From an uncultured Gammaproteobacteria bacterium (GTDB taxonomy: Bacteria; Patescibacteriota; Microgenomatia; CAYXHB01; CAZYTL01): 59,917 bases of DNA. A model generated the notes under the pieces. That model was not told where the DNA came from. It did no database searches and saw only the letters and a program-made list of their open reading frames with translations. How positions within the stretch are numbered: the first letter of the stretch is position 1; each line of letters opens with the position of its first letter. This document shows, one piece after another, positions 1 through 59,917 of the stretch. A program made the position numbers and the translations under genes. Where the stretch lies: NCBI GenBank assembly GCA_964650355.1, contig CAZYTL010000010.1, positions 1 to 59,917 on the forward strand. The letters run 5' to 3'.

Positions 1-9063: not shown

Positions 9064-9339
9064 TTATTTTTTGAGAAAGTTTAATAAGGGTAATCTGTCT
9101 AGTAAGAACTGGCGCTCCATTTTCAACTTTTCGCGTTTGGCAATTAAGATTTCTAATTTGCTTTTGTTTTCTTGTTTATGTTTAATAATTTCGTCTTGAA
9201 TGGCGAGAATTTCCTTTTCTTTTTGAGCAATTTTTTTAACTTGAGCTTTGGTGAAGCACATAATGAGAATAATTGCCCAAATGCCAATGAAGAAAAAAGC
9301 AGATTGTAAAACTTTAGTGAAGATATCTATGATATTCAT
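9064..9339 (-). CDS. Hypothetical small membrane-anchored coiled-coil protein
   Basis: 91 aa and AT-rich. One N-terminal TM helix (FFFIGIWAIILIMCF) followed by a K/E-rich helix. A TTCCTC-N17-TAGAAT promoter-like module lies upstream on the minus strand (9383-9411). Confidence 0.4.
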   Translation of the reverse strand: MNIIDIFTKVLQSAFFFIGIWAIILIMCFTKAQVKKIAQKEKEILAIQDEIIKHKQENKSKLEILIAKREKLKMERQFLLDRLPLLNFLKK

Positions 9340-9390
9340 ATCTGTATTAATTTAATGTTTATGTGATACTAATTTAGTTATTATTCTACT

Positions 9391-9433
9391 CTCTTGGGCT
9401 CAGAAGAGGAAGGAGAGACAGCAGGAAAGAAGC
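9391..9433. repeat. Intergenic repeat module, partial copy A
   Basis: CTCTTGGGCTCAGAAGAGGAAGGAGAG matches the left end of copies B and C. It is followed by 7-nt-periodic sequence (CATGATT TACGATT TATGATT). Confidence 0.6.
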
Positions 9434-9544
9434 ATGATTTACGATTTATGATTTAAGAAGGATGAATTAGATATGCAAGAAGGATTGGCAGGTGGCGGAT
9501 TGCTGAGAGTGGATTTGGACTTGGTTATATTTCTAATTTTGGGG

Positions 9545-9766
9545 CTATCCGTAAATGGTTATGGATTGAAAGAGTAAGTATAAGGCCACTGCTATTGCCC
9601 AGGGATAAATAAGGATGGCCCAGCGGATTTTTTTGTGTTTTTGGTAATCACGGTAAAGAAGTACAGGGCCGATGATAAATAAGAAGATGAGGAGTCCGAA
9701 GGCAAACCAATTGACGATTTGGTGCATGACGAGTGGAGAGGAGACGGGCATATGGGGAGGAGCCAT
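9545..9766 (-). CDS. Hypothetical small two-TM membrane protein
   Basis: 73 aa with two hydrophobic helices. On the minus strand, TTCACC-N17-TATTAT lies 8 nt from the ATG (TATTAT = complement of 9775-9780). Confidence 0.4.
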   Translation of the reverse strand: MAPPHMPVSSPLVMHQIVNWFAFGLLIFLFIIGPVLLYRDYQKHKKIRWAILIYPWAIAVALYLLFQSITIYG

Positions 9767-9774
9767 TATGATTT

Positions 9775-9803
9775 ATAATACGCCGGTGGTTTTGAAAGGT
9801 GAA
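9775..9803 (-). promoter_or_regulatory. Promoter-like TTCACC-N17-TATTAT, 8 nt upstream of the ATG at 9766 (minus strand)
   Basis: The reverse complement of 9767-9803 reads TTCACC tttcaaaaccaccggcg TATTAT aaatcata ATG. Confidence 0.35.
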
Positions 9804-9843
9804 GGATGGATGAGAGATTGGTGAAGGGTCAAGTGATAAACGG
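9801..9843. repeat. Intergenic repeat module, partial copy D
   Basis: GAAGGATGGATGAGAGATTGGTGAAGGGTCAAGTGA aligns with GAAGGATGGATGGGAGATTGGTGAAGTGTCAAAGTGA of copy B. Confidence 0.6.
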
Positions 9844-9926
9844 TTATACTGTTTTGCCGTTTGTAAAACCATTTCCAATCAGGTTCTTTGGCTCTGCATT
9901 TTTATGTACAAAAAGGTTAATTGAGA

Positions 9927-9955
9927 TAGACAAGACTGAATGATTCTACTAGAAT
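9927..9955 (+). promoter_or_regulatory. Sigma70-like promoter TAGACA-N17-TAGAAT, 6 nt upstream of the ATG at 9962 (leaderless candidate)
   Basis: Hexamers and spacing read directly from the sequence. No Shine-Dalgarno sequence fits in the 6-nt gap. Confidence 0.4.
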
Positions 9956-9961
9956 TGGTTT

Positions 9962-10687
9962 ATGTCAGAGACTGAGACTAAAACAGAACGATTAGACGAA
10001 GAAACTGCCCATTCTGAGGCAAATATTATTGCAAGTCTGTCCAAGCCAAGAATGGAAGTTGGTTTCAAAGCTGCAGCAGAGGCAGCAGAAGAAGGCTCAA
10101 CATTGGGAAGACTGAAAGAACTATTCAAGGATACCGCATATTATGAACTTGGATCACAGCAACTTGAGCAGATGAAACGCGATGCGCCTGATTTGTATTA
10201 TGCACATATGTCTTTACAACAAGCTGTTGGGAATCTCGCTGGTTCTTTAGCTCCAGGATATACTAAATTAGAACAACGCTCCGCGATGACAGATGGCAAA
10301 AGGAGACAGAAAGCTAGTGAAGTTCCTCAGGCAGAAAAAGATAAAGCCATGAAAAGTGCCAGAGAAACAGCAATAAATCTTATTTTTCAGATTGAGGAGA
10401 CAATAAAACCGGAAATAGGTAATGTGTTTGGTCTAGATACAGGAGCAATAATCGCAACTGCTAAAGCAATCCAACAAGGAGTAGAAAATGGCCATGCCCT
10501 TCAAAGTCAGCCTCCTAATCCCGATCAGGTTGCAGCTCTGATGCAAGGAGTACTCGCTAGTTTAAATATCGATTATAAATGGGGTAAACAACTTGAGGGT
10601 GAAGTCCAAGTTGATTTAGATAGGGCAGTTGAAAAACAAATACGATATGATCAGGCAGAAACGGAAGTGAAAGGTACCCAAACTTAA
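9962..10687 (+). CDS. Hypothetical protein (no recognisable domain)
   Basis: 241-aa ORF, acidic and helical. TAGACA-N17-TAGAAT sits 6 nt upstream of the ATG. Confidence 0.5.
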   Translation: MSETETKTERLDEETAHSEANIIASLSKPRMEVGFKAAAEAAEEGSTLGRLKELFKDTAYYELGSQQLEQMKRDAPDLYYAHMSLQQAVGNLAGSLAPGYTKLEQRSAMTDGKRRQKASEVPQAEKDKAMKSARETAINLIFQIEETIKPEIGNVFGLDTGAIIATAKAIQQGVENGHALQSQPPNPDQVAALMQGVLASLNIDYKWGKQLEGEVQVDLDRAVEKQIRYDQAETEVKGTQT

Positions 10688-10710
10688 TAAATCATAATAC
10701 TCCTTTCTAA

Positions 10711-10826
10711 TCCCTTGGGCTCAGAAGAGGAAGGATGGATGGGAGATTGGTGAAGTGTCAAAGTGAGAAGCAGTTAGCATGGAACATAGAACATTGAGCA
10801 GGAAACAGAAAGCAGTAAATAGTAAA
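10711..10826. repeat. Intergenic repeat module, copy B (conserved ~60-nt head plus 8 heptamers)
   Basis: Head at 10711-10770. Heptamers at 10771-10826: CAGTTAG CATGGAA CATAGAA CATTGAG CAGGAAA CAGAAAG CAGTAAA TAGTAAA. Confidence 0.75.
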
Positions 10827-10890
10827 AAGTTAAACAAGGGATAAATTTATTATTCTTTTTCAGTTTGAGACTTGATTTTTGAGTAAAATT

Positions 10891-10920
10891 GGTGTACGCT
10901 TATAGCTAGAAGCGTACACC
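10891..10920 (-). terminator. Strong hairpin (11-bp stem GGTGTACGCTT/AAGCGTACACC) downstream of the DUF3800 gene
   Basis: On the minus strand the stem is followed by AATTTTACTCAAAAATC. It lies about 95 nt after the stop at 11015, and the U-tract is imperfect. Confidence 0.3.
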
Positions 10921-11014
10921 AATAACTTAGGTAGTGCCTTGGTGTTCCCTCCTCACAGAGGAGACATTTAAGCTAAGGAGGACCATTACTTAAGATGTCG
11001 CTTCTGCAAAGTAC

Positions 11015-11701
11015 TCAATCTGCGGATTGAGTTTTTTGATGCAATTTTTCCCAATAGTCATTAAATAATTCGGAGCCTTCGTTTATTAAATTGTTTTTTA
11101 AGATTCTAAAAAATTGATCACCAAGAGAACCTTGATTGTGATATCTGCCTAAAGCACCACAAACCCAATCTGCAATTTGAATATTTGCGTTAGTGGTGGA
11201 GTTTAACATTTCTATTTGCACAATTGTTCCTTTGGTCATTTGTGATAGTAGATTTGATGTCAGAATGCTTTTAAATTCTGACCTTTTTAGACCTTTAAGG
11301 TGCCTCTCATCGCAAAATACCCGGAAGTCTTTTTCTGTGATAGGGAGATAACTTTCTAAGGTTTTGGAGACGATATCTGTGTATAAGTGCCCAGTGCGGA
11401 CTTTGCCTTTATATCGATAGTTTAAAGGAATATTTTCTCTTCGGAGAAAACTGTATCGGATCCTAATGTCTAAGTTAGCGATCGTTCTTAATGTTCTTAA
11501 TCGCAAATCATCATTAATAGTCGGGTTGGAAAATTTTACTTCTGGTAAGTGCCGCAGTTTTCTGGGAAATTTTTCTGTTTTCCAAGACTTAAAACGTTTC
11601 TCGGTTCTTTTGGGGTCACCGGTGGTAAATGTTCCGACAAGAAAGAACTTTCCGTCTTTGTGTTTTGTAAATTGTCCGGTTTCGTCCAAGTAAATATTCA
11701 T
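11015..11701 (-). CDS. DUF3800-family protein, divergent paralogue of 5073..5783
   Basis: 228 aa. N-terminal IYLDETG, central RVFCDER and C-terminal NIQIADWVCG. The motif order matches the first DUF3800 ORF. The gene is AT-rich. Confidence 0.7.
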   Translation of the reverse strand: MNIYLDETGQFTKHKDGKFFLVGTFTTGDPKRTEKRFKSWKTEKFPRKLRHLPEVKFSNPTINDDLRLRTLRTIANLDIRIRYSFLRRENIPLNYRYKGKVRTGHLYTDIVSKTLESYLPITEKDFRVFCDERHLKGLKRSEFKSILTSNLLSQMTKGTIVQIEMLNSTTNANIQIADWVCGALGRYHNQGSLGDQFFRILKNNLINEGSELFNDYWEKLHQKTQSAD

Positions 11702-11740
11702 ATGAAATAAAGGTAAAATATCCTTGCCCCATTCTACTCT

Positions 11741-11889
11741 ATTGAGCTTGGAAGAGGAAGAATGGATGGGAGGTTGCTGAAGTGCCGAGGTGAGAAGCAG
11801 TTAGCATGGGAACATAGAACAGAGAGTATAGAACACGGAGCATAGAGCATAGAACATTGAGTAGGGAACAGGAAACAGAAAGCAGTAGT
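11741..11889. repeat. Intergenic repeat module, copy C (conserved head plus 13 heptamers)
   Basis: Head at 11741-11797 aligns with most positions of the copy B head by eye. Heptamers at 11798-11889 run CAGTTAG CATGGGA(A) CATAGAA CAGAGAG TATAGAA CACGGAG CATAGAG CATAGAA CATTGAG TAGGGAA CAGGAAA CAGAAAG CAGTAGT. Confidence 0.75.
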
Positions 11890-11910
11890 TTGAGCTAAGA
11901 AGAATCTTCC

Positions 11911-12396
11911 CTAGAAGCGTTTGATGTAGTCGATGCGGCCTTCGCCTTTCACATAGTAATCGGGTATCTCCCCTACTTTTACATAGCCGTTGGTTAAGTA
12001 AAATTGGTTGGCGGGTTTATAAGATTCGATGTCGCAAGTTAAGATGTGAAGGTATCTTCCTTGGTTATTGATGACGTATTGCTCAACTGCGTTGAGGAGT
12101 TGGTTGGCGATGCCTTGTCTGCGGTGGTCTTTATGGACGGCAATATAATCAGAGTCCATTTCATAGCCGCCGCTGCCGTATTTATTTTCCCTGACGCCGA
12201 TGGCGGCGATGATTTTCCCCTGATCTTCAACATACCAATACTGGTGGTGTTGTGCTTTAAGGCTGTCTAAGACGGCCTTTTTAACAAGCGCTTTTTCATT
12301 GGGAGCCCATTGTTGTTCAAAGGTATGGGGACCGGTTAAAAAGTTCCCGATTTTGACGGCGGTTGGTTTGTCTTTGAGCAATTTAATCTGAAACAT
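11911..12396 (-). CDS. GNAT-family N-acetyltransferase
   Basis: 161 aa. Acetyl-CoA motif A: VHKDHRRQGIANQLLNAVEQY. Confidence 0.8.
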   Translation of the reverse strand: MFQIKLLKDKPTAVKIGNFLTGPHTFEQQWAPNEKALVKKAVLDSLKAQHHQYWYVEDQGKIIAAIGVRENKYGSGGYEMDSDYIAVHKDHRRQGIANQLLNAVEQYVINNQGRYLHILTCDIESYKPANQFYLTNGYVKVGEIPDYYVKGEGRIDYIKRF

Positions 12397-12474
12397 GGTT
12401 TATTTAAGGGATATGTGCTTTAATTTTACTCTTATTAGATTCATGATTAAAGGAAGAATAGTGAAGTAGCAAGG

Positions 12475-12503
12475 TTGATTTTTGGTGTATTATTGTGTAA
12501 ACT
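12475..12503 (+). promoter_or_regulatory. Promoter-like TTGATT-N17-TAAACT, 8 nt upstream of the ATG at 12512
   Basis: Hexamers and spacing read directly from the sequence. Confidence 0.4.
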
Positions 12504-12511
12504 ATAGGATT

Positions 12512-14059
12512 ATGAAACATAGATATAGTTCGGAAGTGTTAAATCCTAGTTGTTCAAGAAGGGAATTCCTGAAAGATACGGGTCGGCTTGCCTTAGTGCT
12601 GAGCTTATATCCCGGAGGATTAGTACCGCGGGTTAGCGAACCTCCGATTAAACAAGTTGACCAGGAATCCGTGCCGGAGACTGTTTTGAATTATGAGAGG
12701 CTGAATCAGGCGTTGAGTCAGTTAGGTTATGAGCCTACCCGGAAAGATGCTGAATTTAGTCCCTTGTGCTTTTTTCAGGCAGTGGAACAAGCATCTGTTG
12801 ATGATCGTGAAAATCAGGAGCGGACACCTTTAGGTGCGTTTGCCAATGAATGGTTGGGGAAAAAATTGGAATTCAGCTGGAATGCCCGACTCTATGAACA
12901 TTATTTGAGGGAGAGAAGATCAGTGTTGGCGTGTACATACAAGGATACTTTGACTCCTAAAAAGACTGAGGGCATAAATGGGTATTTATTGTTGGGTGAA
13001 AAATTGATATCTTCAACTGTTCCGGAAGGCGAAGATGATACTTCTATAGCTAATTTTCAAGAACTGATGCGTGAATTTGATAGAAGATTGTCACCCAATC
13101 TGAGCAGGCAACTTTTAGTTTATGATGAACACATAGGTGAACTGCCGGATGGCGCGGGAGCCTGGGCTGCCTTTGTTGCGAATTGGATAGCTAATAGTAA
13201 GGTAACTCCCTTTGAGGATAAGCCTACTGATTTATGGCACGAAAGGTGCCACGAAAGTCTGTTGTCCGGCAAAATTTTAACCCGGTGGTTCCAGAATGAG
13301 ATTGCGAGCAGTGATTTTCTTAAAGATAAGGCGTTGACGAGTGATCCGGAAAAGGTGTTGAACAGTGTGACTGTGACAGTTGAACAAATTGCGCATCTGG
13401 TCGACATCAAGGATCAGGTCTCCCCGATTCGGTATTGGAGAATGGCGATTCATTTACTGGAAGAAATATTATCTGAGACTGCTCTGGAAAAGGTGAAGCA
13501 AACGCCTGGTTTTGAGTGGAATGATGATAATGTTGATGAGTTGATCAGAGTTTGGAATGACTCTCCTGAGGAGCTTGATCGATCCCAGGAGGAGGTGATA
13601 GAACAATTAATGAATTCGGATAATTGGAAGTTGCGCTTAACTATTGAGGAGGAGTCGACAGGGATGATAATTAAATCAGCTTCTGCTCCTTTGGAGATCC
13701 TCAGTTTGATCAGGAAGATGCCTAAAGAACATGTGGAGTTGGGACAATATTCTACATTGAGAACCATGGCGATGGATAATATGTATCACTATCTTTATGA
13801 TCCACCTAAAGGATTGCTAACGAATCCAAACCAAGGACCTGACGGGGGGCCAAAACCGAAGTGGGTTGAGGCAGACAAGGAAAAGTTTTTAAATGATGAG
13901 ATAGCGGTAGCGAAGTTAAAGGTGATGCTGGCCAATGCTCAAGAAATGGGCTCGGAGATAGAGACGATTGAAGACTTGTTGGCTGAGGTGATGAGGGTTG
14001 ATAATCGATTGAAGTGTTATTTTGACAGGTTGAATGGTAAGGAAGACGATAGTGAATGA
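12512..14059 (+). CDS. Hypothetical exported protein with twin-arginine-type signal
   Basis: The start is moved to the ATG at 12512 (MKHRYS..). SRREFLKDTGRLALVLSL matches the Tat consensus S/T-R-R-x-F-L-K followed by an h-region. There is no recognisable catalytic domain. Confidence 0.55.
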   Translation: MKHRYSSEVLNPSCSRREFLKDTGRLALVLSLYPGGLVPRVSEPPIKQVDQESVPETVLNYERLNQALSQLGYEPTRKDAEFSPLCFFQAVEQASVDDRENQERTPLGAFANEWLGKKLEFSWNARLYEHYLRERRSVLACTYKDTLTPKKTEGINGYLLLGEKLISSTVPEGEDDTSIANFQELMREFDRRLSPNLSRQLLVYDEHIGELPDGAGAWAAFVANWIANSKVTPFEDKPTDLWHERCHESLLSGKILTRWFQNEIASSDFLKDKALTSDPEKVLNSVTVTVEQIAHLVDIKDQVSPIRYWRMAIHLLEEILSETALEKVKQTPGFEWNDDNVDELIRVWNDSPEELDRSQEEVIEQLMNSDNWKLRLTIEEESTGMIIKSASAPLEILSLIRKMPKEHVELGQYSTLRTMAMDNMYHYLYDPPKGLLTNPNQGPDGGPKPKWVEADKEKFLNDEIAVAKLKVMLANAQEMGSEIETIEDLLAEVMRVDNRLKCYFDRLNGKEDDSE

Positions 14060-14064
14060 TGGTT

Positions 14065-14289
14065 TTATTTTACGAGGCTGCCGATTCGAAGTCTGTCTTG
14101 GCGGATCAGCTCTTCAATGCGGTTTATGCCCAGCCAGTTGTGCACGTGTCCGGGCTCGCGTTCGAGTTTAAATAGTTGGGGATCATCTTCACTGGGAAGG
14201 ACTTGGGTAACAGTGTGTTCCCAGAATCTGCCGGGATCTTGACCCCTGAGATAAACTTTAGACCCGACTTTTAGTTCATAGGGATTCAT
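14065..14289 (-). CDS. Hypothetical small protein
   Basis: 74-aa ORF in the only gap between flanking genes. No motif recognised. Confidence 0.35.
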   Translation of the reverse strand: MNPYELKVGSKVYLRGQDPGRFWEHTVTQVLPSEDDPQLFKLEREPGHVHNWLGINRIEELIRQDRLRIGSLVK

Positions 14290-14390
14290 ATAAGTAATTA
14301 GGTGTAATCGGGCGGTGAAAGACGGGCTTATCCCCTATTATATTATGAATTGAATGATGGAAGCGAAATTATGGCGGTCGAAGATGGTGG

Positions 14391-15206
14391 TCATGAGGGT
14401 TTGACGGGCGGTTTTCTTGAGCGGAATTTTTTATAAACCAGGAAGAGGACGACGAAGATGAATCCGGCAATGATGAGAGGGCCAAGGGATGACGGTTTGT
14501 GTTCTTTGATGAGTTCTAAATTGCCGGTAGCAATGTCGAGTTTGAAAGTGCGGGGGTTGCCGAGACGGCCACCGAAACCCAGACAGGGAAACGGACAATA
14601 AACGTCTTTAGCGCTGGAAGGAGGAATGGTAATTTTTATTTGTTTGGTTTGGGGGTCATTAATATAGTTTTTGAGGTAGACGTTTTTGTAATCGTCATAA
14701 TTGATATGACATTCATGATTAGCGTAGAAAGTCAGACCCTGACTGACAACATATTTTTCAGTGTTTTTATCAAGCAGCGCCTGGATACGGTCTGACTCTT
14801 GGACATTGTTGTTGCTTCTCATCTGCCGGAAGAGGGTTTGATATTCGTCACTGACCATGTATTGGCGAATGGTGTCATTAATCCGGTCTTTTTGAGTGAT
14901 AAAATCCGAGCATTGCGGACGTATTTCATACCAATGATCGATCCACTGGCTATAATTTAGGAGATGGGGATCTTGGGTAATATAGAGGGTGGCGGAAGGT
15001 GATTGCTGCCCGATATGACAAATTCCGTGTTCGCAGATAGGTAGCGGAGCGCTGCGGTTATGAAACACTGAATCGTCTGTTATCGGTTGGTTATTTTGAT
15101 AAAGAATGATTTCATCATCGGCGAAATAAATAGCATGAACGAATGAGGGTTTGAAGAGATTGATGAGGATGAGAAGGATGGTGATGAGGGTCAGAGGTTG
15201 ATACAT
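14391..15206 (-). CDS. Hypothetical Cys-containing surface protein with N-terminal signal and C-terminal TM anchor
   Basis: 271 aa. Signal-like LTLITILLILINLFKPSFVHA and a C-terminal helix LIIAGFIFVVLFLVY followed by KKFRSRK. Confidence 0.5.
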   Translation of the reverse strand: MYQPLTLITILLILINLFKPSFVHAIYFADDEIILYQNNQPITDDSVFHNRSAPLPICEHGICHIGQQSPSATLYITQDPHLLNYSQWIDHWYEIRPQCSDFITQKDRINDTIRQYMVSDEYQTLFRQMRSNNNVQESDRIQALLDKNTEKYVVSQGLTFYANHECHINYDDYKNVYLKNYINDPQTKQIKITIPPSSAKDVYCPFPCLGFGGRLGNPRTFKLDIATGNLELIKEHKPSSLGPLIIAGFIFVVLFLVYKKFRSRKPPVKPS

Positions 15207-15285
15207 TTGGCTCTCGAGAATGGTTTAGTAAGTTAAGTTTACTATGGAATGATAGAGTTGGAAAAGGTCTAGGGTGGGTCTGCGG

Positions 15286-15828
15286 TTAAAGATTAAGAAA
15301 GTAGCGTTTGAAGATATTCCACATACCTCCGATGCGACGTTGGAGACTGCGTTGGCTGTTTCCTTGATTGGTGAGGTTGTAGATGACTGAATAACGGATG
15401 GTATCGATGAGCCCTAGGGGTTCCTTTAAGGCAGCCTGGAAAGTGGTTTGGGTTTCATTATGATTGCCGAGGAGATGGATACCCTCATGGGTTTTAACGT
15501 ATTTTTTGGCAAAATAGGGTAGGTCAGCTGCCACATAAATATGGTGTTGGCAAGTTATGCCGTTCAGACCGCTGATCCTGTCACGATTAACTTCAATGGT
15601 TAAATTGTTAAGCACATAACCAAGATTGGAATCCTTGTTGGGTAAGGCGGTGGAAAAATCTTCAGGTGCTGGTTTTTCAGATGATTTTTCAAGTTCATTA
15701 CAGGGATTGGTCCAACCTGAGAAGTTAAACTGCGAGCAGGTATTTCTAGAGATGATTTCCAGATATGCGATGGAGACGACTGTGAGAAAGAAGATAAATA
15801 TTAGGGTATAAAGGAGGCGTTTTTTCAT
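15286..15828 (-). CDS. Membrane-anchored protein with HExxH motif (putative minimal zinc metallopeptidase)
   Basis: 180 aa with an N-terminal TM helix. It contains a single THEGIHLLGNHNE (HExxH) motif. Confidence 0.4.
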   Translation of the reverse strand: MKKRLLYTLIFIFFLTVVSIAYLEIISRNTCSQFNFSGWTNPCNELEKSSEKPAPEDFSTALPNKDSNLGYVLNNLTIEVNRDRISGLNGITCQHHIYVAADLPYFAKKYVKTHEGIHLLGNHNETQTTFQAALKEPLGLIDTIRYSVIYNLTNQGNSQRSLQRRIGGMWNIFKRYFLNL

Positions 15829-15888
15829 AGGGTTAATAGTTGCTAATTTTAAGTATATGTGGTGAGGGAAAGGAAGTGGAGCGGGGTT

Positions 15889-16491
15889 TTAATCAAAGGT
15901 GAAGTCTATGAGTCGGTGGTTGGAGGTGAGGAGTTGGGTTTGGTTTTCGTTGAGTTTGAGGACGCGGAGTTGATGGCTACGGGCAAAGTTGTCTATTTGT
16001 CGAATCAGTTGGTCGTATGTGTATTTGGGATCGTTGAAGTGGGCAATGGTGATGAGTTGGGAGGAGGGATTAAACCCTTGATGGAAGGAGAACTGGCCGT
16101 GATTTTCTCTGTCAAAGTAATAAGCGGACAGGAGATAGGCACCGGCGCTATCGCCTAAGATGATGGCGTTCGGTTTAAGGTTAGAAAGTTTAAAGCTTTG
16201 TTTGATCAAGCCTTTTTTAAGATCCAGGTTGGTTCCGCCGCAAAGAAAAATCAGGTGGTATTGGGACCAGTTAACCTTTTTCTTTTTACGGCCGATGATG
16301 TCTACCCGGTTGCCAAACTGGGGCAGAATGTGCTGGTCGTAATAATGGTCCGGCTTGGCGGAGGTAACAAAGGCCACCTGTTTACTTGCGGATAGATATT
16401 GATTAATTTTGTTTGAGTAGCAATAGAAGTATGATCGCTGGTAACTCTGGGGATCGTGTTTGTTGATGCCGCCGCTGTAGACAATTTTCAT
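15889..16491 (-). CDS. Peptidase S51 / type-1 glutamine amidotransferase-like protein
   Basis: 200 aa. FLCGGTNLDLKKGL and ILGDSAGAYL resemble the GGN..L and G-x-S-A-G nucleophile elbow of dipeptidase E-like proteins. Confidence 0.45.
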   Translation of the reverse strand: MKIVYSGGINKHDPQSYQRSYFYCYSNKINQYLSASKQVAFVTSAKPDHYYDQHILPQFGNRVDIIGRKKKKVNWSQYHLIFLCGGTNLDLKKGLIKQSFKLSNLKPNAIILGDSAGAYLLSAYYFDRENHGQFSFHQGFNPSSQLITIAHFNDPKYTYDQLIRQIDNFARSHQLRVLKLNENQTQLLTSNHRLIDFTFD

Positions 16492-16543
16492 AATTTGATG
16501 CTTCCTGCGATGAAATCTTGTAAGTGTGGTAATTAGCAGCTAA

Positions 16544-17449
16544 TTATGATGGTAAAACTTTGTTTATATCAGGGTGTTTTTCCCATTTTGAGAGGCTTTC
16601 TTTTATACGCTTAACTTGGTCTTTAACAGGATAGTCGTTTTCAATTAACTTAAGTATATTAAGGGACAAATTTAAGTCAACATAAACGCTTAATAACGGT
16701 GATTCAAGTTGGAGGATGGTATTTAAGTCGGAAAGAAGGTTTTGGGGTTTAATTTTTAAGTCTTTAATTATCCAAGGAATCCATTTCCAGTTTGGTTCCC
16801 ACTGCTCATTTATGGCGAATAAGATTCTTAAAGTTTGGGTTAAATCAATCGTGAGTCTTTCTAGCAAAGGAAAGTAGTCTCCCCTGGTAGCCAGTGCCCA
16901 GCGTGATTCTAATCTATGAGCATAGTTCCAGTAGTCCCAAGTTTCTATAGAAGAGTTGATCAATCGTTGGGTTAGCCCTTGGGGATAGGTACTTAATTTT
17001 TGTTGGTAATCTTTTAAAAGGCCTTCGGTAGTAAGAGGTTTAGCTTTAGTTATCATCCACGCCAGTTTAATAAGATTGTGTTGGGTTTCTTTTAAGGCAA
17101 GAATGTGATTAATCTGCTTGTTAAGCAGGGTTATATGCTGCCAATTGGCTTCAATCCAAATTTTTTGATATTGTCCTTGTAGAGTGATTGATTCATCCGG
17201 CTCTTTATGAAACTGGTGGTTAACTAACTGGATACCGGTTTGGGATATCCATGAGGTTATTTGATGGGGATTAGGTTTATTGGGGGAATAGAATTGGATT
17301 TCAATATCAGAACTCGAGTCCGCCTGACCCCGGGATACAGAGCCAACTAACCAAATTTCTGAACATAATTTAGGTGGACAAGATCGAGTAAAATCGATGG
17401 CCAAATTAGTTAAATTTCTATTGGTTTGATCAAAATTGGTAATGTTCAT
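16544..17449 (-). CDS. Nucleotidyltransferase-domain protein (Pol-beta-like NTase with helical C-terminal domain)
   Basis: 301 aa. LVGSVSRGQADSSSDIEIQF matches the GS-x-x-RG ... D-x-D/E minimal NTase motif. Confidence 0.6.
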   Translation of the reverse strand: MNITNFDQTNRNLTNLAIDFTRSCPPKLCSEIWLVGSVSRGQADSSSDIEIQFYSPNKPNPHQITSWISQTGIQLVNHQFHKEPDESITLQGQYQKIWIEANWQHITLLNKQINHILALKETQHNLIKLAWMITKAKPLTTEGLLKDYQQKLSTYPQGLTQRLINSSIETWDYWNYAHRLESRWALATRGDYFPLLERLTIDLTQTLRILFAINEQWEPNWKWIPWIIKDLKIKPQNLLSDLNTILQLESPLLSVYVDLNLSLNILKLIENDYPVKDQVKRIKESLSKWEKHPDINKVLPS

Positions 17450-17528
17450 GTGAATATCTTACATTAATTGTCAACGACATGGCGTTTGATATCTATAAGA
17501 ATTTGGTGATAGTTGCATCTGTTACTGA

Positions 17529-17774
17529 TTGGGTTATAATGACGACATTATGTCTTTAGTGGGCGTTGATCTTGAAAGCGGATTTTTGCTGGATATGGGG
17601 GACCAAACGTTTTTTTATCATCTAGGTGAGGACGGTCAGGTGATGGTGACAGAGGAAGGAAGGACCGGGCCAGGGATGGGTGTAGATTTGGGAACCCATC
17701 CGGCTTCCGAGTACTATAACCGGTTGCTGAAGGAAGCCTTGGAGGCACGGGAAAAGTTGGCTCAAAGGTGTTAA
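17529..17774 (+). CDS. Hypothetical small protein
   Basis: 81-aa ORF with a TTG start, or ATG at 17550. No motif recognised. Confidence 0.3.
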   Translation: MGYNDDIMSLVGVDLESGFLLDMGDQTFFYHLGEDGQVMVTEEGRTGPGMGVDLGTHPASEYYNRLLKEALEAREKLAQRC

Positions 17775-17813
17775 TGATGTGTATCATGATGAGAGGACAA
17801 GAAGAATGATGTG

Positions 17814-17822
17814 TGTTAGAAT
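17814..17822 (+). promoter_or_regulatory. Extended -10 TGTTAGAAT, 6 nt upstream of the ATG at 17829
   Basis: TGn plus TAGAAT read directly. No SD sequence in the gap. Confidence 0.4.
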
Positions 17823-17828
17823 CTGGGC

Positions 17829-18278
17829 ATGCAAGTAGTCAGGTTTGATAAAAGGTATTTGGAAGAGATGGCGCGATTGTTTGCGAATGAATATTCGGAG
17901 GAGGACAGAAAGTGGAAAGTGGAGACGGCCAAGGTTTATTTGCAACGCAACAGTGATAATTTTCCGGAATATTCCTGGGTGGCAATTAATGATGAAGGAG
18001 AGTGTATTGGGGGAATTTTTTGCCGGGTGGATCCGTATTATGGCGGGAAACTGTTGTTTATTGATTCTTTGCAGGTAGAGGAGGAATACAGGAGACAAGG
18101 GGTGGCCACGGAGTTATTAAAGAAGGTGGTGGAGGTAGCCAGGAAGCAGGGGTTGGACGGAATTCATATGTTGGCGGATGCCAGGGAAGGGTTTCCCAAG
18201 AATTGGTATGAGAAGTTGGGATTCGAGCTGACCGGATGGGCGGAATATGAGGTGGGGTGGGATAAACTGGAGATGTGA
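17829..18278 (+). CDS. GNAT-family N-acetyltransferase
   Basis: 149 aa. Motif A: VEEEYRRQGVATELLKKVVEVARKQG. An extended -10 TGTTAGAAT ends 6 nt before the ATG. Confidence 0.8.
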   Translation: MQVVRFDKRYLEEMARLFANEYSEEDRKWKVETAKVYLQRNSDNFPEYSWVAINDEGECIGGIFCRVDPYYGGKLLFIDSLQVEEEYRRQGVATELLKKVVEVARKQGLDGIHMLADAREGFPKNWYEKLGFELTGWAEYEVGWDKLEM

Positions 18279-18292
18279 TGCGGATTAAGACT

Positions 18293-18658
18293 TTAAGGTT
18301 TGGGGTTGTATTTGTTGGTGTGTTTGCCTTTGATTTTATCGAGGGGGTATTTTTTGCCTACTTTGGTGAGTTTGTCATATGAAGCAGCGATTAAGTCGAT
18401 ATGGGTAATGTCTGCCAGTTGGATGAGGTAGATCATGACGTCGGCGATTTCTTCTCCGAGGGCGGTTTTATTTTTCTGAATGTGCTGTTGGATTTCTTCA
18501 GAAGTTTTCCATTGGAAATGTTCCATGATTTCGGCGGCTTCCAAAGCAAGGGAGATGGAAAGGTCTTTGGGGTTGTGGAATTGTTTCCAGTCGCGAGCAT
18601 CGCGGAATTGGATGATTTTGTCGGTGAGTTGTTGGAAGTCGGATTTTTTAGAGGTCAT
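18293..18658 (-). CDS. MazG-like nucleotide pyrophosphohydrolase
   Basis: 121 aa. FRDARDWKQFHNPKDLSISLALEAAEIMEHFQW and EEIADVMIYL are typical of the all-alpha NTP-PPase (MazG/DCTPP1-like) family. Confidence 0.85.
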   Translation of the reverse strand: MTSKKSDFQQLTDKIIQFRDARDWKQFHNPKDLSISLALEAAEIMEHFQWKTSEEIQQHIQKNKTALGEEIADVMIYLIQLADITHIDLIAASYDKLTKVGKKYPLDKIKGKHTNKYNPKP

Positions 18659-18666
18659 TGTCCCCT

Positions 18667-18672
18667 ATTGTA
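18667..18672 (-). promoter_or_regulatory. -10 box TACAAT, 8 nt upstream of the mazG-like ATG at 18658 (minus strand)
   Basis: The reverse complement of 18659-18672 reads TACAAT aggggaca, then ATG. Confidence 0.35.
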
Positions 18673-18719
18673 CTCCTGAGGGTATGAGTTTTGAAGGAGT
18701 TTAAAATTACAAACAGTTA

Positions 18720-18974
18720 TTATATTTGCTCACGGAGCTGATCAAGAGGAGTACTAAGTAGTTGTTCCAAAATTCCACGTCTGACGTCATCTTCTGTATA
18801 CGCTTGTGTTAGAACACTTTTTCTATTTTTAAGACGTCGGGCGCATACCTCTCTACAACACTCCAAGATTTCACTTTGAGTTTCTGCATAACATAAACCA
18901 TCCGCTTCTCCTTGCATGAGAGGTTTTTGGTAAAGTGCTGCTATTCCTTCAAATGCACAACGAACTAGTGCCAT
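18720..18974 (-). CDS. Hypothetical small protein (composition outlier)
   Basis: 84-aa ORF. The local + strand is C>G, unlike the surrounding sequence. Confidence 0.35.
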   Translation of the reverse strand: MALVRCAFEGIAALYQKPLMQGEADGLCYAETQSEILECCREVCARRLKNRKSVLTQAYTEDDVRRGILEQLLSTPLDQLREQI

Positions 18975-19109
18975 ATAGCCCTATATTAACATACTATTTT
19001 TCAATGGGCAAGTAGATATTAGGGTGACTGTGTGTTTAATAGAAAATGTAATATTGATTTACAAAAGATTTAATGAAGAAGACTGGCTTCCAGATTGCGA
19101 GACTGGGAC

Positions 19110-19682
19110 TTATTTGAGGTCTTTTCGGGCTTTTTTGAGGGCGTCCAGGATGGTGAGACGCAGTTCCTGGCCAATGTCTGACCAGTCGGGGTGATCGTGG
19201 CTGCGGCGAGCTTTGGACTTGGGGGTGGGTTTGCGGGTCTCGGATTTAGATTTTGATTTAGTATCGCAGGGGATGAGGCCGGTGAAGGCTTTGACGATAC
19301 CGACGACTAAGACGATTAGAAAGACGAGGGAGGTAATCAGGGGTTTGAAGCTAGGGAAAGGGATGATGGCGATGGATAGTTGTTGTTCAAGAAATTCGAG
19401 AAAAAGAAAGATGAAGCCGACCAGATAAAGGCTAGCGATAGCGTTGACTGGTGGGGCAATCAGATTGAAGGGAAAAATAAATAAGGAGCAGAGTTCACCG
19501 ACCATGAAAATGGCGGAATAGAGTAAGATTAGTCCTATATTTTGATTCAGGAATTGAAGGAAGGCCGTGACCAGCGGACTGTTGAGGCGGGGTGCACAAG
19601 ATAATGCTAAAGACAGGAAGATGAGGAAAAGAAGGAAACCGATGACTTTACCGAAAATGATGCCGACGGGGCTTTTTTTCAT
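19110..19682 (-). CDS. Hypothetical polytopic membrane protein with basic C-terminal tail
   Basis: 190 aa with about five hydrophobic helices and a Lys/Ser/Arg-rich C-terminus. Overlaps the upstream gene by 4 nt. Confidence 0.5.
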   Translation of the reverse strand: MKKSPVGIIFGKVIGFLLFLIFLSLALSCAPRLNSPLVTAFLQFLNQNIGLILLYSAIFMVGELCSLFIFPFNLIAPPVNAIASLYLVGFIFLFLEFLEQQLSIAIIPFPSFKPLITSLVFLIVLVVGIVKAFTGLIPCDTKSKSKSETRKPTPKSKARRSHDHPDWSDIGQELRLTILDALKKARKDLK

Positions 19683-20146
19683 GATTTAAGATGATCATTA
19701 GTTGTTTGCGGTTCTGAAACGCGGTCGGGTATTTCTCGAGAACGAGTGACGAGAGAAAGAGCGAAGATGAGGATATAGAAAATGAGGCCGAGAGCGCAGG
19801 TGGGCAAGCCGAAGAAGTAGGCTGAGAAGCCTTGTCGAAAGAGCAGGGGGAGTTCTCCCAGGGTGAAGTAACCGGCAAAGAGGATGCCCATGAAGGAGAC
19901 GATGGAGATGGCGTTAAGGGCGGACTTGGGTGGCAGGCGGCCGGAGACGAGTAAGGTAGCGAAGAGGGTGATGAGGGCGTACATGACAAAGCCGTAATAG
20001 CAGGCGGGATAACCGAGGAAATAGGGACAGGATTCGCCAAACGCACAGGTTTGACTGAAGAGTTTAACGGAGCTGAGATAGCCGGCGAAAAGTAAACCGC
20101 CAATTCCGAATATGAGAATAGCTTTTTTCATGCTGGTCGATGACAA
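19679..20146 (-). CDS. Hypothetical 4-TM membrane protein with internal duplication and loop cysteines (weak VKOR-like resemblance)
   Basis: 155 aa. AGYLSS..CAFGESCPYFLGYPACYYGFVMY is echoed by AGYFTL..FGLPTCALGLIFY. No CxxC motif, so the function is left open. Confidence 0.45.
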   Translation of the reverse strand: MSSTSMKKAILIFGIGGLLFAGYLSSVKLFSQTCAFGESCPYFLGYPACYYGFVMYALITLFATLLVSGRLPPKSALNAISIVSFMGILFAGYFTLGELPLLFRQGFSAYFFGLPTCALGLIFYILIFALSLVTRSREIPDRVSEPQTTNDHLKS

Positions 20147-20253
20147 TTTGTATTTTACTTGACTAAAGCGAGGATTTGAAGTAGTGGTTGAGGAGGCGGT
20201 TGGTCTATTAGTTGACTTGGTTTGAGTTTAGCTGCGGAGAGTGAGAGAATGGA

Positions 20254-20796
20254 ATGGAAGATGGGTTTATGGGAGAGCGAGAAGGATCGATAGACGAGTC
20301 TGTGGTAGAGACAGAGGATGCGAAGCGGTTTTTGGAAAAGAATTGGAAATGGGTGGGGATAGGACTGGCAGGAGGGTTGGGGGTGGTTATTGGGAGTAGG
20401 ATTGCCTTTGGATTAGTGCGGAGGATGTTGCTAGAACGAGCGAAAGGAAAGACGGCCGAAGTATTGGATAGCTTAGCAGATCTAGAGGAGAGAGATGATG
20501 CGGCGGTAATTAGGCTTGAAGGTCCAGAGGAGTTAAGTGTTGCGGTTCCGGTTGAGAAAGTGATGGGGACGGCAGAATCCTTAGCCGGGGCGATTGAGGG
20601 TTCGCCGCGCGACGTGGTTTTCAGAAAAGAAGCCGGGTCGGGTGAGACGATAAGTTTAAGTGAGCTCTTACGGTTGATAAAAGAAGTATGTAGAATTAAT
20701 GCAGGATGGGGAGCAGAAAATCCTGATAAGAGGTTGTCGGGAATGATACCAGACAGAATCGACGTGTCGGTGAATGAAGAATCAGGAAAGGATTAG
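20254..20796 (+). CDS. Hypothetical protein with one TM helix
   Basis: 180-aa ORF with a WKWVGIGLAGGLGVVIGSRIAFGLV helix. No catalytic motif. Confidence 0.4.
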   Translation: MEDGFMGEREGSIDESVVETEDAKRFLEKNWKWVGIGLAGGLGVVIGSRIAFGLVRRMLLERAKGKTAEVLDSLADLEERDDAAVIRLEGPEELSVAVPVEKVMGTAESLAGAIEGSPRDVVFRKEAGSGETISLSELLRLIKEVCRINAGWGAENPDKRLSGMIPDRIDVSVNEESGKD

Positions 20797-20858
20797 GGGT
20801 TAGAAGATAGATTGGTGATGTTCGTGAAGTCAGAAGTAGAGACGGCGATGGTCAGATA

Positions 20859-21434
20859 TTAGCCGGTGACTGAGTGGAATAAGAGGATGAGTTGGGGTTG
20901 GTGGGCGTAGATAAACCAGAAGAGATAGGCAATGGTGGCGGGAAAGACGATGATTTTTTCTGCCCAGCTGCCGGTGGTGATGCGCAGAGAGGAGATGGGA
21001 GGGATGCCAAAGTTGAAGTCGACGGGAAAGAGAAGGGGAAGGCCTTCTTTGGTGAAGCTGTCAGCCAAAAGGTGGGATAAATAGCCGATCATGATGCTGG
21101 CGATGACAATGGAGGAGTCAATGGTTTGAGGGCTGAAGATTTTAGGAACGGACCAGTCGAGGAGAAAGTAGATGAGTAAAGCACCGACAAAGGAATGAGA
21201 TAAGGTGCGGTGTTTCCAGAAGACGCGTTTAAAGATTTTGGCCAGGAAGTCACCGGCGGGAAGCAGATCCCACAAGCGATTGGAGGCGCTGTCAAGATCG
21301 GGGATTAAAGCCCCAATGTTGTTGCCGATGACGGAGATGATCAGGGTGGTGACGGTGATTTGTTGAGGGGGGGCGTAGGAGGCAACGGTGACCAGGGAGG
21401 CTAGGGCAATAAGATCATGAGTACGGGCGGTCAT
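20859..21434 (-). CDS. Membrane-bound metal-dependent hydrolase, YdjM/DUF457-like
   Basis: The start is moved to the ATG at 21434 (MTARTHDL..). It contains HRTLSHSF and SHLLADSFT histidine motifs plus TM helices. The longer ORF-track version overlaps the divergent ABC gene. Confidence 0.6.
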   Translation of the reverse strand: MTARTHDLIALASLVTVASYAPPQQITVTTLIISVIGNNIGALIPDLDSASNRLWDLLPAGDFLAKIFKRVFWKHRTLSHSFVGALLIYFLLDWSVPKIFSPQTIDSSIVIASIMIGYLSHLLADSFTKEGLPLLFPVDFNFGIPPISSLRITTGSWAEKIIVFPATIAYLFWFIYAHQPQLILLFHSVTG

Positions 21435-21489
21435 GGAGTTTATGATAGCATAAATTAAAATCGGAGGGGTGATGCGTGATGAAGGTTTG

Positions 21490-21498
21490 TGGTATGAT
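21490..21498 (+). promoter_or_regulatory. Extended -10 TGGTATGAT, 2 nt before the ATG at 21501 and 8 nt before the ATG at 21507
   Basis: Read directly from the sequence. It suggests the ABC ATPase starts at 21507 on a leaderless mRNA. Confidence 0.35.
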
Positions 21499-21500
21499 GG

Positions 21501-22457
21501 ATGGTTATGAAGCAGGTGGCGATTGAAGTAAAGGATTTGGTGAAGCGTTATCGGAAAGCAGACAAGAACGCGGTGGACGGGGTGTCGTTTGAGGTAAAAT
21601 CGGGAGAGGTGTTTACTTTGTTGGGACCGAACGGAGCAGGAAAGACAACGACTGTGTCGGTGTTGACCACGACCTTGTCCAAAACCAGAGGAGAGTTGAA
21701 AGTGGCTGGATATGACGTAGATAAGAATGCTGCCCAGGTACGCAGGAGAATAGGAATTATTTTTCAGAAGCCGAGTTTGGACGGAAATCTGACTGCAGAA
21801 GAGAATATCAGGTTTCACGCTGTTTTGTACGGGTTGTATGCTTTCAGCCCCAGGTTTGAATGGATGCCGAAAGACTACCAAAAGCGGGTGAAGAAGTTGG
21901 CCGGATTGTTGGGAATTGAAGATGATTTAAAAAAGCCGATCAAGACTTTTTCTGGGGGGATGAAAAGAAAGTTGGAGATCGTACGGAGTTTAATTCATGA
22001 ACCGGAGGTGTTGTTTTTGGACGAACCGACAACCGGTTTGGATCCGGAGAGCCGGAAGAACCTTTGGGATTATTTACAGGAAGTGAGACAAAGGAACCAG
22101 ATGACGATTTTTTTGACGACTCATTATCTGAATGAGGCAGAAGACGCGGATCAGGTGTGTATGATTAACCACGGGAAGATAGTGGTACAGGGGTCACCCA
22201 GGCAGATTAAACACGAGTTGGTAAAGGCTTATGTATTGGCGGATGCAGAAGACCGCGAGAAATTGATTGACGAGTTAAAAGCCAAAGGTCTCCCCTACTC
22301 GATTAATCACCAGGGGGTAAAGATGACGATGAAAGATTTGACAGCGCAAGAAATTATTCGATCAATTAAAACCAAGTTGACGGTGTTGGATATTCATAAT
22401 CCCACATTAGAGGAGGCTTACTTGGAGATTGTGGGTAACGGATCTCTGGGGGGCTAA
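21501..22457 (+). CDS. ABC transporter ATP-binding protein (ABC-2 / DrrA-type)
   Basis: GPNGAGKTT, FSGGMKRKLEI and LFLDEPTTGLD. The ATG at 21507 is an alternative start, 8 nt after the extended -10 TGGTATGAT. Confidence 0.9.
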   Translation: MVMKQVAIEVKDLVKRYRKADKNAVDGVSFEVKSGEVFTLLGPNGAGKTTTVSVLTTTLSKTRGELKVAGYDVDKNAAQVRRRIGIIFQKPSLDGNLTAEENIRFHAVLYGLYAFSPRFEWMPKDYQKRVKKLAGLLGIEDDLKKPIKTFSGGMKRKLEIVRSLIHEPEVLFLDEPTTGLDPESRKNLWDYLQEVRQRNQMTIFLTTHYLNEAEDADQVCMINHGKIVVQGSPRQIKHELVKAYVLADAEDREKLIDELKAKGLPYSINHQGVKMTMKDLTAQEIIRSIKTKLTVLDIHNPTLEEAYLEIVGNGSLGG

Positions 22458-22462
22458 GATAT

Positions 22463-23245
22463 ATGAAACAAGAGCTAAATGCCATTTTAACTATTGCTTA
22501 CCGAGATTTTACTAAATTGTTACGAGACAGGCCGCGGCTGGTGATTTCGTTTATTTTCCCGTTTTTGTTTATCGGGATATTAGGGACGAGTTTGCAGGAG
22601 AATCTGGGCACAGTTTTGAAATATAATTACATGACCTTCGTGTTTACCGGAGTATTGGGGCAGGTGATGTTTCAGTCGACGGCCTCGGGAATTATTTCTT
22701 TGATTGAAGACAGAGAAAATGATTTCAGTCAGGAAATTTTTGTGTCGCCGATTTCCAGGTATTCGATTATAGTGGGCAAGATATTAGGAGAAACACTGGT
22801 GTCGTTGACATTGGTGACCGGCGTGGTCATCTTCGGGATGGTAATGGCGGTACCGTTGACTATAGGGATAATGGTGAGGATGATTCCTGCTTTATTGGCG
22901 GCGAGTATGCTGGGGGGAGCGTTCGGGATTGTGGTATTGGCCAATTTAAATAGTCAAAGGACGGCCAATCAATTGTTTCCCCTGATTATTTTTCCCCAGT
23001 TTTTCCTGGCAGGGGTGTTTAATCCGATCATGCAGTTGCCCTGGTATTTAGATGTGTTATCTCACCTTACACCGATGAGATATGCGGTAGATTTGGTGCG
23101 AAACGCATATTATGCAGGCAATGAGCAATATTCATTAGTGGTGTTGAATTCCGTGGGTCATAATTTGGTATTGATGTCGGTGATTTTCGTGATACTACTG
23201 GTGATGGGGACGTGGATGTTTGTGAGAAATGAGAGGAACAGGTGA
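22463..23245 (+). CDS. ABC-2 type transporter permease
   Basis: 260 aa with six hydrophobic helices, immediately downstream of the ATPase gene. Confidence 0.8.
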   Translation: MKQELNAILTIAYRDFTKLLRDRPRLVISFIFPFLFIGILGTSLQENLGTVLKYNYMTFVFTGVLGQVMFQSTASGIISLIEDRENDFSQEIFVSPISRYSIIVGKILGETLVSLTLVTGVVIFGMVMAVPLTIGIMVRMIPALLAASMLGGAFGIVVLANLNSQRTANQLFPLIIFPQFFLAGVFNPIMQLPWYLDVLSHLTPMRYAVDLVRNAYYAGNEQYSLVVLNSVGHNLVLMSVIFVILLVMGTWMFVRNERNR

Positions 23246-23485
23246 GGATAGGTGATCGGTAGTCAGTAATAGATTGTCAGTGAATAGTAGTTAGGAATCT
23301 TTGGCTGGGTTTGAGGATGAGGTGACGAATTGTCCCCTTTTTCTCTGCAGCGGGATGTGATGTAATGGGGGTTGCAGATAGAGGAGCGAATTGCTGGTTT
23401 AATTGGTTAAAGAGGCGTGTTATATATAAAGGTGGGCGGAGTGAAATAAACTTCTGTTAATTGAAGTGAAAAGCGGAGGTTGTTT

Positions 23486-24964
23486 ATGAAAAGAAATTGG
23501 TTGATGCTGGTCTATGGATTTAAAGATCGTGTTTGGGAAATGGCAATCGCTGGAGTGTTGCTAGTGGCCTTGGTGGTAAGAGTGTGGAATATTAATTATA
23601 ATTCTCCGTTTTCTGACGAGGCGATTTACATAGTGATCGGCAGGTTGGGTTTATTTCATCAGGACTGGGGAACTTATAATGCGGCCAACTGGATCCCGGG
23701 ACTGGTATATTTGTATCCGTCCTTAGCTGCGCTGGGATTTGTGACAGGAGGACTTTTGGGAGTGAGAATGATAAGTGTGGTTTTTGGGGTGTTGCTGGTT
23801 TGGGAAATTTATAGATTGTCTAAGTTGTTAGGAAAACGCTGTGGATTAGATGGCCGGATAAGTGGGTTGATCAGCAGCGGTTTGATCGCAGGGTCCACTA
23901 CAGCAATTTATGTAAGCAGATTGGCAACATATGATATGCCTAGTTATTGGTTGTTTTTTTCAGGGATTTATCAGTTAATAAAAACCGAAGAGTTACAGGA
24001 AATGAAGGCCGTGCGAAAAGGATATTGGGTTGCCGGTATGTGTTTATTGCTGGCAGTATTGGTGAAAATTTCGGTGGTGATTTACATACCAGGATTAGTG
24101 ATTTATAGCTGGATTAGGGCCGGCCGTTTAGGCAAGGACTATTGGTTTGCCTGGAGAAATTATTATTTGATTTGGCTAGGATTAGGCTTGGGATTGTTCG
24201 CGTTAGTTAATCGGGAAGCATTGATAACCTATGTGGGTTTGCAAGAGCAAAGAGAGAAGATTGCCAAAGAGATAATTTTGAGCCGGTTTTGGGAGTATGC
24301 TAAAAGTCTTTGCTGGTTCGCGTTATGGGGCACGCTGGGGTGGTGGAAGAAATACTGGAAGTTATGGTTGGGCTGGTTCGGGGGGGCAGGGTTGATCGTG
24401 GGGTTACATCTGTGGTTACAACGATTAGCAACTTTGGATAAGCACAGTCTGATTTCTGCTGTTTTTATAGCTATGATTGCAGGCATTGGTATAGAAATGA
24501 TGCAAGTGCGGTTCAGAAGTGTGGAGCGATTGAGGTTGTCCCGATGGTTACTGGGAGTTTGGTTGGTTGCTTACGGAGTGATTTCGGTTAAGGGGTTGGA
24601 GGTGTTTAATAATTTGTGGAGTAATACTTCTACAGCCGTCGAATATTTAAATAAGAGAGTTCAACCCACGGACAGAGTTTTGTCGGAGATTGGTCCGCCT
24701 GTAATTTTGGGTTTATATGATCAGGTGCCACCAGTGAGGGTGAATACTTTTGATTGGTTTGAGTATGAGGGTACGGTGGGAGACCAGGCCTATCAATGGG
24801 CCGTAGTAGACGGATATTTTAACTGGATTCAACTAGAAACATCTGCAGTAGTGAAGGAACCACTGCATGGAAGGATCCACGACTTGGTGGCTAATCGTTT
24901 ATCCAGAAACTATCGATTGGTTAATGAGCAGGAGGGATTCTCTACATATAAACGGGTTTATTGA
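23486..24964 (+). CDS. GT-C fold membrane glycosyltransferase (ArnT/PMT, GT39/83-like)
   Basis: The start is moved to the ATG at 23486, preceded by GGAGG. The first loop has NSPFSDEAIYIVIGR (DE motif). The protein is polytopic with a soluble C-terminal domain. Confidence 0.6.
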   Translation: MKRNWLMLVYGFKDRVWEMAIAGVLLVALVVRVWNINYNSPFSDEAIYIVIGRLGLFHQDWGTYNAANWIPGLVYLYPSLAALGFVTGGLLGVRMISVVFGVLLVWEIYRLSKLLGKRCGLDGRISGLISSGLIAGSTTAIYVSRLATYDMPSYWLFFSGIYQLIKTEELQEMKAVRKGYWVAGMCLLLAVLVKISVVIYIPGLVIYSWIRAGRLGKDYWFAWRNYYLIWLGLGLGLFALVNREALITYVGLQEQREKIAKEIILSRFWEYAKSLCWFALWGTLGWWKKYWKLWLGWFGGAGLIVGLHLWLQRLATLDKHSLISAVFIAMIAGIGIEMMQVRFRSVERLRLSRWLLGVWLVAYGVISVKGLEVFNNLWSNTSTAVEYLNKRVQPTDRVLSEIGPPVILGLYDQVPPVRVNTFDWFEYEGTVGDQAYQWAVVDGYFNWIQLETSAVVKEPLHGRIHDLVANRLSRNYRLVNEQEGFSTYKRVY

Positions 24965-25029
24965 TAAGTGAGGATAATTTGGTCATTCACCAGACTGAAA
25001 AAGTTTATAATCATAGTTTTAATTAATTT

Positions 25030-25938
25030 ATGAAAAAGAAAAGAAAATCAGATCAAAATTTGATGATGCAAAGGTTGAAGATGTTGAATTGGATGATCGT
25101 ACCTTTGATTGTTTTGTGGGTGACGATTAATTATGTGCTGGGATTGTTTAATCAGCCGCAGTGGAAGGAAGTAACCACTAATGTGCCTGCCAGAACAGTG
25201 CTGGGAAGTGAAACCGGCAATCAAGGGTCTGGTGATCAGGAATGGGTCTGGCAGGGGGGCGGATTAGTGACGATGTGGTTTGATGATGGTTGGTTATCTC
25301 AATTCAGGAGCGGATTTTCTCTGATGTATGATGCGGGATTTGCAGGGGCTTTGGCGGTACCAACTGATTTGATTGGCTACGAGGCATATATGACCTGGGC
25401 TCAAATCAGACAGATAGCTCATTTCGGATGGGAGATTGATTCTCATAGTAGAACCCACAACTGTGAACCGGGAAAGCTGTCGGATGCAGAGATTGCTGAA
25501 GAAGTGAGATCTTCAAGAAAAGTGTTGGCAGACTACGGATTTGAAGCTCACGATTATGTGCTTCCCTGCGGTTCTTTAAATGCAGAATTGGTCAAGGTGG
25601 TGAAGGAAGAATATTTATCGATGAGAACTTCGGACGGAGGAATTAATCCTTTACCAGTGAAAGATCCCTATGACATATATGCCAATGCGGTACAGGTGGG
25701 AACCTCTTTGGATACGGTTAACGGATGGTTGCAAGAGGCAAAGGCGAAGAAGGGCTGGGTGATTCTGATGTTTCATCAGATTGATGATTCGAAAACTCAA
25801 TACAGCGTGGATGTGGAAAAGTTTGATCAGATTATTCATTTGGTAAAAGAATCTGGTTTGCAAGTGGCACTGCCTGAACAAGCACTGGATATAAGTCCGG
25901 CTGATTTGATGGAGCAGACGGAAGGCAATAATCAGTAA
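25030..25938 (+). CDS. Polysaccharide deacetylase (NodB homology domain), membrane-anchored
   Basis: TMWFDDGW (TFDDG-type motif 1), HSRTH (motif 2) and an N-terminal TM helix. Confidence 0.85.
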   Translation: MKKKRKSDQNLMMQRLKMLNWMIVPLIVLWVTINYVLGLFNQPQWKEVTTNVPARTVLGSETGNQGSGDQEWVWQGGGLVTMWFDDGWLSQFRSGFSLMYDAGFAGALAVPTDLIGYEAYMTWAQIRQIAHFGWEIDSHSRTHNCEPGKLSDAEIAEEVRSSRKVLADYGFEAHDYVLPCGSLNAELVKVVKEEYLSMRTSDGGINPLPVKDPYDIYANAVQVGTSLDTVNGWLQEAKAKKGWVILMFHQIDDSKTQYSVDVEKFDQIIHLVKESGLQVALPEQALDISPADLMEQTEGNNQ

Positions 25939-25939
25939 A

Positions 25940-26058
25940 CAGCAATCAGTAAGCAGTGAACATAGAACATGGAACATAGAACAGCGAATATAGAACAGCG
26001 AACAATGAGCATAGAACATAAAACATAGAGCAGTGAACAATGAACAATAAATAGAAAC
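25940..26058. repeat. Degenerate heptanucleotide tandem array (17 units, consensus CATAGAA)
   Basis: CAGCAAT CAGTAAG CAGTGAA CATAGAA CATGGAA CATAGAA CAGCGAA TATAGAA CAGCGAA CAATGAG CATAGAA CATAAAA CATAGAG CAGTGAA CAATGAA CAATAAA TAGAAAC. The array lies between the deacetylase stop and the GT2 start. Confidence 0.8.
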
Positions 26059-26070
26059 TGAAAGAGGGTT

Positions 26071-27177
26071 ATGAAAAAGAAACGACGATTAGTGTCTTTC
26101 CGAGTGGCAATATTGATTCCGGCTTTTAACGAAGCGAAGGTAATTGGTGGGACAATTAAGGCTTTGAAGAAGTTTAAACCCAGTAGGGACATTTATGTGG
26201 TGGACGACGGGTCTAAGGATGGTACATCCCAAATTGCCAAGAAGTTATTGCCCAAGGGAAATGTGATTAGACTGACAAACGGAGGTAAGGTGAAAGCGAT
26301 TAACCAAGGAATCAAACAGTTTAGTTTATTAAAAAAGTACGATTATTTGATGCCGATCGATGCTGATACAGTGGTGGAAAAGGGATTTTTCCCAAGTGTG
26401 AGGAAAGTGTTGCAAGCTGATAAAGAAGAAATGATCGTGGCGGTAGTAGGAAGAGTGAGGGGAAGAGCGAATAATTGGCTGACGAGTTATCGAATGTGGG
26501 AATATGAGGTGAGTCAAGCAATTCATAAGCGAGCGCAGGAAGTAATGAGAGCGGTTTTGGTGTGTCCGGGTTGTTCTACCGTGTTTAGAACCAGATTGTG
26601 GTCTGATTTACAGATGCCAATAGGAACGCAGACAGAAGATATGGATCATACATGGCAGATTTATAGGCGAAATTTGGGTAAGATAGTCTATTGCGATCGA
26701 GCGGTGGTGACGACTCAGGATCCGAGGGCAATTCGAGATTATGTGAAGCAAATCAAGCGTTGGTATTTGGGATTTTGGCAGTGTTTAATCAAGCATGAGA
26801 TTCCCTGGGGAGGACAAACCTTGGACTTGGAGGTGACATTACAGGCAATTGAAGGTTTGTATTACGGATTGTTAGCATTGGTAACTGTGGTGGGTTGGCC
26901 GGTGGTGGTGGTGACGGGAAGATGGTGGATTCTGAGTGTGCCGTGGGCGATTGATTTAGGTTTGTTTTTGATACCAACGTTGATGTACGCGAGCTGGCGG
27001 TTGCGGACGCTGAGACTGTGGAAGTACTTTCCGATTTTTTACGGATTAAGGATTCTTAGTAGTCTGGTGTTTTTGTGGGCGTTCGTCAAGATTTGTTTAT
27101 GGGGTGACAGAAGATTGAGTTTGAGTTGGGATACGCAAAGATATTTAGTTGAGGCTCGTTCGATTTATAAAGTCTAG
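26071..27177 (+). CDS. Processive family-2 glycosyltransferase (NodC/PgaC/chitin-synthase-like)
   Basis: VAILIPAFNE, VVDDGSKDGT, PIDADT (DxD), TEDMD (ED) and QIKRW (QxxRW), plus C-terminal TM helices. Confidence 0.85.
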   Translation: MKKKRRLVSFRVAILIPAFNEAKVIGGTIKALKKFKPSRDIYVVDDGSKDGTSQIAKKLLPKGNVIRLTNGGKVKAINQGIKQFSLLKKYDYLMPIDADTVVEKGFFPSVRKVLQADKEEMIVAVVGRVRGRANNWLTSYRMWEYEVSQAIHKRAQEVMRAVLVCPGCSTVFRTRLWSDLQMPIGTQTEDMDHTWQIYRRNLGKIVYCDRAVVTTQDPRAIRDYVKQIKRWYLGFWQCLIKHEIPWGGQTLDLEVTLQAIEGLYYGLLALVTVVGWPVVVVTGRWWILSVPWAIDLGLFLIPTLMYASWRLRTLRLWKYFPIFYGLRILSSLVFLWAFVKICLWGDRRLSLSWDTQRYLVEARSIYKV

Positions 27178-27421
27178 TAATGACAATTATCCAGCATTAT
27201 TAGGAAAGGATTATTAGTTTAATAGGATTAAGTTAACCAATACAAATTATATGTATAGTACAATACCACCAATTAACTCTTTATCCTTGATTGTGCATTT
27301 GACTGTACTGGTGATTCACAAATTAAAGGTGATGTTGCGCTTATGATAAGTAGATCAGAGAAACAAAACCGAATCCGGGGTTGGTGATAGAGGTCTAGGT
27401 TTCAGGTATACTACAACGTAT

Positions 27422-28531
27422 GTGATAGGGAAGAAAGTTATAAATAAACTGATTGTCGGTATGAGCGTGGTGGTGAGCCTGGTGATGGTTTCTCTGGTGA
27501 TTAAGTATACAGTCAATCAGGGTCGGGGTGGGTGGTTGTTACCTGAGGGAAATTCAAGTACTTTGGATTGGTTAAGCACAGGTGACAAAGAGACAGAGAA
27601 AACTGAGTATCGCGGGTGGGTGGCTTGGTGGAATGAAGATGCAGCATTGATAAGTTTGGAAGACGCGAATGAAAGATTGAGTAGAGTTTTACCGGTGTGG
27701 TACGCAATTGATGAAGACGGCAGATGGAAAGAAACAGGAGCCCGGAGACAAGAGGAGATGAGACAGTTGTTTGAGGACAAAGACATGAAAGTAATGCCAA
27801 CAATCGGTAATGATTTTGACAAGCAGCGGGTAAGTAAATTGTTGAGTGACCAGAGGTTGCGGACGGCTTTTATTGAGCAAACTATTCGATTGGCTAAGGA
27901 AAAAGGATATGATGGATGGGACGTAGATTGGGAGCAGATAGATACAGCTGACAGTCAAAGATTCGCGGAATTTGTTGCTGAATGGACGAAAGCTTTGCAT
28001 GCTGAGGGCTTGGAGACTTCGGTTGACGTGCATGCACTGACCGGGAGTAAATCTGATTGGGTAGAAGCTCTGGGGCATGATTACCAGTTACTAGCCAAGT
28101 CGGCCGATTGGGTGCAAGTGATGGCCTATGATTATCATTTTTCTGAGTCTGCTCCCGGGCCGATAACGCCCTTGAATTGGTTGAGGGAGGTGATTGAGTA
28201 CAGTATAAATTATATTCCCGAGGAGAAATTAGTGTTGGGTTTGCCGGTTTACGGATATGACTGGTCCGGTAACTCCGGGGAATCAATTCAATATTATGAG
28301 GCAATGAGAAGACTTAACGGTTACGGTGGAGAGTGGGAGAGGGATAAGACATCGGGAGCATTAAAAGGTGAGTACGAAGCTGGAGGCCAAAATCATGTTA
28401 TTTGGTTTGAAGATGCGGAGAGTGTAGTACAAAAGGTGAAGTTAGCAGAAAGGTATGGAATTAACAAGTTCGTGTTTTGGAGGTTAGGAGACGAGGATGA
28501 GAGGATGTGGGAGATGTTGCCGGAGCGTTAA
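27422..28531 (+). CDS. Glycoside hydrolase family 18 (chitinase-like), membrane-anchored
   Basis: GYDGWDVDWEQ matches the DxxDxDxE catalytic motif. GTG start and an N-terminal TM helix. Confidence 0.8.
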   Translation: MIGKKVINKLIVGMSVVVSLVMVSLVIKYTVNQGRGGWLLPEGNSSTLDWLSTGDKETEKTEYRGWVAWWNEDAALISLEDANERLSRVLPVWYAIDEDGRWKETGARRQEEMRQLFEDKDMKVMPTIGNDFDKQRVSKLLSDQRLRTAFIEQTIRLAKEKGYDGWDVDWEQIDTADSQRFAEFVAEWTKALHAEGLETSVDVHALTGSKSDWVEALGHDYQLLAKSADWVQVMAYDYHFSESAPGPITPLNWLREVIEYSINYIPEEKLVLGLPVYGYDWSGNSGESIQYYEAMRRLNGYGGEWERDKTSGALKGEYEAGGQNHVIWFEDAESVVQKVKLAERYGINKFVFWRLGDEDERMWEMLPER

Positions 28532-29052
28532 GTTGAGGAAGGATGTTGTTGTAACCAGGTGAGCATTTGTTGGTGGTTTTGCCAACCGATTTGCGGGAGG
28601 TGATCAAGGTTGAACCATTTGATTTGGCTATTTTCTTCAGGATCAAGGTTACGGAGGGTTCCAATAGCAGTAGTGAGGTAGAAGAAGACCAGATGGCCTG
28701 GTTCGCGGGGATCGTCGGTGGAAGCCAGTACTTTGATAAGTTGGGACTTTTTGGCTGTGAGCCCGGTTTCTTCTTTGACTTCACGAATGAGAGTGTCCTC
28801 CGGATGTTCTCCGTAATCAACAAAACCGGCAGGAAACATCCAGGTATTTTGGTAAGGGGGTCTGGTTCTTTTGACGAGTAAAACTTGGTGGTCCTTGGTG
28901 ATCATGGCTGCTGCGGCTTGGGTGACACTGGGATAGTAGGTCCACTTACATGACGAGCAATATTTCCTGGTTTTACCTTCTTCTTTTCTGGTGGATAGCT
29001 GACGGCCGCAAAAGGGACAATATTGGTAGTTGGGCGGAGTGAGTTTGAGCAT
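28528..29052 (-). CDS. NUDIX hydrolase with N-terminal zinc ribbon (NudC-like architecture)
   Basis: CPFCGRQL..CSSCKW, then the Nudix box GFVDYGEHPEDTLIREVKEETGL. Confidence 0.85.
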   Translation of the reverse strand: MLKLTPPNYQYCPFCGRQLSTRKEEGKTRKYCSSCKWTYYPSVTQAAAAMITKDHQVLLVKRTRPPYQNTWMFPAGFVDYGEHPEDTLIREVKEETGLTAKKSQLIKVLASTDDPREPGHLVFFYLTTAIGTLRNLDPEENSQIKWFNLDHLPQIGWQNHQQMLTWLQQHPSST

Positions 29053-29054
29053 AG

Positions 29055-29597
29055 CTAACTGCGTTGAGATAGGGTGCGTTGGTAGAGTTGGTGGTCGGAT
29101 GATGAATGAAGGACGAAGATCACCTTTTCCAGTTTGGAGTGAGAAAGATAGTCTTTAACGGTTTGAATCGCGATACGAGCGGCAGCCTTTTTGGGGTAAC
29201 CGTAGACGCCGGTGGAGATGGCCGGAAAAGCAAGGGTTTTGACACCTTGAGAGTCAGCCAGTTTGAGGGAGTTGAGGTAACAGGAGGTGAGCAATTTGGC
29301 TTCACCCGAGGTACCGCCTTGCCAAACTGGTCCGACAGTATGAATGACGAATTTGGCGGGCAACCGGTAGCCAGAGGTGATTTTAGCCTGGCTGGTGAGG
29401 CAGCCGTTTAAGGTGCGACATTTTGCGAGTAATTGAGGACCGGCAGCAGCATGGATGGCTCCGTCTACTCCCCCACCCCCCAAGAGGGTAGGGTTGGCGG
29501 CGTTGACAATGGCATCGGCTTTTACTTGAGTTATGTCTCCGAGCATGAGTTGGATTTTGGAAGGCGGCTTGATCGGCGGGTGCGGCTTGGAATTCAT
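29055..29597 (-). CDS. Macro domain protein (O-acetyl-ADP-ribose deacetylase / YmdB-like)
   Basis: [34 protein letters not shown] and [13 protein letters not shown]. Confidence 0.9.
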
Positions 29598-29974
29598 TGG
29601 ATATTAAGAATTATACTACGTTGCCGGGGTCCGTAAAATTCCACTAAGACAACCCGCTGCCAGGTGCCGAGAACAAGTTGGTTGTGGTTGACAGGCAAGG
29701 TGAGTGAGGTGCCAATGAGAGAAGAGAGGATGTGGTCATGGGTATGAGAAGGATCATGGGGATGCCGGAAATCGAGTTGAGGAATGAGTTTCTCAAAAGC
29801 ATCAAGCATGTCCAAGTCTGTACCGGGATCCAGGTCCGCGGTGGTGAGGGCACAAGTAGTGTGGGTGACAAACAGGTGGCAAAGGGTGGCTTCGTTAGTC
29901 AGGTGTTGGTTGACCTGGTCGGTGAGGTCGATGATTTGCCTATGTTTGGTGGTGTTAACGATAATTTGATTCAT
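29594..29974 (-). CDS. YjbQ/UPF0047 family protein (secondary thiamine-phosphate synthase-like)
   Basis: [32 protein letters not shown] and [12 protein letters not shown]. Confidence 0.85.
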
Positions 29975-29980
29975 AATTGG

Positions 29981-30985
29981 TTAGAGGATGATAGAGGCGA
30001 TAGTGAGATAGATGGTGATGCTGATGAGATCCTGGAGGGTGGTCCCGATGGGACCGCTAATATTGGCAGGGTCAACTTTCAGAATTCGAAACAGAGTGGG
30101 GACGGCCAGGCCGGTAAACAAAGAAGAAAGAATGCTGGCAAAAATGGCGAGTGAGAGGATCGTGGGCAGGAGGATCTGGTGGTAAACCCCGGAGGTAATT
30201 AGCCATAAGCTAGCGCTGATGATCAGGGCCATGAGCACGACGATGGAGAAATGGCGCTTAAAGTAGGCGATGATTTTGATTTTAGGTGTGAGTGCGGTGT
30301 CACGGATAAAGAAAACCTGCATTTGGGTGGAGATGGCGCTGGCGGTATAGGCCACCAGAGGCAGGAAGCCAACCAAGAGAAGATCTTTACTGATCACTGC
30401 CTGATAACTGTTGATCACCCGGGCAGTGATCAGATAGCCAAACATGCCCAGAACCAACCAGGGTAATCGGTGATATAAGGATTTGGTTCTGGGAATTTTC
30501 ATGATGTTTTCGTTCTGAGATGACTGGATTCCGGCAAAGCGGAGCAGGTCTTCCTGAGCTTCCTGAAAGGTAATGTCCAGAATGGCATCACTGGGTACAA
30601 TACCGAGAAATTTGTCATCTTTGTCCACCACAGGTACTGATTTGAGACTGTTTTTCATAGCTAAATAAGCAACTTTTTCTTGATCGGTGTGGGGGTGAAC
30701 CGTAATAAGAGGTGAGCGCATGACTTCGGCAAGTTCGTTATCAGCTGGGAGTCTGAGTAAATCTCTGAGGGAAAGAACTCCAACCATGCGATGGTTTTTG
30801 TTTACGATATATAAGTAGTTGATGGATTCAAAGGTGGCTAAGTTTTTTTGGAAGTGTTTGCGAGCATCCCCGACAGTAAAGTCAGATAAGGCGATGGGCA
30901 CGTTGGTAATCATGAGGCGCCCGGCGGTTTTGGAAGGGAAGGAATCTGGATTGGAAGGAGTAGAGGAATTTGAAGAGTGAGTCAT
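29981..30985 (-). CDS. mgtE: Magnesium transporter MgtE (CBS pair plus MgtE membrane domain)
   Basis: The start is moved to the ATG at 30985 (MTHSS..). It has CBS-type repeats, the EDLLRFAGI linker and a C-terminal GPIGTTLQDLISITIYL membrane domain. Confidence 0.8.
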   Translation of the reverse strand: MTHSSNSSTPSNPDSFPSKTAGRLMITNVPIALSDFTVGDARKHFQKNLATFESINYLYIVNKNHRMVGVLSLRDLLRLPADNELAEVMRSPLITVHPHTDQEKVAYLAMKNSLKSVPVVDKDDKFLGIVPSDAILDITFQEAQEDLLRFAGIQSSQNENIMKIPRTKSLYHRLPWLVLGMFGYLITARVINSYQAVISKDLLLVGFLPLVAYTASAISTQMQVFFIRDTALTPKIKIIAYFKRHFSIVVLMALIISASLWLITSGVYHQILLPTILSLAIFASILSSLFTGLAVPTLFRILKVDPANISGPIGTTLQDLISITIYLTIASIIL

Positions 30986-31098
30986 ATAAAGTACAGATTG
31001 GTTTGATATGCTAATACTAACACAAAAGGTGCACGATGAGCGGTGATGTCGGGATGCCTTAAAGGAGAAAAAGTGGTAGAATGAAGGCAAAAGATAAA

Positions 31099-31157
31099 CG
31101 GGGTGTGGTCCCCTTGGGATTGGTAGCCCCGAAGGGGGCCCTTAGGGCCGCGCTCAA
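31099..31157 (+). pseudogene. tRNA-Pro-derived 5' fragment interrupted by GC-rich palindromic inserts
   Basis: CGGGGTGTGG (equals tRNA nt 1-10), then [TCCCCTTGGGA], TTGGTAGC (equals the D loop/stem), [CCCGAAGGGGGCCCTTAGGGC], CGCGCTC (equals the D stem and anticodon stem), then AAAGGGG. Confidence 0.55.
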
Positions 31158-31170
31158 AGGGGATTTTTAT

Positions 31171-31437
31171 ATGAGTTGGTCACTGTATTTCCTTCAAAGT
31201 CTAAAAGATGAAGGTTTTTATATTGGGTGCTCAGAAGATCCGATTAAAAGACTTGATAAATATCATAATAGAGGAAAAGTAAAAAGCACAAAATCGCGGG
31301 CGCCGTTTAAATTAGTTTATTTTGAAGAATATGAATCAAAGACTGAAGCTTATAAGAGAGAATATTTCTTGAAACGTCCTAGTGGATATCAAGATAAGTT
31401 GAAGATTATTAAGAAGATTTTGCGGGGTGTGGCGTAG
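31171..31437 (+). CDS. Small GIY-YIG nuclease-domain protein
   Basis: 88 aa starting from the ATG at 31171. LYFLQSLKDEGFYIGCSEDPIKRLDKYHN..FKLVYFEEYESKTEAYKREYFLK carries the GIY..YIG..R..E pattern. The last five codons and the stop lie inside tRNA-Pro. Confidence 0.7.
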   Translation: MSWSLYFLQSLKDEGFYIGCSEDPIKRLDKYHNRGKVKSTKSRAPFKLVYFEEYESKTEAYKREYFLKRPSGYQDKLKIIKKILRGVA

Positions 31438-31495
31438 TTGGTAGCGCGCTCGCATGGGGTGCGAGAGGTCACCGGTTCGAGTCCGGTCACCCCGA
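31423..31495 (+). tRNA. tRNA-Pro (anticodon GGG)
   Basis: Hand-folded cloverleaf. Acceptor stem CGGGGTG/CACCCCG (C1-G72, A73). D stem GCGT/GCGC with loop AGTTGGTA. Anticodon stem CTCGC/GCGAG with loop A-T-GGG-G-T (U33, G37). Variable loop AGGTC. T arm ACCGG-TTCGAGT-CCGGT. No encoded CCA. Confidence 0.88.
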
Positions 31496-31511
31496 CTAAT
31501 GAAAGCTTCCT

Positions 31512-31549
31512 GGAGTGTTGGTAGACCCGAAGGGGAGAGGTCACCGGTT
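31512..31549 (+). pseudogene. tRNA-Pro-derived fragment (D-loop-like plus variable/T-arm segment)
   Basis: GGAGTGTTGGTAG resembles GGCGTAGTTGGTAG of the tRNA. GAGAGGTCACCGGTT (31535-31549) is an exact 15-nt copy of tRNA positions 31463-31477. The anticodon arm is replaced by CCCGAAGGGG. Confidence 0.55.
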
Positions 31550-31596
31550 TCCGTCAAAGGCGGACAAGCGCGTCTGGCTAACCTGACTTAGTTTTT

Positions 31597-32610
31597 TTAT
31601 TTGAGGTATTTTTCGACGTTTTGGTTGTGTTCTTCCAGGGTTTTGGAGTAATGCATCCGGCCTTGGTTATCGGTGAGGTAGTACCAGTAGTCTGTTTCTG
31701 TGGGATCAAGAGCGGCTTTAAGGGCGGTAAGGCTAGGGTTGGAAATGGGAGCGGGAGGCAGGCCGGGATGGGTGTAGGTGTTGTAAGAAGAATTAATATC
31801 TTTATCTGCGACGGTGGGGGTGGGCCACCAGTCATTAATAGCTGTTAGCTTATAGCTGTTAGCTGCTAGCTGGTTGGTCACTTTAGCGTATTGAAGAGTG
31901 GCGTCGGCCTGTAATGGCCAGTTGTTTTGGTAGCGCTTGATAAGAATACCGGCAACGATGGGGTAATCTGCAGGCGTGGCAGTTTCCCGATCAAGGATGG
32001 AAGCGAGGATGACGGCTTGTTGGAAAGTGAAGGGGTGAGGTACGGTGGTGGCAGAAGCAAGTAAGGGTTGAGTTTTGGTCGTAAAGGTGTCAGTGAGGAG
32101 TCTGGTGATTTGAGCGGCTGTGGTGGTTTCTGGAATCAGGTAAGTATCAGGAAAGAGATGGCCTTCAAGATCCTGGGTAAGTTGGAGAAATTCTGATTGA
32201 GAGAAGGTGGCCGAGGGGAGATTTTGAGCCAGCTCCTGAACGATTTGTTCCCGGCGCCAGCCTTCGATAAAGGTGACCCAGATTCCCTGAAAGCCTCCCC
32301 TACTGAGGTGATCAATGATTTGGGGGATGGACCAGGATGTGGAAAGTCTGAATTGGCCGGCTCTGAGATTGGTTTGCGACTGGTGAAGTTTAGTGTAAAA
32401 TCTAAAAGCTAAGGGATTTTTAATCAACTTTTCTTGTTTGAGAAGGTCGGCTACTTTGGTGGCAGATGAACCTTTGGGGATGATGACGGAGTGAAAAGTT
32501 TCGGTGTTAGAAACAGGTTGGAGGGCATTTTGGTACCAGAGATAAGTTGAGAGAATACCAACTAAGATGACTGTGGTAATGATGGCGAGAATTTTAAGAG
32601 AAGTACGCAT
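31597..32610 (-). CDS. mltG: Endolytic murein transglycosylase MltG (YceG family)
   Basis: N-terminal TM helix, LEGHLFPDTYLIP, ILASILDRET and NSSYNTYTHPGLPPAPISNP. ATG at 32610; the alternative start is 32631. Confidence 0.85.
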   Translation of the reverse strand: MRTSLKILAIITTVILVGILSTYLWYQNALQPVSNTETFHSVIIPKGSSATKVADLLKQEKLIKNPLAFRFYTKLHQSQTNLRAGQFRLSTSWSIPQIIDHLSRGGFQGIWVTFIEGWRREQIVQELAQNLPSATFSQSEFLQLTQDLEGHLFPDTYLIPETTTAAQITRLLTDTFTTKTQPLLASATTVPHPFTFQQAVILASILDRETATPADYPIVAGILIKRYQNNWPLQADATLQYAKVTNQLAANSYKLTAINDWWPTPTVADKDINSSYNTYTHPGLPPAPISNPSLTALKAALDPTETDYWYYLTDNQGRMHYSKTLEEHNQNVEKYLK

Positions 32611-32690
32611 ATAGGGATATAAATAAAGCACACGAGATGAACGGGATACTGAGGTATAGTACGTTGCTGATGCTGTTCATCCGGTGTGCG

Positions 32691-32894
32691 TCATTTGACT
32701 TCTTCGATAAGGGCGCGGCGATATTTGTTGTTGGTGCGGTCGTGAATGAAGATGCGGCCGCATTTGCAGGTGACTTGATCTTCTTTGGAGTTCAGTTTTT
32801 TGATTTTACCTTTTTCCAAGGGCGTGCCGCAACCTACACACTGACCGCGGGAAAGTAACCAGGCTTGGACTGGGGAGATGAGATTTTTGAACAT
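32691..32894 (-). CDS. Small zinc-ribbon protein
   Basis: 67 aa with the cysteine pairs CVGCGTPL ... CKCGRIF. Confidence 0.45.
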   Translation of the reverse strand: MFKNLISPVQAWLLSRGQCVGCGTPLEKGKIKKLNSKEDQVTCKCGRIFIHDRTNNKYRRALIEEVK

Positions 32895-32940
32895 AGAGAA
32901 TTTAGCTGATAGCTTTTAGTTTGGTTTGTTTTATTATATA

Positions 32941-33330
32941 TTAATTTTGTGAATCAAGGTAGGTTTGGAGAATGACTGCGGCTGCCAGCTGATGTTCCTG
33001 TTGTTTTATTTTAAGTTTATTCTTCCCGGCTTGTCTACCCAGAAATTGTGCCTGTTTAGAGGTGTGGGATTCATCCACAAAAGTGACAGGTAGTTGGGTA
33101 ACTGTTTGTAATTTTTGGCCGAACTGTTCAACTGCGGGTTTTACTTCTCCCGAGGGCAGGCCGACAATCAAGTGGTTAATATGATATTGTTCGATGATGC
33201 GGATGAGGGTGTCCAGAGCATGTTGCGAAGACTGGGGTTGGAAGGTGGAGAGAGGTTCAGCTAAAGGAGTATCAAGGGCAATGGCCAGACCAATGTGGTG
33301 GAGACCGTAGTCGATGGAGAGGTAATTCAT
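32941..33330 (-). CDS. ruvX: Holliday junction resolvase-like protein RuvX/YqgF
   Basis: MNYLSIDYGLHHIGLAIA (the DYG..IG start motif), VGLP and DESHTS. Confidence 0.85.
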   Translation of the reverse strand: MNYLSIDYGLHHIGLAIALDTPLAEPLSTFQPQSSQHALDTLIRIIEQYHINHLIVGLPSGEVKPAVEQFGQKLQTVTQLPVTFVDESHTSKQAQFLGRQAGKNKLKIKQQEHQLAAAVILQTYLDSQN

Positions 33331-33357
33331 AAAGGTAGCTGGTGGTTGGTGGGGTGT

Positions 33358-34014
33358 TTATAGTTGGGCTGTAATGATTATATTACAGTAGACGGGTTTG
33401 AAGGAAATTTGGGAAAAGACTGTTTGAAGGTGTTTAATGAATTGTTGGGTTTTAAGGGCGTTTTTTTTGTCGTTGAGGCGGTTGAAGGCGATGGTGCCTT
33501 GAGGTGTTACGAGGTGTTTGAGATTACGAAGAAACTTAGGTGATTCTAGGTGAGGCGGGACTAGATCACCGACGTAGCAGTCGACCAGGATGGAATCGAA
33601 GAACGTTTCGACGTTTCGGTGTTTCATTGTTTCGACGTAGTGGTGGGCATCTTGGGTGATGATTTGCAGATGGGGAATTTGGTCAACTTTGAAGTAATTT
33701 TGGGCAATAGTGACCATGACAGGATCGATTTCCACGGCAGTGATTTGACAATCAGGCCAGCGGTGATGGACTTCGTGAAGAATGACGCCGCCGCCCAGTC
33801 CGAGGAGGAGAAAGTTTTGGGGTTGGTGGAAGTTATTTAAAGCTTTTTTGAGAATGTCCTGGACGATGCCTCCGGATTGGGGCACTCCGGCAACTGTCAG
33901 CCGAGGACGGCCGAATTGGGTGCGGATTAAAATCTGACCATTAATTTCTGAGTCGAAGGTGGCAACTAAGAGGTCAGGATGAATGAGGCTGATTAGATGA
34001 GCGATTTTGAACAT
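33358..34014 (-). CDS. SAM-dependent methyltransferase with spermidine-synthase-like fold
   Basis: FLLLGLGGGVILHEV (motif I), ITAVEIDPVMVTIAQNYF and FDSILVDCY. TAATG overlap with the upstream femAB-like gene. Confidence 0.6.
   Translation of the reverse strand: MFKIAHLISLIHPDLLVATFDSEINGQILIRTQFGRPRLTVAGVPQSGGIVQDILKKALNNFHQPQNFLLLGLGGGVILHEVHHRWPDCQITAVEIDPVMVTIAQNYFKVDQIPHLQIITQDAHHYVETMKHRNVETFFDSILVDCYVGDLVPPHLESPKFLRNLKHLVTPQGTIAFNRLNDKKNALKTQQFIKHLQTVFSQISFKPVYCNIIITAQL
33605..33636. repeat. Four tandem octamers GTTTCGAC GTTTCGGT GTTTCATT GTTTCGAC inside a coding region
   Basis: Read directly from the sequence. It encodes VETMKHRNVET on the minus strand of the methyltransferase gene. 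Confidence 0.7.
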
Positions 34015-34961
34015 TAAAGGGGAAATATTTTTTCAAGTAATGATAGTAGTTTACCTGGTCCGTAGTATTTGATAAAAGATCCTACGTAAGTGACTTGTCG
34101 GCCGCCGAACTTAGCTTTGAAACGACTGAATCCTTTCCAAGCCCGGTTGTTCATTGCCGGGTAGCGAGGATCGGCAATGCCGTCAAAATCGAAAAGAGTG
34201 CACCCGTGTTTTTTGGCTAAAATAATGGCTGTCCAGGTGGCTAAGTCAGGGGCACGCAGTTGTTGGCCGAGTTTGGCGGAGGTGGCGTAGTAGTAATAGG
34301 CCCTTCGGCCGGAGATGGGCATGATGATGGCAGCCAGCCAGTCATGGTCGTGGTGGTAGCAGTTGATGATTTTTAAATTGGGGCCGAAATACTCGACCAA
34401 AGATTGGAATTGCCGATGATTAGGGATGACTAAATTCTTGACTTTGGCTGCGGCTTGCCAGTGAGGATAAAACCACTGCCAGTCCCCTACTTTGATTTTG
34501 ACTCCTGATTTTTTGGATTTGCGAAGGTTGCGACGGCAGTTTTCCGAACAGTCAGAAAGTAATTGAGTGGTGGTTTGGCTTAAATCAATGACTCTGGTTT
34601 GGGTTGGGAGTAACGGCCAAGAGTCGAGACGAAAGCCGTGAGACCTCAAGTCAGTTTCAAGTTTCCCCAAAGGGATCCCTTGGGGACAGTTTCCCCAAAG
34701 GGGCCCTTTCGGGTCGGTTTCAAGTTGAGACAAGAGGACGGCGGGTTCGAGTTTAACGAACAAAGCCCGGTGTTCGTGAGCAAGTTTATCTAGCTGGTTT
34801 AAATCAATGGGCCAGGAAAACCGCTGGATTTTAATCAGGCTGCCCAGGGGACCGAGGGGGCGTTTGTAAACTAAGATTTTTTCTTTTAAGGTTAATACCT
34901 GCCAACCAGTATGGCTCATGTAAGCGGCGTACTGAGGAGATTGACGGAGGTCGGACATCAT
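34014..34961 (-). CDS. FemAB-family peptidoglycan interpeptide-bridge aminoacyltransferase-like protein
   Basis: 315 aa. YYYYATSAKLGQQLRAPDLATWTAIILAKKHGCTLFDFDGI parallels the conserved C-terminal block of the adjacent FemAB gene. Confidence 0.6.
   Translation of the reverse strand: MMSDLRQSPQYAAYMSHTGWQVLTLKEKILVYKRPLGPLGSLIKIQRFSWPIDLNQLDKLAHEHRALFVKLEPAVLLSQLETDPKGPLWGNCPQGIPLGKLETDLRSHGFRLDSWPLLPTQTRVIDLSQTTTQLLSDCSENCRRNLRKSKKSGVKIKVGDWQWFYPHWQAAAKVKNLVIPNHRQFQSLVEYFGPNLKIINCYHHDHDWLAAIIMPISGRRAYYYYATSAKLGQQLRAPDLATWTAIILAKKHGCTLFDFDGIADPRYPAMNNRAWKGFSRFKAKFGGRQVTYVGSFIKYYGPGKLLSLLEKIFPL
34654..34724. repeat. GC-rich palindromic mini-element pair flanked by GTTTCAAG direct repeats, in frame inside the femAB-like gene
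   Basis: GTTTCAAG-tttCCCCAAAGGGATCCCTTGGGGaca-gtttCCCCAAAGGGGCCCTTTCGGGtcg-GTTTCAAG. The flank-to-flank period is 63 nt (21 codons: LETDPKGPLWGNCPQGIPLGK-LET). Confidence 0.7.
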
Positions 34962-35011
34962 GAAAACAATTAAACATTAAAATATAAGAGTTTTAGCTTG
35001 TTTTAATATTT

Positions 35012-36067
35012 TTAAGAAAAATTGGTTGAGGTAAAAGTAGATTTAAGGCGGAGAAACCATTTCCGTAGCCCGTAGAGTTTGTTGACCAGCGGATAAAGTT
35101 TGGTATCAACGGGTAGGTCGTAAGCTCCCAGGTATTTGACGGTTTGAGGGCCGTAGCCCAGTTTGAAACGATGAAAGCCGTACCAGGGGTCAGTGGGTTG
35201 GGGGTCCAGTCCGGCTGTGCCCCAGAGATCAAAGGTGTGGCACTGGTGTTGTTGACCAAATTTGATGGCCTGCCACATCATGAGGTTGTTGGCCATGACC
35301 TGTTTATGTTCTCGAGATGAGGCACCGTAAGGGTAGTAGAGTTTGTTTTTCCAGATGAAAAGGATCCAGGCGGCTAAAGTCTGGTTTTGGTATTGGGCAG
35401 TGAGGAGGTGAGCGATGCCGGCTGAATGCATGTGCGTCCAGACTTGGCGGTGGTAGCCGGCATCATGGGCGTAGAATTTTTGGCGGGAGGTGGTTTCAGC
35501 CATCAGTTCCAGATAAGTATTGAAGGCTTGGTCTGAATTGTCTTCGATAACTGTGACACCCTTTTTTTCGGCCAGGCGGACGTTGTAACGGGTTTTAGGC
35601 TTCATATTAGCCAGGAGTTGATCCTGGGATTGGGCGAGATTAATGATAAAGTTATAGGGAGTGAAAAGAGGTTTGCCCGGCAAGTATCCTAGTTGAGTGA
35701 GTTGCTGCTCAAGGTCCCGGAGTTGAGATTGAGGATCTTGATTTTCAGTCATCGGCACATAGACGTTTGGTTCAAGTTTAGCAAAGACGGCGGAGTGTTT
35801 TTGGCCTTCGGTGATGATGGCTTGGGTAATTTGCTGATCAGGCAAGGGGCCGCGGGGGAAATACAAGAGGTTGCGGCCGAATTTGGGAATGGAGTGGATG
35901 GTCATCATCCAGGCTCTGACCAGGTCTTGGTTGTCAAAAACCCCGAGACGAATTACCTGATGACCAGTGGCTTTGCGGGCTTCACCCCAAGCCCAGGTTT
36001 GGAGAGGATGGTCGATTTGGGCGTCGTAAGAAGATTGGTCTGTGGCAAGAAGTTCGCGGACGAGCAT
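35012..36067 (-). CDS. FemAB-family peptidoglycan bridge-formation aminoacyltransferase
   Basis: 351 aa. PLQTWAWGEARK, YYPYGASSREHKQVMANNLMMWQAIKFGQQHQCHTFDLWG and FHRFKLGYG. Confidence 0.8.
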   Translation of the reverse strand: MLVRELLATDQSSYDAQIDHPLQTWAWGEARKATGHQVIRLGVFDNQDLVRAWMMTIHSIPKFGRNLLYFPRGPLPDQQITQAIITEGQKHSAVFAKLEPNVYVPMTENQDPQSQLRDLEQQLTQLGYLPGKPLFTPYNFIINLAQSQDQLLANMKPKTRYNVRLAEKKGVTVIEDNSDQAFNTYLELMAETTSRQKFYAHDAGYHRQVWTHMHSAGIAHLLTAQYQNQTLAAWILFIWKNKLYYPYGASSREHKQVMANNLMMWQAIKFGQQHQCHTFDLWGTAGLDPQPTDPWYGFHRFKLGYGPQTVKYLGAYDLPVDTKLYPLVNKLYGLRKWFLRLKSTFTSTNFS

Positions 36068-36175
36068 GGTTGGTTATAGATTAATCAGCGTGATTGGCTT
36101 TGAGGGTTTAATTCGGGGATTGAGTCATTTAGCATTCTCATGACTTCATATAAAGGAAGCTATTACCTAATGAAG

Positions 36176-36880
36176 CTAGAGAAGATAGACTTCTACTGGT
36201 CTTTTTCCCCACCATTTGCCAATGGAGTCAAAACCCAAGTCTATTCTGCGCCCCTGAATGTTGCCTCCGGTATCGCCGGCGATGGCTTTGCCGTAACCGG
36301 TGATGTAAAGTTGGGAACCAAGAGGGATCACGTGTTTGTCCACAGCCACAACCCCGAACCCGGTGGGTAGACCAATAGCCGTGGTGGAGCTGCAACCAAG
36401 ACAGGTAGCGTCATAGGCAGTGGCAGTAAAGGTGCCGAGCTTGCACCAGTAATTGATGGTGCCACTGTCGGTTTGCATTGATTGGTAGATTTTTTTGGTG
36501 CCTTTGACAATGATTTCGGTTTGAGGATCTTCTACGTGGGTGGCAATGGTTTCGCGGGAGTACTCCTCGCCGTCGTAATAGGTGACCTGGATTTCTTTGG
36601 TTTTTCTGCCCGTGATGCCGGATTGGATGGTTTCAGGATCTGAACAGGCATCTTTTTGGTCATCGTACCGGGTTTCGGTAGTAAAGGAAATTTTGTTACC
36701 GACTTCAATGATCTCAGTGGTGAATTTGGATTCGGTAGCCAGAACGACAGGTGGTTGGAGACTGATTTCCGGGGGATTAGCTGCGGATAACTGATGGGGA
36801 GACGAGCTAAGAAATACCAACAAGGTGAAGACAATAAAACAAAGGGGAAGAAGGATTTTAAGTAGTTTAGTATAGAGCAT
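36176..36880 (-). CDS. Secreted G5-like / 3D-domain cell-wall protein
   Basis: Signal/TM helix at the N-terminus. The C-terminal VAVDKHVIPLGSQLYITGYGKAIAGDTGGNIQGRRIDLGF is a 3D (MltA/RlpA-like) domain signature. Confidence 0.7.
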   Translation of the reverse strand: MLYTKLLKILLPLCFIVFTLLVFLSSSPHQLSAANPPEISLQPPVVLATESKFTTEIIEVGNKISFTTETRYDDQKDACSDPETIQSGITGRKTKEIQVTYYDGEEYSRETIATHVEDPQTEIIVKGTKKIYQSMQTDSGTINYWCKLGTFTATAYDATCLGCSSTTAIGLPTGFGVVAVDKHVIPLGSQLYITGYGKAIAGDTGGNIQGRRIDLGFDSIGKWWGKRPVEVYLL

Positions 36881-36918
36881 AGGTTTAATGTTTGAGTTGA
36901 TGATAACTGAATGATAGT

Positions 36919-38526
36919 TTATGGATTACTAGGTTGTCGAGGGTCATGGGTGAGTTCAAATAAAAGCAGATGTTCCTGTGTGCCGTTGGGACGGACGGCC
37001 TTGGGAAACTGTTTAATGAGCTGAAGTCCCCAGGCTTCGGGATGGTCAATTCCCAGGCGGGTATCGTTAGCGAGGAGATAGACTTTGTTTTGCGGTAGGG
37101 ATTGGTAAAGTTGATCGCTGACAGACGTGAGGTGGTGGGTTTGGCCCAGGATGGTGACGCGCGGGTTGCGATCGAAATAGATTTGTAAGCCGTCAGGCAT
37201 GGTACCAAAGGAACCCTCGGTGCCGACAACGATGGTCTGGGCATGGGATTCTTGTTCCAGATATTGAGCCACAGCTCTTAATCCGGTGCCAGCAGTCCAT
37301 TCTTCAAGATAGCCTGAGCGTTCTATTCTGGGGAGGGGGGCTAATTCGGGATTAGTAAGTAGTTGCCAGGTAAAAAGTTGGCTGGGAATGACAGTGGCGA
37401 TAACGATGATGCCTTTCCATAATGGTGATTTGGTAAGGTTAAGGGCCCAGAAGATGCCTTGGCTGGCAAAAATGAGGATCGGAGGGATGAGGTAAAGAAA
37501 GTAGCGGGCGGTGAGGTTGCGGGCAAACTGAGCCTGAAAAAGTAAAGGAACGAAGATCCAAACAAGAAGAAAAAGGGATGCTCGGAGTTGATTTCTAGTC
37601 ATGAGGTAGATGCCGATGAGGGTAAATAAAAAGATGCTGGGAGTAAGAAGTTTCCAAAAGAACTCAAAGGTGTCGACCAGATGGGGAATAAGGTAACCGG
37701 ATGGGTTAGTGAGGATTTCGTTTAAGGGGTAAAGGTAATCTTGGTTGCGGGCGGCGATTTGGTGGAATTCAGGTCCGAGGCGGAGAAGGTTGTAAATGGT
37801 AAGGGCGAGGACGGCGGTAATCAGCCAATAGAAGGTAAGGCGGATGAGATACCATCTCTGGGGGGACAGGAAAGACGATTTTTTGCGTGATGATTTTTTG
37901 GTCTTCTTGAGAGGCAGAGGGGAATTCAGAATGGTAACAGGAAGCAGGCCGAGATAGAAGACGGCCGGACTTTTGGTGAGCCAAGCAGCACCAATGGCGC
38001 CACCGGTAAGAAAGCTGTAGTCAAGCTGGGGGTGTTTGATTAAGCGCAGAGCAAAGAAGAGGGCCCAGATGCCGAACATAGTGAGTAGGCTATCTACCAA
38101 AGCCATGCGGTCAAAGAAAAAAGTATAGGGAATGATGGCATAAAGAAAGGCGGCGATAAGGGCGTGTTTTTGGGATTTAGTCAACTGGTGGGTAAGAAAG
38201 AACATGCCGAGAAGGCTACCTAATCCGGCAAGAACAGACAGGAGTCGACCGGCGATTAAGGGGTCAGAGATAAGTTTGAGAAAGGGAATCATGAGCCACA
38301 TAAACAAGGGCTGCTTGCCGTCTGTGAGAGGCAGGAAACGCAAGGTGGGTTCGGCACGCATTACCTGAGCCCAGCGAATGTAGATGGCTTCATCGGCAAA
38401 GATGGGAAGTAAGGTAAGGTTGGGGAGTCTAATCAGAAGATAGAAGACGGAAAGAAGAGTGAGGCTAATGATGACCGGCTGGTGTTGCTTCCAAAGGAGT
38501 TTGAAGTCTGGGGGCGGCTCTTTCAT
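36919..38526 (-). CDS. GT-C fold membrane glycosyltransferase (ArnT/PMT-like)
   Basis: 535 aa and polytopic. The first loop has PIFADEAIYIRWAQ (DE motif). Soluble C-terminal domain. Confidence 0.65.
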   Translation of the reverse strand: MKEPPPDFKLLWKQHQPVIISLTLLSVFYLLIRLPNLTLLPIFADEAIYIRWAQVMRAEPTLRFLPLTDGKQPLFMWLMIPFLKLISDPLIAGRLLSVLAGLGSLLGMFFLTHQLTKSQKHALIAAFLYAIIPYTFFFDRMALVDSLLTMFGIWALFFALRLIKHPQLDYSFLTGGAIGAAWLTKSPAVFYLGLLPVTILNSPLPLKKTKKSSRKKSSFLSPQRWYLIRLTFYWLITAVLALTIYNLLRLGPEFHQIAARNQDYLYPLNEILTNPSGYLIPHLVDTFEFFWKLLTPSIFLFTLIGIYLMTRNQLRASLFLLVWIFVPLLFQAQFARNLTARYFLYLIPPILIFASQGIFWALNLTKSPLWKGIIVIATVIPSQLFTWQLLTNPELAPLPRIERSGYLEEWTAGTGLRAVAQYLEQESHAQTIVVGTEGSFGTMPDGLQIYFDRNPRVTILGQTHHLTSVSDQLYQSLPQNKVYLLANDTRLGIDHPEAWGLQLIKQFPKAVRPNGTQEHLLLFELTHDPRQPSNP

Positions 38527-38693
38527 TGAATTGAGTATAGCATTTTATGTTGGTGTTGGTTAGGTGAGAAGGAGAGGTTGATGATAGGTCTTGATCAAGG
38601 ATGGAGAGACGGATCAGTTAAAGATAGGGAGGTTGATTGACTTGGTTTATTTAGATCCCTGACAGTGTGGGTTTGTTATGGCTGGTTAAGTTT

Positions 38694-39458
38694 TTATGAG
38701 TACTTTCCTTGGCTTTCATTGATGCGGACACGGAGGATCTGGCGGAGCATGTCCCAGGATTCATGAGCAAATTTGTTAAGGGAGCGGTTTTTGGTGGTAG
38801 AGACATCTCTATCAGTCCATTTAACCGGCACTTCCTTGATTTGGTAGCCGAATTTTTCTGCCAGGAAGAGAAATTCCACGTCCCAGGCAGCTACTACCCA
38901 ACCCTGGGCGGCAGCGGTTTGTTTGAAGATGATCATGGAGTCAAAAAGATGTTGAGCGGCTTTGGTGTTGGCGAGTTTGAATCCGCATTGGGTATCGTCA
39001 ATGTTTCTGAGGAGAAGTTGTTTTCTGACGATTCTGAAGGTCGTGGAAGCTATTTTTCTTAAAAGAGAGTAATTTTCCCGATGGCCCCCTCTGGAGCCGA
39101 TAATGATCTGAAAACCCTGTTTGGTAAAAGGAAGTAGTTTGTCAAGTTCGGTAATGGGGGTAGACAAATCCATATCACAGAAATAAACCCATTCTCCTTG
39201 AGCTTGAGTCAGTCCGTGTTTTAGGGCCCAGGCTTTGCCGCCATGCGGGTTTTCCAAAAGTCGAAATTTGGGATGGGTGGCAATAAATTGTTTGACCAGT
39301 TCCCTACTCTGGTCGGTACTAGCATCATCAGAGATGATGACTTCTGTGTTAACCTGTTGTTTTTCTAAGTAGTGAGCAACTTCACCCAGGACTCCGCGCT
39401 CCAGGTTTTGTTGTTCGTTATAACAGGGAATGACGATGGTGAGGAATGGGTTACTCAT
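38694..39458 (-). CDS. Family-2 glycosyltransferase (polyprenol-phosphate sugar synthase-like)
   Basis: LTIVIPCYNEQQNL, IISDDASTDQS and CDMDLSTP. Confidence 0.85.
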   Translation of the reverse strand: MSNPFLTIVIPCYNEQQNLERGVLGEVAHYLEKQQVNTEVIISDDASTDQSRELVKQFIATHPKFRLLENPHGGKAWALKHGLTQAQGEWVYFCDMDLSTPITELDKLLPFTKQGFQIIIGSRGGHRENYSLLRKIASTTFRIVRKQLLLRNIDDTQCGFKLANTKAAQHLFDSMIIFKQTAAAQGWVVAAWDVEFLFLAEKFGYQIKEVPVKWTDRDVSTTKNRSLNKFAHESWDMLRQILRVRINESQGKYS

Positions 39459-39470
39459 ATAAAGAAATAT

Positions 39471-39866
39471 TTAAATAATTTTAAGTTGTTGAAGAAATTT
39501 TATCGTATGGGGATTGTGTTTGAAATTAGTAATTTCAGAGGCGGCTAAGGTGAGGATTGCTTCAATCTCTTCTGTGTCTCTGGGCTGGAGTTTACCTCGC
39601 TGATACTGAGCGACAAAGCGAAGATAGATTGTTTGAGTGGGAGGATCTGCTTGTTTGTCAGTAACAATGACAAAGTCGACAGTGGTGATGTTTTTAATTG
39701 AAATGTTGCATTCCTCCAAGATTTCTCTTTCTAAAGCCTGGTAAATATCTTCGTGGGGGTTGACTTCTCCTCCTGGCAAATAAAGCAACTGGTCATGGTT
39801 TTTACGAATGAAAACATATTTGTGGCCTTTAGTAATCAGGGCGGTGACAACCAGTCTCTTTTTCAT
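39471..39866 (-). CDS. NUDIX hydrolase
   Basis: Nudix box GGEVNPHEDIYQALEREILEECNI. Confidence 0.75.
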   Translation of the reverse strand: MKKRLVVTALITKGHKYVFIRKNHDQLLYLPGGEVNPHEDIYQALEREILEECNISIKNITTVDFVIVTDKQADPPTQTIYLRFVAQYQRGKLQPRDTEEIEAILTLAASEITNFKHNPHTIKFLQQLKII

Positions 39867-39876
39867 TGAGCGAATA

Positions 39877-41586
39877 TCAATAGTGGACTAATCGGTAGAG
39901 TTGGAATCCCCAGGGGAAAGTCCATTGCTGGTCGATTTTGGCCCAACCGAAGAGAGCGATCTCGGCTTTGGGATGGCTGATGGGGTTGCAATCCATGTCT
40001 CGACCTTCATATGGGGGTCGATTCTCGCAGATGACAAAGAGTTGATTAGTGATGGTTTGGGGAGCATTTTGAGGGTCGATTTCGACTAAAGGAGCATGCC
40101 AGAGTTCAAAGAAGTAGCGGTACCCTTCGTCATAGTTGTTTTTGGCAATCAGAGCCAGGTTGAACGGCTGACCTTGGGAAGCCTGAAGGATGGTGCGGTC
40201 AATTTCTTGGGTGTGTTGCAGGGTTTGCGGCGGCTGAGATTTAAGAGGAGATGACTGGAGGTTGAGATAGATGAGAGGAGAAATTAGTAAGCCGGCAATT
40301 AATAATTGACTTACTTGCCCATTAGCTGGTAATCGCGAAGTTGCCGAGCGGGTGATTTGCCAGATGACCCAGCCGGTAAGCAGAAAAGGAGCAGGAAAAA
40401 GGAATCCGAAATAGTGATCGTAAATGTGTTGTTTGTAAAGGGAAAGGCCAAGGAGGCCGAAGAGAAGCCAGGTGAGGAGAAGGAGGAGTGATAGGTTTCG
40501 ACGTTTCCTCCAAAGGGGCCCTTTCGGGGAAGTTTCGACCTTTCGAAGTTGGGATTTCTGAATTTGTTGAGAATTTAGGATTAGCGATTTGAGATTTTTG
40601 TGAATGAGATTAGTGACGAGTGTCAGTCCGGTTAAGGTGAGGATTATTTTGGTGATTAAAGTGTTATGAGTTGCAACGAGAGTACTATAGATTTGTTCCA
40701 GAATGGGGTAAAGTTTGGCAAATCCCCGGTAAAATTTAAGGTTAACTGTGGTTTGACGATGGGTAAAAAAGGCGGTGATGGCTTTAAGGTTGAGCCAGTC
40801 GTGACGAAGGTCAAATAATACTAGCGGGGACATGAGAAAGAGGAAAATCAAAAGGCTAAATGCAGAATGTTTAATAAATTGGCGCAAGGTGGTGACATTG
40901 TGATTTCTTTTTGAGGTTAAGCGGATTTTAAGTAAAGCAGCCAGCCAAAAGACGGCAATGGTAGGAATGAGTAACAGACCCAGGTAATGGGACTGGATAA
41001 CGAAAGCCAGAGAGATGCCAAGGAGGAGGAACCAAAGGAGAGCTGTTGGCTGTTGGCTTTTAGCTTTTAGAGAGTAATATTGGTATATTTGGTGTGTGGC
41101 CCAGATGGTGAGTAGGGCAAAAAAGGGCATGATGTTGGGATTCCAGGAAGAGCGGGAATAGATGATCACGGTCGGTGAAATGGCGTAGAGGGCGGCGGCG
41201 GTAAGCCCGGCAAGAGGGTGAAACCAGGTACGGCCCAGCCACCAGATAAGGATGATAGTGGCGAGGGAGAAGAGGGCGATCATAACGGCAGGCCCTACAG
41301 GTGACAATCCGGAGACGATCATGGCCGGGGCCATAAGATAGTAGTAAAGCGGGCCCAGGTACATATGGCCGGCTTCGGTGGTAACAGATGTCATGGGGCC
41401 GATGAAGACGGGATCAAGATCGACAATTAATCTTCTGACGACGCGGGCATCGCGACCTTCGTCGCCGAGAAAGGTGAGGTATTGGTCAATGTGATAGAGA
41501 CGAAGGAAAGCAGCGACGACGAGAATGACAATGAGGAAAAGTGATTCTGATTGATGGTTTTTGGCCCAGATAATGAGTTTGTTCAT
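39877..41586 (-). CDS. GT-C fold membrane glycosyltransferase (ArnT-like)
   Basis: 569 aa and polytopic. The first loop has LTFLGDEGRDARVV. Confidence 0.65.
   Translation of the reverse strand: MNKLIIWAKNHQSESLFLIVILVVAAFLRLYHIDQYLTFLGDEGRDARVVRRLIVDLDPVFIGPMTSVTTEAGHMYLGPLYYYLMAPAMIVSGLSPVGPAVMIALFSLATIILIWWLGRTWFHPLAGLTAAALYAISPTVIIYSRSSWNPNIMPFFALLTIWATHQIYQYYSLKAKSQQPTALLWFLLLGISLAFVIQSHYLGLLLIPTIAVFWLAALLKIRLTSKRNHNVTTLRQFIKHSAFSLLIFLFLMSPLVLFDLRHDWLNLKAITAFFTHRQTTVNLKFYRGFAKLYPILEQIYSTLVATHNTLITKIILTLTGLTLVTNLIHKNLKSLILNSQQIQKSQLRKVETSPKGPLWRKRRNLSLLLLLTWLLFGLLGLSLYKQHIYDHYFGFLFPAPFLLTGWVIWQITRSATSRLPANGQVSQLLIAGLLISPLIYLNLQSSPLKSQPPQTLQHTQEIDRTILQASQGQPFNLALIAKNNYDEGYRYFFELWHAPLVEIDPQNAPQTITNQLFVICENRPPYEGRDMDCNPISHPKAEIALFGWAKIDQQWTFPWGFQLYRLVHY
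40495..40539. repeat. GC-rich palindromic mini-element flanked by GTTTCGAC direct repeats inside a GT-C gene
   Basis: GTTTCGAC-gtttcctCCAAAGGGGCCCTTTCGGGGaa-GTTTCGAC. It encodes ..VETSPKGPLWRKRRN.. on the minus strand. Confidence 0.7.
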
Positions 41587-41630
41587 GCTGACACTAGAAA
41601 TTAACTAATTAAATTGTGACCAGGTAACAG

Positions 41631-41920
41631 CCACGTCATCCTCGCGGATGCGGGGATCCATGGTGAAGATTATTCAATAAGTTTGGGTATAGATCACTCC
41701 AATCAGGATTGTGTTTTTCAATTAGGTTTATTTTCCAATTAGTAAAGCTTTCTTCCAAATCATTTTTATGTTCCCAAACTCTTTTGATTAAGTTGTTAGT
41801 TACTCCAATGTATAATGTACCGAGTTTTTTACTCGTTAAGATGTAGATGAGGTATTGAAGATTTTTCATATTGTTTGGTTGAGTATTTTAATCATGGATT
41901 CCTGCCTGCGCAGGAATGAC
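41631..41920 (-). mobile_element. Putative miniature GIY-YIG module bounded by imperfect 28-bp inverted repeats
   Basis: Left end: GTCATCCTCGCGGATGCGGGGATCCATG (41631-41658). Right end, reverse complement of 41893-41920: GTCATTCCTGCGCAGGCAGGAATCCATG. There are 20 of 28 ungapped matches. The right end forms an 8-bp hairpin ATTCCTGC/GCAGGAAT (41898-41917). Confidence 0.4.
41636..41869 (-). pseudogene. Internally deleted GIY-YIG (YhbQ/UPF0213-like) nuclease gene
   Basis: YLIYILTSKKLGTLYIGVTNNLIKRVWEHKND is intact. The segment normally lying between EHK.. and ..WKINLIE (from memory of the family) is missing. The C-terminus runs into a flanking repeat. Confidence 0.55.
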
Positions 41921-41928
41921 AGAGAGGG

Positions 41929-42657
41929 TTACATCTTTCGCCATAAGCGGAAGAGATCAAGGAAGGATCCGATGATGACGTTGATGTTGGCGCCAGTGCC
42001 TTTGCCGGTGGTGCGCGGGTAATGAGTGACCGGGACCTCTACGATTTTTAAGCCTTGTTTCTGGACTTTGATGAGCCATTCGCTTTCGATAAAAGCACCC
42101 CTCTGGGATTCTAATCTGGGGATTTGATCAATGACCCGACGATGCCAGAGTTTGAATCCAGTGTCGATGTCATGGACTTTGAGTCCAAACATAAGCCAAA
42201 TGAGGTGTTTCCACAACCAAGTATTGAGTTTACGGGTCCAGTGAACTTGACGCTGTTTATAATAGCCGATGACCATGTCAGCCTGGGTCTGGCGTTGGGT
42301 GGTGATGAAGTTGATGATTTCGGAAAAGTCGAATTGACCGTCGGCATCGTTGTAGGCGCACCATTGGTATTTTTGGTGGTAGAGTCCGGTTTTAAGGGCT
42401 TCTCCATAACCTTTATTGGGAGTATGGGTGATCATGCGTAGCTGGGGGTGTTTGCGGATGAGTTTTTCTACGAGGACGGCAGTTTGATCAGTACTGCCGT
42501 CATTGACGACAAGAATTTCGTATTTTTTGCTTACCTGGGGAAGAATTTTAAGAGCTTTTTCTATGGTATTGGTAATGACTTTTTCTTCGTTATAGGCTGG
42601 AAAGAAGACAGACAGTTCTGGAAGTTTGGTGAATTGCGGGGGGGTTTTTAAAGCCAT
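41929..42657 (-). CDS. Family-2 glycosyltransferase (polyprenol-phosphate sugar synthase-like)
   Basis: The start is moved to the ATG at 42657. LSVFFPAYNEEKVI, VVNDGSTDQT and NDADGQFD. Confidence 0.85.
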   Translation of the reverse strand: MALKTPPQFTKLPELSVFFPAYNEEKVITNTIEKALKILPQVSKKYEILVVNDGSTDQTAVLVEKLIRKHPQLRMITHTPNKGYGEALKTGLYHQKYQWCAYNDADGQFDFSEIINFITTQRQTQADMVIGYYKQRQVHWTRKLNTWLWKHLIWLMFGLKVHDIDTGFKLWHRRVIDQIPRLESQRGAFIESEWLIKVQKQGLKIVEVPVTHYPRTTGKGTGANINVIIGSFLDLFRLWRKM

Positions 42658-42819
42658 ATGTGATGAGTATAGCAAATATTAGTAGCTGACTGTATGTTTA
42701 TCAGATGTAGGATGGATCGTGATGCTGGAAAGAGCGGTGAACAGTAAGAGTGAGAGGTGAATGGTGCCCGACTATTTACTATTAGCTAATTGTGATTGCG
42801 AGTGTCAAATATGAATTTT

Positions 42820-43290
42820 CTATGTTTTTCTGCTTACCCATTGCAGGCGTTCGGGCTGGTATTGGGAAAGGAAGGTTTGGAATGATTCGTGGGTGGTTTG
42901 AGGATCGAACTGGGAAGCCAGATAGTGGTTAATAATTTGGTTTTGGATGTCAGGGTCGGGTTGACCGATGGGATAAGTGTCTTGCAGCGTTTGCCAGTTA
43001 GTTTGCCAATGTGGCTGGGGAAAGGGATGTTGGATGAGATGAAGTTTCCATGATTGGGAGTTAGAAGTGTAGATGTGGAGTTCGATAGCCCCGACCGGAT
43101 GCTCTAAAGCCTGGCGGGCGCGAGTAATAAGCAGAAATTGATGGGTGGTAGTTTTGGTCCAGACGCGAATGACATCCATATAGTCAGGGTGCTGGCCTAG
43201 GAGGCGAAAACCTGATTGGAGGTCGGTCTGGAATTTTTGCCACAAGGTTTTGGCTTGGGGTAACTGGTGAGGTATGGTAGCGGGAAGCAT
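42820..43290 (-). CDS. Hypothetical protein
   Basis: 156-aa ORF rich in Q, P, H and W. No motif recognised. Confidence 0.4.
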   Translation of the reverse strand: MLPATIPHQLPQAKTLWQKFQTDLQSGFRLLGQHPDYMDVIRVWTKTTTHQFLLITRARQALEHPVGAIELHIYTSNSQSWKLHLIQHPFPQPHWQTNWQTLQDTYPIGQPDPDIQNQIINHYLASQFDPQTTHESFQTFLSQYQPERLQWVSRKT

Positions 43291-43371
43291 GGGTTCATTT
43301 TATCACTAAATAGAGAGATCACGAAGCAAAGGCATAACACGACAAATAGACAAGGTGAAAATTTCAAGATC

Positions 43372-43400
43372 ACGACATGAAGACAATATCAATGTATAAT
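43372..43400 (+). promoter_or_regulatory. Promoter-like ACGACA-N17-TATAAT, 7 nt upstream of the ATG at 43408
   Basis: Read directly from the sequence. Confidence 0.4.
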
Positions 43401-43407
43401 AGTCGTA

Positions 43408-44592
43408 ATGAAAGATGGGATGCGAGAGATGTTGGTTTTAGCAGGGATAAGTTTGGGATCAACGGCATTGATATGGTTGCCGTTTTTCTTTGGGTTAAGC
43501 GATTTTTGGGGTATGCAATTACCCAGAGACGGGATGGCTGCAGTGGTGAGAAATTATGACGGACCATATTATATTGTAGTGGCCAAGTCTTTATATAATC
43601 CCGAGGTGATTAAGCAGTTCGAGTTTGGATTACCGGTAGAATACTATGCGGCCCATTATCCCTTGTATCCCCTGCTGATTAGGGCCCTTGGTCCGTTGAT
43701 AAGTTTTCCTTATGCCGTGTTGGGAACGACGGTATTATTTAGTGTTTTGGCAGTGTGGATGTTTTATTGGCTGGCAAGAGAGTTGAAGATGAATCAGGCT
43801 TTTGGGTTAAGTGTGATTTTTTTAATTTTGCCTGCCAGATGGCTAGTGGTGAGGTCAGTGGGGAGTCCGGAGCCAGTATTTTTGTTTTGGGTTTTGTTAT
43901 CGATTTGGGGAATGATAAAGAAGAATTACTGGGTGGCAGGCATTGCCGGAGCATTAGCGCAGTTGACTAAATCGCCGGGGATATTGCTGTTTGCAAGTTA
44001 CGGGTTGTATTTGGGGTGGCAGGTGTTATCTCCTCAGCATTGGAAGGAAGCAGTGGTAAGGAAGAATGGCCAAATGATAAAAGGAGCTGCGAATTGGTGG
44101 AAATCATTGCCCTGGAAGGCTTATCCTTTATGGTTAATTCCGGTAACTTTGTTAGGGGTTTGGTGGTGGTACGGGCAGGTATTGGGTAGTTTTTGGGCTT
44201 ATTTCCAGTCAGGAGACAATATTCACTTGTTTTGGCCTCCGTTTCAAATGTTTAATAAGGCGGCGGCCTGGGTAGGGACTTTCTGGTTGGAAGACATTGT
44301 TTGGGTGTTGTTATTAGGTGCTTTAGGAGTAATTTGGAATTGGAAGCGACAAGATGTGATTAGTTGGTTTAGTTTGGTGTGGTATTTGTCGATTTTGTTT
44401 GTATCTCACCGGGATGTGGCTAGGTACGCGTTGCCGCTGATGCCGTTTTTAATTTTGGCATTTGCTCCGGTGTTGGAGAAGAAGGAGTTTAGGTATGCGT
44501 TGATGGTGGTTTTGTTGCCGATTTATTTGTACGCGGTGAATTTCATTGCCGGGAATACGATTGCGATTAGTGACTGGGGAAGGTTGTTATGA
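43408..44592 (+). CDS. Polytopic membrane protein, possible GT-C-type glycosyltransferase
   Basis: 394 aa with about ten TM helices, embedded among GT genes. TATAAT lies 7 nt upstream of the ATG. Confidence 0.45.
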   Translation: MKDGMREMLVLAGISLGSTALIWLPFFFGLSDFWGMQLPRDGMAAVVRNYDGPYYIVVAKSLYNPEVIKQFEFGLPVEYYAAHYPLYPLLIRALGPLISFPYAVLGTTVLFSVLAVWMFYWLARELKMNQAFGLSVIFLILPARWLVVRSVGSPEPVFLFWVLLSIWGMIKKNYWVAGIAGALAQLTKSPGILLFASYGLYLGWQVLSPQHWKEAVVRKNGQMIKGAANWWKSLPWKAYPLWLIPVTLLGVWWWYGQVLGSFWAYFQSGDNIHLFWPPFQMFNKAAAWVGTFWLEDIVWVLLLGALGVIWNWKRQDVISWFSLVWYLSILFVSHRDVARYALPLMPFLILAFAPVLEKKEFRYALMVVLLPIYLYAVNFIAGNTIAISDWGRLL

Positions 44593-44601
44593 ATAGCAGA
44601 T

Positions 44602-44901
44602 TTAAGAAGATTGGTGAGTGATTTGGAGGTTACGAGATTCGAAGGGGACTGTGTGGCCGGTAAAAATTTGATGTGTTCCGCCTCCGGGAGCTCGAAGATC
44701 ATCATGGAAATAGGCATTGTGGCCACTATAGCGTTGATCTTCCCCTCTGGGATCTGTCGGGTGTGAAACACTTCCTACGTCAGCTACAGCAATCCTACTA
44801 TACCCTCGTTCGTCACGTTCTGCTGCAGCAAAGTCCCCGTGGCTAATTGTGGCGAGCACGGTTGCTGGATTCTCTAGACTTTTACAAATTACATTACCCA
44901 T
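44602..44901 (-). CDS. Hypothetical small protein (composition outlier)
   Basis: 99-aa ORF. The local + strand is C>G (for example G 9 / C 20 in 44761-44820). No motif recognised. Confidence 0.3.
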   Translation of the reverse strand: MGNVICKSLENPATVLATISHGDFAAAERDERGYSRIAVADVGSVSHPTDPRGEDQRYSGHNAYFHDDLRAPGGGTHQIFTGHTVPFESRNLQITHQSS

Positions 44902-45041
44902 GTGCTTTATCGCGAGGTGTTATAAAGTGGAGCTTTTTGCAGATGAGAGAATAATAACTCATATAAAGAGAGAAGACAAGGTTTAGGCGAGGATTAGCAG
45001 TTAATTGAAATTTTGAGAGAGCTTGGATTTGAGCATGAAAT

Positions 45042-47207
45042 TCAATTGGGTGGGGAAACATCGTGGGGGAGAGTTTTGATGACGACAGGGTAGGCGTAAA
45101 TGGTGTCGACCAAAGACTCCTGACTGGTTTCTAGCGGAGTATGGGCAGTGGGCGGAAGGTAGAAGAGTTGGCCTACGCAACCAGTTACTGCCCGAACATT
45201 ATAGTCGTATAAGGTATAGTAATCGGCAAATTCCAATCTCAGACGAGTGTTGTCAGGTCCGCAGCTGGCAAGGAACCAAAGTCCGGTTGATAAATCGAAA
45301 TGATGTTCTTGAAGGGTGATTTTTTGATAATCAGAATTATCGATAGAAATTTGGTATTTTTGCGTTTGGTTGGTGAGTGAATTGGCTTCCCAGAGACTGA
45401 ATTGGCTGGTAAGTTGACGGTGGTCGACGTTCATGGTCTTGAAGATAGATGTCCAAGGATTTTGGCCCTGCTTGACCCAGATTTTATCGTTCAAGATTAA
45501 GTAATCATAGGGATATTGGGACAGGACTTGCGGTAGTTGTTTAAAGCGGCTGTTGCGTTGGGCAACTAATTTTTCTAAATCCGGGGCGGAGTGAGGTAAG
45601 GTAAAGATGTTGAGGCCGTCGCTTTCATAGGTTTTATTGGGTGAGCCGACCAAATAAACTCCGGCATCGAAAAGCGAATCGTTTAAGATGGGTTTGAAGC
45701 CGAGAGGAGGGATGTTAAAGATCCAGTCGTCTCTGCCAAATGAGGCGAGCCGGGTTTCAGGCGGAAGTTGTCTGATTTTCAACAAGAGTTCGCTGGTATA
45801 AGGATCAAAGATGAGGCGGTCTTTCCAGCGGTAGGAATATTCATAGAGTAATCCGGGAAGACTACCGGCGAGGTTAATGATAATTAAAGAAATGAAGATA
45901 ATTTTCCAGGATTTAGATTTTAGTTTTTGCCAGACGAGAACGATGACTAAGGGTAAAATTAATTGACTGGGGTGGACGAATCGCATGGCAAAATCGTTGG
46001 CGCGGGGCGAACGGACAAACCAGGTAATGACAATGGGAAAATAGACGGCTAAGGCGAATAAAAGAAACTTGAGGGAAAATCGGCGACGGCGAAAGAACAA
46101 AATAAAAGGCAAAATAAATATCAGTGGTCCGTATTCAGAGAGAAGGCTTAAAATGAGGTTGATTGATTTAAATAAAAAGGTGGAGGGATTAATGAATTCA
46201 AACCCACGGAGATGATAGAAGGACAAGACGTTGGTTCTGGGGCCAAGATGGAAGAGAAAAGGAATGATCAATGGCGTGGTGACCAAGCAGGCCAGAAGGA
46301 GTGGTTTTCTGGTTTGGGGTCGAGCAAGAAAGATGATGGCTGACCAAAATAACAAGGTGAGGGAAACAAAGATGCTGGAAAGAATGACAATGGTATATAG
46401 AGCTGATAAGATCAGCAAGTGAGGTTTTTTTGAGGTAATTAGGAGGTTGATGATGACTAAGGTGATGACAGCGGCCAAAATATGTTGGGGTACCCACAAA
46501 AAGGCCGTATAAAGATTATTTACTGCCAAACCCATCTGTGAATCATGGGCCCAGAGTTCGATATAATGCATAAAACCGGGTGGGCCAAGTTTGGTGGGAA
46601 TAATGTCCCAGCCACCACTAAAGATGAGGAGAAGGAAGCCAAAGAAGAGCAGTTTCCATGAGGAAAGGTGTTGGCGGTAAAGCCAAAATAAGAGAGAGAA
46701 GCTTAATAAGGTAGTAAAAATGACATAAAAGAATAAAATGGTGGTTTGGGTGACGGGCAAGAGGAGGCTTAAAGCAGCGGGAATTAAATAATATCCGTAA
46801 TAATAGGAAAGGTGACCGGGAGGAAAGTAAGGGTGGAGAGGGGGCAGGCCGTGTTGGGTGATGGCAGTGATGGTGTAGAGATGTTTGTAGTAATCTAGGG
46901 CGCTGGTGAACATCACAAATTTGGTCTGGTTGATGACGGGATAGGTGATCAAAGGGGACAGGACCCAAGCGATGGCGGCGGTAAATAAGAGGATTAAAAG
47001 CCACGGGGGCCAAAGACTGAAATTGAAAAGAGCGGATCGGATGGTGGAGAGACTTTTTCTGTAGGATGAACCAAAGATGATCCAGGGAACTGAGCAGCCT
47101 AAAATAAAGCTGAGAATTAAAGTTAAGTGATTGGCTTTAAAAACTGTGAAGGAAAGATATAAGAGGATAGTGGTGAGGCAATAAGGGAAGAGAAGCAGAT
47201 AGATCAT
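45042..47207 (-). CDS. Large polytopic membrane protein (candidate glycan polymerase or GT-C transferase)
   Basis: 721 aa with at least 12 TM helices and a soluble C-terminal domain. Its start overlaps the stop of the upstream GT2-GtrA gene (ATGA). Confidence 0.55.
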   Translation of the reverse strand: MIYLLLFPYCLTTILLYLSFTVFKANHLTLILSFILGCSVPWIIFGSSYRKSLSTIRSALFNFSLWPPWLLILLFTAAIAWVLSPLITYPVINQTKFVMFTSALDYYKHLYTITAITQHGLPPLHPYFPPGHLSYYYGYYLIPAALSLLLPVTQTTILFFYVIFTTLLSFSLLFWLYRQHLSSWKLLFFGFLLLIFSGGWDIIPTKLGPPGFMHYIELWAHDSQMGLAVNNLYTAFLWVPQHILAAVITLVIINLLITSKKPHLLILSALYTIVILSSIFVSLTLLFWSAIIFLARPQTRKPLLLACLVTTPLIIPFLFHLGPRTNVLSFYHLRGFEFINPSTFLFKSINLILSLLSEYGPLIFILPFILFFRRRRFSLKFLLFALAVYFPIVITWFVRSPRANDFAMRFVHPSQLILPLVIVLVWQKLKSKSWKIIFISLIIINLAGSLPGLLYEYSYRWKDRLIFDPYTSELLLKIRQLPPETRLASFGRDDWIFNIPPLGFKPILNDSLFDAGVYLVGSPNKTYESDGLNIFTLPHSAPDLEKLVAQRNSRFKQLPQVLSQYPYDYLILNDKIWVKQGQNPWTSIFKTMNVDHRQLTSQFSLWEANSLTNQTQKYQISIDNSDYQKITLQEHHFDLSTGLWFLASCGPDNTRLRLEFADYYTLYDYNVRAVTGCVGQLFYLPPTAHTPLETSQESLVDTIYAYPVVIKTLPHDVSPPN

Positions 47208-48406
47208 GATTGGTGAGGCGGGCTTTTTTTCCAGATAAGTTTAGTGTACATGAGATAGTTATAAGGCACCACCAGAAAGGCGATGATGATAGGTAAATAG
47301 AGTTGACGATATTGTGGGCCAAAGAGCTTGACTAGCACAGAGCCGGCAATGATTTGGATGACAATAGCGCCGGCAGAGGTGATGTTAAAGTGGATAAATT
47401 TGACGAGGATTTTTTGCAGGCCGGTGATTTGCTGGTCCTTGAAGGTCCAGAGGTTGTTCCAGGTAAAGTTGCTGATGATGGAGATTTCGGCTGATCCTCC
47501 CCAAATGACGATCTCGGGCATGTTGAGCCAGGTGAGGATTTGGAGAGTAGTGGCCTGGACGACGTAGCCGATAAAGCCAACAATGCCGAATTTAACAAAT
47601 CTCTGGATTTGAGGATTGCGCATTTGAAGGATGAAGATGACGCGGAGGGTTTCGATCATTTCGTTGTTGATGATTTTGGACTCTCCGACAGCACGGGGAT
47701 GGAAGTGGATGGGAACTTCTTTGACTTTGGCTCCTGCCTGGACCATTTCATGAAGCAGTTGGATTTTGTAGGCGAATTGATTGGAGACGAGACGTTTGTC
47801 GTTGGGCGTTTCGCTTTTCGGCGAGAAACTTTTAAGCAAAGACTGATGTTGGAGGGCGGATTCAAGGCTGAGTTGATCAGCGAAGCCCTTAACCCGAGTG
47901 AGTTTGAAGCCGGTGGTGACGTCATGGATTTGCGGCAAAAGCAAAAGGAGTCGAGCAGCAAGGTTACCGCAGACGCTAAGGAATTTACGCTTAAATCCCC
48001 AGTGTTTAGGAATGGAACCGCCTTTGATATAGCGAGAACCGATGACGTAATCGCAACCCTGGTCTAAGGCTTTAATCAGTTTTTTAAGGTCATGAGGATC
48101 ATGTTGCATGTCAGCATCCATTTCTACGAAGGCATCTGCTTGGAGATTTTTAATGGCGTACTTCATTCCGGCAACATGAGCAGCACCCAGACCTTGTTTT
48201 TGTTTCCGGAGTAATAAATGAACCCATTTATATTTCTTTTGATATTTTTTTATCTCTTGATAGGTTTTATCCGGTGAGGTGTCGTCAATGAAGAGTAGAT
48301 GAAGATCATGGTGGGGCAGGAGCTGGCGTTGATGATATATTGCCTCTACCATAGGGCCGATGTTTTGGCGTTCGTTGTAGGTGCAAATGTTGATAGTGAT
48401 TTTCAT
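47204..48406 (-). CDS. GT2 (DPM1-like polyprenol-phosphate glycosyltransferase) fused to a GtrA-like membrane domain
   Basis: ITINICTYNERQNI, FIDDTSPDKT and EMDADMQHDP, with the C-terminal GtrA-like helices FVKFGIVGFIGYVVQATTLQIL. Confidence 0.85.
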   Translation of the reverse strand: MKITINICTYNERQNIGPMVEAIYHQRQLLPHHDLHLLFIDDTSPDKTYQEIKKYQKKYKWVHLLLRKQKQGLGAAHVAGMKYAIKNLQADAFVEMDADMQHDPHDLKKLIKALDQGCDYVIGSRYIKGGSIPKHWGFKRKFLSVCGNLAARLLLLLPQIHDVTTGFKLTRVKGFADQLSLESALQHQSLLKSFSPKSETPNDKRLVSNQFAYKIQLLHEMVQAGAKVKEVPIHFHPRAVGESKIINNEMIETLRVIFILQMRNPQIQRFVKFGIVGFIGYVVQATTLQILTWLNMPEIVIWGGSAEISIISNFTWNNLWTFKDQQITGLQKILVKFIHFNITSAGAIVIQIIAGSVLVKLFGPQYRQLYLPIIIAFLVVPYNYLMYTKLIWKKSPPHQS

Positions 48407-49185
48407 ACTCTGTTATTGAGCTTTTGCCAACGGATTAACAGGCAAAGTTTAATGTATTCTATGGTATCACGAAAGAAGGTTTTAAAGTATTTAGGTGAAA
48501 AACTGACTTTGGTTTCCCCTTTTTCGCGCCACTTGAAGGTGACGGGGACTTCGGTAAATTTGGCTTTGGTTTTGCTGAATTCGTAAATCATGTAGTTGAG
48601 AAACCCGTAACCAGTAACAGGGATGCGATCAAAGTTAATGCGGTCAAGTACGCCTTTAACCCGCATAGCCCGAAAGTCACCTTGGTGATCGCTAACTTCT
48701 GTGTTGCCAGCTACGTAGGTAGCAAAGATGGTGTTGGCGATAAAATGGGTAATCCGACGACCTACAGGCCAGCCCTGGACTCCCCCACCCTGAACATGCC
48801 GGGAGGCGATGACTACGTCGAAGCCCTGGTCTATTTGAGATAGAAGTTTGGGGATATCGTGGGGATCAAATTGAAAGTCACAGTCATTGGAAACAATGAT
48901 GTCGGCTTTTAATTTTTTGATGGCATGTTGATAGCCGCGGATGAGGGCTTCTCCCAGACCTTGTTTGGAGCCGGTAAGCAAATGGACATGAGGATGTTTT
49001 TTAAGGTATTTTTCGACCTGGGTTCCGGTGCCGTCAGGAGAGTTGTCATCGACAACCAGGGTAGACCATTGATATTGGGGATGCTGCTTGGCAATTTTTT
49101 CCAAGGTCTCTAGCATGGGAATGATGTTTTCGGCTTCGTTGTAGGTGGGGAGGAGATTAACTACGTGAAGTTTTGCAGCGGTCAT
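48403..49185 (-). CDS. GT2 DPM1-like polyprenol-phosphate glycosyltransferase
   Basis: NLLPTYNEAENI, VVDDNSPDGTG and NDCDFQFDP. Confidence 0.85.
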   Translation of the reverse strand: MTAAKLHVVNLLPTYNEAENIIPMLETLEKIAKQHPQYQWSTLVVDDNSPDGTGTQVEKYLKKHPHVHLLTGSKQGLGEALIRGYQHAIKKLKADIIVSNDCDFQFDPHDIPKLLSQIDQGFDVVIASRHVQGGGVQGWPVGRRITHFIANTIFATYVAGNTEVSDHQGDFRAMRVKGVLDRINFDRIPVTGYGFLNYMIYEFSKTKAKFTEVPVTFKWREKGETKVSFSPKYFKTFFRDTIEYIKLCLLIRWQKLNNRV

Positions 49186-49279
49186 TGAGTGAAGTGTACA
49201 AGAAGTGGCGGAAATTTCGAAGTGGGAAATGAGGTGGGGATAGAAAGTAGTTTTTAGAAGACAAAGAAGCGAATTTCGG

Positions 49280-50302
49280 TCAGCGGAGTTGGCTAAGTTC
49301 GTGGTCGACCATGATGCCGATGAGTTGATGGAAGTTGATTTTAGGCTGCCACTTGAGTGTCTTTTTGGCTTTGACGCTATTCCCTACCAAGGGTCCGGTT
49401 TCCAAAGGGCGGACAAAATCGGGGTCCACTGCTACGTGGTCTTTCCAATTAAGTCCGACGTGTTGAAAAGCCTGCTTACAAAGATCTTTGACAGTGTGGA
49501 TTTCTCCGGTGGCAATGACGAAGTCGTCGGGTTTGGGGTGTTGAAGCATGAGCCACATGGCCTGGACATAATCTTTGGCATAACCCCAGTCACGTTTGCC
49601 CATTAAGTATCCAAGGGTGAGTTTACCTTGTTTATTGATCAGAGGCTGGCCTTTTTCGTTGAGGGGGAGGTTGTGTTTGATGCCGAGTTTGATACAAGCT
49701 GCTGCCCTGGCCACCTTGCGAGTGACAAAGTGAGGACCTCTTCTGGGGCTTTCGTGGTTAAACAGGATGCCGCAGGCAATAAACTGTTTATAGGCCTGGC
49801 GGTACATTCTGGCCATAAAGTGAGCGTAAAGTTTGGCTGCGCCATAGGGATTATTAGGGTTGAAAGGCGTAGTTTCTGATTGGGGAATTTGCAAAGCATC
49901 ACCGAACATTTCACTGGTAGAGGCTTGATAGATTTTGGCTTTGGGTGATACTTGTCTAGCGGCTTCAAAAACTCTGACTGCTCCCATACCGGTAATGTCG
50001 GCAGTATAGAGTGGCTGTTTCCAAGAGTCTGCCGGAGATGATTGAGCGGCTAAGTTATAGATTTCGTGAGGTTGGTATTCGCGAATGATGTCGGTAAGGA
50101 TGCCGCTGTCATTGAGGTCTCCGTAAACCAGTTCCAGGTCGGAAAGCAGGTGTTGAATGTTGTTCAAGTGTTGTTGAGCGCTCCTGCGAACGAAACCGAC
50201 TACCCGGTAGTTTTTGGAAAGAAGGAGTTCGGAGAGATAGGAGCCGTCCTGGCCGGTAATGCCGGTGATGAAAGCGATCCGTCTGCGGGATTGGCGAGCC
50301 AT
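49280..50302 (-). CDS. gmd: GDP-mannose 4,6-dehydratase
   Basis: The start is moved to the ATG at 50302. FITGITGQDGSYLSELLL, YQASTSEMFG, PYGAAKLYA and GILFNHESPRRG..FVTRK. Confidence 0.92.
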   Translation of the reverse strand: MARQSRRRIAFITGITGQDGSYLSELLLSKNYRVVGFVRRSAQQHLNNIQHLLSDLELVYGDLNDSGILTDIIREYQPHEIYNLAAQSSPADSWKQPLYTADITGMGAVRVFEAARQVSPKAKIYQASTSEMFGDALQIPQSETTPFNPNNPYGAAKLYAHFMARMYRQAYKQFIACGILFNHESPRRGPHFVTRKVARAAACIKLGIKHNLPLNEKGQPLINKQGKLTLGYLMGKRDWGYAKDYVQAMWLMLQHPKPDDFVIATGEIHTVKDLCKQAFQHVGLNWKDHVAVDPDFVRPLETGPLVGNSVKAKKTLKWQPKINFHQLIGIMVDHELSQLR

Positions 50303-50351
50303 ATGAATTAATATACAATAATAAGGCAAATAGGAAAATGATTAATTAGAT

Positions 50352-51047
50352 ATGCAGATTGATATATTGACGATTTTTCCGGAAATGTTTAAGGATGTTT
50401 TAGAAGAAACGATTCTGAAACGGGCGCAAGAAAAAGGCTTGGTCGAGATTAACGCGCATAATTTGCGGGATTGGACTACGGATAAACATAAGACGACGGA
50501 TAACCGGCCATTCGGAGGAGGGGCTGGGATGGTGATGAAAGTAGAACCGATATACAGAGCGATTCAGGATTTAAGATTCAAGAATCAAGAGCTAAGTAAG
50601 ACGGTTCTGCTGACTCCTCAGGGAAAGGTTTTTAAGCAATCAATAGCGGAGGAGTTAGCGAAGTTAGAGCAAGTGATTTTGATTTGTGGAAGGTACGAAG
50701 GTGTGGATGAACGGGTAAGGGAATTGGTTGTAGATGAGGAAATTTCTATCGGTGATTATGTGTTGTCAGGAGGAGAAATTCCGGCGATGGTGGTGATTGA
50801 TACCCTGGTGAGGTTGATGCCTGGGGTGTTAGGGAATGAAGAATCGCTGCAAAGCGAATCTTTTAAAGAAGGATCACTGGATTATCCTCAATATACTCAA
50901 CCAAGGGAGTTTCAAGGATTGAAAGTGCCTGAAATACTACTAAGTGGCCACCATGAAGAAATTGCCAAGTGGAGGAAAGAACAGGCTTTACAAAAGACGA
51001 AGGAAAAAAGACCAGAATTAATAAAAGATGGTAAGAAGGGTAGATAA
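50352..51047 (+). CDS. trmD: tRNA (guanine37-N1)-methyltransferase
   Basis: [38 protein letters not shown] and [10 protein letters not shown]. Confidence 0.95.
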
Positions 51048-51075
51048 TATCGGAGATGGAAAAATTTTTTAGCGA

Positions 51076-51798
51076 TTAGTTAGCAGAAGGAGTGGCTTCC
51101 TGATTTTCAGAAGGTAAAGAAGGACTGGTAGAGTCTGTTGCTGAGGTTGAAGGGGGGTTTTCCAGAAGTTGGTTTACAGTCGAGGTAAGGTTATCCAGGG
51201 TGGGATTTTGGTTGTATTTAACGCCGTTGATAAAGAGCGTGGGAGTGGCATTGAGGTTGAGTTGTCTGGCGGTTGAGAAGTCCTGGTCAACGAGGTTTTT
51301 GAATTTGTGTTGCTGGAGATCCTGTTTAAATTGGTCAAGATTTAGGCCTTTGATTTGACCTGCAAGTTGCATAATATCGTTAGTGGTGAATTCGGTTTGA
51401 TGGGTAAATAAGAGGTCGTGCATTTCCCAGAATTTACCCTGGCTGCCTGCAGCTTCGGCAGCTTCGGCTGCCAGACCGGCACCGGTATGTTGCGGGAGAG
51501 GAAAGTGTCTATAGATCAGTTGAACTTGTCCGGGATATTGGTTGACTAATTGGGTAAGAACCGGTGACGCCTGAGCACATCCGGGACATTCAAAATCAGC
51601 AAATTCTACTATTTTAACAGTGGATTGCTCCGAGCCTAAGGTGTGGTTTTCTCCGTTTCTGACCAGCAATTGCTGATTAATTGGTGTTTGCGGAGTTGGG
51701 GAGGAGCTCTGACCACCTGAAAGGAGAAACACGGCGCCCACGATGATGGCTAAGGTAGCTAAGCCGACGCCGATTAGGAGTTTGTTTTCGTTACTCAT
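51076..51798 (-). CDS. DsbA-family thiol:disulfide oxidoreductase, membrane-anchored
   Basis: N-terminal TM helix, the thioredoxin active site FECPGCAQ, and TPTLFINGV. Confidence 0.8.
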   Translation of the reverse strand: MSNENKLLIGVGLATLAIIVGAVFLLSGGQSSSPTPQTPINQQLLVRNGENHTLGSEQSTVKIVEFADFECPGCAQASPVLTQLVNQYPGQVQLIYRHFPLPQHTGAGLAAEAAEAAGSQGKFWEMHDLLFTHQTEFTTNDIMQLAGQIKGLNLDQFKQDLQQHKFKNLVDQDFSTARQLNLNATPTLFINGVKYNQNPTLDNLTSTVNQLLENPPSTSATDSTSPSLPSENQEATPSAN

Positions 51799-51931
51799 GT
51801 CTTGATATGATAATATTACTTGGGAGACTTGCCAAGTAGAAAAAATAGAAATGCGAAAATTGGAACTGAATTAAGTCTTGCATATGTGATTGAATTAATC
51901 CTAAATTAGAACTTGAAAGGTGGTGAGTAAG

Positions 51932-52078
51932 ATGTTTTTCGGGATAATTTTAATTATTTTAGGAGTATTATTGTTTTTACAGAAGTTGGGCATTATCAGT
52001 AGCGGAGTTTGGGAATTTTTTTGGCCGACTATTTTGGTTGCGATAGGGGTAGTAATGGTGTGGAAAAAAAGTAAATAG
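51932..52078 (+). CDS. Unlisted 48-aa two-TM membrane peptide (LiaF-N/DUF5668-like look)
   Basis: My own translation: MFFGIILIILGVLLFLQKLGIISSGVWEFFWPTILVAIGVVMVWKKSK. GGTGGTGA lies 6 nt upstream. The ORF is below the size cut-off of the ORF track. Confidence 0.4.
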   Translation: MFFGIILIILGVLLFLQKLGIISSGVWEFFWPTILVAIGVVMVWKKSK

Positions 52079-52220
52079 GGAAATCTATATAAGGTCTAAG
52101 AAAGACTAATATAGTTTTAATTGATGACTGAGGCGAGTAATTGATGGCTGAGAAAAAGGACCCCGGTTGTAAAGGGATTTGAGTTTGCGGTTCTCCCCTA
52201 CCTAACCTAGGTGCTGGAGA

Positions 52221-52508
52221 CTAAACTTTTGTTTTTTGTAGTTGACGGCGGAGAGCTTTTAGTTCCCTTTCGACGGCGTCAAGTTTGGTGATAATTTGGT
52301 CGTTGGTCTGCGGTTGGTTTTCGATGAAGTAAGAAAGAGATTGATGGGTAGCCCGGCTAATTTTTTTAAGAATTTTTAATGGCGGAGATGAGCGACCTAC
52401 TTCGTAAGCGCTGACGGCTTTGTCCGAAACTCCAATAATCTCTCCTAAGGCTTGTTGAGAAAGCCCGGCGTTTTTTCTGGCACGAGAAATTTTTTGTTTG
52501 AGTGACAT
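52221..52508 (-). CDS. XRE-family helix-turn-helix transcriptional regulator
   Basis: The start is moved to the ATG at 52508. ARKNAGLSQQALGEIIGVSDKAVSAYEVG, with a coiled-coil tail. Confidence 0.8.
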   Translation of the reverse strand: MSLKQKISRARKNAGLSQQALGEIIGVSDKAVSAYEVGRSSPPLKILKKISRATHQSLSYFIENQPQTNDQIITKLDAVERELKALRRQLQKTKV

Positions 52509-52536
52509 GGAAGGCGGAAGAGGAAACAAAAATCAC

Positions 52537-52547
52537 ACTTGACAAGT
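52537..52547. promoter_or_regulatory. Perfect 11-bp palindrome ACTTGaCAAGT (contains TTGACA) in the divergent XRE / receiver intergenic region; candidate operator
   Basis: Read directly from the sequence. It lies 29 nt upstream of the XRE start codon on the minus strand. Confidence 0.3.
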
Positions 52548-52596
52548 CGTGTCTAATTAACCTAGAGTTATATCTAGTCTAATTTTATGAAATACA

Positions 52597-52974
52597 ATGG
52601 TTAATTGGCCTTTGGTTTTACTGGTAATCAGAAATCCAGAATTACGGCAATTATATCATGAAATTTTAGTGGCTGAACATTGGGAAGTGTTGGTGGCGGG
52701 CAATGCGGCTGATGGGTTGTTGCAGCTAGTAAGTCATGACCAAATCGCAATTGTGGTTTTGGATATGGGAAGACCAAACGGAGAAGCGGAAAGATTTTTA
52801 AGAATGTTGAAAAGCAGGCGAAAGTGGCGGAAAACACCATTGGTGTTGTTAGACTTTTACGAATCAGCTTTGAAAAAGCAACAGTTGATAAAGGGTTTGG
52901 GAAAGTGGGTGAAGATTGACAGTCATTTAATTGCTCCGGATATGTTAGTATCTCAGATCAAGAGGATGCTTTAG
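52597..52974 (+). CDS. Stand-alone receiver-like domain, degenerate (pseudo-receiver)
   Basis: REC-like layout with IAIVVLDMGRPNG (Asp position kept). The N-terminal acidic pair is replaced (LLVIRNPE), and no conserved Lys-Pro is evident. Confidence 0.45.
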   Translation: MVNWPLVLLVIRNPELRQLYHEILVAEHWEVLVAGNAADGLLQLVSHDQIAIVVLDMGRPNGEAERFLRMLKSRRKWRKTPLVLLDFYESALKKQQLIKGLGKWVKIDSHLIAPDMLVSQIKRML

Positions 52975-53049
52975 GAATCAGGTAAAGAGTGACTCGAGAA
53001 TAACCTGGGAGGGTCGGAGGTAAGAAACGTGGCAATCAGATCAAAATGC

Positions 53050-53079
53050 TTGACAAATATATTTTTAAGTGGGTACAGT
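53050..53079 (+). promoter_or_regulatory. Promoter-like TTGACA-N18-TACAGT, 6 nt upstream of the ATG at 53086
   Basis: Read directly from the sequence. It argues against the upstream GTG start at 53029. Confidence 0.4.
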
Positions 53080-53085
53080 AGAAAC

Positions 53086-53730
53086 ATGAGCAAAAAAGTG
53101 GCTTGGGGATTGGTCTTAGGTCTACTCTTGTGGTTGGTTTCTGCACAAGCAAGTTGGGCTGAGGAAGCAACGGGCAGCGGTGACGCATCGATGAGTGCGG
53201 GTATGAAATTGGTGAAAGAAAAAGTAGCGGCTCGTCAGGAAATGGTTAAGGAACAGAGAGAGGCAATTCAGGCTAGAGTTCAACAATTAAAAGATAATGT
53301 AGCCAGTAAACAGGCTGAGTTAAAGCAGAGATTAGAAGAAAAAGTGCGAAATCGAGTGCAGATGTTATTTGGAATTATGATAAAGAGAATGAGAGCGGCT
53401 GTTGAACGGTTAAATCTTATAGCGGATAGAATTGAGACAAGACTACAGAAGTTGTCTGATAAGGGAGTAAAGACAGAAGAGATGACAGCCAGTTTGGCAG
53501 ATGCCAGATCGAAATTGAAAGAAGCCGGGGATATTTTAGATGCGTCGGATGCAGAGTTTAGCGATCAAGTGTTAAACTCAACTTCTTTTCAAGAAGGCTT
53601 TACTGCCATTAAAGAAACGGTTTCTGAGTTTAAGAGTAAAATCAAGGAGGTACACGGACTGTTAAGGGATGTGGTCAAAGAAATGAAGGTGGCAAACGGC
53701 CAAGCCAATGATGAAACATCCTCAGAGTAA
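53086..53730 (+). CDS. Secreted coiled-coil protein
   Basis: The start is moved to the ATG at 53086. Signal peptide KKVAWGLVLGLLLWLVSAQASWA, then K/E/Q-rich heptad-like sequence. TTGACA-N18-TACAGT lies 6 nt upstream. Confidence 0.5.
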   Translation: MSKKVAWGLVLGLLLWLVSAQASWAEEATGSGDASMSAGMKLVKEKVAARQEMVKEQREAIQARVQQLKDNVASKQAELKQRLEEKVRNRVQMLFGIMIKRMRAAVERLNLIADRIETRLQKLSDKGVKTEEMTASLADARSKLKEAGDILDASDAEFSDQVLNSTSFQEGFTAIKETVSEFKSKIKEVHGLLRDVVKEMKVANGQANDETSSE

Positions 53731-53790
53731 TTAATATGGTGGGTAATTGGTATTTGACTGTAAGTATTTTTATTTAGTAGTCTATAAAAT

Positions 53791-54330
53791 ATGGCAGAGA
53801 ATGATCAGTCAAAAGAAGAAAAACCGGTAGAGAAATCCGAAAACGACGCTGCCGGGGCGGCAAATAACCCTCAGGGGGGACAAACCGGGCAACAGAATCA
53901 ACAGCAGATTTCTCCGACTGTCTCACCGCAAACTGAAGGAAAGCCTCAGGCAGAAGCAATGCCTGCTGCTCCTAAAGCAGCGGAACCTACAGTCGTCGAT
54001 AAGGAGCCACCAGTCGTAACTGAAGAGACAAGTAATATGAAATGGGTGGTGGTGATTGTGGTGTTAGTGTTGTTGATCATTGCCTTAGGAGGGGGAGCTT
54101 TTTACTATCTGACTCAATATAAATATAAACCTAGCGATGAGATTATTTCTCCGGTGAGCGAAGATACAAACATGATGAAACCAACAGCAACACCTGAAGA
54201 TAAGCAGACTAAGGAGTTGCAGACTGTGGGGAGCAGTGATGAAATTAATGCTATAGATAAGGATTTGCAGAATACGAGTTTGGATAATATTGACCAAGAG
54301 ATGAATGATATTGGAAAACAATTGCAATAG
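53791..54330 (+). CDS. Hypothetical single-pass membrane protein with low-complexity N-terminus
   Basis: 179 aa. The N-terminus is rich in Q, P, A and E, followed by the TM helix WVVVIVVLVLLIIALGGGAFYYL. Confidence 0.5.
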   Translation: MAENDQSKEEKPVEKSENDAAGAANNPQGGQTGQQNQQQISPTVSPQTEGKPQAEAMPAAPKAAEPTVVDKEPPVVTEETSNMKWVVVIVVLVLLIIALGGGAFYYLTQYKYKPSDEIISPVSEDTNMMKPTATPEDKQTKELQTVGSSDEINAIDKDLQNTSLDNIDQEMNDIGKQLQ

Positions 54331-54395
54331 AGTTTAATTTCCTCAGCAGGCTGACCGAGTTGTTTTAAGATAAAGAAAAGTTATATACTCTGAAT

Positions 54396-54956
54396 ATGAA
54401 TAAAGGAGAACAAGTTGCTAAAAACTCACCTACTCCTGTTGCGGGGCAAAGTAGTGGCCAGGTGTCCCAAGGACAGGCAAAAGCTGGTGTCCAACCGCAG
54501 GCTGTAGTGCATCCGTTGACGGATGCGCCAAAGACGCAGAAATCGAAATTATGGGTAGTCTTTCCGGTGGTGGCTGTCATCTTGTTGGGAGCGGGTACGG
54601 GATATGTGTTAGCAAAAATGAAAACCGGACAGCCGATGAGCTTGTCATCGTTAAAGCAGGGAGGCGGTCAACAAGAATCAACGGCAAGTAAAGTAACTGA
54701 AGCCGGGATTAACAGTAGTGAAGATTTTCCTGACGAAGCAGAGGGAATGCTAGAAAAGAATGATGGAAGCGTAACGACTGAAGGGACTCACAGACTAATT
54801 AGAGAAGGCGGTCCAAGCCAAACAGTATATTTGACTTCTTCTGTAGTTGATTTGTCTCAATTTGAAGGTAAGAAGGTCCAAGTAAAGGGCGAGACGTTTA
54901 CGGCTCATACGGCTGGTTGGTTGATGGATGTGGGTTGGGTGAAGGAAATTAAGTAA
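54396..54956 (+). CDS. Hypothetical single-pass membrane protein
   Basis: 186 aa, with the same architecture as the preceding ORF (low-complexity N-terminus and TM helix LWVVFPVVAVILLGAGTGYVL). Confidence 0.5.
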   Translation: MNKGEQVAKNSPTPVAGQSSGQVSQGQAKAGVQPQAVVHPLTDAPKTQKSKLWVVFPVVAVILLGAGTGYVLAKMKTGQPMSLSSLKQGGGQQESTASKVTEAGINSSEDFPDEAEGMLEKNDGSVTTEGTHRLIREGGPSQTVYLTSSVVDLSQFEGKKVQVKGETFTAHTAGWLMDVGWVKEIK

Positions 54957-55079
54957 TAAGTTGTGGAGGAGTGCTAAATTGAGTATAGTGGAAATTAGTG
55001 ATATGAGGCAGACACGATTTAATTCCTGGGTGCGGTTGAGAGTTCAGAAGGTAGGTTCGTCTTATAAGTTTTTACAATT

Positions 55080-55748
55080 ATGATTATCAAGCTTGATCAG
55101 GTGACGAAAAAATTCGGGAAGAAAGTAGCGTTGAGCGCGGTCAATTTTGCCGTTGAAAAAGGAGAATTTGTTTTTGTGACTGGAGTTTCGGGGTCGGGCA
55201 AAACTACTTTATTGCGGATGACGACTAGAGACTTGCTGCCCACTGAAGGAAAGGTGATGGTTGATGGTCTAGATGTGGTGAAACTGAAGTCTAAAAAGGT
55301 GCATGAGTTGCGCAGGAAAATAGGAGTTGTGTATCAGGACTTTAAGCTGTTGAAGGACAGAACTGTATTTGAGAATGTATCTTTGGCAATGAGAGTGGTA
55401 GGTAGTTCAAAACGTAAAATTGAGGCTCAGGTGATGAAAACTTTGAAGTTAGTGGGCTTGAAAGGCAAGGAGGATTTATTTCCTTTACAGTTAGCCGGAG
55501 GTGAGTTACAAAGGGTATGTTTGGCTAGAGCAGTGGTGGCTGCTCCTCCGATTTTGCTAGCGGATGAGCCAACCGGTAATTTGGATCCCACTACGGCGTG
55601 GCAGATTATGGAGTTGTTAAAGAGGATAAATGATATGGGAACAACGGTGTTGATGGCTACTCATAATGTGGATATTGTTAATTCGATGGCAGAGCGAATA
55701 GTCCAGTTAGATGACGGTAAGATTGTGAGTGATGCCAAAAAGAAATAG
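55080..55748 (+). CDS. ftsE: Cell-division ABC transporter ATP-binding protein FtsE
   Basis: GVSGSGKTT, LAGGELQRV and LLADEPTGNLD; about 220 aa and followed by ftsX. Confidence 0.9.
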   Translation: MIIKLDQVTKKFGKKVALSAVNFAVEKGEFVFVTGVSGSGKTTLLRMTTRDLLPTEGKVMVDGLDVVKLKSKKVHELRRKIGVVYQDFKLLKDRTVFENVSLAMRVVGSSKRKIEAQVMKTLKLVGLKGKEDLFPLQLAGGELQRVCLARAVVAAPPILLADEPTGNLDPTTAWQIMELLKRINDMGTTVLMATHNVDIVNSMAERIVQLDDGKIVSDAKKK

Positions 55749-55749
55749 T

Positions 55750-56652
55750 ATGAATTTTGACTTTCTCGAAACAGCAAAGACTCATTGGCAAACAGCCTGG
55801 TATCATCTGAGGAGGAGTCCATATCAGTCCGTGGCAATCATGGTGGTTTTAACCCTGTGTTTGTTTGTGACCACTTTGTTTATTTTGATTGCCGGTGGGG
55901 CAGAAAAGACTTTGAAAACGTTGGAGTCCCAGCCGGAAGTGATTGCCTTTTTTGTGCAGCCACCGACAAATGAGGAGTTAGAGCAATTAAAGGCGCAATT
56001 AATTGGTACTGGAGTGATTAAAGAGATAAAGTATGTGTCTCAGGAAGAAGCTCTAGAAAAATACCGGGCGGATAATAAGGACAATCCCTTACTCTTGGAG
56101 ATGGTAACAGCAGATATCTTACCAGCGTCGGTGGAAGTTTCTACTAAGAATCCAGAGTCATTGTCCCAGATTGCCGAAATTTTGAATACTCACGAAAACG
56201 TGGACGAAGTGATTTACCAAAAGGACGTGATTGAGAAGTTGGTAAAGTGGACGAAGTTTTTGAGAATGTTGGGAATCGTGCTGATATCGGTGTTGGGAGT
56301 GATGTCGTTTTTGACGATCTTTATTATTATTGGATTGAAGATCGCATTGAGGAGGAACGAGGTGGAGATTTTGCGATTGATAGGAGCCAGTCCGGGATTT
56401 ATCCGTTGGCCCTTTTTACTGGAGGGAGCAATTTATGGGTTGATAGGGGCTTTTGTGGGATGGGGGTTAAGTTATCTGACGTTGTTGTATTCTACACCGT
56501 ATGTGATTGATTTGATTTGGTCTTTGCAGCTGTTACCAGTATCCAGAAAGTGGATGATCGCGTTGTTGGGTTGGGAATTGTTAGCTGGAAGTCTTTGGGG
56601 AGCCTTGGCGGCTTTCTGGGCGGTAAACAGGTATTTGGCTAGGGGACGTTAA
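55750..56652 (+). CDS. ftsX: Cell-division permease-like protein FtsX
   Basis: Four TM helices with a large first extracytoplasmic loop, directly after ftsE. ATG at 55750; the alternative start at 55729 overlaps ftsE. Confidence 0.85.
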   Translation: MNFDFLETAKTHWQTAWYHLRRSPYQSVAIMVVLTLCLFVTTLFILIAGGAEKTLKTLESQPEVIAFFVQPPTNEELEQLKAQLIGTGVIKEIKYVSQEEALEKYRADNKDNPLLLEMVTADILPASVEVSTKNPESLSQIAEILNTHENVDEVIYQKDVIEKLVKWTKFLRMLGIVLISVLGVMSFLTIFIIIGLKIALRRNEVEILRLIGASPGFIRWPFLLEGAIYGLIGAFVGWGLSYLTLLYSTPYVIDLIWSLQLLPVSRKWMIALLGWELLAGSLWGALAAFWAVNRYLARGR

Positions 56653-56701
56653 GCAAAAAATCAAAGCAAATGGGTAATTAAGGGTAGAGGTTGGAAATAC
56701 C

Positions 56702-56710
56702 TGATACAAT
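56702..56710 (+). promoter_or_regulatory. Extended -10 TGATACAAT, 9 nt upstream of the ATG at 56720
   Basis: Read directly from the sequence. Confidence 0.35.
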
Positions 56711-56719
56711 GTAATAGTC

Positions 56720-57991
56720 ATGAAAAAAGAACTTTCTGGCTACGAAAAATTAATCAAAATGGCGGCGGGAGTGGCTTTAGCGTCGGTAGTTTTAGGGCTA
56801 GTTGGCGGTTTCTTTTATTCGAGATGGGTGGGAGGTAAATTTTGGGCATACGGATGTGAACAGTCGGGAAATTGCCCGGAAGTGGGAAGCAGCGATAACG
56901 GGGATTTGCAACAGCAACTGGAAGATAAGGAGAAGGAGATTCAAGAACTGGAGGCCAAACTGCAGGAGATAGTGAGTACCAAAAAGACTTTAAATAATCA
57001 AATTAGCTATTTTAATAATCAAATTAAATTAACCGGTCTGCAGATTGCCCAGACAGAAGACCAAATAGCGAGTTTACAACAGACGATTAACGAATTAAGT
57101 GCAAAAATAAGCGAATTGGACGTGGATTTGGATAATCTTTCGAAGTTGTTGGTGGAGAGGATTGTGAGAACTTATAAAGGTCGAGGCGTGGACAGCTTAA
57201 GGTTATTTCTGACCGCGGACGGTTTTGATGATTTATTTTCCAGGTATAAGTATATTCGTGTGGTGCAGTTACATGACAGACAGGTAATGGAACAGTTGGA
57301 ACAATCTAGGCAGGTATACGATCAACAAAAACAGCTGAAGTTGGAGAAACAATTGGAATTGGCGCAACTGGAAGAAAAGCTAACCAGCCAAAAGTCAAGT
57401 TTGGATCATCAAAAGGCCACTAAAGAAGCTTTGTTAGAAGTAACCAAGAATGACGAAAAGAAATATCAGGAGATGTTGGCGGCTGCCCGCGCAGAACAGG
57501 CAGCCATGGAACAGGCAATCGCGGATGCAATTATGCAATTAAAAGACGGAACTCCGATTGAGAAGGGTGAAGAGATTGCCTTGATGGGTAATTCGGGAGC
57601 ACCAGGATGTTCCACTGCAGCACATTTACATTTTGAAATCACAGATAAGAATGGAGTGCATCAAAATCCGGCTAATTATTTGAAGCCAGAATGGAATATC
57701 ATTTGGGATAACTCACCTGACCAGCCTTTTGCTTTGACAGGTAACTGGGATTGGCCGATGCAAAATGCTAGGATTACGCAAGGTTATGGATATACTTGGT
57801 GGGCAAATTCTGGGTTCTATAACGGGAAACCCCATACGGGAATTGACATGGTTGATGATGAGAGTAATATTATCAGAGCACCTAAATCAGGGACTTTATA
57901 TAAGGGACATACTTATTGCGGATCGTCGCAGATGAATTATGTAGCCATCGAACACGATGATGTAATTAGTTGGTATTGGCATGTGCAATAA
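56720..57991 (+). CDS. Coiled-coil M23/LytM-family peptidase (EnvC-like FtsEX partner) with swapped order of catalytic segments
   Basis: TM helix, then about 200 aa of coiled coil. GEEIALMGNSGAPGCSTAAHLHFEI (aa 283-307) precedes WPMQNARITQGYG..KPHTGIDM (aa 345-377) and YVAIEHDDVISWYWHVQ at the C-terminus. Confidence 0.8.
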   Translation: MKKELSGYEKLIKMAAGVALASVVLGLVGGFFYSRWVGGKFWAYGCEQSGNCPEVGSSDNGDLQQQLEDKEKEIQELEAKLQEIVSTKKTLNNQISYFNNQIKLTGLQIAQTEDQIASLQQTINELSAKISELDVDLDNLSKLLVERIVRTYKGRGVDSLRLFLTADGFDDLFSRYKYIRVVQLHDRQVMEQLEQSRQVYDQQKQLKLEKQLELAQLEEKLTSQKSSLDHQKATKEALLEVTKNDEKKYQEMLAAARAEQAAMEQAIADAIMQLKDGTPIEKGEEIALMGNSGAPGCSTAAHLHFEITDKNGVHQNPANYLKPEWNIIWDNSPDQPFALTGNWDWPMQNARITQGYGYTWWANSGFYNGKPHTGIDMVDDESNIIRAPKSGTLYKGHTYCGSSQMNYVAIEHDDVISWYWHVQ

Positions 57992-58127
57992 TTTTCGGTT
58001 ACGGTAACGGCTAAGGTAAAGAAGTGAGTATCGTTTAGGGGTAACGGTATGATATTGTGACCGAAAGTTGTTACCGATGTGGGTTTTGTAATATTAGCGG
58101 CTTTACTTTTTCCAGTTAAATATTTAA

Positions 58128-59021
58128 GTGAAACTTATGAAAATTATCTTTAGTCTAGGGTTGTTAATGTTTATCTTTGTTTCTCCTGTGTATGCTGATA
58201 ATTTGGTTAAAAATTCGGGGTTTGAGGACGGGGTGAGCAATTGGGAAGAACAGGGAGCCAGTGCCGTTTCGGTAAGCGACGAGAAGAAATCCGGGGATAA
58301 AGCCATTTTGATATCTAATAATCAAAAGACGAGTTACGGGGTGCAGCAACTGATAACGGGAATTGAAAGCGGCCAAAATTATCTGCTTGAAGGTTGGGCA
58401 AAAGCAAAGGATCTGGCACGCGCAACAGGAGTAAGATTAAGAATTGGTTGGTATGAAAGTGAAGATGGCAGTGGAGACCAGATGAGTCCTCAGGATACGA
58501 ATCAAGTAGAAACGGGAGAATGGTCTTATTTGAGGTCGGAGTTAAAGGCTCCTGACAAGGCAAAATCGGCGAGGATCAGACTAGTACTATCTACCAAAGA
58601 AGATGGGCAGGCGGCAGAGGCTTATTTTGATGATATTTATTTAGATAGGTATGAAGTATCACCTACTCCTTCACCGACCATGACTCCGGCTCCAACGAGC
58701 GAGCCTACTCCTACTGAGGCCGAAAGAGTTACTACGCTGACTCCGGTTAAGAAACCCACTTTGGTAGTGACACGTGGGGTAACCGAAAGTCCGGAACAAA
58801 CTAATGTGGATGAGTTAAGAAAACAAATTTTGGGTTCCCAGACAGAAGATGATAAAGTAAAAGGTAATCAGATTTCAATGTCTAGTGAAAACAACTCTAA
58901 AAAAGATTTTTTAGCTATGGGGCTGATCGGGGGTGGCGGAGGGTTGTTGACCATGGCCAGCATTCCCATGTTTAAGCGTTGGCGTTCAAAGTCACGCTCA
59001 GGTAAGATAAAGAGGTTATGA
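58128..59021 (+). CDS. Surface protein with CBM4/9-like carbohydrate-binding module, P/T linker and C-terminal TM anchor
   Basis: Signal peptide, then DNLVKNSGFEDGVSNWEEQG ... AYFDDIYLD. This is followed by the SPTPSPTMTPAPTSEPTPT linker and the GLIGGGGGLLTMASIPMF helix. Confidence 0.5.
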   Translation: MKLMKIIFSLGLLMFIFVSPVYADNLVKNSGFEDGVSNWEEQGASAVSVSDEKKSGDKAILISNNQKTSYGVQQLITGIESGQNYLLEGWAKAKDLARATGVRLRIGWYESEDGSGDQMSPQDTNQVETGEWSYLRSELKAPDKAKSARIRLVLSTKEDGQAAEAYFDDIYLDRYEVSPTPSPTMTPAPTSEPTPTEAERVTTLTPVKKPTLVVTRGVTESPEQTNVDELRKQILGSQTEDDKVKGNQISMSSENNSKKDFLAMGLIGGGGGLLTMASIPMFKRWRSKSRSGKIKRL

Positions 59022-59410
59022 AAAAATTAAGTTATTGGCTACCAGTATTGTTGTGGATGGGAGTAATATTTACTTTTTCGTCTTTTCAGGCGGTGCAGGC
59101 GGCGGAAGTTCACTGGGTAGATTTTGTAATTAAAAAGAGCGCTCATGTTGTCGAATATGCCATTTTATGGGGGTTGACGTTCAGAGCCTTGTTAAACACC
59201 AGTCATTTGGGTAAGACCAAAGCAGGTTTGGTAAGTTTGCTGATGGTAGTGATTTATGCGACAACTGACGAGTATCATCAGACGTGGATTCCGTCCAGAA
59301 CAGGAAGGGCTAGAGACGTGTTGATCGATACTACAGGAGCCAGTCTGGCTTTTGTTTGGTTCAATCGTGGCTGGATAGCAAAACTGAAGAGAAAAGCAAT
59401 AGAGATTTAA
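59018..59410 (+). CDS. VanZ-like family membrane protein
   Basis: KSAHVVEYAILWGLTF, TDEYHQTWIPSRTGRARDVLIDTTGASLAF. Confidence 0.85.
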   Translation: MKKLSYWLPVLLWMGVIFTFSSFQAVQAAEVHWVDFVIKKSAHVVEYAILWGLTFRALLNTSHLGKTKAGLVSLLMVVIYATTDEYHQTWIPSRTGRARDVLIDTTGASLAFVWFNRGWIAKLKRKAIEI

Positions 59411-59454
59411 ATCGTGGATGACAGCTAATTTGTTTAGTCATTTGAAGCGCGAAT

Positions 59455-59835
59455 ATGAACACAGAGATTAATATTCTGATGGTCGATGATGATGATTTGT
59501 TAAGGAGTGTTTGTTGTAAAGAATTGGCTAACAAAGGCTACTGTGTTGAGGAAGCAGTTGACGGGGACCAGGCATACAGGAAGTTGTTAATCGGAGAATA
59601 TGATTTGGTGGTACTGGATTTGGGTTTGCCAAAGATGGGAGGCTTAGACCTGCTGAGAGTTTTATCGACTAAAATGCCTAAATTTCCGAATAAAAAGATG
59701 GTGATTTATACTAACTGTGATGATCAGGAGATGATTCTTAAAGTGCAGGAGTTTGATGTTAAAGAAATATTAAAGAAGGCAAATTGTACTCCCTGTGAGT
59801 TAGCTGATGAAGTGGAGAGGTTGTTAAGAGATTAA
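59455..59835 (+). CDS. Stand-alone response-regulator receiver domain (CheY-like)
   Basis: ILMVDDDD acidic pocket, DLVVLDLGLPKMGG phospho-acceptor Asp, VIYTN and KK. No output domain. Confidence 0.85.
   Translation: MNTEINILMVDDDDLLRSVCCKELANKGYCVEEAVDGDQAYRKLLIGEYDLVVLDLGLPKMGGLDLLRVLSTKMPKFPNKKMVIYTNCDDQEMILKVQEFDVKEILKKANCTPCELADEVERLLRD

Positions 59836-59917: not shown

What the first reader, a model, noticed from the sequence alone, without database searches (positions are those of the whole stretch)
25940..26058. Seventeen-unit degenerate heptanucleotide array (CATAGAA) between the deacetylase and synthase genes
Seen in the sequence: the whole 132-nt spacer between the NodB-like stop (25938) and the GT2 start (26071) is essentially a strict 7-nt-period array with pattern C-A-N-N-G-A-A. 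The same heptamer family forms the tails of the repeat copies at 10771-10826 and 11798-11889, but here it appears without the conserved head. The units are degenerate, so simple slipped-strand phase variation is unlikely.

On an mRNA the array would present UAG/UGG/GCG triplets spaced by 4 nt. UAG-N4-UAG-N4-UAG is the geometry reported for the B. subtilis HutP antiterminator, so a multimeric RNA- or DNA-binding protein site is one hypothesis. No hutP-like gene is visible in the window.

The antisense ORFs across the array (25651..26040 and 25932..26192, with CSLFY-type repeats) are artefacts of the periodicity.
Basis: partly seen in the sequence, partly recalled or inferred. Interest (0 to 1): 0.55.

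Follow-up and report, generated by a model that had tools for sequence, protein, structure and literature searches.

The report
Seven-base repeat array between two genes
The spacer between a sugar-deacetylase gene and a sugar-polymerase gene of an uncultured ultra-small (CPR) bacterium is filled by 19 imperfect copies of a 7-base unit. It is one of more than 100 such arrays in this genome, a known but unexplained kind of bacterial simple repeat, and not a HutP-type regulatory RNA site.

Summary
There are 19 in-register 7-nt units (consensus C-A-n-n-R-A-A) at 25926-26058. They fill the 132-nt gap between the Polysacc_deac_1 and GT2 genes, and unit 2 supplies the deacetylase stop codon.

The array is not a special site. 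The genome (Microgenomatia, CPR) holds about 127 period-7 arrays, against 20 or fewer for any other period. Eighty-seven per cent lie on the contigs with extreme GC skew. Their A-rich strand follows the G-rich DNA strand (66:23), not the direction of transcription (21:17).

Six other versions of this operon have an overlapping junction or one of at most 12 nt. A relative with 83% GT2 identity carries the array too, differing by a 7-nt gap and by substitutions. Paralogous sites differ by multi-unit blocks.

The genome has no HutP gene and no cold-shock-domain gene. The spacer has no terminator, promoter consensus, RNA fold or Rfam match.

Best reading: a slippage-born heptanucleotide simple-sequence array (Mrazek-type LSSR, like cyanobacterial STRR) inserted into a once-coupled gene junction and tolerated as an unstructured spacer. 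Earlier follow-ups in this scan reached the same classification on other contigs of this genome. New here are the strand polarity, the link to skew, the operon comparison and the spread across the class.

The parts
25926..26058 (+). Heptanucleotide array, 19 in-register degenerate units (C-A-n-n-R-A-A); 50% A, 21% G over the 132-nt spacer
25936..25938 (+). TAA stop of the deacetylase ORF, lying inside array unit 2 (CAGTAAA); the last four codons of the gene are array sequence
26038..26070 (+). Last three array units (26038-26058) plus the purine-rich Shine-Dalgarno-like run GAAAGAGGG (26060-26068). The last two units and this run lie in a 37-nt stretch that is nearly identical in the 83%-identity relative, although third codon positions are only 57% identical
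25030..25938 (+). Polysaccharide deacetylase (PF01522) gene upstream of the array
26071..27177 (+). GT2 processive glycosyltransferase (PF13641/PF00535/PF13632) gene downstream of the array
10771..10830 (+). Second array of the same unit family (tail of a local repeat copy)
11806..11889 (+). Third array of the same unit family (tail of the second local repeat copy)
23246..23300 (+). Weaker 7/14-nt periodic purine-rich stretch starting at the stop of the ABC-2 permease gene (seen by eye only)
31836..31876 (-). In-frame heptamer array (AGCTAAC type) inside the YceG/MltG gene
41036..41077 (-). In-frame heptamer array inside a PMT/STT3-like glycosyltransferase gene
50561..50596 (+). In-frame heptamer array (GATTCAA type) inside the trmD gene

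Best explanation
[quoted passage not shown] It arose in this lineage inside a deacetylase/GT2 gene junction that is compact or overlapping everywhere else. It grew and turns over by duplication and loss of 7-nt units or multiples of them, through slipped-strand mispairing or unequal exchange (inferred), followed by point mutation. It is tolerated because it does no harm. It supplies the upstream stop codon, contains 14 stops over all three frames, has no RNA structure, and leaves the conserved ribosome-binding region of the GT2 gene intact. Its likely effect is passive (inferred): it replaces translational coupling by independent initiation on an unstructured A-rich leader. It is one of more than 100 such arrays in the genome. 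These are concentrated where GC skew is extreme and are oriented with the G-rich DNA strand, which points to a DNA-level, replication-linked origin rather than an RNA signal.
For: The period-7 excess is genome-wide: 314 of 1180 TRF rows; 84 windows against at most 8 for non-harmonic periods; 127 arrays against at most 20. Orientation follows the G-rich strand (32/33 long arrays; 66:23, p = 6e-6; each near-perfect unit family in one orientation only, for example AAGATTC 8:0). It does not follow transcription (21:17). There are 110 arrays on high-skew contigs and 17 on low-skew contigs of equal size; density rises from about 1 to about 13 per 100 kb with |skew|. Six other versions of the operon have a junction of -11 to +12 nt: the own-genome paralogue, L001 and L049-L052. 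The relative L048 (GT2 83% aa identity, third codon positions 57%) has the array at the same place, with one 7-nt gap and substitutions. Paralogous sites on C30 and C5 share flanks, but their arrays are 78 nt and about 170 nt and differ by multi-unit blocks. Inside the array, neighbouring units are more alike than in shuffled order (2.11 vs 2.59, P = 0.02), and 14-nt sub-duplications are visible. There is no promoter or terminator consensus, the MFE is -9.3 kcal/mol with z = 0.34, and there is no Rfam match. Arrays also sit in frame inside loops of real genes, as expected of a mutational process filtered by selection. Arrays in co-directional spacers tend to abut the upstream stop (31 closer to the stop, 16 closer to the start).
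Against: Variation is not spread evenly over the unit: columns 2 and 6 are invariant, column 1 is C in 17 of 19 units and column 5 is always a purine, while columns 3 and 4 vary freely. The periodic pattern has survived a divergence at which synonymous sites are near saturation. Both facts could reflect selection rather than concerted evolution. The same unit families recur at many loci, and in another genome (G005) as ordered composite modules. Purely local slippage does not predict this. Extreme skew alone is not sufficient: the order-level relative G002 has the same skew and no arrays in 200 kb. Polarity is not universal: G005 shows no polarity on one replichore. No population data could be obtained, so ongoing 7-nt length variation is not shown.
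Confidence: 0.68

Rival explanations
1. The arrays are functional DNA-level multi-site platforms or polar signals, read on one strand by a lineage-specific protein. Candidates are a nucleoid, replication, repair or segregation factor that steps every 7 nt. This array would be one such site that happens to lie between two genes.
For: Strong strand polarity relative to the G-rich strand, independent of gene direction. Near-invariant columns C1, A2, R5, A6. Retention of the pattern in a relative with saturated synonymous sites. Period-7 arrays are abundant in other families of the class.
Against: Unit families are very diverse within one genome (CATGGAA, GATTCAA, CAGCTAA, CAGTAAT, AAAAAGC and others), so one sequence-specific reader is unlikely. 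The order-level relative G002 lacks arrays altogether in 200 kb. Polarity is absent on one replichore of G005. No candidate protein was identified; cold-shock-domain proteins, which bind one heptamer each (PMC4679880), are absent.
Confidence: 0.12
2. The array acts at the RNA level within a deacetylase-GT2 transcript. It could be an unstructured A-rich leader or standby site that sets independent translation of GT2. It could also be the target of a repeat-reading RNA-binding protein (HutP/TRAP-like).
For: Here the A-rich strand is the sense strand. The RNA is unstructured. It ends right at a Shine-Dalgarno-like run, and the last 37 nt are nearly identical in the relative. TAACTGA heptamer repeats upstream of start codons have been proposed as translational signals (PMC4679880). 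STRR between hupS and hupL have been proposed to affect transcript stability or coupling (PMC2670836).
Against: As a class the arrays are sense and antisense in equal measure (21:17) and lie nearer to stops than to starts. There is no HutP and no CSD gene. There is no terminator to antiterminate. The XAG triplets are not in one register. Six orthologous or paralogous operons work without any spacer. The HutP-specific version is rated at about 0.01.
Confidence: 0.08
3. The array is a copy or remnant of a dispersed, mobile or recombination-spread intergenic module built of heptamer sub-arrays (comparable to BOX, REP/BIME or MITE-like elements), not a locally born repeat.
For: In G005 the same ordered sets of sub-arrays, including inverted pairs, recur in many neighbouring intergenic gaps. 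In this window, head-plus-heptamer-tail repeats flank a DUF3800 gene. The same unit families recur at 14 or more loci.
Against: This array has no conserved head, no inverted partner and no shared flank with other copies. BLAST against the genome finds only short low-complexity matches. Its flanks are the orthologous genes themselves.
Confidence: 0.08
4. The array is a contingency locus: changes in unit number switch or tune expression of the glycan genes (phase variation).
For: It lies in a surface-glycan operon, a common setting for phase variation. Unit number differs between the two species and between paralogous sites.
Against: Units are only 72% alike, with no run of identical neighbours. 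The array lies between a stop and a ribosome-binding site, so ±7 nt shifts no frame and alters no promoter spacing. The Logan contig from the run SRR14802573 is identical over the aligned 191 nt (25900-26090) that span the spacer.
Confidence: 0.03

Closest known systems
Heptanucleotide long simple sequence repeats (LSSR) of prokaryotes (Mrazek, Guo and Shah 2007, as summarised in PMC4679880; see also PMC4692102)
   Same: Tandem 7-nt units. Arrays far longer than chance. Heptamers are the dominant repeat class of the genome. Enriched about four-fold in intergenic DNA: 59 of 127 arrays lie between genes, against an 11% non-coding genome. Slippage is the proposed origin.
   Different: The host is a Microgenomatia (CPR) bacterium, and I found no paper describing such arrays in CPR. 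Units are strongly degenerate. Arrays are strand-polar with an extreme GC skew and concentrated in the high-skew half of the genome. Many sit in frame inside genes.
STRR (short tandemly repeated repetitive) sequences of filamentous cyanobacteria, for example between hupS and hupL (PMC2670836; Mazel et al. 1990 from my own knowledge)
   Same: 7-bp tandem units lying between two co-oriented, probably co-transcribed genes. Many copies per genome in several unit families. Function unknown.
   Different: Different unit sequences and a different phylum. The hupS-hupL STRR can form a hairpin, whereas this array is single-orientation and unstructured.
TAACTGA heptamer direct repeats of Beggiatoaceae, cyanobacteria and Bacteroidetes (MacGregor 2015, PMC4679880)
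   Same: Intergenic heptamer direct repeats, mixed with other heptamers in some genomes. The first units here (CAGTAAn) are within one or two mismatches of a rotation of the reverse complement of TAACTGA. AACTGAT-type arrays also occur in this genome.
   Different: In the Beggiatoa-type genome the repeats lie in forward orientation just upstream of start codons and replace the Shine-Dalgarno sequence. Here orientation ignores transcription, arrays lie nearer to stops, and a Shine-Dalgarno-like run is present.
HutP antiterminator binding site of Bacillus subtilis (PMC2425495)
   Same: Triplets repeated with a 7-nt step on a single-stranded RNA.
   Different: HutP needs two sets of three XAG separated by 12-17 nt around a GC-rich terminator stem, plus the HutP hexamer. 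None of these is present here.

Membership tests
Heptanucleotide LSSR (Mrazek type) | Head-to-tail tandem copies of a 5-11 nt unit | tested here: met
   TRF period 7, 10.3 copies; 19 phased units
Heptanucleotide LSSR (Mrazek type) | Array longer than expected by chance in its own genome | tested here: met
   0 windows in a Markov-1 simulated genome against 13 real ones; period 7 is ten-fold above other periods
Heptanucleotide LSSR (Mrazek type) | Unit-number change (multiples of 7 nt) between homologous sites, the signature of slippage | tested here: met
   7-nt gap against the relative L048. Paralogous sites on C30 and C5 differ by multi-unit blocks between alignable flanks.
Cyanobacterial STRR | 7-bp tandem units in intergenic DNA, many per genome | tested here: met
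Cyanobacterial STRR | Belongs to the STRR unit families of heterocystous cyanobacteria | tested here: not met
   Units here are CAnnGAA. The host's best matches are Gottesmanbacteria and Daviesbacteria, and its class-level kin have 0.5-1.8 Mb genomes. The STRR unit sequences were recalled from memory, not fetched.
TAACTGA repeat system (MacGregor 2015) | Unit TAACTGA in forward orientation just upstream of start codons, in place of a Shine-Dalgarno sequence | tested here: not met
   Different unit; a Shine-Dalgarno-like run is present; class-wide sense:antisense is 21:17; arrays lie nearer to stops
HutP binding site | Two clusters of three XAG at 7-nt spacing flanking a GC-rich terminator stem | tested here: not met
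   No terminator-like site. MFE -9.3 kcal/mol, z = 0.34. TAG occurs in 6 of 19 units, never in three consecutive units; CAG occurs in another register (PMC2425495)
HutP binding site | A HutP gene in the genome | tested here: not met
   PF09021: no match in the 94%-complete genome; the control finds B. subtilis
Phase-variable contingency SSR | Near-identical units placed in an ORF or promoter spacer, so that unit number changes expression | tested here: not met
   72% matches; the array lies between a stop and a ribosome-binding site; no promoter consensus

The most novel reading that the evidence does not exclude
Period-7 arrays are a class-wide, partly strand-polar intergenic element system of Microgenomatia. 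On this reading they are tied to the unusual, strongly strand-asymmetric replication of these genomes, for example as stepping, loading or pausing sites for a lineage-specific ssDNA-handling protein, or as footprints of such a machine. The near-invariant C1/A2/R5/A6 columns would then be its recognition code. The array studied here would be one functional site rather than junk.
Probability: 0.1. Interest if true: 0.7.

Novelty: new member of a known kind. Interest (0 to 1): 0.36.

Why it matters
Taken alone, the array is an ordinary example of a known but unexplained repeat class, and this scan had already found that class on other contigs of the same genome.

What adds value is the context. 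In a CPR bacterium with one of the most extreme G/C strand disparities known, heptamer arrays follow the G-rich strand, pile up where skew is highest, invade compact operon junctions and protein loops, and recur across families of the class.

That gives a tractable comparative system for two old questions: why bacteria favour 7-nt repeats, and whether they arise from replication mechanics. The system consists of array-rich genomes (G000, G005, G195) and an array-free, equally skewed relative (G002).

For annotation, such arrays create false antisense ORFs, define stop codons and break assemblies: contig L048 starts inside the array.

Tried and rejected
- **HutP:** family absent from the genome.
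- **Cold-shock-domain proteins as heptamer readers:** absent.
- **Loss of mismatch repair as the cause:** MutS is present; MutL was not checked.
- **Known RNA family:** none in 25700-26300 even at E <= 1, apart from one chance snoRNA hit outside the array.
- **Promoter or terminator consensus:** none in the spacer.
- **RNA structure:** none beyond shuffles.
- **Phage similarity:** none.
- **Strain variants:**
  - An exact-flank scan of metagenome contigs found nothing.
  - The only other contig carrying both genes (Logan, SRR14802573) is identical over the aligned 191 nt (25900-26090) spanning the spacer.
- **Close deacetylase orthologue, to recover the 5' half of the relative's array:** none above 44% identity.
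- **"Extreme GC skew is sufficient for arrays":** rejected, because G002 has skews of 0.4-0.5 and no period-7 arrays in 200 kb.
- **"Arrays need extreme skew":** rejected, because G005 has ordinary bidirectional skew and 113 arrays.
- **"The genome is a two-organism bin":** rejected, because the tRNA sets of high- and low-skew contigs share no anticodon and G002 shows the same two skew regimes.
- **Shared head or flank for this array:** none found.
- **Apparent opposite polarity of CAnnGAA hits in G195:**
  - Its unit CATTGAA, read on the other strand as TTCAATG, resembles the TTCAAGA (GATTCAA) family that lies on the G-rich strand in G000.
  - G023 remains discordant at weak skew.

Full report
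**1. The observation**

The window sequence and Tandem Repeats Finder show a period-7 array between the stop of a 302-aa ORF (25030-25938) and the ATG of a 368-aa ORF (26071-27177). Pfam assigns these to Polysacc_deac_1 and to family-2 glycosyltransferases.

Phasing the sequence shows that the register begins at 25926, inside the deacetylase gene, and runs for 19 units to 26058. The TAA stop at 25936-25938 lies in unit 2.

Column make-up is C 17/19, A 19/19, variable, variable, purine 19/19, A 19/19, A 13/19. The 132-nt spacer is 50% A and holds 14 stop codons spread over all three frames. It is followed directly by GAAAGAGGG and the ATG.

They overlap the Pfam-supported genes on the other strand.

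**2. Is it more than chance, and is it special?**

A first-order Markov simulation of the whole genome gives no period-7 window at a threshold where the real genome gives 13. The assembly has 1.82 Mb, 37 contigs and 44% GC; the window is contig C10.

At three other thresholds, period 7 outnumbers every non-harmonic period about ten-fold. With a 28-nt window at 75% self-match or better there are 127 period-7 arrays, against at most 20 for any other period. TRF gives 314 period-7 rows out of 1180.

So the array is real, but it is one of more than a hundred. The pattern (CAnnGAA)x4 with up to 3 mismatches hits the genome 56 times at about 14 loci, against 2 hits for the reversed control.

Other arrays use other units: GATTCAA, CAGCTAA, CAGTAAT, GATAGAA/TACAGAA and AAAAAGC. 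They often drift from one unit type to another along their length.

**3. The organism**

The best GT2 matches in species genomes are Candidatus Gottesmanbacteria and Daviesbacteria, at 46-48% identity. Class-level kin have 0.5-1.8 Mb genomes. The host is therefore a Microgenomatia (CPR/Patescibacteria) bacterium with no same-family genome in the held set.

**4. Where the arrays lie and how they point**

- **Intergenic share.** Fifty-nine of the 127 arrays are intergenic, although only 11% of the genome is non-coding by my crude ORF map.
- **Inside genes.** Sixty-four arrays lie inside ORFs, many in the middle of long ones. In this window they sit in frame in YceG/MltG, in a PMT-like glycosyltransferase and in TrmD.
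- **Direction of transcription.** In co-directional spacers the A-rich strand is the sense strand 21 times and the antisense strand 17 times.
- **GC skew.**
  - For the 33 longest strand-asymmetric arrays, the purine-rich strand is the locally G-rich strand in 32.
  - For all arrays with |AT skew| of at least 0.2, the A-rich strand is the G-rich strand in 66 against 23 (p = 6e-6).
  - Among near-perfect triple units, every unit family occurs in one orientation only, for example AAGATTC 8:0. This holds even though most such units have one G and one C.
- **Position in the spacer.** Arrays in co-directional spacers tend to abut or overlap the upstream stop: 31 are closer to the stop and 16 closer to the start.

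**5. The skew itself**

The contigs fall into two classes. Twenty-three contigs (889 kb, including this window at +0.31) have |GC skew| of 0.28-0.47. Fourteen contigs (935 kb) have at most about 0.23, mostly near 0.1.

In the first class, third-codon-position skew is +0.61 for genes on the G-rich strand and -0.57 for genes on the other strand, with AT skew near zero. The bias is therefore mutational and independent of transcription.

The tRNA sets of the two classes share no anticodon and together make one set. The order-level relative G002 shows the same two regimes. This is one genome, not a mixed bin.

Extreme G/C strand disparity without AT disparity has been published for Microgenomates of the order UBA1400 (PMC7143001).

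Of the 127 arrays, 110 are on high-skew contigs. Density climbs from about 1 to about 13 per 100 kb with |skew| (Spearman 0.64 over 92 bins, which are not independent).

**6. History of this particular junction**

The four-gene block (a 494-aa PMT_2-like protein, the deacetylase, GT2 and GH18) is conserved. Six other versions of it have the following deacetylase-GT2 junctions:

| Version | Junction (nt) |
|---|---|
| L001, Gottesmanbacteria (deacetylase 35% identical) | +8 |
| L049 | -4 |
| L050 | +12 |
| L051 | -4 |
| L052 | -4 |
| Paralogue on C4 of this genome | -11 |

Only this lineage has a 132-nt spacer, so the array is an insertion into a formerly coupled junction.

A JGI metagenome contig (L048) carries a GT2 that is 83% identical in protein. 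It is 78.7% identical in DNA and 57% identical at third codon positions. The contig starts inside a heptamer array at the same place.

Its last 37 nt before the ATG are nearly identical to the window. Further up, the two arrays differ by a 7-nt gap and by substitutions, mainly in the variable columns. The array therefore predates that split and changes in unit steps.

Two pairs of paralogous sites in this genome tell the same story. One pair is C30 8038 and C5 4988; the other is C30 8881 and C36 405. Each pair has alignable flanks around arrays of very different length. The first pair has 78 nt against about 170 nt, including a duplicated nine-unit block.

Inside the focal array, neighbouring units are more alike than in shuffled order (2.11 against 2.59 differences, P = 0.02). 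Two 14-nt sub-duplications are also visible.

**7. Tests of a regulatory reading**

- **Signals and folds.** There is no sigma-70-like promoter and no intrinsic terminator in the spacer. The 156-nt RNA folds no better than shuffles (-9.3 kcal/mol, z = 0.34). Rfam has no family there even at E <= 1.
- **HutP.**
  - HutP recognises two sets of three XAG at a 7-nt step, separated by 12-17 nt around a GC-rich terminator stem (PMC2425495).
  - Here there is no stem. TAG occurs in 6 of 19 units, never in three consecutive units, and CAG sits in another register.
  - The genome, 94% complete, has no HutP homologue.
- **Cold-shock proteins.** These bind one heptamer each and were proposed as readers of TAACTGA repeats (PMC4679880). 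They are absent too.
- **Mismatch repair.** MutS is present, so loss of mismatch repair is not the explanation.

**8. The phenomenon across the class**

Of 400 sampled Microgenomatia genomes, 147 (148 of 401 counting G000 itself) have at least one hit to the four-unit CAnnGAA pattern. Several have 18-62 hits. The reversed control pattern is abundant in other genomes, which shows further unit families.

- **G195.** Its CATTGAA arrays keep one orientation per contig, and always the same orientation relative to skew, on all 12 contigs fetched.
- **G005.**
  - This complete 786-kb genome from another family had no CAnnGAA hit, yet holds 113 period-7 arrays against at most 15 for other non-harmonic periods. 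Ninety-seven of them are intergenic.
  - Ninety-three lie on one replichore and 20 on the other.
  - Many form ordered composite modules, with inverted sub-arrays repeated in neighbouring gaps.
- **G002.** This genome, of the same order as the window's genome, has no period-7 array in 200 kb despite equally extreme skew.

Arrays are thus widespread but patchy. Skew is neither necessary nor sufficient for them.

**9. Comparison with what is known**

Heptanucleotide units are the most abundant class of long simple sequence repeats in prokaryotes, and polymerase slippage is the proposed cause (Mrazek et al. 2007, as summarised in PMC4679880; see also PMC4692102).

Cyanobacterial STRR are 7-bp repeats of unknown function. 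They are found, for example, between hupS and hupL (PMC2670836). TAACTGA repeats occur in Beggiatoaceae, cyanobacteria and Bacteroidetes (PMC4679880).

A full-text search found no paper that mentions heptamer repeats in CPR bacteria.

Earlier follow-ups in this scan had already classed heptamer arrays on other contigs of this genome as Mrazek-type repeats in a new lineage. I reach the same class independently. I add the strand polarity, the link to skew, the orthologue and paralogue history of one junction, and the survey across the class.

**10. Verdict**

- **Shown:**
  - the array and its statistics;
  - its status as an insertion;
  - its retention and unit-step change in a relative;
  - orientation with the DNA strand rather than with transcription;
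  - the absence of HutP, CSD, terminator and fold.
- **Inferred:**
  - origin and turnover by slippage or unequal exchange;
  - a passive role as an unstructured spacer that replaces translational coupling.
- **Not excluded:** a DNA-level protein-binding role, suggested by the near-invariant columns and the polarity.

Noticed in passing
whole genome G000 (window = C10, GC skew +0.31 throughout): Two skew regimes in one genome. Twenty-three contigs (889 kb) have |GC skew| of 0.28-0.47, with GC3 skew about ±0.6 and no AT skew. Fourteen contigs (935 kb) have at most about 0.23, mostly near 0.1. The tRNA sets of the two classes are complementary. The order-level relative G002 shows the same bimodality. 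Extreme G/C disparity is published for UBA1400 Microgenomates (PMC7143001), but I did not see a two-compartment pattern described there.
   Followed up: partly
window 31836-31876 (-), 41036-41077 (-), 50561-50596 (+): Short heptamer arrays sit in frame inside real genes: YceG/MltG, a PMT/STT3-like glycosyltransferase and TrmD. They add low-complexity peptide stretches such as NQLAANSYKLTAI.
   Followed up: partly
window 10908-11005 (+) and 11015-11701 (-): An Rfam DUF3800-V RNA (56.8 bits, above the gathering score) lies next to a DUF3800-like ORF. The pair is bracketed by two same-orientation repeat copies (about 10724-10830 and 11751-11889) whose tails are CAnnGAA heptamer arrays. Partial copies of the repeat head lie at 9384-9414 and 9801-9832.
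   Followed up: partly
window 23246-23300: A weaker purine-rich stretch with 7/14-nt periodicity begins right at the stop of the ABC-2 permease gene. This is the same placement (abutting an upstream stop) as the focal array. Seen by eye only.
   Followed up: no
G005 (complete 786-kb Microgenomatia genome; loci L063-L070, L073-L104), for example 626.4-645 kb: The genome holds 113 period-7 arrays, 93 of them on one replichore. Many are ordered composite modules (a GATTTAA array, then an AAAAGTC array, then its inverted GACTTTT array, then an AACTTTT/GAATTTT array) that recur in successive intergenic gaps. They look like dispersed hairpin-capable elements rather than independent slippage products.
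   Followed up: partly
G000 C30:8038-8115 against C5:4988-5160, and C30:8881-9072 against C36:405-492: Paralogous intergenic sites with alignable flanks (about 80-85% identity) hold heptamer arrays of very different length, including a duplicated nine-unit block. This is a natural record of array expansion.
   Followed up: partly
window 23480-28531; L001, L049-L052; G000 C4:36267-39650: A conserved four-gene block (PMT_2-like 494-aa protein, Polysacc_deac_1, GT2 synthase, GH18) recurs in several Microgenomates-type contigs and twice in this genome. This suggests a chitin/PNAG-like surface-glycan module typical of the group.
   Followed up: partly
L048 (JGI 3300056879 contig, 1194 nt): The contig of the closest relative begins inside the heptamer array, so the array probably broke the assembly there. 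Arrays of this kind may fragment CPR metagenome assemblies systematically.
   Followed up: no
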